A DNA stretch of 64,000 nucleotides. Origin: Paragordius varius (Eukaryota; Animalia; Nematomorpha). The position numbers and the translations under genes are program-made. The stretch spans positions 4,526,001-4,590,000 of the forward strand of contig OZ176055.1 of NCBI GenBank assembly GCA_964247055.1. The letters run 5' to 3'. Each line of letters opens with the position of its first letter. The first letter of the stretch is position 1. Positions 1 to 64,000 of the stretch are shown here, piece after piece. Under the pieces are notes generated by a model that worked only from the letters and a program-made list of their open reading frames with translations, was not told the DNA's origin and made no database searches.

Positions 1-251
1 GAAAATATCATGCTTCGCAAAAACACACTGGTTAAAATATTTCATAATCAAAATAAAATTGTCATTAATCTTAATTTAATGCTACAATCATAAATTATAT
101 TTTTATTTAAAGGTATTTTAAAACAGATTTTCGTACGAGTGTTTATTAATTATTTCGGGTTAATTTCCTGTTACATATTCCTTCATTATACACTATCATA
201 AACAAAAAGAATAAAAATGATAATATGAAATCTATAAAAATTTTCACTTAC

Positions 252-3200
252 TTTCCCAATCATAACGGTATTTTGGATCAAAGAAATAATGGCACATCTC
301 CCGAGCAGTAACGCCCTAAATATTAAAAATTGCAATCCGCATAAAGTTAGATGTTTAAAAGCTGGAATGGTATATCAACTAAAACTATAGCATAGGTTTA
401 ATTAACATGGCAAAAGCATAAAAACCACGCACTATTTCTTTTATATATTAAAATTCACCATGTTTACTAATTGGATTATAAAATGATCTCAAAATATTTA
501 TCCCTCAAAAAAATAATAAATCCTAACCTGGACATAATGAATGGCTTTAAGGGGGTCACACACCAGCCCTTCCTCTTCAAGTTCCCTTTTAAATATTTTC
601 ATATCCCCTTCCTGTGCTATTAATTGCCAAGCAGATATGTTCCCAATATTGATATTATTAGATATCGTATCGTTGTTTGTTGCTAAGCAAATAAACATCA
701 TTTTATCACCAAATTAACATGCAAAACTAAAAGACCTAAACCTTAAAGTAATTTTTTATGAGCTTTTTATATGTATTATTTTTCCTTTATAATATTTAAC
801 ATTTTTTATGTATCGTTTAAAAGATTAACTAATAGCAAATAATTACCTGTTAAATTTATATCGTTGTGCTCAACGTCAACTTGAGATATGACCAATTGAT
901 CTTTAAACACTTGTTCAATCTATATTAAAAGGGCATAATGTTACTTTGTAATGAAAAATAAACTAGCCAAGTTTTAATTTCCAAAAATAATAATAAAAAT
1001 GGTTTTATAGTCAAGCATCAAAATATAATTAACTCAAAATACAGTTAAGAGTCTCTTTTTCTTTTTTTATAAAGGTTATAACAACTTAAATTGCAACAGG
1101 ACCTGTGAAAGCTTTAACACTCGCCTGCTCAGGGCCAATTGACAGTGATGATCGAAAAATTGCGTGGTTTGGGGATTCGAACTTTGGCACACCACAGAAA
1201 CACAGTATAAGAGTCCAGCACTCTACCAACTCTCAAATATAGTTGACTTAATTTAGTATGGAGTAACACTTATCCATATGTGGTGTGATAGTTCTAATCA
1301 ATATCCATCTTGATTGTTAATAAAATCTTATTTTCAAAAATCATGAAAAAAACCCTAAAAAACTAAAACGAAGGGTTGGCTGATGAACATTCAATACTCT
1401 CCAAAAATGATTATTAATAATAAAAAATATTAACCTCGTATGAAAGTCGGTGAGTTTTAATGTTTGGTAACGATGATAAGTTGCTCTCGACAGAACTTTC
1501 CAGATTTTTAATGGAAGGAGCATTTATAGATTGTTGTAAAGCAAATTTCTGCCTTTGGCTCAAAACCTAAAATATGCAAAAATGTTATGATAGAAAAGCT
1601 TTGTATCTTAAATCTTTACCAATAAGGTAAATTTATCGAATATATTAAAAGAAAGCCGCAATTCCTATTTTAATCAATGTTACTGAGTTTTTCCTTTAAA
1701 CACCAAGTAATAATTTTATCAAATACATAAATGTAAGCTTACATATTCCTCCTTGTCTAATTTGTCAAGCGTCGTTTCAACAGCATCGAAAAATTCATCT
1801 TCTTTAATTGAACTGTGTGGTCCTTCCTTTAAACAACAAAAATAAAGTTTTGTAAATAATTAATTAAACGAAAAGTTGATTTTGGAATTTAGTAAATTGA
1901 ATAAATGATATTTTTACAAAAATAAAGTTGCAAATAAAGTAAAATTTTTGTTATAAAAACACAGAATAAGAACCTCAAAATCTGGGCCTCCGATTCTCAG
2001 AGCTTGTTTAACATTGAATGTTTGAGCCTGGCGGTAAAGTTCTTCAACCTTTTTCCGTTTTTCGATTTCCTAAAGAGTAAATTATAAACAATCAAAATAA
2101 CCCCTTTTATTTAGATCAGTATGTTAGTCGATAAACCGTTTTCCATCTTTATTTGTATGATATGATTTTTTGAATACTATATATTTATGCACCTTACTCA
2201 TAAAACGGACATTTTATTTTAAATAAGCCTTTATTTAAGTCAAGCCACATGCTAAATAATAAAAGTAGGATGGCCGGATTCCATAAAAATGTTTCAATTA
2301 TTATATGCTGGCCCACGATTGGTATATTTAAATTTGGAAATATAACTTTTTTAATATTTTAATGTTCAGAATTTTTTTCTAATAATTTGTTTATCCGTAT
2401 ATCCCAAATAGTAAACCTACAAAATATATGTTAACCGTTCATAGTCTTAATAGTATGTATATATATGTATATTGATTTAAATATAAAAAAAATATGTAAA
2501 TTAAAATGCGACATTTATCTATATTAAAATTATGGGTTTTTTACCATAATTTATATTAATTTAATCTAATATAGAAATTTAGATATTTTCAGCTGATAAA
2601 TTTTATAAGCGATAATAAACACAATGATGAATGCATTCATAAACCGGTCAAAATAACTATAATTATGTATTACTTTTAGGATTTCTTAACAAATCGATAA
2701 AAAACCCACATACAATAAAAAAATGAAATTATACAGACAAAACGTAAAAATTAAACAAATAATTTTTTAAAAAAACCATATCTTAGTGATCTATTTTTTA
2801 TATGTATAAAAATCTTATATATTTCAAAATTAGATAGATGGATAGTATTGATGTAAAAAAATCTAAGCTAATTGTCTCTAATGTATGAAAATATTCTAAT
2901 TTTTACATTTATCGGTATCATAATTTTTACTCTAAAAAAATATATAATTACCTGACCATTTAAAATGAAATACAAAGCATATCAATCCTTAAATTTAATA
3001 AATGGAAAACCCATTATAAAAAAGTATTTTGGTTACCCTAAATGTGATATTTTACTATAATTTTTTTAAGTATACCTTTTCGAGTTTTCGTCTCCATCGT
3101 TCCTCCCTTTGATACATGAGTTCAATACTGTGGCTGAGAGTGGCGACTAAGCCTGCTGCAGTTGCTTTGAAGGTGAAAGCTTCGCCCTTCAAATCCCATT

Positions 3201-6200
3201 TGTTCCATGGAATAGAGGAGCGCGCTTGATTTTCTATTGAACATACATGTGAAACACCTTACGTTTTTGTTAAAAATTAAAATATTAAACACTCTTCTCA
3301 TAAACAGTTTTAAGAATTCAAAATTAGAATTAAGATACATGGCTCATTGGAAACAAAATAATGTCAAGAATTTAATTTAATTTGAAATATTTTTATTATT
3401 TTTGAATATTACGCTAGGCGACAAATTTTGACTTTTTTTAACTGCCATATGGTAAAATTTAAATTTTAATTAAGTATACTATTCGAAATTGAAAATTTGA
3501 AAATATTTTTGACCTATCTTGAATAGATTTTGAAATTAATATTTTGCAAATTTTAAAACAATCGAAAAATCGGACGCCTGATCAAATATTTTATAAGATA
3601 GAAAAATATTGAGAATATGAAACTTATATCATTAAATAAAGCATACAAAACTGTATCTTTTACATATAAATATATATATATATAAGCTTTTAATCTTAAA
3701 TTGAGAGAATAGTAGTCAAATTATTTGCTTTTTTGCGAGCTCATCACAAACGTTTGTGCATGTCTCAGTGTAATTTTATAGATTAAAGCATCAGCTTTTA
3801 GAATATATATATTTTTTGTCCAATTTTAATTTTATCTTAAAGTTATGAACCAATTTAAGTACATCAGTGGCGAAAAACCCAATCCAATTTTATGCTAAAA
3901 TCTAAATTCCTTGTGAATATTTATATTTTTTAAATTTGAACGAAATGGATATGGTAAAATTAACATTTAAATATAGGCCGAGGTAAATGATCATAAAAAT
4001 GGATTAATCACATAGATTACATAAGCTTGTTTAGTATGGTATCCTGGTCATGTGAAGAAATTTTTAATTCGCAAAAATCTGAAAACTCAAACCTATTTAT
4101 TTTGTTTGAATAGATGGATATCTATAGATTATATTTAATCAATAAACTTAAAACCACAAATTAGTCGCGGCTAGAATTATTATTTTTATGGATGATGGAT
4201 GTAAAAAAATTTGCGACGAAGAATTTATTGGGGAATGAAAATTAATGCATTAAAGAAATATATATCAGCATTGCTTGTTGATTTATTCTTTTACTAGTTT
4301 GATATTTCATGCATAGTTATTAACGCTACTTTTTGGTTTTTATGATTTATTTTTATCATAGATTGTACTGAGCAATTTATTCATGCTAAATGAATCTATT
4401 TAATCCAAAATAAATACAATTTGAATACATTTATTAATTGTAAATACATATACATAGCATATAAATACATAAAAATTATGTATGATTCCAAATAATATCG
4501 GATATCATATTAATAGTATTTTTGTTATTATATATTTTTTCGAAAATCTTCAAGTCATGGTGCATTCTTTCACCGACTTGATCTGATATATTGTTTCTTC
4601 AGGAGCTCATACACCATGTGCATTTTCATGGACTTTTTACAACCTATATTTAATACAATGAGGTCCCCATATCCTAAAAACTTCCTATAAAATTTTCTGC
4701 CAATTCTTCATATCGTGGCGATTCGTATGATCCTATACATATTATAATATACTAACCTAAGAACCCAGAATCAAATTCTTGCATAGCATCAAATGCTAGC
4801 CTCTCTTTCTCATTAAGGAGTTCAAAAAAATAGGTATCTGTAAAAAATTTTTTCATCATGGGCCCCGTCACCACTCCGGCCTCTGCCTTAGCCTTGGTGA
4901 GTTTAAATTTGGATCGAAAATAAATAATAGATTTGGATGTTTTATCCAAGTTTTTCAATAAATACTGAAAAAATTCCAAGTGCTACATGTAAGCAGGGAA
5001 CGTAGACTTTGTTTATTTCGATAAGAGTTTCCTTTACACAATTATAATCCCAAGGACTGGGCATTATTTATGGATTCGAACATGGTTAAAAAATATTCAT
5101 TAGGTAAGCTTAAAATTTATATTGTTGAATAAACAGGGTAACATTATCCTTTAATAATTGGTATGCCAAGGCTGCCCAATTATGAAATGTTCGAAAAAAA
5201 TTTAGGGTGTGTAAATTAAACAAGGGATAATTGGAACATTATTGGTGACTTTAAAGTAGCTAAAAATTAACATTTAGGTCTTATTAATGATTGCCGGCTT
5301 GCAGGGTGGGTTCCCAAGTACCACTGCATATTTTGTTGGAACAGCAGGGAGCGTGACTTACACTATCGAACGAAAGACTGGGGTTCCAGAGTCTTCACAA
5401 TTGGATTGCATAATTGTGTGAGGGAACCCCTCATTGATATAAAGAAAGTGTACATCCCCTGCCTACATATAGCACTGGGACTCTTTTCAATATTTATTAA
5501 AAACTTGGATAAAACATCCAAATCGTTTATTTATTTTCAATCTAAACATAAACTCACCAAGGCTAAGGCAGAGGCCGGAGTGGTGACGGGGCCGGTGATG
5601 AAAAAAATATTTACAGATACATATTTTTTTGAACTACTTACTGAGAAAGAGAGGCTAGCATTTGATGCTATGCAAAAATTTGATTCTGGGTTCTTAGGTT
5701 TGTATATTATAATATGTATAGGATCTTACAAATCGCCACGATATCAAGAGTTGGCAGAAAATTTTATAAGAAGTTTTCAGGATATGGGTACCTCATTATA
5801 TTAAATATAGGTTGTCAAATGTCCATGAAAATTGAGCACCTGAAGAATTTTCCAGTAAACAATATATCAGATCAAGTCGGTGAAAGAATGCACCAGGACT
5901 TGAAGATTTTTGAAAAAGGATATGATAACAAAAATACTATTAATATGATATCCAATTTTATTTGGAATCATACATAATTTTTAAGTATTTATATGCTATG
6001 TATGTGTATTTACAATTAATATATGTATGCAAATTTATTTATTTTGGATTAAATAGATTTATTTAGCATGAATAAATTGCTCAGTACAATCTATGATAAA
6101 AATCTTAACATTAATATATTCTCTGTAACAATCTATGATAAAAATAAATCATAAAAATCAAAAAGTAGCGTTAATAATTATGCATGAAATATCAAACTAG

Positions 6201-9200
6201 TAAAAGAATAAATCAACAATCAATGCTGATATATTTTTCTTTAATGCATTAATTTTCATTCCCCAATAGATTTTTCGTGGCAAATTTTTTACATACATCA
6301 TGAATAAAAATAATAATTCTAGGCGCGACTAATTTGTGGTTCAGTTTATTGATTTAATATAATCTATAGATACCCATCAATTTATTCAAACAAAATAGGT
6401 TTGAGTTTTCAGATTTATGTGAATTAAAAATTTTCTTCACACGAACAGGATACCATACTCAACAAGCTCACGTAATCAATGTGATTATTTTTTATGATCA
6501 TTTACCTCGGCCTACATATAAATGTTATTTTACCATATCCATTTCGTTCAAATTTAAAAAATATAAATATCCACAAGGAATTTAGATTTCAGCAATAAAA
6601 TTGGATTGGGTTTCTCGCCACTGATGTACTTAAATTGATTCATAACTTTAAAATAAAATTAAAATTGGACAAATATATATATATATATATACATATTCTA
6701 AAAGCTGATGCTTTAATCTATAAATTAAATATGTTATCATTACATTGAGACATATTTACAAACGTTTGTGATGAGCTCGCAAAAAAGTAAATAATTTGAC
6801 TACTATTCTCTCAATTTAAGATTTTTAATAAAAACTTATATAATATATTTATATGTATGTAAAAGATACAGTTTTGTATGCTTTATTTAATGATATAAGG
6901 TTCATATTCTCAATATTTTTCTATCTTATAAAATATTTGATCAGGCGTCCGATTTTTCGATTATTTTAAATTTACAAAATATTAATTTTCTCAAAATCTA
7001 TTCAAGCTAGGTCAAAAATATTTTTAAATTCGGATTTGGAATAGTATACTTTACACTTTAAATTTTCACATATGGCAGTTAAAAAAAGTGAAAATTTGTT
7101 GTCTAGCGTTATAAATATTTATTTTGTTAAAATATTTATAATTGTTTTTTGTTATAATATGACACTCAAAAATACAATCTAGGTAGTTTTGGCATAAAAC
7201 TTTAATCGTTTTTATCAAAAAAGGGAGCCTTATTTATAGAAAGAGTTCACATAAAATACATAAGCTAAATATAGTTTTTAGGTACAGTTTAAAAGACTAA
7301 TATTATAATATATGCGATCATAAAATATATACGTGAAAGAGTCGAATTCGGCCCAGTGAAATTCTTGTTAATATTTTCAGTTGACCATTCCATTTCACTA
7401 TCTTTATGGCCTGTGAGTGAGTTGGTGGATGAGATATCATTTGAAACTTGAGATTCAAGATTACCATTATAAGGGCTTGTTAAAGAACTTAAATTGCTAT
7501 TATTAATATTAGATTCATTCGTAATATTGCTTTGTGCATTAGAGGTGTGAAGCGCATTCGTAAAATTACGTATTAATTTATCCCGCAGTAATGAACTAGC
7601 AGCTCCAAACAAATCCATTTTGGAAAATATATCTAGGGTTAATTAAGAGTTAGGGTTCATAATTTGTATTTAGCTTAAATAATTTATCAATGTGTAATCT
7701 ATTGAAGCCTTATAAATTTATGAAAAGCTATATAAGGAGCAAAAAGGATACTTTTGTTTTGAAATAATTTTTAACATTAGCCAGTTAATATACAAAGTTT
7801 GGAGGAAATTGTGTTATTTTCCAACTGATATCAAAAAAATAAGTAATATTAAATAGTTGTCCCAAAACAACCTCAAACTTTTTAAATAAATCAAAATTTT
7901 AGCCACAGTAAAAATGTAACGCGTAAAATTTAAAAAAACTTGGAACTGGTAGGGAGGGTGTTCTTCTATGCATGTGATACAAAAAGGATGATGTCAAAGG
8001 AGGCAATGTTTGAGATTTTGATGTAACAGGAAGACCCAAATTTTCATTATTAACGGTTGTTGGAGTGTTTAGTACATTAAAGGTGGTGGTTGTAGGATTT
8101 ATATCTTGTGTCATATGATTATTTTTGCTTTCTACAATAAACATATATGATAACGCCTTAAAATATGAAAACAAAACAAAAAAGTAAAAGACAAAACATT
8201 TTTATGTGAACCATCTTTTAGGGTCGCGAAATCAGAAAAAGGGCTAAGAAATATTATTTAACGCTATTTTATATTTCACAATGGTATCATGGATTTATAA
8301 AAAAAATATATCTTTTTGTGGTCAAAATATGAAAAATACTAATATAAACTAAAAAACTAAAATGACAAATGTGTAAAAACTAAATATTTATTTATAGAGA
8401 AAGCAATATTATTATTTAATTCTAATCCTTATTTTGCAACAAGGAAATGTGTATATATTCTAATATTTTTACGCTTTTTTGTCAATAAAATTTTGATAGT
8501 TATTGTAAAAATCTGGTCAGAATTATAAATTAGGTAACCTGGTGTGTATCTATGGGATAAGCTGTGATCATGATATTGATTGGTCGGAGAATTGGGTGTA
8601 TAGAGATTCGTATTACCATTGTTGTTATTGGAAATGGTAGTATCCTCGGTATGAAATCCAGAACTATTTGAAGTGGCGTTAGACAGAGAACTACTTAGCG
8701 AGATATTTTCACGATCATGGAACATATTATGACCTTTAAGGACGATTGGATGTGAAATGCTTGAATCCGTAGTAGAAAGTGTGGAACAAAAATCAAAATA
8801 TCGCAGAAGAACGTCGACTTGGTGTGAAAGAATGTCCCGAAATGTTTCCATATCTGATAGCTTTTCACGAAGTCCAAGACCCAGCTAATAAGTGAAGATA
8901 CAATTCTTTAAAGACTGTTAACACTTTCAGAAGAAACAAGTCAATATAATAAACATATGCTGACGAATATTGGATAACGCATATTAATGCTTCTAAATCT
9001 TAATTTTGTCCTAATGCTATAAAGATCAAAATATTTTTATACTTTTAACAAACAATTAGAGAAATGTATTTAATATTGATTGATCTGCTAAAATATATTA
9101 AAAACACTAGACAACAAATTTTGACTTTATTTAAATGGCAATTTTGTAAATTTAAAATTTATTTCTACATAAATAATATCTGAAAAAAATGGTCTAACAC

Positions 9201-10941
9201 CTAAGAAATTTTTTTTATTTGGGTATATGTGGAAAATTTTTGGTCCCGATTTAACATTCGATTTTCAAAAAATGTTTTATATATGTAGCCATGTATTTTA
9301 CATCATTCGAAAGAGCGTAAAAAACTGAATCGAATGGTAGTGAATCAGAATCAATCTGATATAAGAGTTAATTAGCTTTATATGGTCAAAATTTTCAACC
9401 CATAAATAAGTATATTTTCACAGACGAACTAATTCAAAAATCATATAAATAAAATTACTATAATTATTAGGGTTACATTAGTAAAGAGGATACTAAATGC
9501 ATAGTGATAACTGTAAACTATCACAATCGTTAAACAAATCAAAAATACCATAAACTCTGTTATTAGTCTTTGAAAAAAGTAAATCTCCTAAAGAACATAA
9601 ATTAATAATGATGAGATGGTAATTTTTTTAAAAAAAACTAATTTGAATGGCATAAAATCAATAAATAAGTGTTCATTCCAAAAAAACTTTTTTGTGATAT
9701 TTTTAGGAATATAATTATTGCTATTCCTACGGGTAATATTGCCGGATCTAAAAATCAAATTAGTGTCTCATAATTATGAACTAGGTATCTATATAAAATT
9801 TGAACTATTTTCATCCATTCGTCTTAAAAATATAATTATTTACAAAAACGCTCTCGCTTCGCGGGTTTGTCGCTTCCTATCTCCAATAATAACTCATGGT
9901 GTAAAACATATTAGTATGCATTTTGGAGAGTTTTCATTACTCTTTCGAATGATATATTACAAATGGCAAGTCGTCGTATATTTTCCAAGAAAAATATTTT
10001 ATAGTAAAATTTTAATAAAGCGGGCGCATAATCATAAAAAATCAAATTACAAAGAATCCCTGGGTCAAATCATAATTTTTAATTCGGATTTACTGTTAAA
10101 ATGATAGTGAATATCAGAAAATGCAAAAAATTCGAGTGGCAGAAAAATTTGTTGTCTAGTGTAATGAATTGGCCTAAATGTTTATTAAATTACGTTTATC
10201 ATTAAATCCACCTCTTTAAGCGCTCAATTTTAATATATTTTTTTGCCAAAAAGTAATATATAAATTATTAATTTGCAATACATCGTAATAAATTTAATAG
10301 CCATCAACAAAAGATCCTTATAATCATAATATATAATTAAAAATACATATTTATGATTTGTGAAATATAAATTAATTAAAACTTTAAATGAACTGATGGA
10401 TTGAGCTGACAAACTTGTCCCTGACGTTACTGACAAAGCAGATGGCTGGCGTTTAAGCATAAAAGTATTATTGTCGTTGCTGAATCCGGATTCCATCGTA
10501 ATCCCTCCCATGTTTATATTATTGTTGGATGAAAACAAACTACTAGGCGATTGCATAGTTGATTTATAGAAATCAAGTGCATCTAACCATCGCGTCCTAC
10601 ACCTAACAGTGTCACTTCTTAAATACCAGGCATTATCATTAAGTATGACATCAAAACGAAGTTCATCTAATTCATGTGACTAAGGTTACCATAAAAATTA
10701 AAATTACCGATATAATAGCTTTAACAAGTGATACAGCACCTCTACATCCACATTCGACATCATCTTCCGATTTATAGTAGCTTAGCGTTCCTTGTTTCAG
10801 TATAAAATATCTGTCTTGCCATCCATGTAAATAATTGGTCCATTTGGAAAGTGTTCCACGCATTTCAGGAATCGTCGCAGTAGAAACCCCATCTTCAAAA
10901 TGTTCATCGTCAGTAATCAAGGGATCTTCATTTAAAAACAT
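252..10941 (-). CDS. CERT1: Ceramide transfer protein (PH - Ser-rich - coiled coil - FFAT - START); 3' exons lie beyond position 1
   Basis: Phase-consistent GT-AG exons: 10941-10708, 10679-10383, 8884-8539, 8131-7940, 7632-7333, 3233-3076, 2069-1974, 1826-1743, 1566-1435, 919-847, 682-528, 315-252. Motifs: [22 protein letters not shown]; [15 protein letters not shown]; [15 protein letters not shown]; GGPDFEEGP; [13 protein letters not shown]; [34 protein letters not shown] and [13 protein letters not shown]. Boundaries of the low-complexity exons 3-5 are less certain. Confidence 0.93.
1075..1240 (-). mobile_element. tRNA-derived SINE-like element in a CERT intron
   Basis: Minus strand reads GAGTTGGTAGAGTGCTGGACT (A-box/tRNA 5' half) then GTTCGAATCCCC (B-box), followed by a non-tRNA body. 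No acceptor stem or CCA. Boundaries approximate. Confidence 0.55.
4476..5048 (-). pseudogene. Inverted second copy of the Chapaev3 transposase 3' half (left arm)
   Basis: ORF 4752-4979 is nearly identical to ORF 5406-5804. It retains the 24-nt intron (GTTAGTATATTATAATATGTATAG) and has independent deletions. Confidence 0.85.
5043..5977 (+). pseudogene. Chapaev3-like transposase core/C-terminus, decayed, with four micro-introns
   Basis: Motifs [12 protein letters not shown]|[16 protein letters not shown]|[33 protein letters not shown]|SYKS, DMG|[18 protein letters not shown] match the recalled Chapaev3 consensus (WRLFIDSS, DLKM..LLG.QGG, PPLHIKLGL, GERFHQD). Introns at 5085-5103, 5256-5277, 5698-5721, 5788-5810. 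Frameshifts near 5140 and 5315 and a premature TAA near 5217. Confidence 0.85.
9105..10161. mobile_element. Non-autonomous Chapaev3-family element in CERT intron 2
   Basis: TIRs CACTAGACAACAAATTTT / AAAATTTGTTGTCTAGTG, same family as 3412-7108. Subterminal regions are asymmetric. Flanks AAA/TAA give an imperfect TSD. Confidence 0.75.
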
Positions 10942-11459
10942 TCTGAGGTTGCAAAGGTTTTCATTTTCAAAACATATGAATTTTTGAAATCAAGAAAAAC
11001 ATCAGTTGAGAACTATGTTGAATTATAACACAATCTCTAAAAATCATAACATTGTGTAAGATTTCATAAATTAATTGGGTATCCCTTATAGATAAATAGT
11101 AATATGATTTTCCGAAAAAAATTTAACATTTCTGACCTTTTCACATTTTCCGCAATAAAATATTGGGGTAGTATATCATCTTTTAAAATATTACTTATTT
11201 GAAAGTTATATAAAATAAATTTAATAATTACAAATTTTTCTTCTGTATTAGATAAAAAAAATTATATTTTTACAATGTGTATACTAGATTTTATTAGTAC
11301 AGCTCCAATGCACTATAGAACTAAACAGCTTATTCTATTTTGCTACCAATTCAACTTGAAAGCTTACAAAGTTAATATTCACATCTTTCAGTCATAATAC
11401 ACACCCATTTCCCTATTAGAGATTTAAAAAATTAAAAGAAAGGTGATGTATCAATGCTT

Positions 11460-11790
11460 ACTAAATGTGGTGTACAGAGAAATTGGAAAGAAAAAATTAA
11501 AAACACAGACATCCTCGATTAAATTATTACTGAAATATCCTTATACGGCTTATGCCTTAAAATGAAACTATCTTACTTCGGCTCCCTACAAAAAGTTGAA
11601 GTATCAGCCTATGTCGGCAAAGTTGAAGACTCAAGAAAACGTGGCAGATGTAAAATGCGTTGGATCGATAATTTAACTAAAGAAACCAAACTATTAATGC
11701 AACAGTTGATAGCCATCACACCTAACCGTACAATATGGCGTAACTAAACTTACGAAATAGAGGCAAATCGAGCCCCATCTTAGCCACAAC
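11460..11790 (+). mobile_element. RTE-type LINE 3' fragment
   Basis: KLSYFGSL...GKVEDSRKRGRCKMRWIDNL...NRTIWR matches the typical RTE ORF2 C-terminus (YFGH..GK.EG.R.RGRP..RW.D). Confidence 0.7.
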
Positions 11791-14605
11791 AACAAAGAAA
11801 AAATGGCGGCAAAAAAGTTTGAGATAGGGATATTTTTCAATTTACATATTTTTTTAAAAAAATGATATTATGCGCCTAAAAGGATAAAGACAGCATATTT
11901 TTAATTAATGCCTTAATTGCCCTTTAAAAATTTTAATTTTTATCGCTGTTGCATATAAAGCAGGCCCAGTAGATCAGAAAATGTTATTACTCCAATAATT
12001 GAATTACTAAAAATCTTTAATTTTGGGGGTGGTTGGCTAACAAGTGTTACATGATATGGAGCTATAATTTAATATGCTACATTTTTTAAAAAATCAATTT
12101 CTTAAGAAGATATTGTTTTGGAAGCCCATAAAGTATTTCGCCCGAAATAGCAATATTATAAAAACATGATAAATACGCATAAACATTTCAAGACCTATGT
12201 TCGGAGTTTTATACCGCAGGCTTAAAGTAGTAAACAACTATTGTTATAACACTGTGCGCAAAAAAGGGGGCTAAAAAAATAAACAAACATGATTTTTATC
12301 TAAAATAATAAGAAATCCCTTGGAAAAGGAGACCGCAAAAATTTTGGGGCAAAATGCGCCCCAAAATGGAAATATTCCATTTTTTCATTTTTGACTAGAA
12401 ATAGACTTTTGTCCATATTTTTAAACTTATTGGGCAAACATGATAAAACTTTTATATATTATATAAAACCTAATTCATTTTTAAGAAAAATAAATAAAAT
12501 TATTTTAAAGTATCAATAATTTTTTTTATTCCTCAAAAATAGAAATTCGTAAATTTTATGACATTGCCGAAATATATTATAAAAAAATTATTTGTAAGAA
12601 CCCCATATTGTTTTTATTATTTAAGTTTATGATTTATATATAACATACCAAAGAGTTGGTATATATAATAAAGGCTATGTATCTTTTTAAGTCCCTCATA
12701 AAATTTGTATTTTTTGAAAAATTTTCGCGATTTTTTTTGCATTTTCCTCACATGCATCTCACTGTTTCATAAATACAAATCCGCAATTTTCAAAGAATAC
12801 TGAAAAAACCAATAAAACTTCAAGATTATGAAAATCCCTTTACCTTGGATAAAAGTATATATATATATTATTTAATAACATAGTTAATAAATTCAATTGC
12901 AAATTGAATAAAGACCTTTTCTGCTAAATATGTGGAAGGTATCATCGCCCTACAAATTTGATTAAAATAACTGAACAAATAATTACCTATTACAACATGT
13001 ATTTTGCTGGGAAATTAGTTCATTAGAAGGAGATATGAGCCCACAGCAAGGTATACTAATTCCGGTGGAGGGCTACAGACCAGGATGGAGAACGGTTCCA
13101 TCAAACGCTCAAACATATAGAAAAAAACTATTAGTTCCAATAGTTGGTGAATACTATTGGAATCACTTTATGTCTGACTAATATATTCATTATGTATAAA
13201 TAAATTTAAATTCTTATATGTATTTAAGTGTTGTTGTTGGGTTAGACTTGAGGAGATCAACAGTTTCCAAAGTTAATTCATATTTTTCAACTATAATATA
13301 CAATTTCTTGCCATTTTACGACTAAAAATTTAAATGGATGGTGGCGAAAAAGTTTGTGATGACGATTTTGCATTTTATTAAATAATGTATGTATCATGTG
13401 CCTAAAAAGCTAAAGAAATCATATTCGTAAATTTGGTCCAATGCAAAAAATATTTTTTAAGATATTAATATTTCAAATGGCCCTGTGTTATATAGCACAA
13501 TGATTATGTTAAAGTACAAAATTAAGATTAAAATATTTGGTAATCTTACACTTCTATATGTTATCTATCATTTAATATGTAAAAGTCATATCAATTGGTA
13601 AAATATATTTAATTATAAAATTTTTGTTTAGCATATTTTTACTATTGGTGATAGTCTACCCCAAGGCGATTTTAAAAAATAAAGAAAGAATGTATGATAG
13701 TGGGCCCAATTTAGTACAATCTTTATAGTCACAAATAATATCTATCTTAAAATATCTTCCGATCTTAAACTTTTTAGACGCTAATTTTTTGGCTTTTTGA
13801 TTCGCGAAACAGTCTGGCAAATTATAAATAGCGTGAAAATATAGGATTTATCTTTTGGTTTATATTTTGACAGCAAGTTTTTGTATTAATTTCATTTATT
13901 AGTAGCTCTTTTTTCGAAGTGAATTTGAGTTCTATTAAAATTAATGTAAAATCATATTATTGCCAAAATACTTTTAATTTTAATTTATAAATCATTTTCA
14001 TAATAATACAAATAATAGATGGTGTAAATGGTAGCACATGCAAACATATATGGGAATAAACTAAAAATTGTTTGTTTAAATTTATATGAATGACTCATTT
14101 TTAGCAGCATCGTATTGTATAGAAAAAATTTAATAAAATTTTAATATGCTTACGGTTTCCATGATTCATTAAATATTGAATACGAACACGATTTAGCAAA
14201 TTTAAATATTTAAGAATTGTCCATTTTGAAAAAACTAATTTATTTTATTGTCCAAAATATACTAGTGTATAAAAAGGGCACTAGCCCAATTTAACAGATT
14301 GTATTTCTTTTTAAAAATATAGTTATAGTTAAAAAGAGGGGACGGGAATTCGCTAATGAGGTTCACAAGATTTTTAGAAAACGCCGCATACACAAAATAG
14401 TTTGGCGACCATATATGGAATTTGTGATTTAGGCAAACACCAAAATTTACATCATAATATTATATAATAGTTTTTAACAATAAAAAACTTTTAATATTCA
14501 ACAACAATCATTTTTTTCATCTGGTATTCATGATTTATTTATTATTATTATTTTAATTATGATTTAGTTTTTTTTTCATTATAAAATTTCTGTTAATGAT
14601 GCACA

Positions 14606-14947
14606 ATGGAAATACCACAACAAAATAACATTTCAAATATTCCAACAAACCAACAATTAGTGGCAACTAATCCATTTAATTCTCTAGGACCTGGTTATAA
14701 AGCACCAATGGCCAATCCAGCACCGTTTAATAATAACAATCTTTTGGGAGGCCAGGTTCCGACTTTCTTTAGTGTTGAAACTTCTAGGTTAGGGGGACCC
14801 AATGAAGTTCAAGTAATTTTAATTATAGGGTTTAAGCTACGATAGAATATTAAAATAGATACACGGACAAAACGTGACAAAGAATTTTTAGAGACAACCA
14901 TACTTTTAAACCTTAATATTTTTACATAAACCATAAAGTTACAATTT

Positions 14948-14983
<36 letters not shown>

Positions 14984-17900
14984 GAGAGAGTTGCTAGTTA
15001 ACAGAGCTAATCTTTATTTTGAATCAAAAAGATTGGTTTATTTAAAACATTAAGGGTTTAAAAATATGGTTGTCTTTTAGGTAAAATATTATAATTTTAT
15101 TACGTTTTGTCTGTATATTTTTAATTTTTAATGTAACTACCATAAATATCGACACAATTCTATATGTATTTAGCGTTTTCCTCAGGCCCTATCACCTCAG
15201 GCACCTCCTTTAATGGGCCCTTTTATTACGGAAACGGTTCCCGCCCCAAATACAATCGTTTTCTCATCAGATCCGTATTTGTCTACAACGACAACCACAA
15301 CTACTGGAATCGCGGAAGTCAAATTAGAGGGCAATAAAATGACAGTAAAATATTGAGATTTATATGTTATTGGAAACTAGATGAACAAGCAGTTTATATA
15401 AAAAGCAGAATTTGATTCTGTAAATTAGTAATATGTAACGCTTATAAATGACAATATATAGATGAAACATGTAAGAAAGCGTATGGTATTTAGGTCCATA
15501 AGTTTGGATAATTTATTTATACGAAGGGCTGAAAAACTTCCATTCATATGCCAATCTTCAATTATACTTTATAAAATAATACTGGGTGGGGTATCAAAAT
15601 TTCATCATTCCAAGCATTATGTTAGGCAAAAAATAAGAATCAACATAGAGCATTTCTCAAAATCTCTTTAAAACAAAAATATTTTGTTATTAGATAACTA
15701 CGAATGTTTCACCCTTTCCCCCAGATAAAATTCAAGTTATTGCACAAGATAATAGAATAACTATACGAGCAATGGCCCAAGAAGATAAAGACGCTAATGG
15801 TTTCATACGTACGAAAGAGTTTCATCGCCAATATCTTATCCCTATGGGCTGTGATACGGAAAAAATGCGATGCGCTTATGAAAATGGCTTACTTCGTGTC
15901 AAGGTATTTTTCACCCATTATATTTTTTTGGTTTATATATGGTAATTTTAAACATATTCTAATTGTCGATGGAGTAAACTGTTTAAAGATAACATAAATA
16001 ATTTTTTAAATTAGATATGATAAATGCAAATTAGGTTAATTTAATTAACAATAATTGGCTCTTTTGAAATGTATGTATTTTTAAAACACATTAATACGTA
16101 ATCCAGTATTAAATTATCAAAATATCAGAAGAATAAGGTGAAATATATTTTGGCTTAAGTTACCTGAAAAAACGACTAAAAAATTTATGTAGCATATTTA
16201 TATCAGGCGGCAAAAATTGAAATTTTAACTGACCCATAGTATAAATCGATGAATTATAAGGAATAATAAACAAGACCACGCATATCACATCATTTTATTA
16301 ACGTATAAACAAAAAATAAGTTGTTTTAACCAGGATTAAAAAAAAGGCTAAACTGGTTCTCGGACGATTTAGAAGGAAAAAGAGGTTAAGGGCAAAACAA
16401 CAAATTTATGTCAATTTTTAAAAAGGGTTATTTTTTATTTTACAAATTTAAATGTATTTTTAATTATAATTTTTGTTTAAACCTTTGGATCGGAATTCTT
16501 TTGAGGCTATATTAACAAAACATTTATTATAAAACAAGTAAAAGCCCTTTTTAAATTGAACATTGAATATTGATATACTAGCAAAGGAGTGACCCACACA
16601 AATGGCTTCAAGAAACGTATTATTAAATTAAAAAATCCGGCAGGCCGCATTGGCAAAATATATGGGAATTAATAAATATTTTATTTTTCAAACATAAGAC
16701 TGTAAAAATTACTATTTATTTTAACATTTTTGTTAGTTAATTTCCAAAATTTAAAAAGATTTATGCATAAATATCGTTTAAGAAAATCAATTATTTTGTA
16801 AAATTTTGTATTTGAAATTTCTCGGGGCTGCAAATTTCGGAGGGCCGCGAGTTTGACACTCCAGTACTAGCATATAAAATTTAAATATTACATTTATGTG
16901 AAGAATAGAGTGACTTAAAACTTAAATGTTACAAACTTTAATTGTTTAGTTGCCAGGAATTTTAAAGATCAGGTGCACATTTATTTATAAATTATCTAAT
17001 TCAATATTTCTAATACCACGGTATATATGATATTAAATAATTAACGCTAAAACTTTAATACATCATTTTTTTAAAAATATCAATATGATTTTTCAATTTT
17101 GAGAACCGCATACAAATACGTATATTGTTTTGTTTTCTAAAAAACCATTATAATTATTCATGGTTTATCCACTCAATTTTATAATGTATATTTGTTTAAA
17201 TGTGTAATCGAATGATAGCGGCCTTCCAAAAATATTTTTCTTTTGCAAACTAAGCCAATTTTAATTTTTTTAAAACACCATTAACAAAAGAACAGAACCA
17301 GCTTCAAAGCTGGTACCTTAATTAAGTTACAGTGAGGGCTCAAATAATTTAGTGTATTGCTTATAAAAATACAAAAAGATTAAGTGACGATTTATGGAAA
17401 TGATGTCAAATCGAAAGAAATGAGCGCTCGTAACAACTTTTATTAATTGGAAACATATCTTAATTTTTCTATATATAAAGAATTTTTTATAGAAAAAATA
17501 TTACATACACTCTTCCTATTTAGAAAACTTCATATATTCTAGAGTACAATCAAAATGAGAAAAATAAATAACGTTTATAAAAAAATACAAATTTTATCAG
17601 TATGCCATTTGCACTTTAGGAGTGTCCCTGAACACTTCATGTTGGTCCTTCAGCTTTTTTATTTTAACCAATCAAACTCTAATTCATTCGTTTATATTAT
17701 CAAACCTATTCTCTTTATGCAGTCTAAACTTTTATATTAATAATTTTTAATCATTCAGAAACCGTAAATTTTTATTAATTTCTTCATAAATATTTTAATA
17801 ATAATAAGATTTTTGGATGTAAAAGAAAAGTATATAAGTTTTCTGGAAAATTAATTACTATTTTTCGTTAAAACCCTTTATAAATTAATACTGCTAAATT

Positions 17901-18258
17901 AAAAAAATAAATTTTAATTGAATAAATATATTATAAATCAAGAAAATTAGTATGCAAAATTGGTTAAATCCAAACTATGAAAGTTTAAGAACCAACTTGA
18001 AGTGTTCAACAACACTCTTGAATTGCAAATGGTATATAATAATTTGACTTTAAAAAAATAAATTTGTAATAATCTTTTGATTTTTAATGTTAGGTGCAAC
18101 TTCCGAATCACAATGAAAAAATTTTGCCGATAGACCTGGCCCCTAAAAGAAGTAAAGATTTGCTCATAACAACTAACAATGGTGGAAATAGCGCATCAAA
18201 AATAAATCAATTTAATCCTCAACCACAGGGTCTCAATCAGTGGAATGCAAATATCTAA
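14606..18258 (+). CDS. Small heat-shock/alpha-crystallin domain protein with long Pro/Asn/Thr-rich N-terminus (about 250 aa)
   Basis: Exons 14606-14812, 15174-15344, 15694-15903, 18094-18258, all phase 0 with GT-AG. ACD reads GIAEVKLEGNKMT|ITTNVSPFPPDKIQV...KEFHRQYLIP...YENGLLRVK|VQLP. TAA at 18256-18258. Confidence 0.85.
16584..16864. mobile_element. hAT-Charlie-like MITE
   Basis: Perfect 8-bp TSD TACTAGCA (16576-16583 and 16865-16872). Ends resemble CAGGGGTGTCCAAC...GTTGGACACCCCTG, with internal GGCCGC motifs. Confidence 0.75.
17604..18033. mobile_element. MITE with about 50-bp TIRs (MULE-like); related ends near 39030 and 40480-40525
   Basis: Left end CCATTTGCACTTTAGGAGTGTCCCTGAACACTTCATGTTGGTCCTT mirrors right end AACCAACTTGAAGTGTTCAACAACACTCTTGAATTGCAAATGG. 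No clear TSD. Confidence 0.55.
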
Positions 18259-18428
18259 ACTCTAATCATAATTATCATTTCTAAAATTTATAAATAAATC
18301 CGTGTTAGAGAATAATCAACTTAAATAAGATACACATATATGAAAAATGCAAAGATATGGTTTGTGAATCATAATTTGGTTTGAATAGAAAACTATATTT
18401 TTGGCAACTGTTGTCTATTGTGTTTTGT

Positions 18429-19536
18429 TCAGCCATTCATTATTGTTTTAATGAATTCTATAGTCACATATAAAATGTTAAAACAAAAAATAAAAATATT
18501 GAAATTTTTGCATGAAAAAAAAACCTTCATAAGGGATATTTCCATTATTATCTTCCTGACCGGCTACAAGTTGTTCCACTTCGTCTTCTGTTAAGCGCTC
18601 CCCTTTATACAAAAAAATAATTTTAACTTTTTACTCAAATTGTATCCTAGAAATAGGGGAGTGCCATATAATTTGGTTCAATTTATAAAATTAATCCCAA
18701 AAACATGAGAATTATTTTCGATAACATTAATATAGAGGCCAATATTTTTATGAAATTAAATAAAAAATAGGGAAACATCATTAAATTCTAATGATATATA
18801 TTACTAACCATCCAAAAGAATCAATAATTATCAGTGATCAGACAGCTTCCCCCCACCCCTTACAATTTTTTTTAAATATATACATGCGCATGCACTGGTT
18901 TTTGAATTGCATATTTTCATAAGTTGATTTTTAATTAATATACAGACGAATCAATTCCTTAATTATTGAAATAATATTTTATATATTTGTTAAATGTAAC
19001 ATAAAAATCTTGTATGAAGAGCTGATAAGAGATAAAAAGTTGCTTATTTTACTTATAATCAGTATAATTATATGGGGGAGACATATATAAATGTTAACTC
19101 TTCTCTTTTTTTTTCCAATTCGTATATAAAAATTAAATTGTACCGATAGTGGTCAACAAATGCCGTAATTCCGCACTGCTCATTGTTCCGTTATTGTCTT
19201 TGTCGAAAACGCGTAAACCTTCAATAAAATCTTGTATAGAAGGTTTCTGATTATTTTTCATAAATGTCAAAAGTATTGGAAGGAATACATCAAAAGGCAA
19301 CCTTTCATCTGTTTTATAAAAGTATTATGAATAACCATGTTTTTCAGGCGGAGCATGTTTTTTTACTTCCATTTCTGTGGGGTTTTGGCCCATGGCTCTT
19401 AAAACATCTCCAAATTGTGAAAAATATATTTTTCCATCACCTTTGGTATCAAATATGTTAAATGTTTCATGAAGTTCTACATTAAAAATAATTATATAGT
19501 TTTACCGTTTATTTGTTCATCATTTAACATCATCAT
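18429..19536 (-). CDS. Myosin essential (alkali) light chain, MYL6/Mlc-c-like (about 147 aa); absent from the ORF track
   Basis: Exons 19536-19506, 19476-19336, 19308-19144, 18602-18525, 18457-18429. Reads [12 protein letters not shown]...[15 protein letters not shown]...[61 protein letters not shown]. Confidence 0.95.
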
Positions 19537-19577
19537 GCGAAAAAATGAATGAATTAAACTCAAAAAAGATTTAAAAT

Positions 19578-21548
19578 ATGTTTGCGCCTCGACGTAGACG
19601 TGATAATTATGGAGTTTTCCTTTTGGCAATGCAAATATTTTCATTCGGATATCAAAATATTCCCCCGGTTACATTATCCACGATGCTCCTTAATATTGCA
19701 ATATATCTCAATTTAATACCGATGCCTTCTCTCACAAATGTAAGCTAATCGGTATAAATTTTATATTATCTTTTATATCATTTATATAAATAGTGGATTA
19801 AATCTTTTCAAACATCCAACTAATGATTTCTTTATGGAACTTTTTTCAACGGTTTTTATTTTTGATAAAGCGAATCCCTAGCCAGTATCAATAAAATTAG
19901 ATAACATTTGTTTTGGTCATTTTATTTGCATTTAAATAAATAAATATTTATTAAAAGTTACAATAATTTCCGGAATAATTAAGTCTATTTTTGCTATAAA
20001 TTTTTATTTTGCTTTACTTAAAGATTTGTCTAAATCCATTCGAAGTGTTGAAACGTCGGGAGTATTGGCGCTTATTACTGGCAAGCTTGTTCCATGTTGA
20101 TGATATGCACTTATATTACAATATGATATCATTTATGTGGAAAGGTCGAACTCTGGAACACATGTTTGGGTCGGCTTATTTTGCCCTCCTGCTTGCAATC
20201 TTTTCTCTGCTCTGTAATCTTACGCATATAATGATCTCACATCTCCTATTCATCGTTACGCAGAGTATGAATTTTGAATATGGATGTGCTGTGGGATTTT
20301 CGGGTATACTTTGTACCTATATATCCGTTCATACGAATTAATGCGTTAAAAAATGTAAAACTAATATTTTTTGGGTAATTTTAGGCTTTATTTATCTACA
20401 TCTAAGCATCGTTATGGCGTCGCGGTTCTAAAAAATTTTTGAGTACCGTTGTGCTGTAGTTTTTTCGGTCAAACGTTATATTGGTATATCCTACAAAATT
20501 GAAGTTTTTTCTTTTAAAAAGGAATTTTGTTATACAGCTGCGTAAAAGTAATGAATATTTGGATTTTTGAGACTTAAGCTTGATTCTAATATTATAACGT
20601 CGTGGATCTAACATATATTCCATTTTGAATAGGTTCTTTTTTGAATAGAATATTTTTTGCGATTTTTGAGGCAATTATGGCTTTGAATGGTATGTAATAG
20701 ATCGAGAAAATTTTATGTTTTACAATTTTGAAAATTATTTAAATTATATTGAAACTTTTAGATATCAGTGATAGATATACATAAAAGAGTTAAAATCCAT
20801 ATTATATTATAATATGATATTATAAACTTTGGCATATCCGTACCATCAAAGGGCTTATTTAATTAAATTTTAAATATAAGCGATAAATTATCGGCAAATT
20901 TTTAATTTCGGTAATTAAATTTAAAAAAATATATAAAAACAGTTAATTTTTTGTATCAAAGTTATAAAATCTGGGATTTATATATTTTATAGGCATTTTA
21001 ATTTATTAGTTTTTTGTAATTTATTTGAGCTATAAAATGAAAGTGTTAACTTATTTTACCTAACACATTAGGCGGTCCCTCAAATAGATTATTTCACTTA
21101 TCAAATCTTTCTAAAAGGCTTTTTATAAATATAAGGTTAATGTTTTTAGTAATAGTATTTCATCCTGTGAAATAGCTAAAATTTAGGATTTAATATTCTT
21201 ACACACTATTTTTCAATATAATTTGGTCTTTTTTCTACTTTCCTTCTTATATTTTTTACATATATAAAATATTTATATATAGGAGTTATATTTGCGCTCA
21301 AAGTTCTCACTACAGAGTATACAGAGACTGGTGATGTATTCATTATGGGAATTTTACCGATTCCATCAAAATATGCCCTTTGGGCCGAACTTATTCTAAT
21401 AAGTTTCATGGTTCCAGAAGCTTCTTTTATTGGTCATTTGTCTGGAATTTTGGTTGGTTTGTGTTATGTCCATGGCCCGCTCAAAAAATTTGTAAATACC
21501 ATGTATTACAATTACATGGAGCCCATCATTCAAAATTTTATGGAATGA
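19578..21548 (+). CDS. RHBDD1: Rhomboid-related protein 4 (RHBDL4) intramembrane serine protease (about 235 aa)
   Basis: Exons 19578-19739, 20024-20303, 21283-21548. Motifs IPPVTL, HVDDMHLYYNMISFMWKGRTLE, catalytic AVGFSGV and SFIGHLSGILVG. The 3' end could extend through an unseen exon. Confidence 0.92.
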
Positions 21549-23763
21549 AACAAAGTGTATTTTGTAAATAATGTACATATACAAATGCAATATAGTCATA
21601 CATATTTTATTTGGTTGGTGATATGTTATGAATAAAAACGCGATATGTTTTATATATATATATATATATATATAGGAAAATTATTTAATAAATAGGCTCA
21701 ATATATACCGTTATGAGTATCGAAAAAAGGTTATATATTATCTGATAGCTAATATTCTAAATATCAAAATTCAAAGTTCATAGGAAAAGTTATCATTACT
21801 ACTATTGACCAAAGTAAATGGCGTGTTGGTTAGTTTTATTTTCGTCAAGAATCTCTCCGACATTATATATTAAAAAATCACTTTGTCGTAATATTTGTAC
21901 AAAAAATATGGCCGTCAAATATACTAATTGTATATCATATTATATATATTATATTTTTTTTATCTAAAACATAGTCTGAATGCATCAATGCGAAATTATT
22001 TGCAAAACCCTTTTCTAACTAATTAGATACAAAAAAACTATCGGCTTATATATCCGAAAACCGTGATCTAAAATTTCTGTTCAGCACATTGCAGTTTTCA
22101 AGTACATGAGTACATGCATTTAGCTATTAATCCCGCTCAAAAACTTTTATTTTTGACAGAAATATAACTATTTTGATCTATCAGATAATCCGATGATTAT
22201 TCGAGGACAATGACTAAGTCGTATAAAGTTTACTATTTTTAAATTTTGTTATAGTTAGGTTGATAAAATTTATGGTTGGTTAGGCATCTCCAATATTTTT
22301 ATACCTTACTTTTTCCAAATTTTAAACACAATTAATTGTTTACGCGCAAATGATAAATATTCGGTAATTATGGGACTATATAAAATGTATAGTGGTTTTA
22401 GATGTTTCACTATAAAGGCAATTTTAGACCCGTTCAATTAGCCACTAGATAGTAATTCAGTCTCTAAAATGTCCCTAATTAGTTTGAAGCAGCTTTTATA
22501 ATTATGAGAGAGTGTATTATCAAGCAGATTTTTAGAATTGCCCGTATAAAAACAAATACTTTAGTTGAATCCTTTTTCAAATATACCCCGGGGTAGGGTA
22601 CCGCTTTCTGTATAATGCACCTCCATACAAAAATTAGCAAATGTTTAGAACGGAAACGATATATAGATTCAATAAGGGTTTTAATTATTTTTAGTATAAA
22701 GACATAAAATACGTTACCATGAAATATAACCTTGGCTTTGCAGCAATTTTTTGTCCAAGTTATGAGAATATGTTAGATAAACTATAAATACATATATTCC
22801 CGGGTAATAAAAGCAAATAATTGATGAACACTCTTCTTCAAAACTAGAACTTCATCCATTGTAAAATAAACTACAATATAAAAATAAGGTCTCTTTGGAG
22901 CTAATTTTTAGAAATTATTTGAATTATATAGATTTAATATTTTTCGTCATATTTTGTATGAATGCAAACATGTTAGCCTAGCATTTTTTATCCTTGGGTC
23001 GGGTCCCGCCTGTTGTAAAACATGGCATCATATAAAATTTCAATGTATGGACTATGCAAAACAGCCTTTTATTTTTTATTTCAGCCATAATATATCATAA
23101 AATACTAATGATAGTGTTTATTAAGTCATAGCGATTGTGGCAAGCCACAGTTAGTAATCATATAAATATATGCCTTAGAACGACCCATAGCAACTAACCC
23201 TGTCTTCAATTATAACATGCCTTTCTTTACAAGATACATCATAATGCAGTGTGGAAAGGAAGGCGAGGGATCCTTTTTAAAGAGTGCCTACGGGTTTCCC
23301 TTAGTTGAAAACTTGAAATAAATTAATTTCTTTAACTTACTCTTATAAAAAGAATTTTTGTACTTTTCTTTACAAGATTTGCAGATAAAAATACACCCTT
23401 CTTTTTTCTAACAGATAAATCTGTTCAAATCCACCCTTTGTTTAATATAAACCTTTAGTGATTTGAAACAATCATCCTAAAAATAGGGCTTGGGAGAGAA
23501 ACAACATAGAACTAGAACACAACTACTAAAATATTAGGAACGTGTTCCGTTGGTTCGTAACCACTTTGGTTACATTCAACAGTCCAAAGTGTTTAGCATG
23601 CGGCCCACGAAAATAATTTTGAAAATCTATAATTTGCAAAAATATGCCACAAAATCTTAGTAAAATTGATATTTAAACAAATTTTTTGAAAAAATCTATC
23701 CAATTGCCAGCATATAGAAATTGTTTTATTGTTTTTTTATTACAGTTCTATGTTTAATATATA

Positions 23764-25023
23764 CTCTGTGTGCAAAAAAGAGGGTCATTTTGATTTAACG
23801 AAAAATTTTTTTTCATGAGATAGCTTATAACGAGCGAATTCATTTCCCGCATTTTTTTTTATTTGTTAACAACCTAGTTTTTGATATAATCAGAGAAAAT
23901 CATAATTGGGCAAAAAGTGAAAATTATGGATAATTAAGGATAATTTAAAAAATAATGATAAAAGTTGAGATATTATGATTGAATATCATTTTAGGGGATA
24001 TTTTCTTTAAATAAATAGCTTAAAATCTAGAAATAGGGTTTCTATAAAATCTCAAATTAAAGATGGCGTTTTTCTTTTAAAAGACTTAAAAGTCTTTTTT
24101 TATGAAACTATAATAAAATAATTTTTTTAATTATTTACTAGCTAAACTCACCATTAAAATCTTAACATTCATATTTTATTCAGTAAAAAAAAAACTTCTA
24201 TACCAAAATAAAACTAAGAAATATAGTTTTTTATTTTTTCAAATTTTTTTGTCATCTGGTTTATGAATGTATAAAAAGTTTAAACTGTTTTATTTTGGAA
24301 TATTAGATTGAAAATTATAAAGTATATAATTTATGCATAATATCATTTAAAAGTAGTGGAATATCAACCGACAATCTGTATAAATTCCTTTAACAAGTTT
24401 GTATAAAGACAAATTAATATTTTTTCTGGGATATATACGGACATTTGGTAGGATATCTGCTACTTTGAAATCTTATTATATACTTTATAACTCCCACTCA
24501 TGTAAGATTCCAAAACAAAACAATTTAAATTTTTATACACTCATAAACCAGATGACAAAAAAATGAAAAAATAAAAAACAATATTTCTTAGTTTTATTTT
24601 GATATAGAAGTTTTTTTACTGAATAAAATATGAATGTTAAGATTTTAATGGTGAGTTTAGCTAGTAAATAATTTAAAAAAATTATTCTATGGTTTCATAA
24701 AATTTCTGACTTTTAAGTGTGTTAAAAGAAAAACGCCATCTTAACTGAGATTTTATAGAAACCCTATTTATATGATTTTAGGCTATTTTATAGAAATATC
24801 TCCTAAAATGATAATCAATCATAATATCTCAACTTTTATCATTATTTTTTGAATTATCCTTAATTATCCATAATTTTCACTTTTTGCCCGATTATGATTT
24901 TCTCTGATTATTTCAAAAACTAGGTTGTTAACAAATAAAAATAAATGTGGGACATGAATTCGCTCGTTATAAGCCATCTCATTAAAAAAAAATGTTTCGT
25001 TAAAAATTTTTTTGCACACAGTG
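23764..25023. mobile_element. Foldback-type palindromic non-autonomous DNA transposon (about 600-bp arms, short spacer)
   Basis: Ends CTCTGTGTGCAAAAAA...TTTTTTGCACACAGTG. Arms mirror each other up to about 24365 and 24452. A second copy starts at 63690 and a related terminus is at 12250. Confidence 0.8.
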
Positions 25024-27630
25024 TGTATATATATATATATATTACATAAACATTTTTTAACGATATAAATTATTTCCAACTCATATATTTTTATTAAGTG
25101 CCTCTTTCGATTATCCCAAAACCACAATTCCTAATATAGAAGCTAGACCAGACAAATCGCTAAATTGTACCGATTTTTATATTTGTGATATAAAATATTT
25201 TTTTGGAATTTAGTAGATGTTTATTTAAAAAGTTTATTTAAAATTTTAAAACCATAAAAAATAAAATTGTTTCTTTTAAATTTTTTCATCAGTCCACAAA
25301 ATATCTATAAATATATTTGTTTAACAACCAACATAACAACTGTAATGTTAGAAACAAAGAATTGTATTTTTCCTATCAATTTAACTTCTTCACAAAGTTA
25401 ACTAAAAATAATATTGGTTTATAAATCATAAATTTTTATGTTTATTGTGTTTTTATATGTATTTCATAATGTTTATCGTCTATTCAATACACTTGAATAA
25501 ATCGGATATTTGGCATCCAGTTTCACATTATTGAAAAGAATAACAATCCTCAAAAAAATTGGAAGAAATTTAAATATTCATTTTGTTTTGCGAGTTTGAA
25601 TTTTTTATCCATCTTTAACTTTTTTAAATTCGTGAGAAGGTATTTAAATATTTCATATTAATATTATAACATTTGAATCTATTTAAATACCAAGTAATCG
25701 ATAATTTTGTTTATTTTTTCACAATTAATTATTATATTTTAATGCTAAAAAAATCTGATAGAGTCAAATTTTGAATTTAATAATACGCCAAAAATAGACT
25801 TTTTTAACGCCCTTTTGCCTCCTTTTTTCGCAAAATAAACCTGACCTTTTTTGTGCAAGATTATTTTTTAATAATTAAAATAAAACTAACTGTTCAGTAT
25901 TGTTCGGTATTTTTTATATTTTTATGCCAATAGTTTAAAATTTTTAAGATGACATAGTTTATGTTAAATATTTTACTATTTTAGCCTCAAATTATAATAT
26001 TAGACCGGATATTAATTAAATTGTAAATAAGATAAATGTTTTTTATAATTTGGACATTTTTGCATTATTGATTACATATTATGTCTATATGGGCCAACTT
26101 TTTACAAAAAAATTGAGAATCGGTTATTAGAATTCTATTCATTGACAACGTTATGATGTAGGAAGCGCAATTACAAATAAAAACATTTGAGTTTAATTTA
26201 GTTAATAATTTCAAGGCAAATGTATAAACAACAAATGATTCATTCGCAATATAAAAAGTTGGAATATTTAACATTATCAATATAAATCAATAGATAGATG
26301 TGTGATTATGAATATTTAATATGAACTTTGATGTTAAATTCATTTTACGTGTATACGAAAATATGTCATTAATCAAATATTATAATACTATTTCCGTCAA
26401 AAAAGTAAAGCGAACAAAAATAATGATGGGACCAATCTCATTACCCAATATTTTGAATAATTATGCATGTAACAACATGCATTTTAGTTATAAAACCGGG
26501 TTTAGCTGGTTCAAAAAAGTTTTTTTTACATTTTTTTATGTTTCATTTTATTTTTATTTTTTAAAAAACTCCTAACATTTTGCCAATTCATACAGGTTAG
26601 TGATATACTTTATAGCATATATTTGTAAAAAAGGAGAAACAAAATTTTTATCTTATAGCCATAAAAGTATATTGATTTCACAAAATATAAAATACTTAAC
26701 TCTATTAACATTAATCTGTTATTATTTATATTTTGTTGGATATTATTAATCTTAATTTTGCATGAGTTAGTTCTGGTTTTGTATATTGACCATAATGCCC
26801 CGAAAAGAACAAGTGAAAAATGCTAAAAACTAATTCGTGCTGGCTTATAGGTTTAATCTAAATAAATAATTTTAAAATTGTCCAGCCGGCATAAAAAGCT
26901 ATTAATATATTATTGAAACTATCGAACCGAATTGCATTCAGAGACGGTACTGGTTATTATTTTTGAGCTGTCCAAAACCAACTATGTAACATACATTAAA
27001 ATAAATAAAAAATATATCGTGCCAATTAAGTATTGTAGCGATGGCCAATATCGTTCTTCAAATCAGAGTAAACTCTTGGAAATCAATTAAAAGACTTTTT
27101 AGCGGAAGAAAAATCAAATTAATTATAATTTTCAAAAAAACTAAAACAATTAAAATGAAATAAAAATTAAAAAAATTTATCTTGTTTATGTGTTATTTTG
27201 CAAGACCAGGCAAATTTTATTATTGTTTCATGTTTATATTATTTTATTGTGCCTACTATATACTGCCTATTACGCAAATATTGTAAATTTATTACAGTAG
27301 TGTATGTTAAAAACAACAAATGATTATGATTAAATAATTTTATTTCTATTATCTAACATTAATTTTGTTTATATAAAGACAAACTTGGTTTTTTACCACA
27401 CGCTACTGTATTATTGTATAGTTTGTGTTAAAGGCTATTTAGCTTTTAGTTTTATTTCTTTCTGCATAAAAATATTAACACACGCACATTTATTTACACC
27501 ATTCGTTTTATTAATTAACCCCTAACGAAAAAAACTCATCATTTTTTCTATCTATTTTGTAATCTATCAATTTTATCCTATGAAATAATATTTCAATATC
27601 AATATAGCCCCGAAAAAATAGACATTCAAA

Positions 27631-30407
27631 ATGAGCAACCAATGTGCCCGATGTGAAAAAACTGTGTATCCCATGGAGGAGATTAGAGCTCTAGACAAGG
27701 TTTTCATGAATATCTTATAATTATTTTTTTAGGAATATATTTTCAGAAATTTCCATAATAATATAATGTAAGTTAAACAGTGTCTCTTTTCCCCGCTTTC
27801 AATAACACCTTTTTATGAAAAAATTGGCTGGCGTGTTAAATATTTAATCCTAACATCTACCTTGACCCAAATTTTTGAATGGTCAAATTATACATTTTTA
27901 ACCAATTTTTTTCGGGATTACCTCTTTAAATAAGACATTTAGAAAACAAATTATTACTGTATTGTAAAACAGAAGAAGTATAGTGGTGCTTTTCTGGGTT
28001 TTAGGAATGTATTTTTTGATTTTGGACAAGAGTTTTAATTTTAGATGAAAATTGATTAATAACCCGTATATAAATTAATAAATTATGAGTATTGGCAGAT
28101 GTTAGTCGAAAGATGGATATGTTTTATGATGACTTTATTAATAGAAAATAAAATCTGTTTTTTTCCTATCGCCATATGTCAAATCCAATCACGTGGTAGG
28201 GCGACTAAATTTAATTTTTAGTTTAATAAGCTAATGGGTTTAGGTAAATTGGACTTTTAATATGACATATTAAGCAACACTTTTTTGATAAATTATATAC
28301 TAATCTATGAAAAGTGTTTAAGCCCCATCACTATTTTTTTGATTTAAACTTATAATTTTATTAATAAGGACTAATTTCAATAATAAGTGTCCAAATTACG
28401 ACATAAACTCAACGGTATAATATATCATTTACAATAATGAAAGTTTTAATAAATACAACACTTTTAAAAAAAATAGTTATAATAATTTAAACATTCTCAA
28501 CATTTTTTGCCAAATATAATAATTGTCATCAAACCAATTTATCATTCATTATATGCATATTACAATAAGTTTAAAATTTGGATAGCCTTAAATGAAAAAT
28601 TGTGTCATTGTCTTAATTGTAACTAAAACAGTCTTTTTGCGAGCTAAGTATTAATTCCAATATGTAATTCAATATTTCAAATATAAATTATGTTAAACAA
28701 TTTCAATAGGTGTATCATAAGGGATGTTTTCGATGCACAGAATGCGGAAATTTATTGAACCTCAAAAACTACAAAGGCTACGGCAAACTGCCATATTGTC
28801 CAACGTATATTTTAATACATCATTTAAATTTCCGTCAAAGCCAAATCACCAATTATATATATAATTATTTTTTTAAACATCATTAGACATTATCCCAAAG
28901 ACAAGTTTTCATCGGTTATGGACCCAACAACCGTAACAGCCTTACAGAATACGAAAATGCAAAGCACTGTATAAATTAACATAATTTAACATATAATTTT
29001 CAGAAAGATGTGGACCATATTAATAACTTTTTTCATAATTTATGATGGCATTAAAATAGCTCTGTGTTAAAATAGTTTTTTCATTGATTTTGTCAGTGGA
29101 TTTTGTTTTTTATTACGAGGTTTCGCAAAATATTATTTTTACGGACAAAATTTTAAGAAAAAATAATTACTTTTATGTACAATTAAATGGTATAGTAAGT
29201 ATAAACACTGATGATACATATATCCCTTTGAAATATTATACGACTCCGATAGTTTTTCCCATTATGTCTTTATCCCCAATAATGCTTAAGAATTTAACCT
29301 TCATACAATTTTGGGCTCAAAATGTCCATCATCGCATTTAGTTTTCTATCGGTGCAAACGGAAATTAAACACTGTGATAAGTGGTATCTTTGCATAACTT
29401 ATTTTTAGGATTCAATAAAACGGCCAACATAACATGTCATGATTAAAAATATTATAATATATATTTTTATTATTTCATTTCAAATAGCTTTGATTTTAAA
29501 GTAGCCAGGCATCCAAGCAAAATTGTATTTAATAAATAACAAACATTGTTCATAAATTACCAATTTTGTCATAAGGGTTTTGATAATGTATAATTATGGA
29601 CAATTAGTTGATATTTAAAAATTTTAATTAAATTATTTCCATCTCAGATACCAAACAAGTCAATCATATATTTTCATTAAAATAACAAGTTGTCAATGCA
29701 AAAATTATACACTCTTATATAGTCAATGATAAATTTAAAATAACCTGAAAAACCTTATTAAAACTGTCATGTGATTTATAATGCTTTATTTATCTTAATA
29801 AAAATTTCATTTTTGCATTTTTAGCTCCCTTTATAATCCATAATATAATGTTATTAAAGTTAATTAACATATTTTTAGGTAATTTCATTCACAAACAAAT
29901 ATAATATTTGATAAATTCTTGAAAACAGCTTAATTAAACCATTATTTCTTTGATGCAAGTGACTGACCACCAATCAATATTAAAACCTAATGGTTTTCTT
30001 CTTTTCCTTAAAATAATGTTGAACTCAAAATATGGCACACTCTATCAATCATATAAATTATAATTAGTCGAATACGAAATTTATTCATTTCCTTTATGTA
30101 AATTTATTTTATTATATATGCAATTATATTTCAGCTAAAATTATATAAATTTATTATGATATTTCGATTACTACAAGTAATCTTTGTCAAACGTAAAAAA
30201 TAAAATTAAAATATAAACTAAAATTTAAATTATAAAGTAAAAATTTATTTAAACCTTTTTATGATTTTTCACATTTTGATTCTGACACAACAGGTAAACT
30301 ACCATGCGGGATATGAAAGACAAAAAGGAACTGGGGCCGGCGGTGTCCCTCATCACGGCGCTGCTGGAGAAGGAGGCGCGGCCCCAGAAACAGCTGCCGC
30401 TGAATAA
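27631..30407 (+). CDS. LASP-like LIM + single nebulin-repeat protein, no SH3 seen (about 119 aa); absent from the ORF track
   Basis: Exons 27631-27699, 28710-28804, 28887-28968, 30294-30407. Reads [23 protein letters not shown]|[32 protein letters not shown]|[12 protein letters not shown]...MQST|[12 protein letters not shown]..., colinear with the LASP1 N-terminus (CARCGKIVYP..., LNMKNYKGY, HYPK). Confidence 0.88.
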
Positions 30408-32399
30408 AGGTTCCCTATTCCTCATTCATTCAACAGTCAAAACAACTAACTCATTTTCATGATGCTTCTCCACAGATCAAAAAACAATTTTCTATTTCAT
30501 TTCATTTTCATTTTTGCCAACTATTAAATAATGTATCTTATAAAAAATTATGATATTATCACATAATACTTTTTTTGGTTTAAAACTCTATCTAGATTTT
30601 TAAATTATTTTATGGAAAGCGAGAGACATGAGCCATGTCAAACATCATATTTTATCAATCGAGAATGTGATATAATACAACAAATTTATGGTTCTTTCAA
30701 TATTGTATAAATATTAACCAAAGATTGATTTAGCTTATTTTTTTTCCGTTACAATTAATATAAATTTGTCTTGGCAATTAACATTGAATCTTTGCAAATT
30801 GATTATAATTATTTATATGCAATCTGTACATCTTTGAGTCATAATTTAACAAATATTTTTTATTTTATAATTATTAAATATCTTATTTATTGTGAAATCA
30901 TTCATAATTTGTATAATAATCATCAAAAACTTATCCAACTAAAAATAAAAATACAAAAATTGGATCTATCTATCTTCTTCATGATGTAAAAAATATAAAA
31001 TAAAATTTATGAGATGCAACAATATAAATTATTTATAACAATTCGAATCTTTTTTGATATCAAATTTTTTTCTTGACCTTGAATGTAATATATAAATATA
31101 TGTTATTGGAAATCGATTAATGTGGAAAAATGAATCAAAAATTTAAGCGTCCACACATCCCTAATTTTAATTAAAGATTGTTTATACCCTGGCTGTTATT
31201 TTGTTTGCCGATATTTTTACAACGATTCTAACAAAAATATGTTTTACAAATAATTAGTAATTTTAAAATTTCGAATAAACACTAAATATTTGGTATTTAT
31301 TTATTTATTGGATCTGAAAATTACAATAGACAATAATGCATGGCTTGAAAAAAAAATTTATTTAACTTTGACGCAAATTACCTTTTTAGTATGACATTAT
31401 GGCATAAATTATTAGTCCGTCACTTTGTGAGGTAGTTTTGTGATGCCATTCAATTATCTCAAAAATAACTATGATATTGGTTAAAAATATGGCAGATGAT
31501 CTCGTAGTCGCATAAGTGTAAAACTTTAAAAAGGCCTTATTTCAAACATTTATATCTTTTTGGTAAATTCACAAATAAAATTGCAAAAATTTTTTTTAAC
31601 ATTTAAACGATCTTTACGCAGTAATGGATTATGTTTAGAGTATTTTGGTTGATTACACAGTGAAGTTGATCGTTGGGTAAAAAGTATCCTGATGAAATAT
31701 AAATAAGGGCCTTAATGTCATTAAGAAAATATATACACTTTTAAATACTGCTAAATTTTAACATCATAAAAAGCTTTTTCCGAAAAAATGGAAATTTTGC
31801 TTAAAAATTGGATTTATAGAAAAAATTTATCGAAACCTACTCTTAATATCATGATGAAATAGGTATAAAGAGGCTTTAAGATATTATAACACTTTTTCTA
31901 TAAAATTCGATAATGCTGAACATTTCTATCACCTAAATATTCATCTAACAATTGGTTCGTCTTAAAATCTTTATTTACAATCCAAATATAAAAAAGCAAA
32001 CAAACCATTAAATTAAAATTCTGAAGTGTTCAAAATGTTCATCATCAAATATGGGAGTGATATCTTTGAGCGTTGGTACATTTCCCTCATTACTCAAAAT
32101 AGAATTAAGGCTTCAACAAAATTTTGCTATATATTAGAACTTTTATAAATGGCAAAATTATGCATATATGTTTTTATCAGGCCATCTCTGCTATATTACG
32201 TTTATTAGACTAGATGATAAGGACAAAAAGTTTGGAACTTTTTTGAAAAAGCTTTGACCAAAATTTTAATTAACAAAGTATGAGCAAATTTTGACATGCT
32301 TTTATAGTGCGGTTACTACAAGAATCATTTTTAAATGACTCGTAAGGGCCAAAACAAAAAGTACCATGATATATATTTTCCCATGAGAATATGTATACA

Positions 32400-33380
32400 T
32401 AAGGTAACCAGATTTTTTGAAGGAAAAAGCGGGACAAATCTGAAAAGGGGGGGGGGTCATTGGGGGGATACAACCAAAAATTTTTATACAAAAAAATTAT
32501 TGTAATATTTATTTATTTTTAACACAAATACATTATAAATATAAAAAAATTTGTACCTCACAAGTTGTTTGTACCTTATTCAATAAATTTACATGTGCAC
32601 GAACAAAGGGTGAAGTAATTGTAATATTCTAGAAAAAAATAATAAAGACGAAATCATCACACATGGCGCTGGGTGATGCAAGAAGCGGCACGAAAAATAT
32701 TTTTAACAATTTAGCGAATAATCTTAATCAAAACATTATTGGCAGATACACAACGTTATTTAAACAGCTACTGATTTGTTACCCCTGGATGTGGAAAATA
32801 TAGATGTTAAAATGCTTGGATATTGTAGAACTGTTGGTAAGCTCTTTTGCCAGCCATTGAAATATTTATAAAAATGTGATCTCCCAGAATCCTATTTTTT
32901 ATCACAGGACAAAGGTCAAAATTCCAAGTCATAAAAGGTTAGAAAATAATTTTATACCATTACCTAATCGCAATATTATAAAGCATCCAGAAAAACAAGG
33001 CTCAATGAATATCCAGAATATAAAAATGTTTTATACAAACAGAAACGATAATTTGAAAGACAAGACGGTGCACAATGACACTTTTTTATGAAGTCTCATT
33101 ATTAAATAAATATATTGAATGAAAACTTATATTATGGACAACAGAAAAAAATACGTAGGATAGAAATGGTTAAAATAATCATTTTTAAACAAATTATGTT
33201 CCATGCAATAATATTTTAATTGTAGAATTTGCATTATCTTTACCTGAACCACTGCTATTGAACGCGTTTTTCCACAGTAAGTTATAGGTAAGGACACGGA
33301 ATCAAATTCAAATGTTGAATAAAAGCCATTTTATGTGTTCAAATATAATTTGACAAATAGACTTATACAATATTTTAAGT
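32400..33380 (+). mobile_element. Internally deleted hAT (Blackjack-like) element
   Basis: Starts TAAGGTAACCAGA...AAAAGCGGGACA (Blackjack-type end). Carries scattered transposase pieces: KFTCARTKGE, RSGTKNIF..NLNQNIIG, AIERVFST, KYNLT. Confidence 0.7.
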
Positions 33381-33417
33381 AATTTTGTTTATTTTTCAAC
33401 ACAAATAAAGAAAATAT

Positions 33418-35261
33418 TTAATTGGTATATTTTTTGTTTGAGTGAATGCGTTTTAGCAGATTGTCATCATTTTTTAAAATATTGTAGAAGTCTTCACAAG
33501 AATTTGTCAAATTATATTTGACAGATAAAACGGCCTTTAAAGTTTCAACATTTAAATTTGATTTTTCCGATGTCCACACCTGATTTACTGTGGAAAAACG
33601 CGCTCAGTAGCAGCGTTGGTTCCAGGTAAAGAGTGCGAATTCCACAATTTTTAAAATATTAATGTATGTAATATAGTTGGCTTCAAAATGCTGAAATATT
33701 TCCAACTATTTCTTTTCTACTGTATATTTTTCTTTTGTCCATAATTTAAGTTTTTCATTATTAACATATCTTTTAACTAATGATACTTCAGAAAAAAAAA
33801 TCATTTTCTTACGGATTATTTGGGAGCATATATAATCAAATGATTTTTGAATATCGCACCAATTAAATTCTGATTTTAATGTTATCCAATGAAAATGATC
33901 AATTTCATTGAATTGCATCGTCCAGTCTTCCAAATAATCTTTACAGTTTGTATAAAACATTTTTATATGGTACAGGATATCTTGGTGATTTATTAAGCCT
34001 TGTTTTTCTAAATTATTTATTATATTGCGGATGGTTAATGGTATAAAATTATTTTCTAACCGTTCATTGGAATTTTAGGTTACTAACTTCATTGGCTACT
34101 TCGATTGCCGAAATTTTGTAACCTTCTATAAACTTATTAACATTTTGAAAGAAAGAAGCCTAATTATGTAAGAATTCTAACCATATTTTTAAAGAATCAC
34201 TTTCAAAAAACTTTTTTAAAGTTGTAGAACATTTGTCTTGTGATAAAAAAAGATTATAAAGGATCATACATTTTTTAAATTCTTTCGATAGCTGACATAA
34301 AAGCTAACCAACGAGTTTTACAATATCCAAACATTTTTTGATATTGAACTTCTGCATTTTCACAGAATTCTTTAAGCGTTTCAACGCGTACCGTGTATAT
34401 ATAAAAATAGGAATATATTTTAACAACTAAATTTTCCACATCTAGGGGTAACGAATCAGCAGCTGTTTGAATAGCGTTGTGTATTATATGCGCTGCACAC
34501 CCAACGCCAATAATGTTTTGATTAAGATTATCTGTTAATTTATGAAAAATATTTTTTGTTCCCCTCCTTGCTTTTCCACCAAAGTTCGTATTGGTGTTGT
34601 CAGCGCAATATGCGATAATTTTGTCTTTTAAATTATTTTTTTCTAGAATATGCATTATTGAAGTAAATATTATTTCGGAATTTTCACCGGGTAGGGAAAT
34701 TAAATCTAAAATTTTAATTTTTACTCCGGTTTCTGAATCAAAATATCTTATCAAAGTGGGAAATAATTTTGTTTCATGGTGATTTGATGCATCAGAGTAT
34801 AGGGATAAGGAATTAATTTTTAGCAAATCCTTTTGTATTTCAGAAAATGCATCGAAAGGACATTGCACACAATGGCTTCAGCCTTTGTGCGGGCACATGT
34901 AAATTTTATATGGAATAACGTGCGAATAACCTGGAGGTACAGTCCATATATCTAAAGGAATGATTGTGATTAACGGCGTAAAAAGATAACACGCCCTCAG
35001 CTAGTGCCAAATTCTTTTCTTCCTCTCCAAAAGCGGTTTTTCGAAAAAAATCGCTCATTTTGTAAGATGATGCCGCCATATCTAAACATTTTTTATGTTT
35101 CTATGTTTTTATATGCTTTGTAATATCATGCTTGCCGCCACGTGCTAGGGTGAGTTCCCCTCGCATATAAGACATTTAACAGATGATTTATTCTTCGTTT
35201 TTTTAAAAGGAAAATCTTTCATTAATTCATCGTTGAATTTAAAACCTCTTTTTGTGCTCAT
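33418..35261 (-). pseudogene. Near full-length hAT (Blackjack-like) transposase, disrupted by frameshifts and stops
   Basis: N-terminal Zn-finger KCLIC...GGKHDITKHIKT, then CARTKAEAIV, SDASNHHETKLFPTLIRYFD, ADNTNTNFGG, GCAAHIIHN, KTRWLA, and C-terminal dimerisation region VWTSEKSNLNVETLKAVLSVKYN. Confidence 0.88.
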
Positions 35262-35499
35262 ATATATAAACATTTAGTATAATAAATATTATATTACCTT
35301 AATTTTCTGGAATAAACGTGTAAGCTACCGATTTGTGGTATCCATTTGTCTTTTAAGCTACCGATTTGTGGTATTAATTTGGCTTTTTAATAATGTTGGC
35401 AAGTAATAAACCTAAAATATTAGTATAATAAATATTATATTACCTTTATAACATTACTGAACCGAAATATAATTGAAAAATTGTTAAAAAATACTTCGT

Positions 35500-35895
35500 A
35501 TTACCTATTCAGAGGCAAAACCCAAAGGTAAAAATATAGCCAACGTGACATGTGTGCATAAGCTAAATGTAAAAAAAATGCAAAATATACCACTTTCTCT
35601 GTTTATATCAATGTTAAATGTTATCATAATACAAAAGCAAACTTAATTTTAGGCTTAGAATCAAAAACACGATATTTTGCCAAAATGTTGTTAAATAAAA
35701 ATGGCGTATAAATAGTTTGATGGGGAAATTTTTCTCCAAAACTAAATTTTATTTAGATATTTTGGTTTATTTATATAATTTTTATTAGGATAGAAGCATA
35801 AATTCAAATTTAAATCGTTTCTTTCAGTAGTTTTTTAAAATCATCAATTTAAATATTGTCTAGGGTATTTAGATAACCGAATATAAATCGAAGTG
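35500..35895 (-). mobile_element. Partial inverted copy of the TTAA-flanked piggyBac-like MITE
   Basis: Ends AATCGAAGTG|TTAA, the reverse complement of the family left end. Internal homology to 36413-36964. Left boundary approximate. Confidence 0.55.
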
Positions 35896-36412
35896 TTAAA
35901 AATATTATCAGTAAGTCTTATTCAATCTATTTTATTATAAAAAAACAATTTGTACAAAAAATAGAGTTTTGAACGCTTTTTTAACTGATATTTGCATATA
36001 CAGTATCGGGGGAGGTATATAACAACCTTATAAAATATATAAATACTGATAAAAATATGTATCAGGATTATCGTGGGGCCTTTGGCCATTACGAGTGATT
36101 TATGCATACTTTGTTCAAAAAATAATTTTTAGCAAAATTTGGTTGAAGCTTACTTTGAACTATTTGGCAATATGGAAACAGGTTTACCATGCTTTATGTT
36201 AAAAAGATTTTTTATATGATATGAAGATGCTAACCATTTTTATTGTTTTTAAATTTTAATTTAAAGGTTTGTTTATTTTCAAATTTTCTTGAATATCTGT
36301 AAAAAACACAAATTTGACAGAAGTTTGAAGACGAACGAATATTTTAATAAATTTGGAGGTGATAAAAAATGTTTAACATCATCGAATTATATAGAAAAAT
36401 TAATTTTATTAA

Positions 36413-36964
36413 CACTTCGATTCAAATTGGGGTTAAAATTAAATTTTTTAAAAAAATACTGAAGGAAACGGTCCCAATTTAAATTTATGCTTCTATCCTG
36501 ATAAATATTATATAAATATGCCAAAATATCTTGATAAAATGAAAAAAAAGTTCCATCTCAAACTACTTCGACGCCATATTTATTTTACAAAAATTTTGCA
36601 AAATATTGTCTTCAGTAAATTTTAAGGGTAAAACTAAAGCTTATTTTTTATATAAATTACATCTAACATTGATAGAAATAGAAAAAGCGGTTTATTTTGT
36701 ATTATTTTTTAATTTTACAATTTGACACATGTCACGTTGACTAAATTTTTACCTTTCAGTTTTAGCTCAAAATAAGTAATATCAAGTATTTTTGAATAAA
36801 ATTTTTTATATGTTTCGGTTTATTAATGTTATATAAGTGCAAAATTTTGCCATGGTTTTGATTGCTTCCATACTTTTGAAAGTATTTGATTTTAAACAGG
36901 CCTGGGGTATTCAACTACCCCAATTTGAATCGAAGGACTAAAATGAGTGTGTTGTATCCAAGTG
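36413..36964 (+). mobile_element. piggyBac-like MITE (TTAA TSD)
   Basis: TTAA|CACTTCGATTCAA ... TTGTATCCAAGTG|TTAA, with an internal inverted copy of the left-end motif near the right end. Confidence 0.78.
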
Positions 36965-36969
36965 TTAAA

Positions 36970-37365
36970 GCGTTTACCGTTTCCATTATGGCTCAAAGTA
37001 ATATGAAGTACGCTTCAACAAAATTTTGCTAAAAATTAATAAAAAAATAATTATTAAAAATTAGAATATACATATAATATTTATTGCACCATCTCAGCAT
37101 TTTGGCCTGCTTTATAGTAGATATAGCCCATTTTAGAAGAGCGAAAAATTTCTGGATTTTCGAGGCCCAACTTAAAATTTTTTTAAATATAGTTTTGTTT
37201 TTATATGTTTATGATATATTATTTTTTGAAATGAAGTTAGCTTTTACCAAAAAAAATTTGGGAAAATTTGCCATTTTTAGATATGGAGCACTAGTGTACT
37301 TTTTAAATCATTCGAAAAGGCAAAACCAAAGGCACCATGATAACCTTGATACATTACTCTAACCA
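36970..37365 (+). repeat. Dispersed repeat family (further copies at about 54545-55070 and 55800-55970, inverted at 36000-36200, partial near 32060-32130)
   Basis: Shared blocks GCTTCAACAAAATTTTGCT and CAAAACCAAAGGCACCATGATA-like. Boundaries approximate. Confidence 0.55.
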
Positions 37366-37599
37366 AATATATATATATATATATATATATATCATCAGGA
37401 AATATTTGTGTATACACTGATTATATTTAATAATTAAAATTTTTATTTTTAATGTATGATAAAAAATAGTGTAGTTTATTTGGTTTTAGGTAATGTCCGT
37501 TATTGTTTTAAATTATTATTGGGAAAATCAAAAATACTTTTGAAAGTACATTTAAAATTTATAGGGGATTAATAGTCAAATTTGTTGTCTTACTTGATA

Positions 37600-37860
37600 C
37601 TTGATGGCGTTCTATCCTCATTTATGAAGTTGCCACTTACAATCTTATTCTCAAAGATCCTTATCTAAACATTTGGTAATGTCCAGGTTAAACATTTTTG
37701 TGTCATTTTTGATATTGTCGTTCCAAAAATATGTTGGGCGCCTTTCGCGTTTGTTTCCTAAGTGTTGTATGTTTTTAATGGTTTGGAGTGAGTGATCAGT
37801 TTGTTTTCTTTCAATGCAATCCAAAGTGTAATTAAAAAATTCGGCATAATGCAACCTTTA
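37600..37860 (-). mobile_element. RTE-type LINE 3' fragment
   Basis: GNKRERRPTYFWNDNIKND...DKDL resembles the RTE C-terminal G.R.RGRP...W.D.I..D motif. Confidence 0.55.
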
Positions 37861-38027
37861 ATTATGTTGACTTCAGATAACATGAAAATTAGGGTATTTT
37901 CTATCGCCATCAAAATGTAAAAAACGGCATCATTCATATATTTATATTATAATAAATATAGAATTCATAATAATTAAATTTCATATGGTCTAATATAAAA
38001 AATAATAAACATTTGTAAATTTCTTTT

Positions 38028-38982
38028 ATGCAAGCCCACACAAATTTGAAATGCCTAGTTTTGATACTCGATTGTAATGAATTCTTTTGGGCAGCGACCA
38101 TAGAAAAAGAAAACGAGATTACTCTTTTGAATATCTATATACAAACTATTATTGCATTTACTTATACTTATCTCATCCAGAACTCATTTAATCATTTAGC
38201 TGTGATTGCCATAGATTCAGTTAAATCTCAAATAATAATAAATTCCTTAGATGACATTGTGAACCAAACAAATCAATATTCCTTTTCATATTCAAATTCT
38301 AAATTTGTTAATAAATTTAAGCTTCGTTTTATTCAAACAATTAAATCTTTTATCAGTGACACAGGTGAAAACTTACACAATGTTGGTTCATTATTATCAA
38401 CGCCATTATTTCAAGCTTTATCAATTTTAAATAAATTATCTGTTAAAATGCAAAAATTTAGTAAGTCAAATTATAATATTAGGCTATCCTATCGATAAAC
38501 ATATTATATTTATAAAAATGGAAAATGAGATTGCACAGAATCAATATTTGAGCTTTATGAACGGAATATTTTCGGCACAAAAACTAAACGTACCATTAGA
38601 TGTATGTTTAATTAGCAACAAAGGTGATTTAGATCTTCTACGTCAAGCTAGCTTCATTACAAGTAAATATTTTTTAATTTTAGATGGATCATATCAAAAA
38701 TTTCCTTCGGATATGAATACGAATCAATTAAACATGAAATTTATTATTTCAAATCTTTACAATTATTTAATTTGGCTTTACCTACCAAAGCTATCTTCAA
38801 AATATAAGACGTGCTGGAATGTGGTGCAAAATGATAGCATTGATTTCAGAGCGGTTTGTTTTTGTCATCGAAACAAAAAACAACCGATTGATATTGGATT
38901 TGTTTGCTCGAATTGTCTTGCCATATTTTGTAATTATACGGATGATTGCTTTGTGTGCCATTCTCATTTAAATAAAATTTGA
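38028..38982 (+). CDS. GTF2H3: TFIIH subunit p34/Tfb4 (about 303 aa)
   Basis: Exons 38028-38460, 38483-38662, 38684-38982. Motifs LVLILDCN, NHLAVIA, YLSFMNGIFSAQK, LLRQASFITNGSY, DFRAVCFCH...IGFVCSNCLAIFC. A 22-nt intron joins the two ORF-track pieces in frame. Confidence 0.92.
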
Positions 38983-39221
38983 TATAATCTGTGTTTTACC
39001 AGCATCAATTAATATAATAAAAATCAATTATACCATTTGCACTTGAGTTCCTTTGAGCACTTTTTGGGCCTTGAACACTTTATTTAAATTGATCCTTGAA
39101 CATTTCACAAATTGATCCTTTCTTTTTTCTTTTATTTTTAACTTTTATCAATCATGTCATTCATCTATTTAATCATTTTTTAACCTAAATTCTTATTTAA
39201 CATAATTTCAAATCAAAAAGC

Positions 39222-40201
39222 GGGGTGATTAAATTTTTTTTACTTGACTTGCAAGTTTTTCAAGTCATGGTTTGCTTTCATGTGATAAAAATTTAACATT
39301 AGACGACTTAAGTCAATCAATAAAACTTGATTCGAAGGTGAAAAAATCATATGATTATAGATTTTGCAAGTGTGGTGCAGGGCACTCTGACAGATTTTAA
39401 AATATTGATAAAATTATTTTGGAATTATGTATATAATTTAGGCTTTATATGTAATTAAATCCTTTATTAATGATATAAATTGTTTATTTGATAAATTTTA
39501 GCTAAGTAACCTATTTAAATTGGGTGGTTACAAAAGAGGATATTTTTGGAAAAACTCTGCTAATATTTAAGAACAATGCACACAAAAATATGCTAAATAT
39601 ATCAATTCTCACTCGCAAAAAAATTGATTTTCGAAAATTTCTTAAAATTAATAATTTAATATTAATTTTGTAAAATTCAAATCTTCGTTTAATAAACGCT
39701 AAAGGTTACAATACTTTTAAAAAATTTATTTCATCATAGATTTATTTCGGTAATGTTGATAATCAATTAAAAATAATATGTAATATTGTAGAAACATCTT
39801 TTTATTTATTTGCAAATGAACTGCTAACAAAATGAGAGAGTGTTTTAAGGAAGAATGGTTTCATCAACTTAAAAGTTATTACCGGGCGTAATAATTAGAA
39901 AAATCTAAAATATTAAATAAGATACGTGCCAGTGAGTCAGAAAAACTTCAATAAATGCATATTGTATTAATTGTTAATCTTTTTGTAACTTATGTCATAA
40001 ATTTTGGCTGAAAAATGATCAAAATAATTTCCGTAAAATTCGAATTGGTTGGCAAAAAAAAATTTTACATTCATAAGCAAAAGACTTGACTTAAGTGTTT
40101 TTTTATCACCGATCTTCAAGTGTACACTTGCTGACTTAAGTAAACTTGCTCAACTTGCCACGCTTGACTTACAAGTCAAGTGCGACTTTTTTTATCACCT
40201 C
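39222..40201. mobile_element. Non-autonomous DNA transposon with GRGGTGAT TIRs and CTTGACTT/AAGTCAAG subterminal repeats
   Basis: Left end GGGGTGATTAAA..CTTGACTTG mirrors right end CAAGTCAAG..TTTTTTATCACCTC. No TSD identified, so the superfamily is not assigned. Confidence 0.5.
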
Positions 40202-40768
40202 ACCCAATATTAACTTTTTATCATTCAAAAACAGTCTATCTTTATTAATTTCTTAAAAATTATTTTAAATATAAATATAATTATAATATGTATTTAAAAA
40301 ATATATAAGTTTTCTAGGTACAAAATATCATTGAAAACATTTTTAAAACAATAATTTTGTTGATTGGAAAAATTTTGTTTGTAACAAAAAATTGGTTTAT
40401 AAAAATATTTTTAAATGAATAAATATAAAATAACTAGAGAAAAATAGGTTAAAAAATAATAATATAAAAATTTTTAAGGACCAACTTGAAGTCTTCGAGG
40501 ACACTCTTTAAGTGAAAATGGTCTATTTAGTCTATCATTGAGATTCGGGCCAAATTTACAGCAAAATTTTAGTCTGCAACTATTTTAAAAACTCAAAAAA
40601 ATACTTTTATTCACCAATTTATCAAAAATTAAACTGTCTGTGCCAAAAAAGCCAATGATTTCGGATCCACCATGAATTTCAAAAAAACAAATAAGTATTT
40701 TTTCACAAATTTAAAAATGAATTCCAAATCAACATAGTCTCACCACAGAAAAATGTAAAGATCGTAAT

Positions 40769-41240
40769 ATCCATCCATCCATCCATTTTAGGTCCCAGGG
40801 TATCTGGGGTTTCCATGCACCAACTTCCTGAACAATGTCCTATCAAAGACTTGTTCGTGTTCAATATTGAAGTGTGATAGATCTTGGGTCAGCTGTTTGG
40901 ACCATGTGAGTTTAGGGCGGCCTTTTCTGTTTGGGCCGGGTATATTTTAATGTTGTATTTTTTGGACCCAGTTATCTAATTTCATACGTTGAATATGTCC
41001 GTAATATCGCAATCGATTGCGCTGGATGAATAAAGCTATGGGTTCATCTTCTTCTATGGTATTATCAAAATTATTGTTGCAGTTTTGAGCATGTGATTTT
41101 CAGCTCTAGTAAGTCTATTTAGGTCTGTTGCTGTAAGGGCCCAGGTTTCTGTAGCGTATTCTTACAAAAGATGGTAATATATGGCGGGAATTAATTCGTG
41201 GCCACAAAACTCCGAATCTGGAGTCCTAATATTTTGCATC
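40769..41240 (-). mobile_element. RTE-type LINE 3' fragment with (GATG)n tail
   Basis: Reads YATETWALT..., IQRNRLRYYGHIQRM, GPNRKGRPKLTW, and ends in a TGGA/GATG microsatellite. Confidence 0.78.
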
Positions 41241-41522
41241 CATCAGGACAACATATACAATAATCATTCTATTATTAAAAGCAATAAAAGTGATTTATTA
41301 GAAACAAAGTCCGCATCTAAACGGCGAATGCTATTTGTATAACAACCCTCAAAGCACCGTTGACCATTTGTTGGTAATTTACCACACTCTATTAAATATT
41401 TGTAGTTAAGCATAATAATATTGTGGTGTTAAATGTACAAATTTATTATAATTAAAACAACATTGAATATAATTTAATTAGTAATTTCTATTTGTAATGT
41501 CATAAAAATATGAAGCCTATTA

Positions 41523-44500
41523 TCAAGTTTGGTCATTTTCATTTGGAAAATTTGGTGACGGAGAATGAGCTTCTGAGGCAAGAGCTGAATCAGAATTTTC
41601 GTGTAGAAGGACATATTCTCTTGTGCTGTATCCAAATTTTAAAACATCCCCTTCCATTAATTCATAATATCTAGCGTAAAATTAATAATAATTATAAAGA
41701 ATATAAACTTTATTCATTATATGATTATGTAATAATTTGATAATTTATACAGTAACATCTTTTGTGCAGCTTTTTTGGAAATTGACTCTTATCAATCTAA
41801 CCAATCTATAAAATGGTTATAAAGTAGGCTAATCATTTTTTTTCTGCCTAAAACCTCTATGACTACGTTGGTTAATACAAATATCGTTTTTAATATTTAA
41901 AGATAAACTCTTACAAATGAATTTTTTAATAATATTTGGTTCTAAAATATCATCAACAGCCATTTTGGTAGTTTTTATGATATGATGGTAAAAAAATTAA
42001 CGCAGATTTTATATTTCTTAAGTCGTGTCTTTAACCTAAAAATCCACTATAATTAAAAAAATCTTACATTCTTTATAAAATATATATCCATAAAGATCTA
42101 TATTATATTGCAAAAACAATTATTATTATATTATTAAGTAATTAAACCTTTGAGCTTCTATGAGTTTGTTATTAAGGTAGGTGCCATTGGCGCTGGCTAA
42201 ATCTATGATATAAGGTTTAATCTGTGCTTTGGGTTTCGGTTTAGGTTCTACAAAAAAAGATTTTGGAATTTTAAAAAATATTTTTGTATCTTAAATGTAT
42301 AAAAAAATATTCCCAAAATTAAATTGTCAAAAAACTTTTGTTTTTAATTTGGCTTTTTTGGTATATTAACCAATGTTTGTAACAAAAATAACATTTATAA
42401 TGTCTTTTTTTCTGTTTCTGAAACCAAGTTTTAACATGGTATTAAGAACCTATAAACGTTGACTTGCCTCTAATAAAATTAGATATTTTAATCTGAAACT
42501 ATCCAATGTTCATATAATAAAATGATTTAATAAAACTTCATCGTATAGCTATACTCTAAATCTAGGGTTAGACCTAGTGTTAATATTGAGTTTATCTTAA
42601 CTTTCATTTTTTTCATATATGTCAATTATTAATTTAAATTCGTATAACCGATTGCATTTATACCAAAATTGCAAAGTTGATACGAAATTTATAAGTGAAA
42701 ACCCCAAGTCAAACAGTTGTGTCGTACTGAACAAGCACGAAACTAGTGTGAGATTACTATTGACGAAGGGTTTCACATATCATTTATTATTTCAATTAAA
42801 TATAACTTTCGATTAATATTCTATTTAATTTTCGTTTAATTATCTTACGGATTTGACAACTGTTATTACAAAACATTATCAATCAGTCATTCAAATATAT
42901 ATTTAATTGTGTGTTTTAATTACAAACTTAAATTTTCTTGCTATAAGTTATGATTTTTGGAGGCTCAATTATTAAAAATTTTCGCTTATAAAATTAAGTA
43001 TATAGTGCAATCTAAGTTTAAGCCCTTTTTTGTACCTATGTAAAGCATTTAAAAATACATATATAATGATGAAAAATGAGGCAAAAATAACCAAGGGCTG
43101 AAGCGTCAGTTATGACGGTTGAAGGGTCAAAATCGACGGTAATTTCGTTTTTTTCTTCTCCTTGGGGCATGACAGCTCTAAACTGAAGGACTGCGTGTTG
43201 TTTAGAACAGGAAGGATGATCCACAGGGATTTCACTTATTCGCCTATCTCGGCCAATCATATAAGCGCTTTGACGGTGCAAATATAATATGGATCCTATT
43301 GATTGGCCCGACTTAAACGGGTACAATCTCCAACGTATTTTGGGTATTCTAACAGATCAAAAATTAATAATTTATATGTCAACTGGCTATATTAAATTTT
43401 AATAACACAAATGTCCCAAATTATAGATATCACGCTAAGCTTAATTTAATTTTTTAGTATTAAAAACATAGCTTATTAAGATTTTAAATTATTAAAAATT
43501 AATTAAAGTAATCTAATTTGAGTCTCGCAAAAACAGAAAAGGGGTGCTTAATAACAAAGTTATGGTTTAATAAAGTTGAAGACAACACATTCATTTCATT
43601 CCTCCGATTCGAATTGGGGTAGTTAGCTACCACAGGCCTGTTTAATAAATTCTTCAAAAAATATAAAAGGAATCGAAACCATGGCAAAAGTTTGCCTTTA
43701 TGTAATATTAATCTAAATATGAATGAAATTCATTCAAAAATATTTGATATTACTAATTTTAATGTAAAACACAAAAGTAAAAATTTAGTCAACATGACAT
43801 GTGTGCATTAGCTAAATTCAAAAATTATACAAAACAAACTACTTTTTTATTTCTATCAATGTTATATGTGATTTAAATAAATAGGTTTAATTTTAGCTTT
43901 AAAATTAAATAAAGACAATATTTTATAAAAATATTATAAAATAAAAATGGCGTCGAAGTAATTTGATATGGAACTTTTTTTCAAAACTAAAGCGTTTCAT
44001 TCAAGATTTTTTAAACAACATCAACTTAAATATAGTCAGAGGTATTTAGATACCCCAATTTGAATCGAAGTATTATACGTTAAATATCATTTTTAGCAGA
44101 TGATAGAGAAATTTTTGAACTTAAATTGGTGTTTTATAAAAAACATGTTTAAAATAGAAAAATTAAAAAAATATTAGGTGTTAACGGCAAATTTTCAAAG
44201 TAAATTATTTGCAATAAATACATATAATATTCATATCATAATAAACATGAGTTAGATATATAAAAATAAATTATAATTACATATTTTGTACATTGATATA
44301 TAGCAGGAGGGTCCAACATGCAGACCTCCATAAATTTTTATGCAACCCGCAAAATATTTAAATTTTTTTATATAAAATTCAAATTCCATGCAATACACAG
44401 GTTATAAATTTTTAGGACGTAAAATACTAATATATAACACATTTATTTGTTTGGTTTAAAGCAGGGTGTCCAACAAATGGCTAAAGTGGGCAAATTATTA

Positions 44501-45417
44501 ATTCCAAAAACCCGGTGGCCGCATTTAAAACATTTATTAGCATCATAAATTAATTTATTGAATTTTAAACATAAGTCTCAAAATGCAAACACGATATAGT
44601 GATTTTTCTAGTTCTTGCCAAACGGGTACAGGTATTTTAAAAAATTGCTAAAAAAATATCAATTTTATTAAGTATATGAGCCAATTTATATATTTATGGA
44701 TTTTATATATCACGAGCCGCATATCAGAGGGCTGCGTGTTGGAGACTCCTGTTAAAGTATATCTGCTTTTTACTGTAAAAATATCAATTAAAAGCTGTTT
44801 TGGCAATGAAATGACTTGCATAAATTGGTGAAAAATATACTTTAAATTGTGTTTGTAGAATATTGTGTTTTAAAATTGTAAAATAATGCCTCTGTCCTTA
44901 TATTTATATAAATAGGACCCTCTTAGTTTTTTAAATTGTAAATGCGGCTCTTAAAGTTCTTTGTGTTGGGAGTTCCCGGTATAATATCTAAATTTTTATA
45001 ACACTGCTAATAACAACTATATTGAACATATAATTATATTGATAAAAATTAATACCTTGCTTCAGAGGGTTCATTGTATTTTATAACAACACCTTTAAGT
45101 TTGTTGGTTTCTTCGGTCAGTTTACCAGAAAGTTCAAAATTAGGACCCTCTTTTGGAACTTTTGGCTTTTCTTCTTCGTGTTTAATATTGTGTTCAGGTT
45201 TTCCCCATTGTACTTTATTAAAATCATTATGATATTTTTCAACAGCAGAATATCCAGACTTGTTGGACTTGGGATTATGCTTTTTATATATAATTTTTTC
45301 AATATCACTTTCTTCTACGTGACTCATTTGAGGAGACATTGACCATTTAGTTCTTGAACTTATCTTGGTTTCTGCATATTTATTTTTGCGTTTGTGAGAT
45401 TGGGAATCGCCTTTCAT
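41523..45417 (-). CDS. SNIP1: Smad nuclear-interacting protein 1 (FHA domain; RES complex Pml1 homolog; about 288 aa)
   Basis: Exons 45417-45056, 43348-43092, 42247-42148, 41670-41523. Motifs PNFELSGKLTEETN, KYNEPSEARIPKIRWRLYPFK, HRQSAYMIGR, DHPSCSKQHAVLQFR, KPYIIDLASANGTYLN, RYYELMEGDVLKFGYSTREYVLLHE. Confidence 0.95.
43760..44071 (-). mobile_element. Partial inverted copy of the piggyBac-like MITE
   Basis: Contains GGTATTTAGATACCCCAATTTGAATCGAAG, the reverse of the family left end, plus AAAATGGCGTCGAAGTA. Boundaries approximate. Confidence 0.55.
44462..44751. mobile_element. hAT-Charlie-like MITE
   Basis: Ends CAGGGTGTCCAAC...GTTGGAGACTCCTG. Left flank GTTTAAAG is partly repeated on the right. 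Body homologous to 16584-16864. Confidence 0.7.
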
Positions 45418-45440
45418 TTGCGCAGCAAATGTAAAAATGA

Positions 45441-46188
45441 ATGACCGATTTTAAATCATGGTTTATCGCGATAAAAAACGACAAAACAAATTACATTCAA
45501 AATATCTCAGATTTGCCACATAGTAAATCTTGTTTACATAATTTTAATGATTTTAATAAACATTGCAATTTATATGAAATTAAAGAAATTCCTGGATTGA
45601 TATTGATAAAACATTTATTTACGCATGAGGCAAGTGTGAAATGGTATAATCGGTAATGTAAATTTAATCAATAGATGCATGAAAATATATCCTGATCTTC
45701 CTGGTAAATCAAATTTACTACATAAAAATTCAAAAACTCGATTACGATGGCTTACGTTTGGACTTCATCATAATTGGGACACTAAAGTATACAATTACGA
45801 AGATTCATCTCCCATTCCCGACGATATTATTAATATCAGCCTAAATATTTCTAAAATATTTAATTTTGATCCATATAATCCAGAAGCCGTTATTGTTAAC
45901 TATTATGAACCAGGAGATATACTGCGTGGCCATATAGATGCTTCTGAAATCGACATGACAAAACCATTAATATCCTTAAGTTTTGGTTATTCTGCCATTT
46001 TTTTAGTCCAAAGTAATGAGGAAAGAGTTGCATTACTACTTGAACATGGTGACATATTACTTATGAGTGGTGATTCTCGTTTTGCCATGCATGGTGTGCC
46101 TAAAGTTTTTCCTAATGACTTGCAGGATGAAAATTTATTTACTTCTAGAGTCAATATAAATATTCGACAAGTGTTTCCAAATAAATAA
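45441..46188 (+). CDS. ALKBH1: AlkB homolog 1, 2OG-Fe(II) dioxygenase (about 241 aa)
   Basis: Exons 45441-45652 and 45675-46188 (22-nt intron). Motifs IPGLILIK, LRWLTFGLHHNWDTKVY, PEAVIVNYY, GHIDASE (HxD), HGVP, RVNINIRQV. Confidence 0.93.
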
Positions 46189-46449
46189 ATATTTTTAAAA
46201 ACTATGCTTATAAGGATTATTCCATAGTTGTAATTTTTAATATCACCATTTTATAGATTTACTCATTAACTAAGGGATATAGAGTTTATTTTTATGATGC
46301 TTTTTCCGTAATAATTTTTTATATATCATGTGATCCATAAGTTTACATATTTTATGATTATTTACAAAGTGTATAAAAATCTCGAATGTGGGAATATACA
46401 TGGATCATTATCCGCATAACCCCTTTTTAAAAAATTAAAATTATTATTT

Positions 46450-46930
46450 AAAATTTATTTATACTCAATTCATCATTTGAATGGGGAATCGCCATAAAAT
46501 GACGATACACCCGTTTTTTCCAGTCTTTTCTTGATCTGGCTAATTCTAGATTTAAATTAAGCGATTCGAGGTCATTTGTTATTGTATGCCATGTGTTATG
46601 GGGTCCGGGTTTTGAAGGTTCAACCGAGTAATATTTCATAGTATTAAGAATATGGGCATATTTCTGTCTTTCAGCTCGTCCAGCCCATTGTAACCGGCGA
46701 TTTCTGATGAGGTGAGATTGAGTATATGGTACGGGTTTATGGATTCGCTATAATTTAATTTAGAAGGATTGTGTGCGAATAATATTGTTTTAAGGATTTT
46801 GTCAATTATATAATATAATTTATAATTATCTTCTGTTGTTAGTTTTCCGGCATTCGTAGGCCTATATTTATAAAAATTTCTTGAGATCAAATAATATTTT
46901 GGTTGTGGGAAGGAAGTTACAAACAATTAT
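46450..46930 (-). mobile_element. Degenerate RTE-type LINE 3' fragment
   Basis: KPGPHNTWHTITNDLESLNL...ARSRKDWKKRV matches the RTE C-terminal pattern. The upstream ORF-track piece is a frameshifted continuation. Confidence 0.55.
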
Positions 46931-48012
46931 AAGTTTTATCATGAAAATTCCTCTAAATAAACAAATTTATGATAGCATGAGCCATATACTTTATAGGCGC
47001 TGTTTTCTTAATAAAGCTGGAGTACTTTGTCTGTATAGTGGAAAAGCAATATATGACATTAATATGAAAATTTTTGGGTGGTTTAGGTTTGCTCGGCTAA
47101 CTTAAATCGTCTGAAATAAAAAAGGAAGCTAAACCTACACACTCATATTGAAAAGCCAATTAAAATAATTTTAAATATGGTAAATTATGATATTTGCATT
47201 CTAAGTTAACTGAATCTCGTATGAATAAAGACTTAAGCGGTTTCAAATTTTAATATCGACAAGGTATTTGTGATAAGGATAATCATATATATATATATAT
47301 ATCTCCTACTAATATGTTTAAGGGGATGTTGCGGCCCCAGGGACTTTTTCTGAGGCTCAAGAAATTCAAAAATTTATATGTATTTTTGATGGGCCTTTTA
47401 GTTTTCGAAAATTTTTTTATACCCATTCATAATTGTTAAATTGATTTTTAAACCTCATATCTAAGAAATCATAAAATATTTGTAACATTATATATAACAA
47501 GGCATATGGATTGAAATCAGTTTTAAACGGCAATCTTAACTAAATAAGATAAGTCCGCAAACTTACAGTTTAATTTTTGTACTATTCAGAAAAAAGTTTA
47601 TTATTTTATAAATAGTTTTTAGAATGTTAAATAACTAGGTCCTAATTTGCACAGGATTTGCCAAAAGTCCTTTATTATTTAGATAGATAATTTTTGAACT
47701 TCAAAAACGTGTTCTTTCAATTATAGCCGTTAAAAAATTATTAAATTTTTATAACCCTGAATATAAGAATTTCAAATAATTTTTTAAGCAAACTAATTTC
47801 CATTTCACCTTGGAAAAAAATAAAAATATTTTGTCTTTACATAATTATGCAAAACTAATGACAAACATCGTGAATAATTATTTTTAAACAATTAGCAAAC
47901 CTTGACATTGTATACAAATAATGTATTATAAAAGCGATTTATTTGTTATTTAGGTAAATGTAATAGTTTTTAAAACTATATAAAGCGGGTAATTTCCCAC
48001 TTAAATTTAACA

Positions 48013-48305
48013 ATGAAACTATTCGTTCAATCTTTGGTAAGTATTTTTTGATAATAACCAAATTTGAGATGTGGAATCTCTGTACTATTTAATATTTTGT
48101 TAATTATTAGCTGCTAGGGATATTCATACTTCAGGCCGCGATAATTTCGGTACGAGGGATTGAAAGTGCTGGAATAGCTGAACCACATCACAAGAAATGG
48201 CTAATTGCTCCTGATGATACCTTAGTAGTGCACAGAAGTAAACGTCAAAGAGGTCATGGCCATCGAGGTGGGGGAAGACGGGGAGGCGGAAGGCATCGCG
48301 GTTAA
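48013..48305 (+). CDS. 72-aa secreted prepropeptide releasing a Gly/Arg/His-rich cationic peptide; absent from the ORF track
   Basis: Exons 48013-48036 and 48111-48305, separated by a 74-nt GTAAGT...TTATTAG phase-0 intron. Reads MKLFVQSL|LLGIFILQAAIISVRGIESAGIAEPHHKKWLIAPDDTLVVHRSKRQRGHGHRGGGRRGGGRHRG*. Confidence 0.8.
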
Positions 48306-48440
48306 GAAAAACGTTTTTTAAAGAACGAATTATGCAAAGTTTTTAAATTTAATTTCAATAAATATTGAATATGTAGAGATAAATTTATTCATTCCCCAGC
48401 CAAAGTGTACAAAAATAATATGGTTATGGAATATTTTGCT

Positions 48441-51400
48441 TTATTTTTTTCTTTTTTTGGTTTTGTCTGCTTTTTTCTTTTCAACCATTTTTTTCTTGGG
48501 TTTAGAAGATTTGGTGGTGGAAAATTTATCATTAGTATTTCCACTACTATCTTTTGCGACTTTTGTGATGTTTGGCTTATTCTTCTGTTCTTTTTTAAGT
48601 ATTTCTGTGGTTTGTGTATTTTGTATTTGTTTTTCAGAAGGTGTTAAACGTTTTGTATCTTTGGGAATCAAAGTAGTATTACTGTCATCTGATGATTCCA
48701 GTATCTCTGCGTCAGCGGTAGACGATTCATTGGAAATATGAGTTGAAGATAGTGTTGGAGAAGATGTTTCGAAAATTTCATTTAATTTTTCTCTCTCGCG
48801 TTTGTCGGGAAGAGAGGGCCCCTTTTCCACATCATTTTTTATTTCTTGCAAAGCGAATCCCATAGAGCTCGTGTTTGGCCGCTTAACCCCTGAAGGCGCG
48901 ACCGTATTACCATAGATATCGCAAGCTCGTTGACCCACATAACTTACGGCAGTTTCTGTGTCGCAACACGGACACGGAGCACTATCCATTAAATATCCTA
49001 TGGAAGGGCCAAGACTGTCTCCTGTAGATGCCATAATAATTGAAGAGTTTCGAACCGACGATTGGAAATAGCGGCCAATCACAAAGGTGATTACCTAATT
49101 ACAAAAAGGTTATCTGCTATAAGTATCTAAGATTGATTGGTATAAATATATTTCAGAGGCCTAAAAAGTTTATGCAAAGCAAAAAAGAGCCGTTTTAAGA
49201 ATATTTATATTAAGATGAAAATTAAATGGTCGACGGCGAATTATTATGGCATTTAGAATTAGAATAACCTATGTTTTTTATATTTAGCAATAAGACATTA
49301 AATAACTCATTCAGAATCCGATTCCCTTTTAGCACAAAGAAAATATTACGATTATGATCGTTTTTGAAACTAAATGTGAAAGAGGCATAAACAAAAGTTT
49401 TTGTGTTACCACTTGATGACCTTTTGGGGTAGTTTTATACCCCAGAAATCAAATAAAAATCCTAAAAAATGTTTCTAACATTGGGCCAAATCTAAAACCC
49501 ATGATACACAAAATTTTTTTTCAAATGTAGAAGTGTAAAAAAACCTCATCTCAAACTTTTTCGCTGCCATTTTTTTCTTTTTTTGTACTCGTTAATACAA
49601 TATGCAAATTAATGTATTGATAAAATATAAATAATTAACTTGGAAAGCTTTCAAAATGCAATTTACCAGCAAATTTTTAATATTTATTAATTTTTATATC
49701 AGCTGTTCATTTCAATGGTGTTAATGAATTTGGGACTATTGAAGTTAAAAAACTGTGACTTTTACAGAAGAGGGTTTCATAATTAAGTTTCAACCATTTT
49801 CAAAACAGTAGTTTGTTTACCACATTAGGCTTTGGAGTCGAAAACTACCCCAAAATGTCATCATTAAAAAATAAAAATTTAGGGAAGTAATCAGGTAGTA
49901 TTTATTAAAAATAGAATAAAATACATCGATAGCCTTAATTTTTCTTATATCTGAACCTGTAAAACCCCAAGTGTCCAAATTAAATATGTTCCGATATCGA
50001 CGTAATCATCGAAGGCAATAATTATGGCTTTACTGCACCCTTGCAAGTTGATAGTTAGTTGAGTCGAAGGATTTACATTGATAAACACAGGTTTTGCTGC
50101 AGTTTGTAAGGATTTTTTGGTCGCTCCCAAAAAACCCGTATTCTCTTCCGAATGAAGGCACATAGTAACATTGATTTGACAACAACTAAATGGGACGCTT
50201 TTTGACAAGTATTCGTCGTGTTTAATTTTGCTATGTTTTTTAATATACATATAAGCGAATCTCGACTCAATCGACTGTTGTATTTACGCACGGCATGAAT
50301 ATTTAAAGTCAATTATAGAATTTTCCAAATTAAAAAAGGACATTTTGGCGGAAAACATTTATACATTAGAAAATTAAACTTTTTTGGTTTTTGATTCCAT
50401 AATTAATGTGATAAAATCATATTATTGATAAATAAAATTTTAAATTAATTGAAAATCTCATTTACTATTCATTTTATTCATTTTTATTATCTTTCTTTGT
50501 GTTTTTTTACTTTTTTAATGCTTGATCGTTAACATCAATATATTTTAGTGAAATCCAACCAACTGTATACCATTCAGTATGATTTTTGCCCCCGCAACAT
50601 TCAAAACTGGTTTGTAGATAATCTAAGATTGATTTAGTTTTTGGATCCGATTTGTATCTACGCACAGAAAAGTTGAAAAATTAATTTTTTTGATACCAAG
50701 TTGATCAGTATTTTTTAGACAGATCTAGCAGGAAACTTGTCTGTAAAATTCATTTTAAATTTAATTATACTGTTTGAGTCGGCAACAGGCATCCCTTTAC
50801 TACTATTTATGCGGCCTGCTAATGGTTCAATAGAGGTTTTAAAAACGTACAGTTAATTTGCGACCTGCTTTATACATTTTAAATGGACTACCGCCCGAAA
50901 AAAATGTCCGGTAGTTAATTCTTATGAGAAAATCGAAATGTGGCAACTCTTGAAAAAACCGCATTAGATATGATTATTAACACTTCGATTCAAATTGGGG
51001 TATCTAAATACCCCAGACTGAATTTAAATTAAAATTTTTAAAAACTGAAGGAAACGGTCCCAATTTAAATTTATGCTTCTATCCTGATAAATATTATATA
51101 AATATGCCAAAATATCTTGATAAAATTTTGTTTTGAAAAAAAAGTTTCATCTCAAACTACTTCGACGCCATTTTTAATTTACAAAACTTTTGCAAAATAT
51201 CGTCTTCATTTAATTTTAAGGGTAAAACTAAAGGTTATTTTTTATATAAATTACATCTAACATTAATAGAAATAGAAAAAGCGGTTTATTTTGTACTATT
51301 TTTTAATTTTACAATTTGACACATGTCACGTTGACTAAATTTTTACCTTTCAGTTTTAGCTCAAAATAAGTAATATCAAGTATTTTTGAATAAATTTTTT

Positions 51401-52078
51401 TATATATTTCGGTTTATTAATGTTATATAAGTGCAAAATTTTGCCATGGTTTCGATTGCTTCCATTCTTTTTAAAGTATTTGATTTTAAACAGGCCTGGG
51501 GTATCCAACTACCCCAATTTGAATCGAAGGACTAAAATGCGTGTGTTGTATCCAAGTGTTAATCTTATGATGAAACTTTGTCTTTGAAACGTTTCCAATA
51601 AATTTCGAATAACATCCATAAATAAATGTGCATATATTAATTTTTACCTTTTTTCTGCCGCCAAGAAATTTTCATTTAAAATGCTTTCCAAATATTTTTC
51701 ATGTTTCAAGGCGACGATACCGCAGGCAATTGCAAGAAATGGCATCCAAAAAATGAGACAAAGCCATGGCAACAAGAGGAAAAGAGATTTATTACGAGTT
51801 TCCCAACATTTGTTTCGTTGAATCAACCAAACTCCAAACGTGTGTAAGCATACACTGGCACAGGCTAATTGAAACCATATAAGAGTTAGAGAATCCGGAT
51901 TATATAGACGTCGATTTATGATAATGAGAGCTAGGGAGCGTTCAAAATGAAATTTTAACCACAATGTTATTGCAAGGAGAGTTATAGCTAGCACTATGGA
52001 GAGTACATTGATGACAATACATGCATTCCCAATCGAAATCCGACCAGTTTCATTCAAATGGACAGGGCACAGTGCCAT
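48441..52078 (-). CDS. Peripherin-2/ROM1 (RDS)-like tetraspanin with long C-terminal tail (about 501 aa)
   Basis: Exons 52078-51648, 50657-50511, 50230-49957, 49094-48441. N-terminus MALCPVHLNETGRI. EC2 loop LQTSFECCGGKNHTEWYTVGWISLKYID and EYLSKSVPFSCC...INLQGC. Post-TM4 GRYFQSSV...GYLM, colinear with RDS motifs. Confidence 0.85.
49410..49866. mobile_element. MITE in tetraspanin intron 3
   Basis: Inverted ends TGATGACCTTTTGGGGTAGTTTT / AAAACTACCCCAAAATGTCATCA. Related ends near 31420 and 59445. Confidence 0.6.
50981..51558 (+). mobile_element. piggyBac-like MITE (TTAA TSD) in tetraspanin intron 1
   Basis: TTAA|CACTTCGATTCAAATTGGGG...TTGTATCCAAGTG|TTAA; highly similar to 36413-36964. Confidence 0.8.
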
Positions 52079-52256
52079 TTTACGAAGCTGATAGATTGTT
52101 TTCGCCAAATCACAATGATTTAATGTTTAAAAATATATATATGTGTGTTTTAGAATGCGTTATACCTTACATTAAATATATTATATAAAAATAATTTGAG
52201 GGTAATATTCTTTTATACTTACTTGAGCGAAGATATCTTCTTTTCCACTATTGTTT

Positions 52257-52295
<39 letters not shown>

Positions 52296-52842
52296 GTTAT
52301 TATTAATAGATTCATTTATTAAAAATTACATATCCTAAATATATCTGCAACCATAATTAATTTCCATACATATATTTTGCCAAAATATAACTGGTTGTTT
52401 GTCTGCAAATATTATAGTATGAGATAAAAAATAATCGAAAAGCTTAAAAAGTGGTCGAAGCAAAATATCACCAGGACTGCAACTTAACTAAGTTTGAGTG
52501 AAATAAGATATATCATTATGGGAATAATTTTAATATGAGATCAATAATTTTCGATATGAAGCTTGAAATGTAAAACCTTAATAAATTAAGAGGATATATT
52601 CACCGTGGAAACAGCATACCACTAGTACAGACACAATATAATCTTTGTATAAGCTTTTAAGTATAATTTAGTGTTTTAACGTCTAACAATAATCAAGAAT
52701 AAGTTAAAATTCGACTTTTCAAATTCTATTTAAGGAATAATTCTTGAATATAAAACGATATTAACTAGATTGTGGTACTTTTTATCACTCCAGCGTTATA
52801 TATATATTTGAATATCACAAATCGTGGTATTAGTAAGTTTAA

Positions 52843-53110
52843 CAAGCGATCTAACACAAAGGCTTCGCTGGCCGCATTTGAAATATATATGGGCATTTAT
52901 AAATAATTTTTTAAATTTTAAACATAGGACAAATTACATCCACAATATAATTTTTTTTCTTGTCAATTGGATGGAATTATTTAGAAAACTTGTTCAAGAA
53001 TTATCAATTTTAGATTTTGTGAGTATATTTTTGATAATGAATTTTCCGCGGGCCGCACAGAAAGTCCCGGAGGGCCAAGCGGCCCGCGGGCTGCGTGCTG
53101 AACACCCCTA
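52843..53110. mobile_element. hAT-Charlie-like MITE
   Basis: Body homologous to the 16584 and 44462 copies. Right end GCGGCCCGCGGGCTGCGTGCTGAACACCCCTA. Confidence 0.6.
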
Positions 53111-53630
53111 AAGTAAAGGTATGATAAAGAATTTCATAGTTTGTTTCATAATCTGGTAAACCATTGTTTATTTTTAAACTCAGTAATGATTATTTAACCT
53201 TATTAAAGTCGGTTAATGAATCAGCTATCGACAATATACAAAATTGATGACATAAAGATCATTAGAGATAAATAAATATAAATATGCCATTTAATATATC
53301 TGCATGTTTTTTATTTTAATAATACAAACGGGCTAAATTTAGTTTTATATTTAATATTAAAGCATTCAAAAGGGAAAAGGGGCTCGAGTAAGGTCGGCAC
53401 ATTCACAAATATGGGCATCTAAATACCCCAAGCAATATTCCATTTGATATTTTTAAATAACAACTGTAAAAAACGGTCCAATAATTTGTGCTTCTATCCT
53501 CATAAAAATTATATAAATAACCCAAAATATATCAATAAAATTTAGTTTTGATAAAAAGTTCCATATCAAACTCTTAGGCGCCATTTTTGTTTTTCAACGT
53601 TTTTGAAAAATATCCTGTTTAAGATAATTA

Positions 53631-54493
53631 CACTTCGATTCAAATTGGGGTATCTAAATACCTTAGAGTCAATTTTAGTTAGGATTTTTAAAAAACTACT
53701 GAAGGAAACGATCTCAATTTAAAATTATGCTTCTATCCTAATAAAAATTATAGGAATATGTCAAAATATCTAAAAAAAATTGTTTTGAAAAAAAGTTTCT
53801 TGTCAAACTACTTCGACGCCATTTTTATTTTACAAAATTTTTGAAAAATATCGTCTTCATTTGATTTTAAGGGTAAAATTAAAGCTAATTTTTTATTTAA
53901 ATTACATCTAACTTTGATAGAAACAGAAAAAGTTTATTTTGTATTATATTTCAATTTTACCATTGCACATATGTCACGTCTAAATTTTTACTTTTCGGTT
54001 TTAGATTAAAATAAGTAATATCAAGTATTATTGAATAAAATCTTTTATATATTTCGGTTTATTAATGTTATATCAGTGCAAAATTTTGTCATGGTTTCGA
54101 TTCCTTCCATATTTTTTAGAGAATTTAATTTTAAACAGGCCTGGAGTATTTAACTACCCCAATTTGAATCGAAGGATTAAAATGAATGTCTTGTATCCAA
54201 GTGTTAAAGCTAAAATCTTTTATTAAATCTTTGTTTTAATCACTATGTTTAGCTAATGCACATATGTCAGGTTGACTAAATTTTTACCTTTGCGTTTTAC
54301 TTTAAAATAACTAATATCAAGTATTTTTAAATAAATTTTTTTTATATTTCGGTTGAATAATATTATATAGGTGCAAACTTTTGGCATGGTTTCAATTCCT
54401 TACATATTTTTTGGAGTATTTAATTTAAACAGGACTGGGTATCCAACCCCAATTTGAATCGAAGGGCTGAAATGAATGTATTGTACCCAAGTG
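53631..54493 (+). mobile_element. piggyBac-like MITE (53631-54203) followed by a tandem partial 3' copy (to 54493), with another partial copy just upstream
   Basis: CACTTCGATTCAAATTGGGG start; two right ends CCAAGTG|TTAA at 54203 and 54493. Confidence 0.7.
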
Positions 54494-56762
54494 TTAAAGA
54501 ATTGTTCAGCATCATCGATTTCACAGAAAAAGTGTTTATACAATATCTAAAAGCGTTTTATACCGTTTCATCATGCTAAAAATAGTAGGAAGTAGGTTCC
54601 AACTAAATTTTGCTAAAAATTAAATTTTTCTAAAAGTATGCATTTTTTAAAAAAAATATTTTTTTTTGATGTCAAAATTAAGCATATATTTAAAAATTTT
54701 ATTACGAAATTCCGGCTCTGCGTTCATTTTAAAAGAACTAGTTCGTTTTAGAAGAGCAAAAAAATTTGGGACTTATGGAGCTCACAGCTAAAAATTATTT
54801 AAAAATATTGTTTTGCTTTTTATGAGTAGGTTAAAATATATTTTAGTGATATTTTTTGGAATGAAGCATTAAGCTTTTATTAAAAAACTTATTATAAAAA
54901 ATGGGCGCAAATTTTGCTATTTTTTGATATAGACCACTTACCACAAAAGTGTAAATGTCTTTCTTATCACTCGTAAGAGCAACCAAAAGCTCCATGATAA
55001 TTCTGATACATTTTTCTATCAGAATATGTTTATTTCATCAAGATATTTTTTCATGACCCCCGATGTTTTACACTTAGTGGACAAAGTGTAATATACCATA
55101 TATTATTTCATATATCTAAATATTTTTTTATGTCTGTGTTATGAATGCATAAAAATATAATAGATCCATTTTCCTATATGATTAATGATTTATATATATA
55201 ATTTAGTTAAAGATTGTGTACCGAAACACAGTATGCACTTTATGCCGGTAAAACACAGTAATGTAAGGGTAAAAAAACAAAAAAATTAAATTAGACAATT
55301 TTTTCCTATCTTACAACATTATTTGGTTTGTTTAGGCACAAAATTTATATTATAACCTACGCTATGTTGCCAATTGACCAATAATGTTATTAAAACATCA
55401 TAAATGTGAATACAATAAAAACTTTAATTGGTTGAAATTTATTTTATAATTATTATATACATGATACGATGGTTTATGTGCTATAAAGGGATGAACTTGT
55501 TGTAAGGCTTCCATAAAAATAGTTTCTTTGAACTTTTTTGGGGAATCGCACCATTCGAATTGAATCAAGGCGTCGCACATTCCCTTAATGCGCCCACATG
55601 GTGGTCCATACTAAACGGCCCCTGTGTTTAATCCTAATCCCTGTAAAATCACGTTTTGTGCAAATATTGATTTAAAGTCATTCGTAAAAATTAAGGCCCA
55701 CATGTTGGTAGGCAATAACTAAAAATTCAAAATAATTAAAAATAGTCTCATTATAACAAACTGCTCTTTTGAATAATAAATAACTTGGAATAATTTTCCA
55801 GTAAACTAGCTTTCATCATAAAATTTCATTCCAAAAATGTGCTCAAATTTTGTCCTGATATGGAGCACTTACTTGAAAATCTAAAAACTTGCTTATATCA
55901 CTCGTAGTTCCCAAAACCAAAAGCACCATGAGATTCCTGATTCATTTTTCCATCGGAATATATATTCTTGTAGTGTAATACGTGTTTTGGTAGTTATTTT
56001 ATATTTAAAAAAAATTACAAAAAGTTTGGTCTTGGCGAAGTTTAAGAATAAAAAAATTTACATTTTTTAAATATATCTTTAGAACATGGGATGCATAATC
56101 TTATCAGTTCCCCAATATATTTAGTTTAAGTTAGTTCTATTTTAATATTGTCCTGTAATTTCACAAGCTAACTCCATTACCTTTGAAGTGATTTGTTAAT
56201 TTAGTGCCATTTGAAACTTAAATATCTAAAAAGTATGTATATCAAGCCGAATTTAAAAATATGCTTTCTTTAGTCTTTTTGTGTAACATTATGCAACTTT
56301 TATTTTTTTAAAAAATGAAATATTGTAACAAATTCTCATCTCAAGCCTTTTGACTGTCATTTTTTATATAAAATTTTTTAACTAATGCAACATGCAAAAT
56401 TATAAATTAAAATTAATAATTAACGTTATGAAACTTTCAGGCTAAATTCCAGGAAAACCTTGATATAATTTCATTTTAATATCACTGTTCGTTCAATGTG
56501 TTTGGAATCTTTCCCAATGTTAGGCTCCAAAATTCTAAACTAAAAAATATATACTTTTTATTTAATACATGAGCATAATGGTTGATATTTTAACCAAAAT
56601 ATTTCAAAATTGCTTATTTAAGAAAAGCTAAGATATAAAGCTATCCGAAAAGGTAAACTAAAACAAAAAATGAAAAGGTATTGAAGTGTTAATGAATAAA
56701 GACATTTTTTTATTCTAATTTTTATTTTATTTGTTTAGTTATGTGGTTTTGTTTATCAGATG

Positions 56763-56805
56763 TTTCACGTTTTTTCTAGTTTTTTCTCATAAGGTATATA
56801 TATAT
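56763..56805 (+). promoter_or_regulatory. Candidate step-type heat-shock element plus TATA box
   Basis: TTC at 56764, 56774 and 56784 (exact 10-bp spacing), then TATATATATAT at 56795-56805, 60 nt before the ATG of an intronless sHSP. Confidence 0.45.
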
Positions 56806-56864
56806 CGGTGTATATCAGTTTGCTTATTCAAATTAATCATCTATATTCACCCCTTTACAACACA

Positions 56865-57338
56865 ATGAGTTTAATGCCTTTTGCACGACAATTTAGTTGG
56901 GATCCTTTTGACGCTATGCCGCTCAGATTGCTTGGGCAATTGATTGCAACTGATGTGGATGATTTTAGAAATTTGGATGATCGGCTTATATCGCGTTCGG
57001 ATGCTGGATTATCTGAAGTCAAGATTGATAATAAAACTTTTAATGTTAATTTGGATTGTCATCAGTTTAAACCCGAAGAAATTAAAGTTAAATTGCAGGA
57101 TAACAAATTGATTGTTCATGCTAAGCACGAAGAAAAGAAAGATAACCATGGAGGATATTCCAAAAGGGAATTTACACGAACTTATCTTTTACCAAATGGT
57201 TGTGTTTTGGATAAATTGACATCCAAATTGGATGACAAAGGTATGCTTATATGCCATTGTCCTCGTGATATTAAACCGGAGTCTACTAGTACTAACATTC
57301 CCATCCAGAGAGTTCCTTCCCAAGCGATCAAACAATAG
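56865..57338 (+). CDS. Small heat-shock protein (HSP20/alpha-crystallin), intronless (about 157 aa)
   Basis: Motifs WDPF, GLSEVKIDNKTFNVNLDCHQFKPEEIKVK, HAKHEEKKDNHGGYSKREFTRTYLLP, SKLDDKGML, and C-terminal IPI (I-X-I) motif. Confidence 0.95.
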   Translation: MSLMPFARQFSWDPFDAMPLRLLGQLIATDVDDFRNLDDRLISRSDAGLSEVKIDNKTFNVNLDCHQFKPEEIKVKLQDNKLIVHAKHEEKKDNHGGYSKREFTRTYLLPNGCVLDKLTSKLDDKGMLICHCPRDIKPESTSTNIPIQRVPSQAIKQ

Positions 57339-57434
57339 TTGTTTTTTATTTTACATGTGTATCAATAGCTAATTAAACTTATTTAATTTATCAATAAATA
57401 TGTGAATTTATTAATCATATATTTATATAAATGT

Positions 57435-59808
57435 TTATTTCCCAACAATTTTGATTGGTCTTGGCATTATCATACATTTGTTGTACCAAAGTGTGTCACC
57501 TAAGTCGTAAATATTGGTTATTGAATTATATGTAAAAATTAATTGGTTAAATTTGCCAGTGTTTTGTAATATAAAGTTTTGATTTACCTCTTTGAGAACA
57601 TGTTTGTAAATATTCGTCAGATCCGTCCGCACAATCAGGGAAACAGTCACAAGCTGCATTTGCTTTTAAGATGCATTGACCGTTTTTGCACAAAAATCCC
57701 TTGCACACGTTTATAGGTTGAGGCGGTATTATTGGCATTGGTTTAATACCTTTTGTTTTTGTATAATTAACAGAGTAAACAATACTTAAGTTTTTGTGTT
57801 ATTATACGACATATATATAAGGCGAAAAAATTTTGGAATTACTAATCTAATCGCAACAATATTAAAGTGATTTAAAGGGGCTCACGCTTGTGACAACATC
57901 AATTAAATCATTTCACTTTTTTGTTGAAAATGGGCAATTAAAGCGTGCATAAATGTTGTATTTGTTTAATCCAACATACCTATACAATAAGGTTGCATTT
58001 CGTCGCTTCCTTCTTTGCAATCAAATTTTCCGTTGCACACATAAACGCCAGGTATGCAAGAGCCATCTCGACATTGAAACTGATTAGGGAAACATTTTGG
58101 CATTGGAAATTCTATATATCAAATATTCAGTATATAACGTTTAAAAACGACCTCATTTATACCAAACTTTTTAATTAATATAATATCAACATATAATTGA
58201 ATAGAACACATATTGTTAGGCATTTTTGCAGGATGAGATTTGATTAACAACTGATTTATGATTTCTTATAACAACCGGTCGCCAATTACCCTGCGCGGTA
58301 ATTTTTTATTAACTTTTTTTGTTTATTTAAACAAAGGATACCGCTCTTGGTTATATCTTATGCATTTAAATTATGTTATTACTAAACGATATTGCAACCA
58401 AAAACTGTACTTACTATATAAACTCTACGTAAAAATTTATGTCGATTGCCAACTAATTGTTTGTGTGTTCGTAATAATATGGGTGCACATAGCAAGTTTT
58501 GTTATGCAAATAGAGGTTTACCCTCATTATATATTTGTTAAATAGCTATATATATTATTATTGGCGCAAAATGTTACAACCCTTATAGTTTTATGCTAAT
58601 GTATTATTATGTTAATAAACCGCACCAGGTTTACTTTGGACATTACAAATACTATAATCATTTTCTGTGATGTTTATATATGAATATAAAATATATTATG
58701 ATTCAGTAAATTAGGAGTCATCCAAATAAAAGAATTGAATGCAAAAATATGTGCCACACCAGATCTCATATTGTTACCCATAATCCAAAATATGAACAAC
58801 GAATTATTATAGAAAATATTAGGTACGTAAAAGAAGTTAATTAAACAATGTAGCTCCAATAATTTATAACATTACATAAAACTTTTTCTAAATTTGAATC
58901 GAATTGAAACAAAAGTGGCCCTTATTCGCTATATTGGATGTCATCACGCATCTCGTATCTATACTAAACACTTCATTACCTTTTCACTTTTTTGTCCTAG
59001 TTTACCTTTTAAGGTAGGTGTATATCCCAGTCAATTTTGTAAAGAGTTAAAATTTAATTATCAACATTGTTTTAGTATTAGATAAAAAAACCTTTATTTT
59101 TTACAATCTTGTGACTTTCTAAATTCAGGACACCTCCACATGATTGAAACAAACAGCTGATATTAAAATCAAACTATATCAAGTTCTTGCCGATAAAATG
59201 TAACTGAAAGCTTTTTAAAATTAATTTACATTTTCTAACCATTAGTTATTTGTCTGCTGCAATAGCGATTTAAAAAAAATTATAGAAAAAAATGGTTACA
59301 AAAAAGTTTGAGATGATGATTTTTTACAATTTTACATTTTATTAAATAAATTTTTGGTATTATACGCCTAAAAGACAAACCATTTTTTTATCGGCATGAC
59401 ACCTTAAATACTTTTAAGTATATTCAAATTTATAGTTTCGGTAAAACTACCCAAAAGGTAATGGAGTGTTAACATGGCTGAATTTCAAAATTAGTTGTTT
59501 TTGAAAATCTAATATATTAAAACTCCAAAATTTAATATAAATTCTCCCATTGTAACCGCTAAGATCTTTGACGATCTTTTCCAACTAGGCGACATTACAT
59601 TCGAATACAAAAATTTTAGCATAATCTAACGTAAATATTAATTTTTTGACTTTTGGATGCTAAGAAAATTAATCAATGATAGCATTCATTGTTAATTTTG
59701 ATGTAGAATTTAGGTGTTTAGAGGTCACTCTAGATTACAAATATTTTTTAAATAGAACGCATGGCCTAATATCTAGGAAAAATCTATTAATATTTTTCAA
59801 AGGTTTTA

Positions 59809-59844
<36 letters not shown>

Positions 59845-62580
59845 TAATATATTCTGAGTCTTTATTAATTGTCTATTCACAAAATTAGGGCGAAAAATCA
59901 GGCACTTATTGTTTTTCTTGTGGTCTGTGTGTACCCTAGATGAGCGCGTTAAAATTGGCAATATGTATGTTAATTAATTTACATTTTATGAATATGCAAA
60001 AAGATTTGGAATGGCTAATATCCTTATACATAAAATATGAAATTCATCTGTAATATAGTTTTAATATTTATAATATTTGAAAAGAAAGATCTAATACATT
60101 TTTAAATTAAAAAAAAGAGAATTGGGATAGTAAATCTAAAAAAATTAGCATTTGAGAATTTAATTACTTTGACAGTCTTTTTCATCTATAGCTTTGGAAC
60201 ATTCTGGGATTCCGTTACATCTAACGGCACATTTGCTGGTAAAGGGGCACAGAATATATCCTGGAGGACATGTTGGTAATGGCGGAGGAGGCTTAGGCTT
60301 AGGTCCTGATTTTATAAATTAGTTATACATATGTATTATTAATGTAAGGTTAAAAACCAATCATTACTAAAAATGTTTTTTTTGTGAAAATCAACAATAT
60401 CGACATTAACCAATATTACAAGTATTATGTGCATAATTACACCGAAACACTATATTGATTATTATAAAAATTGGAATATACATTATTGGGTAATTTTTAC
60501 CAGGATTGTTTCCTGCACAGATTATTGGATGTTCATCCAAACCATTTGGGCAGTCTTTGACCCCATTACAAACCCTGAATCCGGGGACACATAACCGAGT
60601 ATTTGCAATGTCACAATCGAATTCATGCATTAAACATCGGCACACTTAATCGTAGTATGAGTGATATATTTTAGAAAATAATAATTAACTGAAGTTTAAA
60701 ATAATTATATGAATAAAAAAGTAATTTTGGAAGCATAAATTGATTATCATTGTCAACCCTTAAACGTTTCGTTTGAAACAAGATTCAACACAAATGGCTT
60801 TGGGTGGCATTTTTACAAAAAAATCGGCGGGCCGCATTCATATTGGGTCAATAATAAATATTTTTATAAGATTTTAAACATAAGAATGTGAAAATATAGC
60901 AGAAACTATTGTTTACACCAATTTTTACGAGTTGTCGCCAATAGGTAAGGTTAATTCAGAAATTATGCCTAAGTTTGTAAACGTATTTTTCAAATTGTGG
61001 AATTTTTATTTTTCCAAATTTTTTGCAGGCCTTACATAATATCTCTGAGCATGTTAGATACCAATGGTTTAAATATTTAAATTTTCTTTATCCCAAAAGG
61101 GTAATTATTTAAAACTCAAAAGAAATTATTGATTATACCTGGCAGGTTTGGACGGAACCCTTTAGGTGGAGGTATAATCGGTTGATTAGGGTATGGCTGA
61201 AGTGGTCTAATTTTCATAGGAGGTGCCATTAATGGGAAAGGAAATGGGCGTGGACGTTTTTGGTTCATGGGAAAATAAGGGATTGGAAGCATTGGCCAAG
61301 GCTGTGTAGGTAAGAGAGGGGGAGTTTGAAAAATTGGAACTAGACTGCTGGGTGGATTTATACTTGGTAAGAGTTCAGGGTTAAGCTTTTTCCCTCCTAG
61401 TCCATTGGAACCAACAAAGGCTTGTTGTGGTCCTATTTATAAAATAATTTATTATTCTCGATGAGAAACAAACATTAAATCATATTTTATATTTTTTCTT
61501 TAATTTATAAATATTTTATTGAAATACGTATTTTAACTGATTACACTTAAATGTTGTATATTTAAATATGCCCTAAAATCATCAAGAAATACAAGACTCT
61601 TATTAAAATTATATAATTATCCAGTTATATAAGTTAAAACCACAAATGAAAGGCTTTGGGCTTGTTTTAAAATAATAATCTACCTGTGTTAAGAATGGGT
61701 GTGCATATATTTCCACACCAATAAGAACAGCATACATAACCAGGTTTCGGACATATCCCCACACCTTGAGCTGTTACACCGCAACGATTTTCAGTCGATA
61801 AGCACAAGGAATTAAAATTCATTGAGAAGGGAGACAAGAAGGAAAATGGGGACATAACGCCACTTGAGCCAAACGGTTGGGCACATTTGGGTGGGAAGGG
61901 CTGAGTAACTGGTAAATTTTTGGGCAGAGAACGTTGAGATCCAAACATTGGCCAAAATTTGGTGGCTTCCGAATCTTAATTTAATATATATCATATCAAG
62001 ACAATTATTGTCATATTTAAATTTTATGAATAATATATGTGGATATCTTATTTCTGCATAATATGGATGGGTCACTTGAATAAAACTAATAAAAAGTGTA
62101 AACCACTTAATTCTGATTTAGGAAGCAATACTTCCAAACATCGGTCACAAATAATTTTTTTAATGAAAATCGTTAAAAGATGAAATTAAAAACTCCTGTG
62201 TTACCGTCTAAAATTATTTTTTAAGTAACACTTGTGCTATAAATAATAAAATTCATCTTTAATACCGTCTTTATTTATAGAGTATCAACGAGACTTATTT
62301 TGTATATCGGTAAAATTTTAATTTCACAAACAGGATTTAAACCATTTGAAAACAAAATGTTAACACCGTAGTTTAGAGACTCGATCCTAAATACTAATTA
62401 AATTCCACCTTACAGATCCTAAACCAATTTATTGAGATTATTTAAAAAATTTAGTTTTTATTAAAATTAAAGAGGCTAATAATTAATGAATTAACCATGA
62501 AAATGAATTATATGCAAGATGAGAATCAGAATCATCCAATGACCAAATTTTTTTGATAAGTAATAGATTGTAAAATGCAT
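57435..62580 (-). CDS. Secreted WAP + Pro-rich + 4x LDL-receptor class A protein (about 436 aa)
   Basis: Exons 62580-62496 (signal peptide), 61974-61684 (WAP-like, 8 Cys), 61432-61139 (Pro-rich), 60644-60501, 60305-60168, 58111-57980, 57749-57588 (one LDLa each), 57499-57435. All introns are phase 1 GT-AG. No TM segment. Confidence 0.82.
60779..61066. mobile_element. hAT-Charlie-like MITE in an intron of the WAP-LDLa gene
   Basis: Body homologous to the other copies (CAACACAAATGGC...GCGGGCCGCATT). Flanks GTTTGAAA / GTTTAAAT look like a decayed 8-bp TSD. Confidence 0.6.
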
Positions 62581-63689
62581 TTTATATTTCATCGATAAGA
62601 TCGAGGATAAATAAATATTAAAATTGTTATTAAGTATTTAACATTATTTATGGGCTATTTTTTTACTGAATCGAAAGAATTGTGGAGTGGCGATCAAATA
62701 ATCCATGTGAACATACGAAAAAACAAGCAATATTTGTATTACAAATAATATAATTATAAGACGTAAATATAGGATTTGGGAATAAGTTTTATTTACTTAG
62801 CAAAAGAGAAATCCGGAGCTATGACTAATTATGATTATATTTACATTTTATGTTTACATAAATATACGAAAAACGACATGTCAAAATATTTTTGGAACTA
62901 TTATATTTATTCAAAATTCTCTCTTAATAATTTATTCTAAAGCTCATAAAATTTATATTGTAATGGTAATTAACGGATTGGTTATATTGAAATTTAATTT
63001 TATTCATATTTTATATTTGATCTTTACATAATATTTAAATAATCAGCCTTTGCAAGTATCGTTATGATTTGCTAGGATACAATAAATTAATGTCTTACAT
63101 GGGATAAAAATTAATTTTAAATATATTATTCCTACAAACATTACTAAATGTCTAAAACAAATATAATTATGGGTGGTATTAGAAAAGCTTGTCGAGTCTC
63201 ATAATTATTTATTATAAAAAATTAATGTATAACGCCATGGTGCGAAAATTTCTGTGCGAAAACTACTTTCTCTAACTCCTTCCTTCTCACAAAACTTGAA
63301 TGTCATATCATATCGTTCTTAGCACTCAAAATTAATCATGCGAATACGTTATACATTTTTACAAAAAAATCAAAAGAAAATTATGGGGTAGTAGGTGTTT
63401 GATAAATATCATGAATGACACAATACACTACTGCAAATGAGACTTATTTATAAACATAGGTACAATATTGCATAAAATATATAAATAATACTATAAAAGA
63501 ATACCGGTAATTGTTAAGAAAAAAATATATTGTAGAATCAACTTTTCCCTTGAAAATTGGATTTTTAACTAGTTCAAATACTATGCAATATTTTAATTAT
63601 TTACTTTAATAAAAAAATTTATCAAGCTCAATAGCTGTTTTGTAATCCTTATTCTAATTTAATTTAATTTTTTATTACATATATATATA

Positions 63690-64000
63690 CATTGTGTGCA
63701 AAAAAGAGGGTTAATTTTTAACAAAAAAAGTTATTTTTCATGAGATAGCTTATGATCAGTGAATTCGTTTGCCGCAAAAAATTTAATTTGTTAACGACCT
63801 AGTTTTGAATTATTGAGAGAAAATCGAAATCGGGCAAAAAATGAAAATTAAGGATAATTTAAAAAATAATCATAAAAATTGAGATATTATGGTTTATTAT
63901 TATTTTAGGATATATTTTCTGAGATAAATAGCCTAAAATCATATAAATAGGGTTTAAATAAGATCTTAGATCAAAAGATGGCGTTTTACTTTTAATACAC
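63690..64000 (+). mobile_element. Left arm of a second foldback element copy, truncated by the window edge
   Basis: CATTGTGTGCAAAAAAGAGGG... is colinear with 23764-24080. Confidence 0.75.

Follow-up and report, generated by a model that had tools for sequence, protein, structure and literature searches.

The question raised by this locus is whether a short GC-rich block in AT-rich DNA belongs to a gene for a secreted peptide precursor and, if so, which kind of peptide would be released from it. The window, that is, the whole 64-kb stretch that was analysed, is animal DNA of ~27% GC; the genome of the horsehair worm Gordionus montsenyensis has a GC content of 26.93%, against 27% in the window (10.1101/2023.06.26.546503). 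On balance, the locus is probably a genuine two-exon gene, specific to its lineage, whose secreted precursor of 72 aa would release a glycine-rich, cationic, defence-type 19-mer at an RSKR site.

A two-exon gene model and its composition

The open reading frame, the splice signals, a coding-type composition and the processing motifs are all present in the sequence. The model comprises 72 aa on the + strand, with an 8-codon exon starting at ATG 48013 and a 64-codon exon behind it (Table 1). The intron carries a YTRAY-like TTTAAT ~20 nt ahead of its acceptor, and its donor hexamer, GTAAGT, is rare, with just 8 copies on the + strand across all 64 kb. With the intron retained, the ATG frame closes after 12 codons. 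No Met occurs within the exon 2 frame, which the acceptor's TAG closes immediately upstream, so that translation into a protein depends on removal of the 74 nt. An intron of this length is unremarkable in a genome where ordinary introns stand beside micro-introns of 22 nt, and the Pfam-supported frames of Tfb4 and ALKBH1 are readable only through the latter.

The first-pass annotation had described a two-exon, 72-aa ORF with a 74-nt intron, a signal-peptide-like N-terminus, a propiece, and an RSKR site followed by a 19-aa tail with 6 Arg, 3 His and 9 Gly. The ORF and its intron proved exact at their coordinates, as did the counts of the tail, and the N-terminus and propiece were present as described, the former passing a crude heuristic and the latter being mildly acidic. 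In silico, the gene-model part of that reading holds up well.

The N-terminus consists of a Lys-containing n-region, a hydrophobic core and V-R-G at -3/-1, the heuristic that it passes being a crude one only. Exon 1 is predicted to contribute the n-region and the beginning of the hydrophobic core to this putative signal peptide. The hydrophobic stretch, LFVQSLLLGIFILQAAIISV, spans 20 residues and averages ~2.3 on the Kyte-Doolittle scale (hand count). The likeliest signal cleavage falls between SVRG and I, with V at -3 and G at -1; alternatively, the stretch could act as a signal anchor. An R-x-K/R-R cleavage motif is present as RSKR with Gln next to it. The 19-mer behind this motif begins with that Gln, contains an internal RR and ends in Gly just before the stop, and its composition (9 Gly, 6 Arg, 3 His, 1 Gln) includes zero hydrophobic and zero aromatic residues.

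TATA-like and polyadenylation-type motifs lie on either side of the model and fit it, but they were given little weight because such motifs are frequent by chance in DNA of 27% GC, with TATAAA at ~3 per kb and AATAAA at ~2.7 per kb in the window. The TATA-like motif at 47979, if used, would leave a 5' UTR of only a few nt. The string TATAAA(A)GCG occurs twice, at 47927-47936 and 47979-47987, 52 nt apart, and neither exact form recurs elsewhere in the window; the pair may represent a duplicated promoter element or a coincidence.

Table 1. Positions of the candidate gene, its predicted parts and neighbouring features in the window
Feature	Position	Strand	Remarks
TATA-like motif TATAAAAG, then CG	47927..47934	+	86 nt upstream of ATG; weak evidence
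TATA-like motif TATAAAGCG	47979..47984	+	34 nt upstream of ATG; weak evidence
Coding exon 1	48013..48036	+	MKLFVQSL; A at -3; first ATG in its open frame
Phase-0 intron, 74 nt	48037..48110	+	GTAAGT...TTAATTATTAG; 22% GC
Exon 2	48111..48305	+	64 codons (48111-48302), then TAA
Remainder of predicted signal peptide	48111..48158	+	LLGIFILQAAIISVRG
Propiece, 25 aa	48159..48233	+	IESAGIAEPHHKKWLIAPDDTLVVH; net charge -2, pI 5.8
R-S-K-R, furin/kexin-type proprotein-convertase consensus	48234..48245	+	motif present in sequence; cleavage predicted
Predicted product, 19 aa	48246..48302	+	QRGHGHRGGGRRGGGRHRG; charge +6, pI 12
Stop codon TAA	48303..48305	+	
AATAAA polyadenylation-type signal	48357..48362	+	52 nt past stop; weak evidence
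Tfb4	38028-38982	+	confirmed neighbour
Micro-intron in Tfb4, 22 nt	38461-38482		GT-AG; GTAAGTCAAATTATAATATTAG
SNIP1	43036-45417	-	confirmed neighbour; intron ~1.7 kb
ALKBH1	45441-46188	+	confirmed neighbour
Micro-intron in ALKBH1, 22 nt	45653-45674		GT-AG; GTAATGTAAATTTAATCAATAG
Lys-rich ORF	48441-49082	-	convergent with candidate; own AATAAA at 48389-48384
Tetraspanin-like exons	49945-52108	-	
HSP20	56865-57338	+	confirmed neighbour

Exon 2 has a GC content of 0.50, and its flanks have 21%, 22% and 23%. Measured in 50-nt steps, the edges of the GC block are the acceptor and the stop codon, and among the ORFs of at least 64 codons in the window exon 2 has the highest GC. Its values at the three codon positions (GC1/GC2/GC3) are 0.67/0.52/0.31, giving a GC1-GC3 difference of 0.36, and this gradient, GC1>GC2>GC3, runs in the same direction as in the confirmed genes ALKBH1, SNIP1, HSP20 and Tfb4. 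Third-position GC is at background, and the third positions of the confirmed genes range from 0.20 to 0.41. The gradient is kept in the 45 codons that precede the tail (0.60/0.40/0.31), and the tail itself, which encodes the 19-mer, has values of 0.84/0.79/0.32. Within the tail, all four Gly codons (4/4) and all six Arg codons (6/6) are in use, with synonymous codons mixed, and Tandem Repeats Finder detected no tandem repeat in exon 2.

These values were compared with a homogeneous null, namely Markov simulations of the window. The 2342 simulated ORFs of at least 64 codons had a mean GC of 0.286 (SD 0.033, maximum 0.428) and a mean GC1-GC3 of 0.008 (SD 0.069, maximum 0.242). Exon 2 lies above all 2342 in both measures, a comparison whose significance the homogeneous null overstates because the window contains other GC-rich patches of unexplained origin. 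On its own, a frame open for 64 codons is not rare, with ~58 per simulated window. A crude signal-peptide filter was also applied to every one- and two-exon model of at least 55 aa. From the real window it retained the candidate locus together with an internal rhomboid segment; from 60 windows simulated by a first-order Markov model it retained 0.1 loci per 64 kb, a rate subject to multiple testing, as the screening extended over thousands of windows, and an RxKR site was present in 0/60. A relaxed scan that additionally required coding-like composition kept only the candidate locus and a tetraspanin N-terminus. Judged by these comparisons, a chance ORF is very unlikely, and the candidate is probably a real gene.

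Homology searches and known peptide families

Exon 2 served as the query in the homology searches, exon 1 (8 aa) being too short to search alone. It had no match in Pfam at E <= 0.01, no match in a word-indexed search of 5.8 billion proteins and no usable match in an ESM Atlas feature search. An exhaustive phmmer search against 1.84 billion representatives returned two matches, P0001 (E 4e-11) and P0002 (E 1e-4). Both are internally repetitive proteins, and they were rejected as homologues because their E-values add up 8 and 3 copies, respectively, of one weak match. A single copy of this match to the propiece scores only 26-29 bits; against a library of 2.4e11 residues, this equals an E-value in the thousands by our own Karlin-Altschul estimate. 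Repeat-summed phmmer E-values are a trap for short queries.

The first-pass annotation did not recognise the sequence as any named family, and Pfam, the word-indexed search and exhaustive phmmer yielded no credible homologue. Within the 64-kb window, tBLASTn, BLASTN and relaxed model scans found no paralogue, and no Rfam family or tRNA was found for the candidate. The missing homologues were not counted against the gene because the databases hold no close kin of the animal. An exact look-up of ten window ORFs in a collection of 15 billion proteins found 0/10 present, and the nearest relatives of the HSP20 encoded in the window, from a mollusc and an annelid, are only 43-55% identical to it.

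Among known families, the candidate was compared with the armadillidins of terrestrial isopods, which are rich in Gly, then Arg, contain His and RGGGR-type repeats, and end in ...RG (PMC7017220, PMC5031766). Like the candidate product, they are linear, cationic and dominated by Gly, with Arg second and His present, and the armadillidin PP repeat, ...GRGGGRFGHGGGRFGG..., is of the RGGG/GGGR type also seen in the candidate. The overall design predicted for the candidate is likewise shared: armadillidin precursors have a signal peptide and an ...RG end that yields a C-terminal amide, and the family is confined to a single lineage. However, armadillidins are ~50 residues long with an aromatic residue in every repeat (GGGF/Y), whereas the candidate product has 19 residues and no aromatic one; the candidate, from a different phylum, also differs in placing a propiece and RSKR between signal peptide and product. 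Neither the word search nor exhaustive phmmer found similarity of exon 2 to armadillidins, in the signal peptide or elsewhere, and the candidate falls outside this family.

The NLP-29, CNC and GRSP peptides of nematodes are small secreted Gly-rich peptides with Gly/Tyr-rich repeats (PMC2453101). They resemble the candidate, as predicted, in coming from an ecdysozoan worm, in being encoded by small, fast-evolving genes and in being secreted and Gly-rich. Many of them are released at basic sites and begin with Gln. Their sequences, by contrast, are rich in Gly and Tyr (Trp) with YGG-type repeats and their genes lie in tandem clusters, whereas the candidate has His and Arg, no Tyr or Trp, and no paralogue in the window. 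Exon 2 showed no similarity to NLP-29/CNC in the word search or phmmer, nor does the candidate have the hallmarks of that family.

A third comparison concerns the shepherins, plant peptides of which shepherin I, made of Gly and His, has antifungal activity induced by Zn(II) (PMC10698721). Shepherins I and II share with the candidate the combination of Gly and His and a near lack of hydrophobic residues, and they need to bind Zn(II) for their activity. They differ from the candidate in arising from a plant glycine-rich protein precursor and in their regularly repeated GGH, lack of Arg and low net charge, whereas the candidate is Arg-rich with a charge of +6. No sequence match of exon 2 to shepherins was found and the precursor layout differs, so that the likeness is compositional only. 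Shepherins nevertheless set a precedent for antimicrobial activity in a Gly/His peptide that lacks an amphipathic face.

Convertase-processed, amidated prohormones share with the candidate the predicted layout of a signal peptide, a spacer, R-x-K-R, Gln at P1' and an end in Gly before the stop. They form a class by processing logic rather than a homologous family, and the processing of the candidate is a prediction. The 19-mer is also much shorter than known glycine-rich antimicrobial peptides. Taken together, the candidate appears to share design, not ancestry, with armadillidins, NLP/CNC/GRSP peptides and shepherins, and it has the defining features of none of them. It is probably an orphan prepropeptide gene of a known kind, namely a secreted precursor releasing a glycine-rich cationic peptide.

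Predicted processing, alternative readings and significance

According to the proposed mechanism, the N-terminal 24 residues would direct co-translational entry into the ER as a signal peptide; anchoring by the 20-residue stretch, as the alternative, would still place the remainder of the protein in the lumen. A furin/kexin-type convertase would then cleave past RSKR, the mildly acidic propiece would be discarded, and the 19-residue Gly/Arg/His peptide with its charge of +6 would be set free. Its N-terminal Gln may cyclise to pyroglutamate, and a carboxypeptidase and an amidating enzyme would turn the terminal Gly into an amide, giving pGlu-RGHGHRGGGRRGGGRHR-amide; the internal RR could give two shorter amidated peptides. 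The predicted propiece and product pair a charge of -2 with one of +6, and an acidic propiece with a cationic mature peptide is a common pairing in defence peptides. Lacking hydrophobic and aromatic residues, the product is unlikely to form membrane pores and may act instead by binding polyanions (microbial envelopes, nucleic acids) or, via His, Zn/Cu. In this respect the predicted 19-mer is unusual, being untypical both of membrane-lytic antimicrobial peptides and of neuropeptides. That the gene is transcribed and spliced, and that its product is secreted, cleaved, modified at its ends and used in defence, we infer from the sequence; "antimicrobial or signalling", the candidate role in the first-pass annotation, is likewise drawn from the design of the precursor.

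The gene itself is open to dispute, since a GC-rich patch (an old insertion, a decayed exon or a transposon fragment) might be open by chance behind an ATG and GT...AG. The homology searches, which lack a conserved relative, would fit such a patch, as would further short GC-rich patches, at ~30290-30400 and 53046-53105, where no gene is obvious, the ~0.1 signal-peptide-like chance models per window multiplied by thousands of windows, and a minus strand that is likewise open across the patch. We nevertheless regard this reading as unlikely. The patch shows in-frame GC1>GC2>GC3 with third positions at background, as in real genes; it runs from hydrophobic through polar to basic within itself; it is bounded by the acceptor and the stop; 24 nt past an ATG in good context stands a GTAAGT donor that is both perfect and rare; and the locus has no match elsewhere in the window. 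It is scarcely credible that the coding strand is instead the minus one, with the 72-codon open frame at 48127-48342 belonging to the convergent neighbour as an exon. In its favour, this frame is open and rich in GC, but an open antisense frame is the usual by-product opposite Gly/Arg-rich coding, and this one has no ATG, no Pfam match at E <= 0.1 and position values (0.61/0.28/0.47) unlike the gradient of the confirmed genes; moreover, the neighbour has its own stop at 48441 and its own AATAAA.

A real gene could also have another product, either a small type II membrane protein held by its signal anchor, with the Arg/Gly tail in the lumen, or a larger protein that reaches exon 2, as its last exon, from an undetected exon further upstream. 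The hydrophobic stretch is long enough for a membrane span, and RGG-type tails are found in many non-secreted proteins. We consider such products very improbable: V-R-G satisfies the -3/-1 cleavage rule, RSKR in a type II protein would still meet convertases in the Golgi, and, with regard to a larger protein, the 700 nt upstream are uniformly of 18-28% GC with no coding-like + strand segment, while an ATG exon lies directly upstream, in frame, with a consensus donor. It is distinctly unlikely, as well, that the secreted precursor serves neuro- or endocrine signalling, with pGlu-RGHGHRGG-amide and GGGRHR-amide released via RSKR and RR to act on a receptor. The layout is that of a standard prohormone, with signal peptide, spacer, basic site and a Gly ahead of each basic site or stop; however, with so many Gly residues in the tail, one before RR and one before the stop are expected by chance. 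The 19-mer is of low complexity, it offers no aromatic or hydrophobic residue for receptor recognition, and Pfam, the word search and phmmer found no likeness to a known neuropeptide family.

It is conceivable, if rather doubtful, that horsehair worms have a repertoire of orphan secreted cationic peptides specific to their phylum and that this gene belongs to it; its product would then bind metals or polyanions and target microbes or, as the worm grows within an insect's body cavity, the tissues or immune system of the host. In our literature searches, we came across no immune effector or secreted bioactive peptide described for Nematomorpha. If expressed, the product would be a first candidate of such a peptide from this phylum and an entry point to the defence or host-interaction chemistry of a neglected parasitic group. 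At present it is a well-formed prediction of a peptide, and a +6 peptide made only of Gly, Arg, His and one Gln would be a minimal test case for glycine-rich action without an amphipathic face.

Other features of the window

The start codons of the divergent SNIP1 (-) and ALKBH1 (+) genes are 23 nt apart (45415-45443). The ATG of ALKBH1 (45441) is the second of two overlapping ATGs, the first of which meets a stop after five codons.

Two GC-rich patches were noted elsewhere. At 30290-30400, a patch of ~100 nt has 63-75% GC against 25% GC in its surroundings; it contains no inverted repeat, and short ORFs occur on either strand, among them one of 52 aa at 30304-30462. At 53046-53097, a patch of 75% GC contains a perfect 11-nt inverted repeat (CCGCGGGCCGC / GCGGCCCGCGG) that encloses a 22-nt loop, with no match in Rfam.

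On the minus strand, two adjoining ORFs with 43% GC occupy 61119-61975. One has a coding-type gradient (0.56/0.46/0.28), and one ends in a Cys-rich sequence, CGVTAQGVGICPKPGYVCCSYWCGNIC, with no Pfam match; the pair may mark an unrecognised gene for a Cys-rich secreted protein. A 197-aa ORF at 34275-34868 (-) has no Pfam match at E <= 0.01 but a transposase-like look (CAAHIIHNAIQ), and it is probably a transposon remnant.
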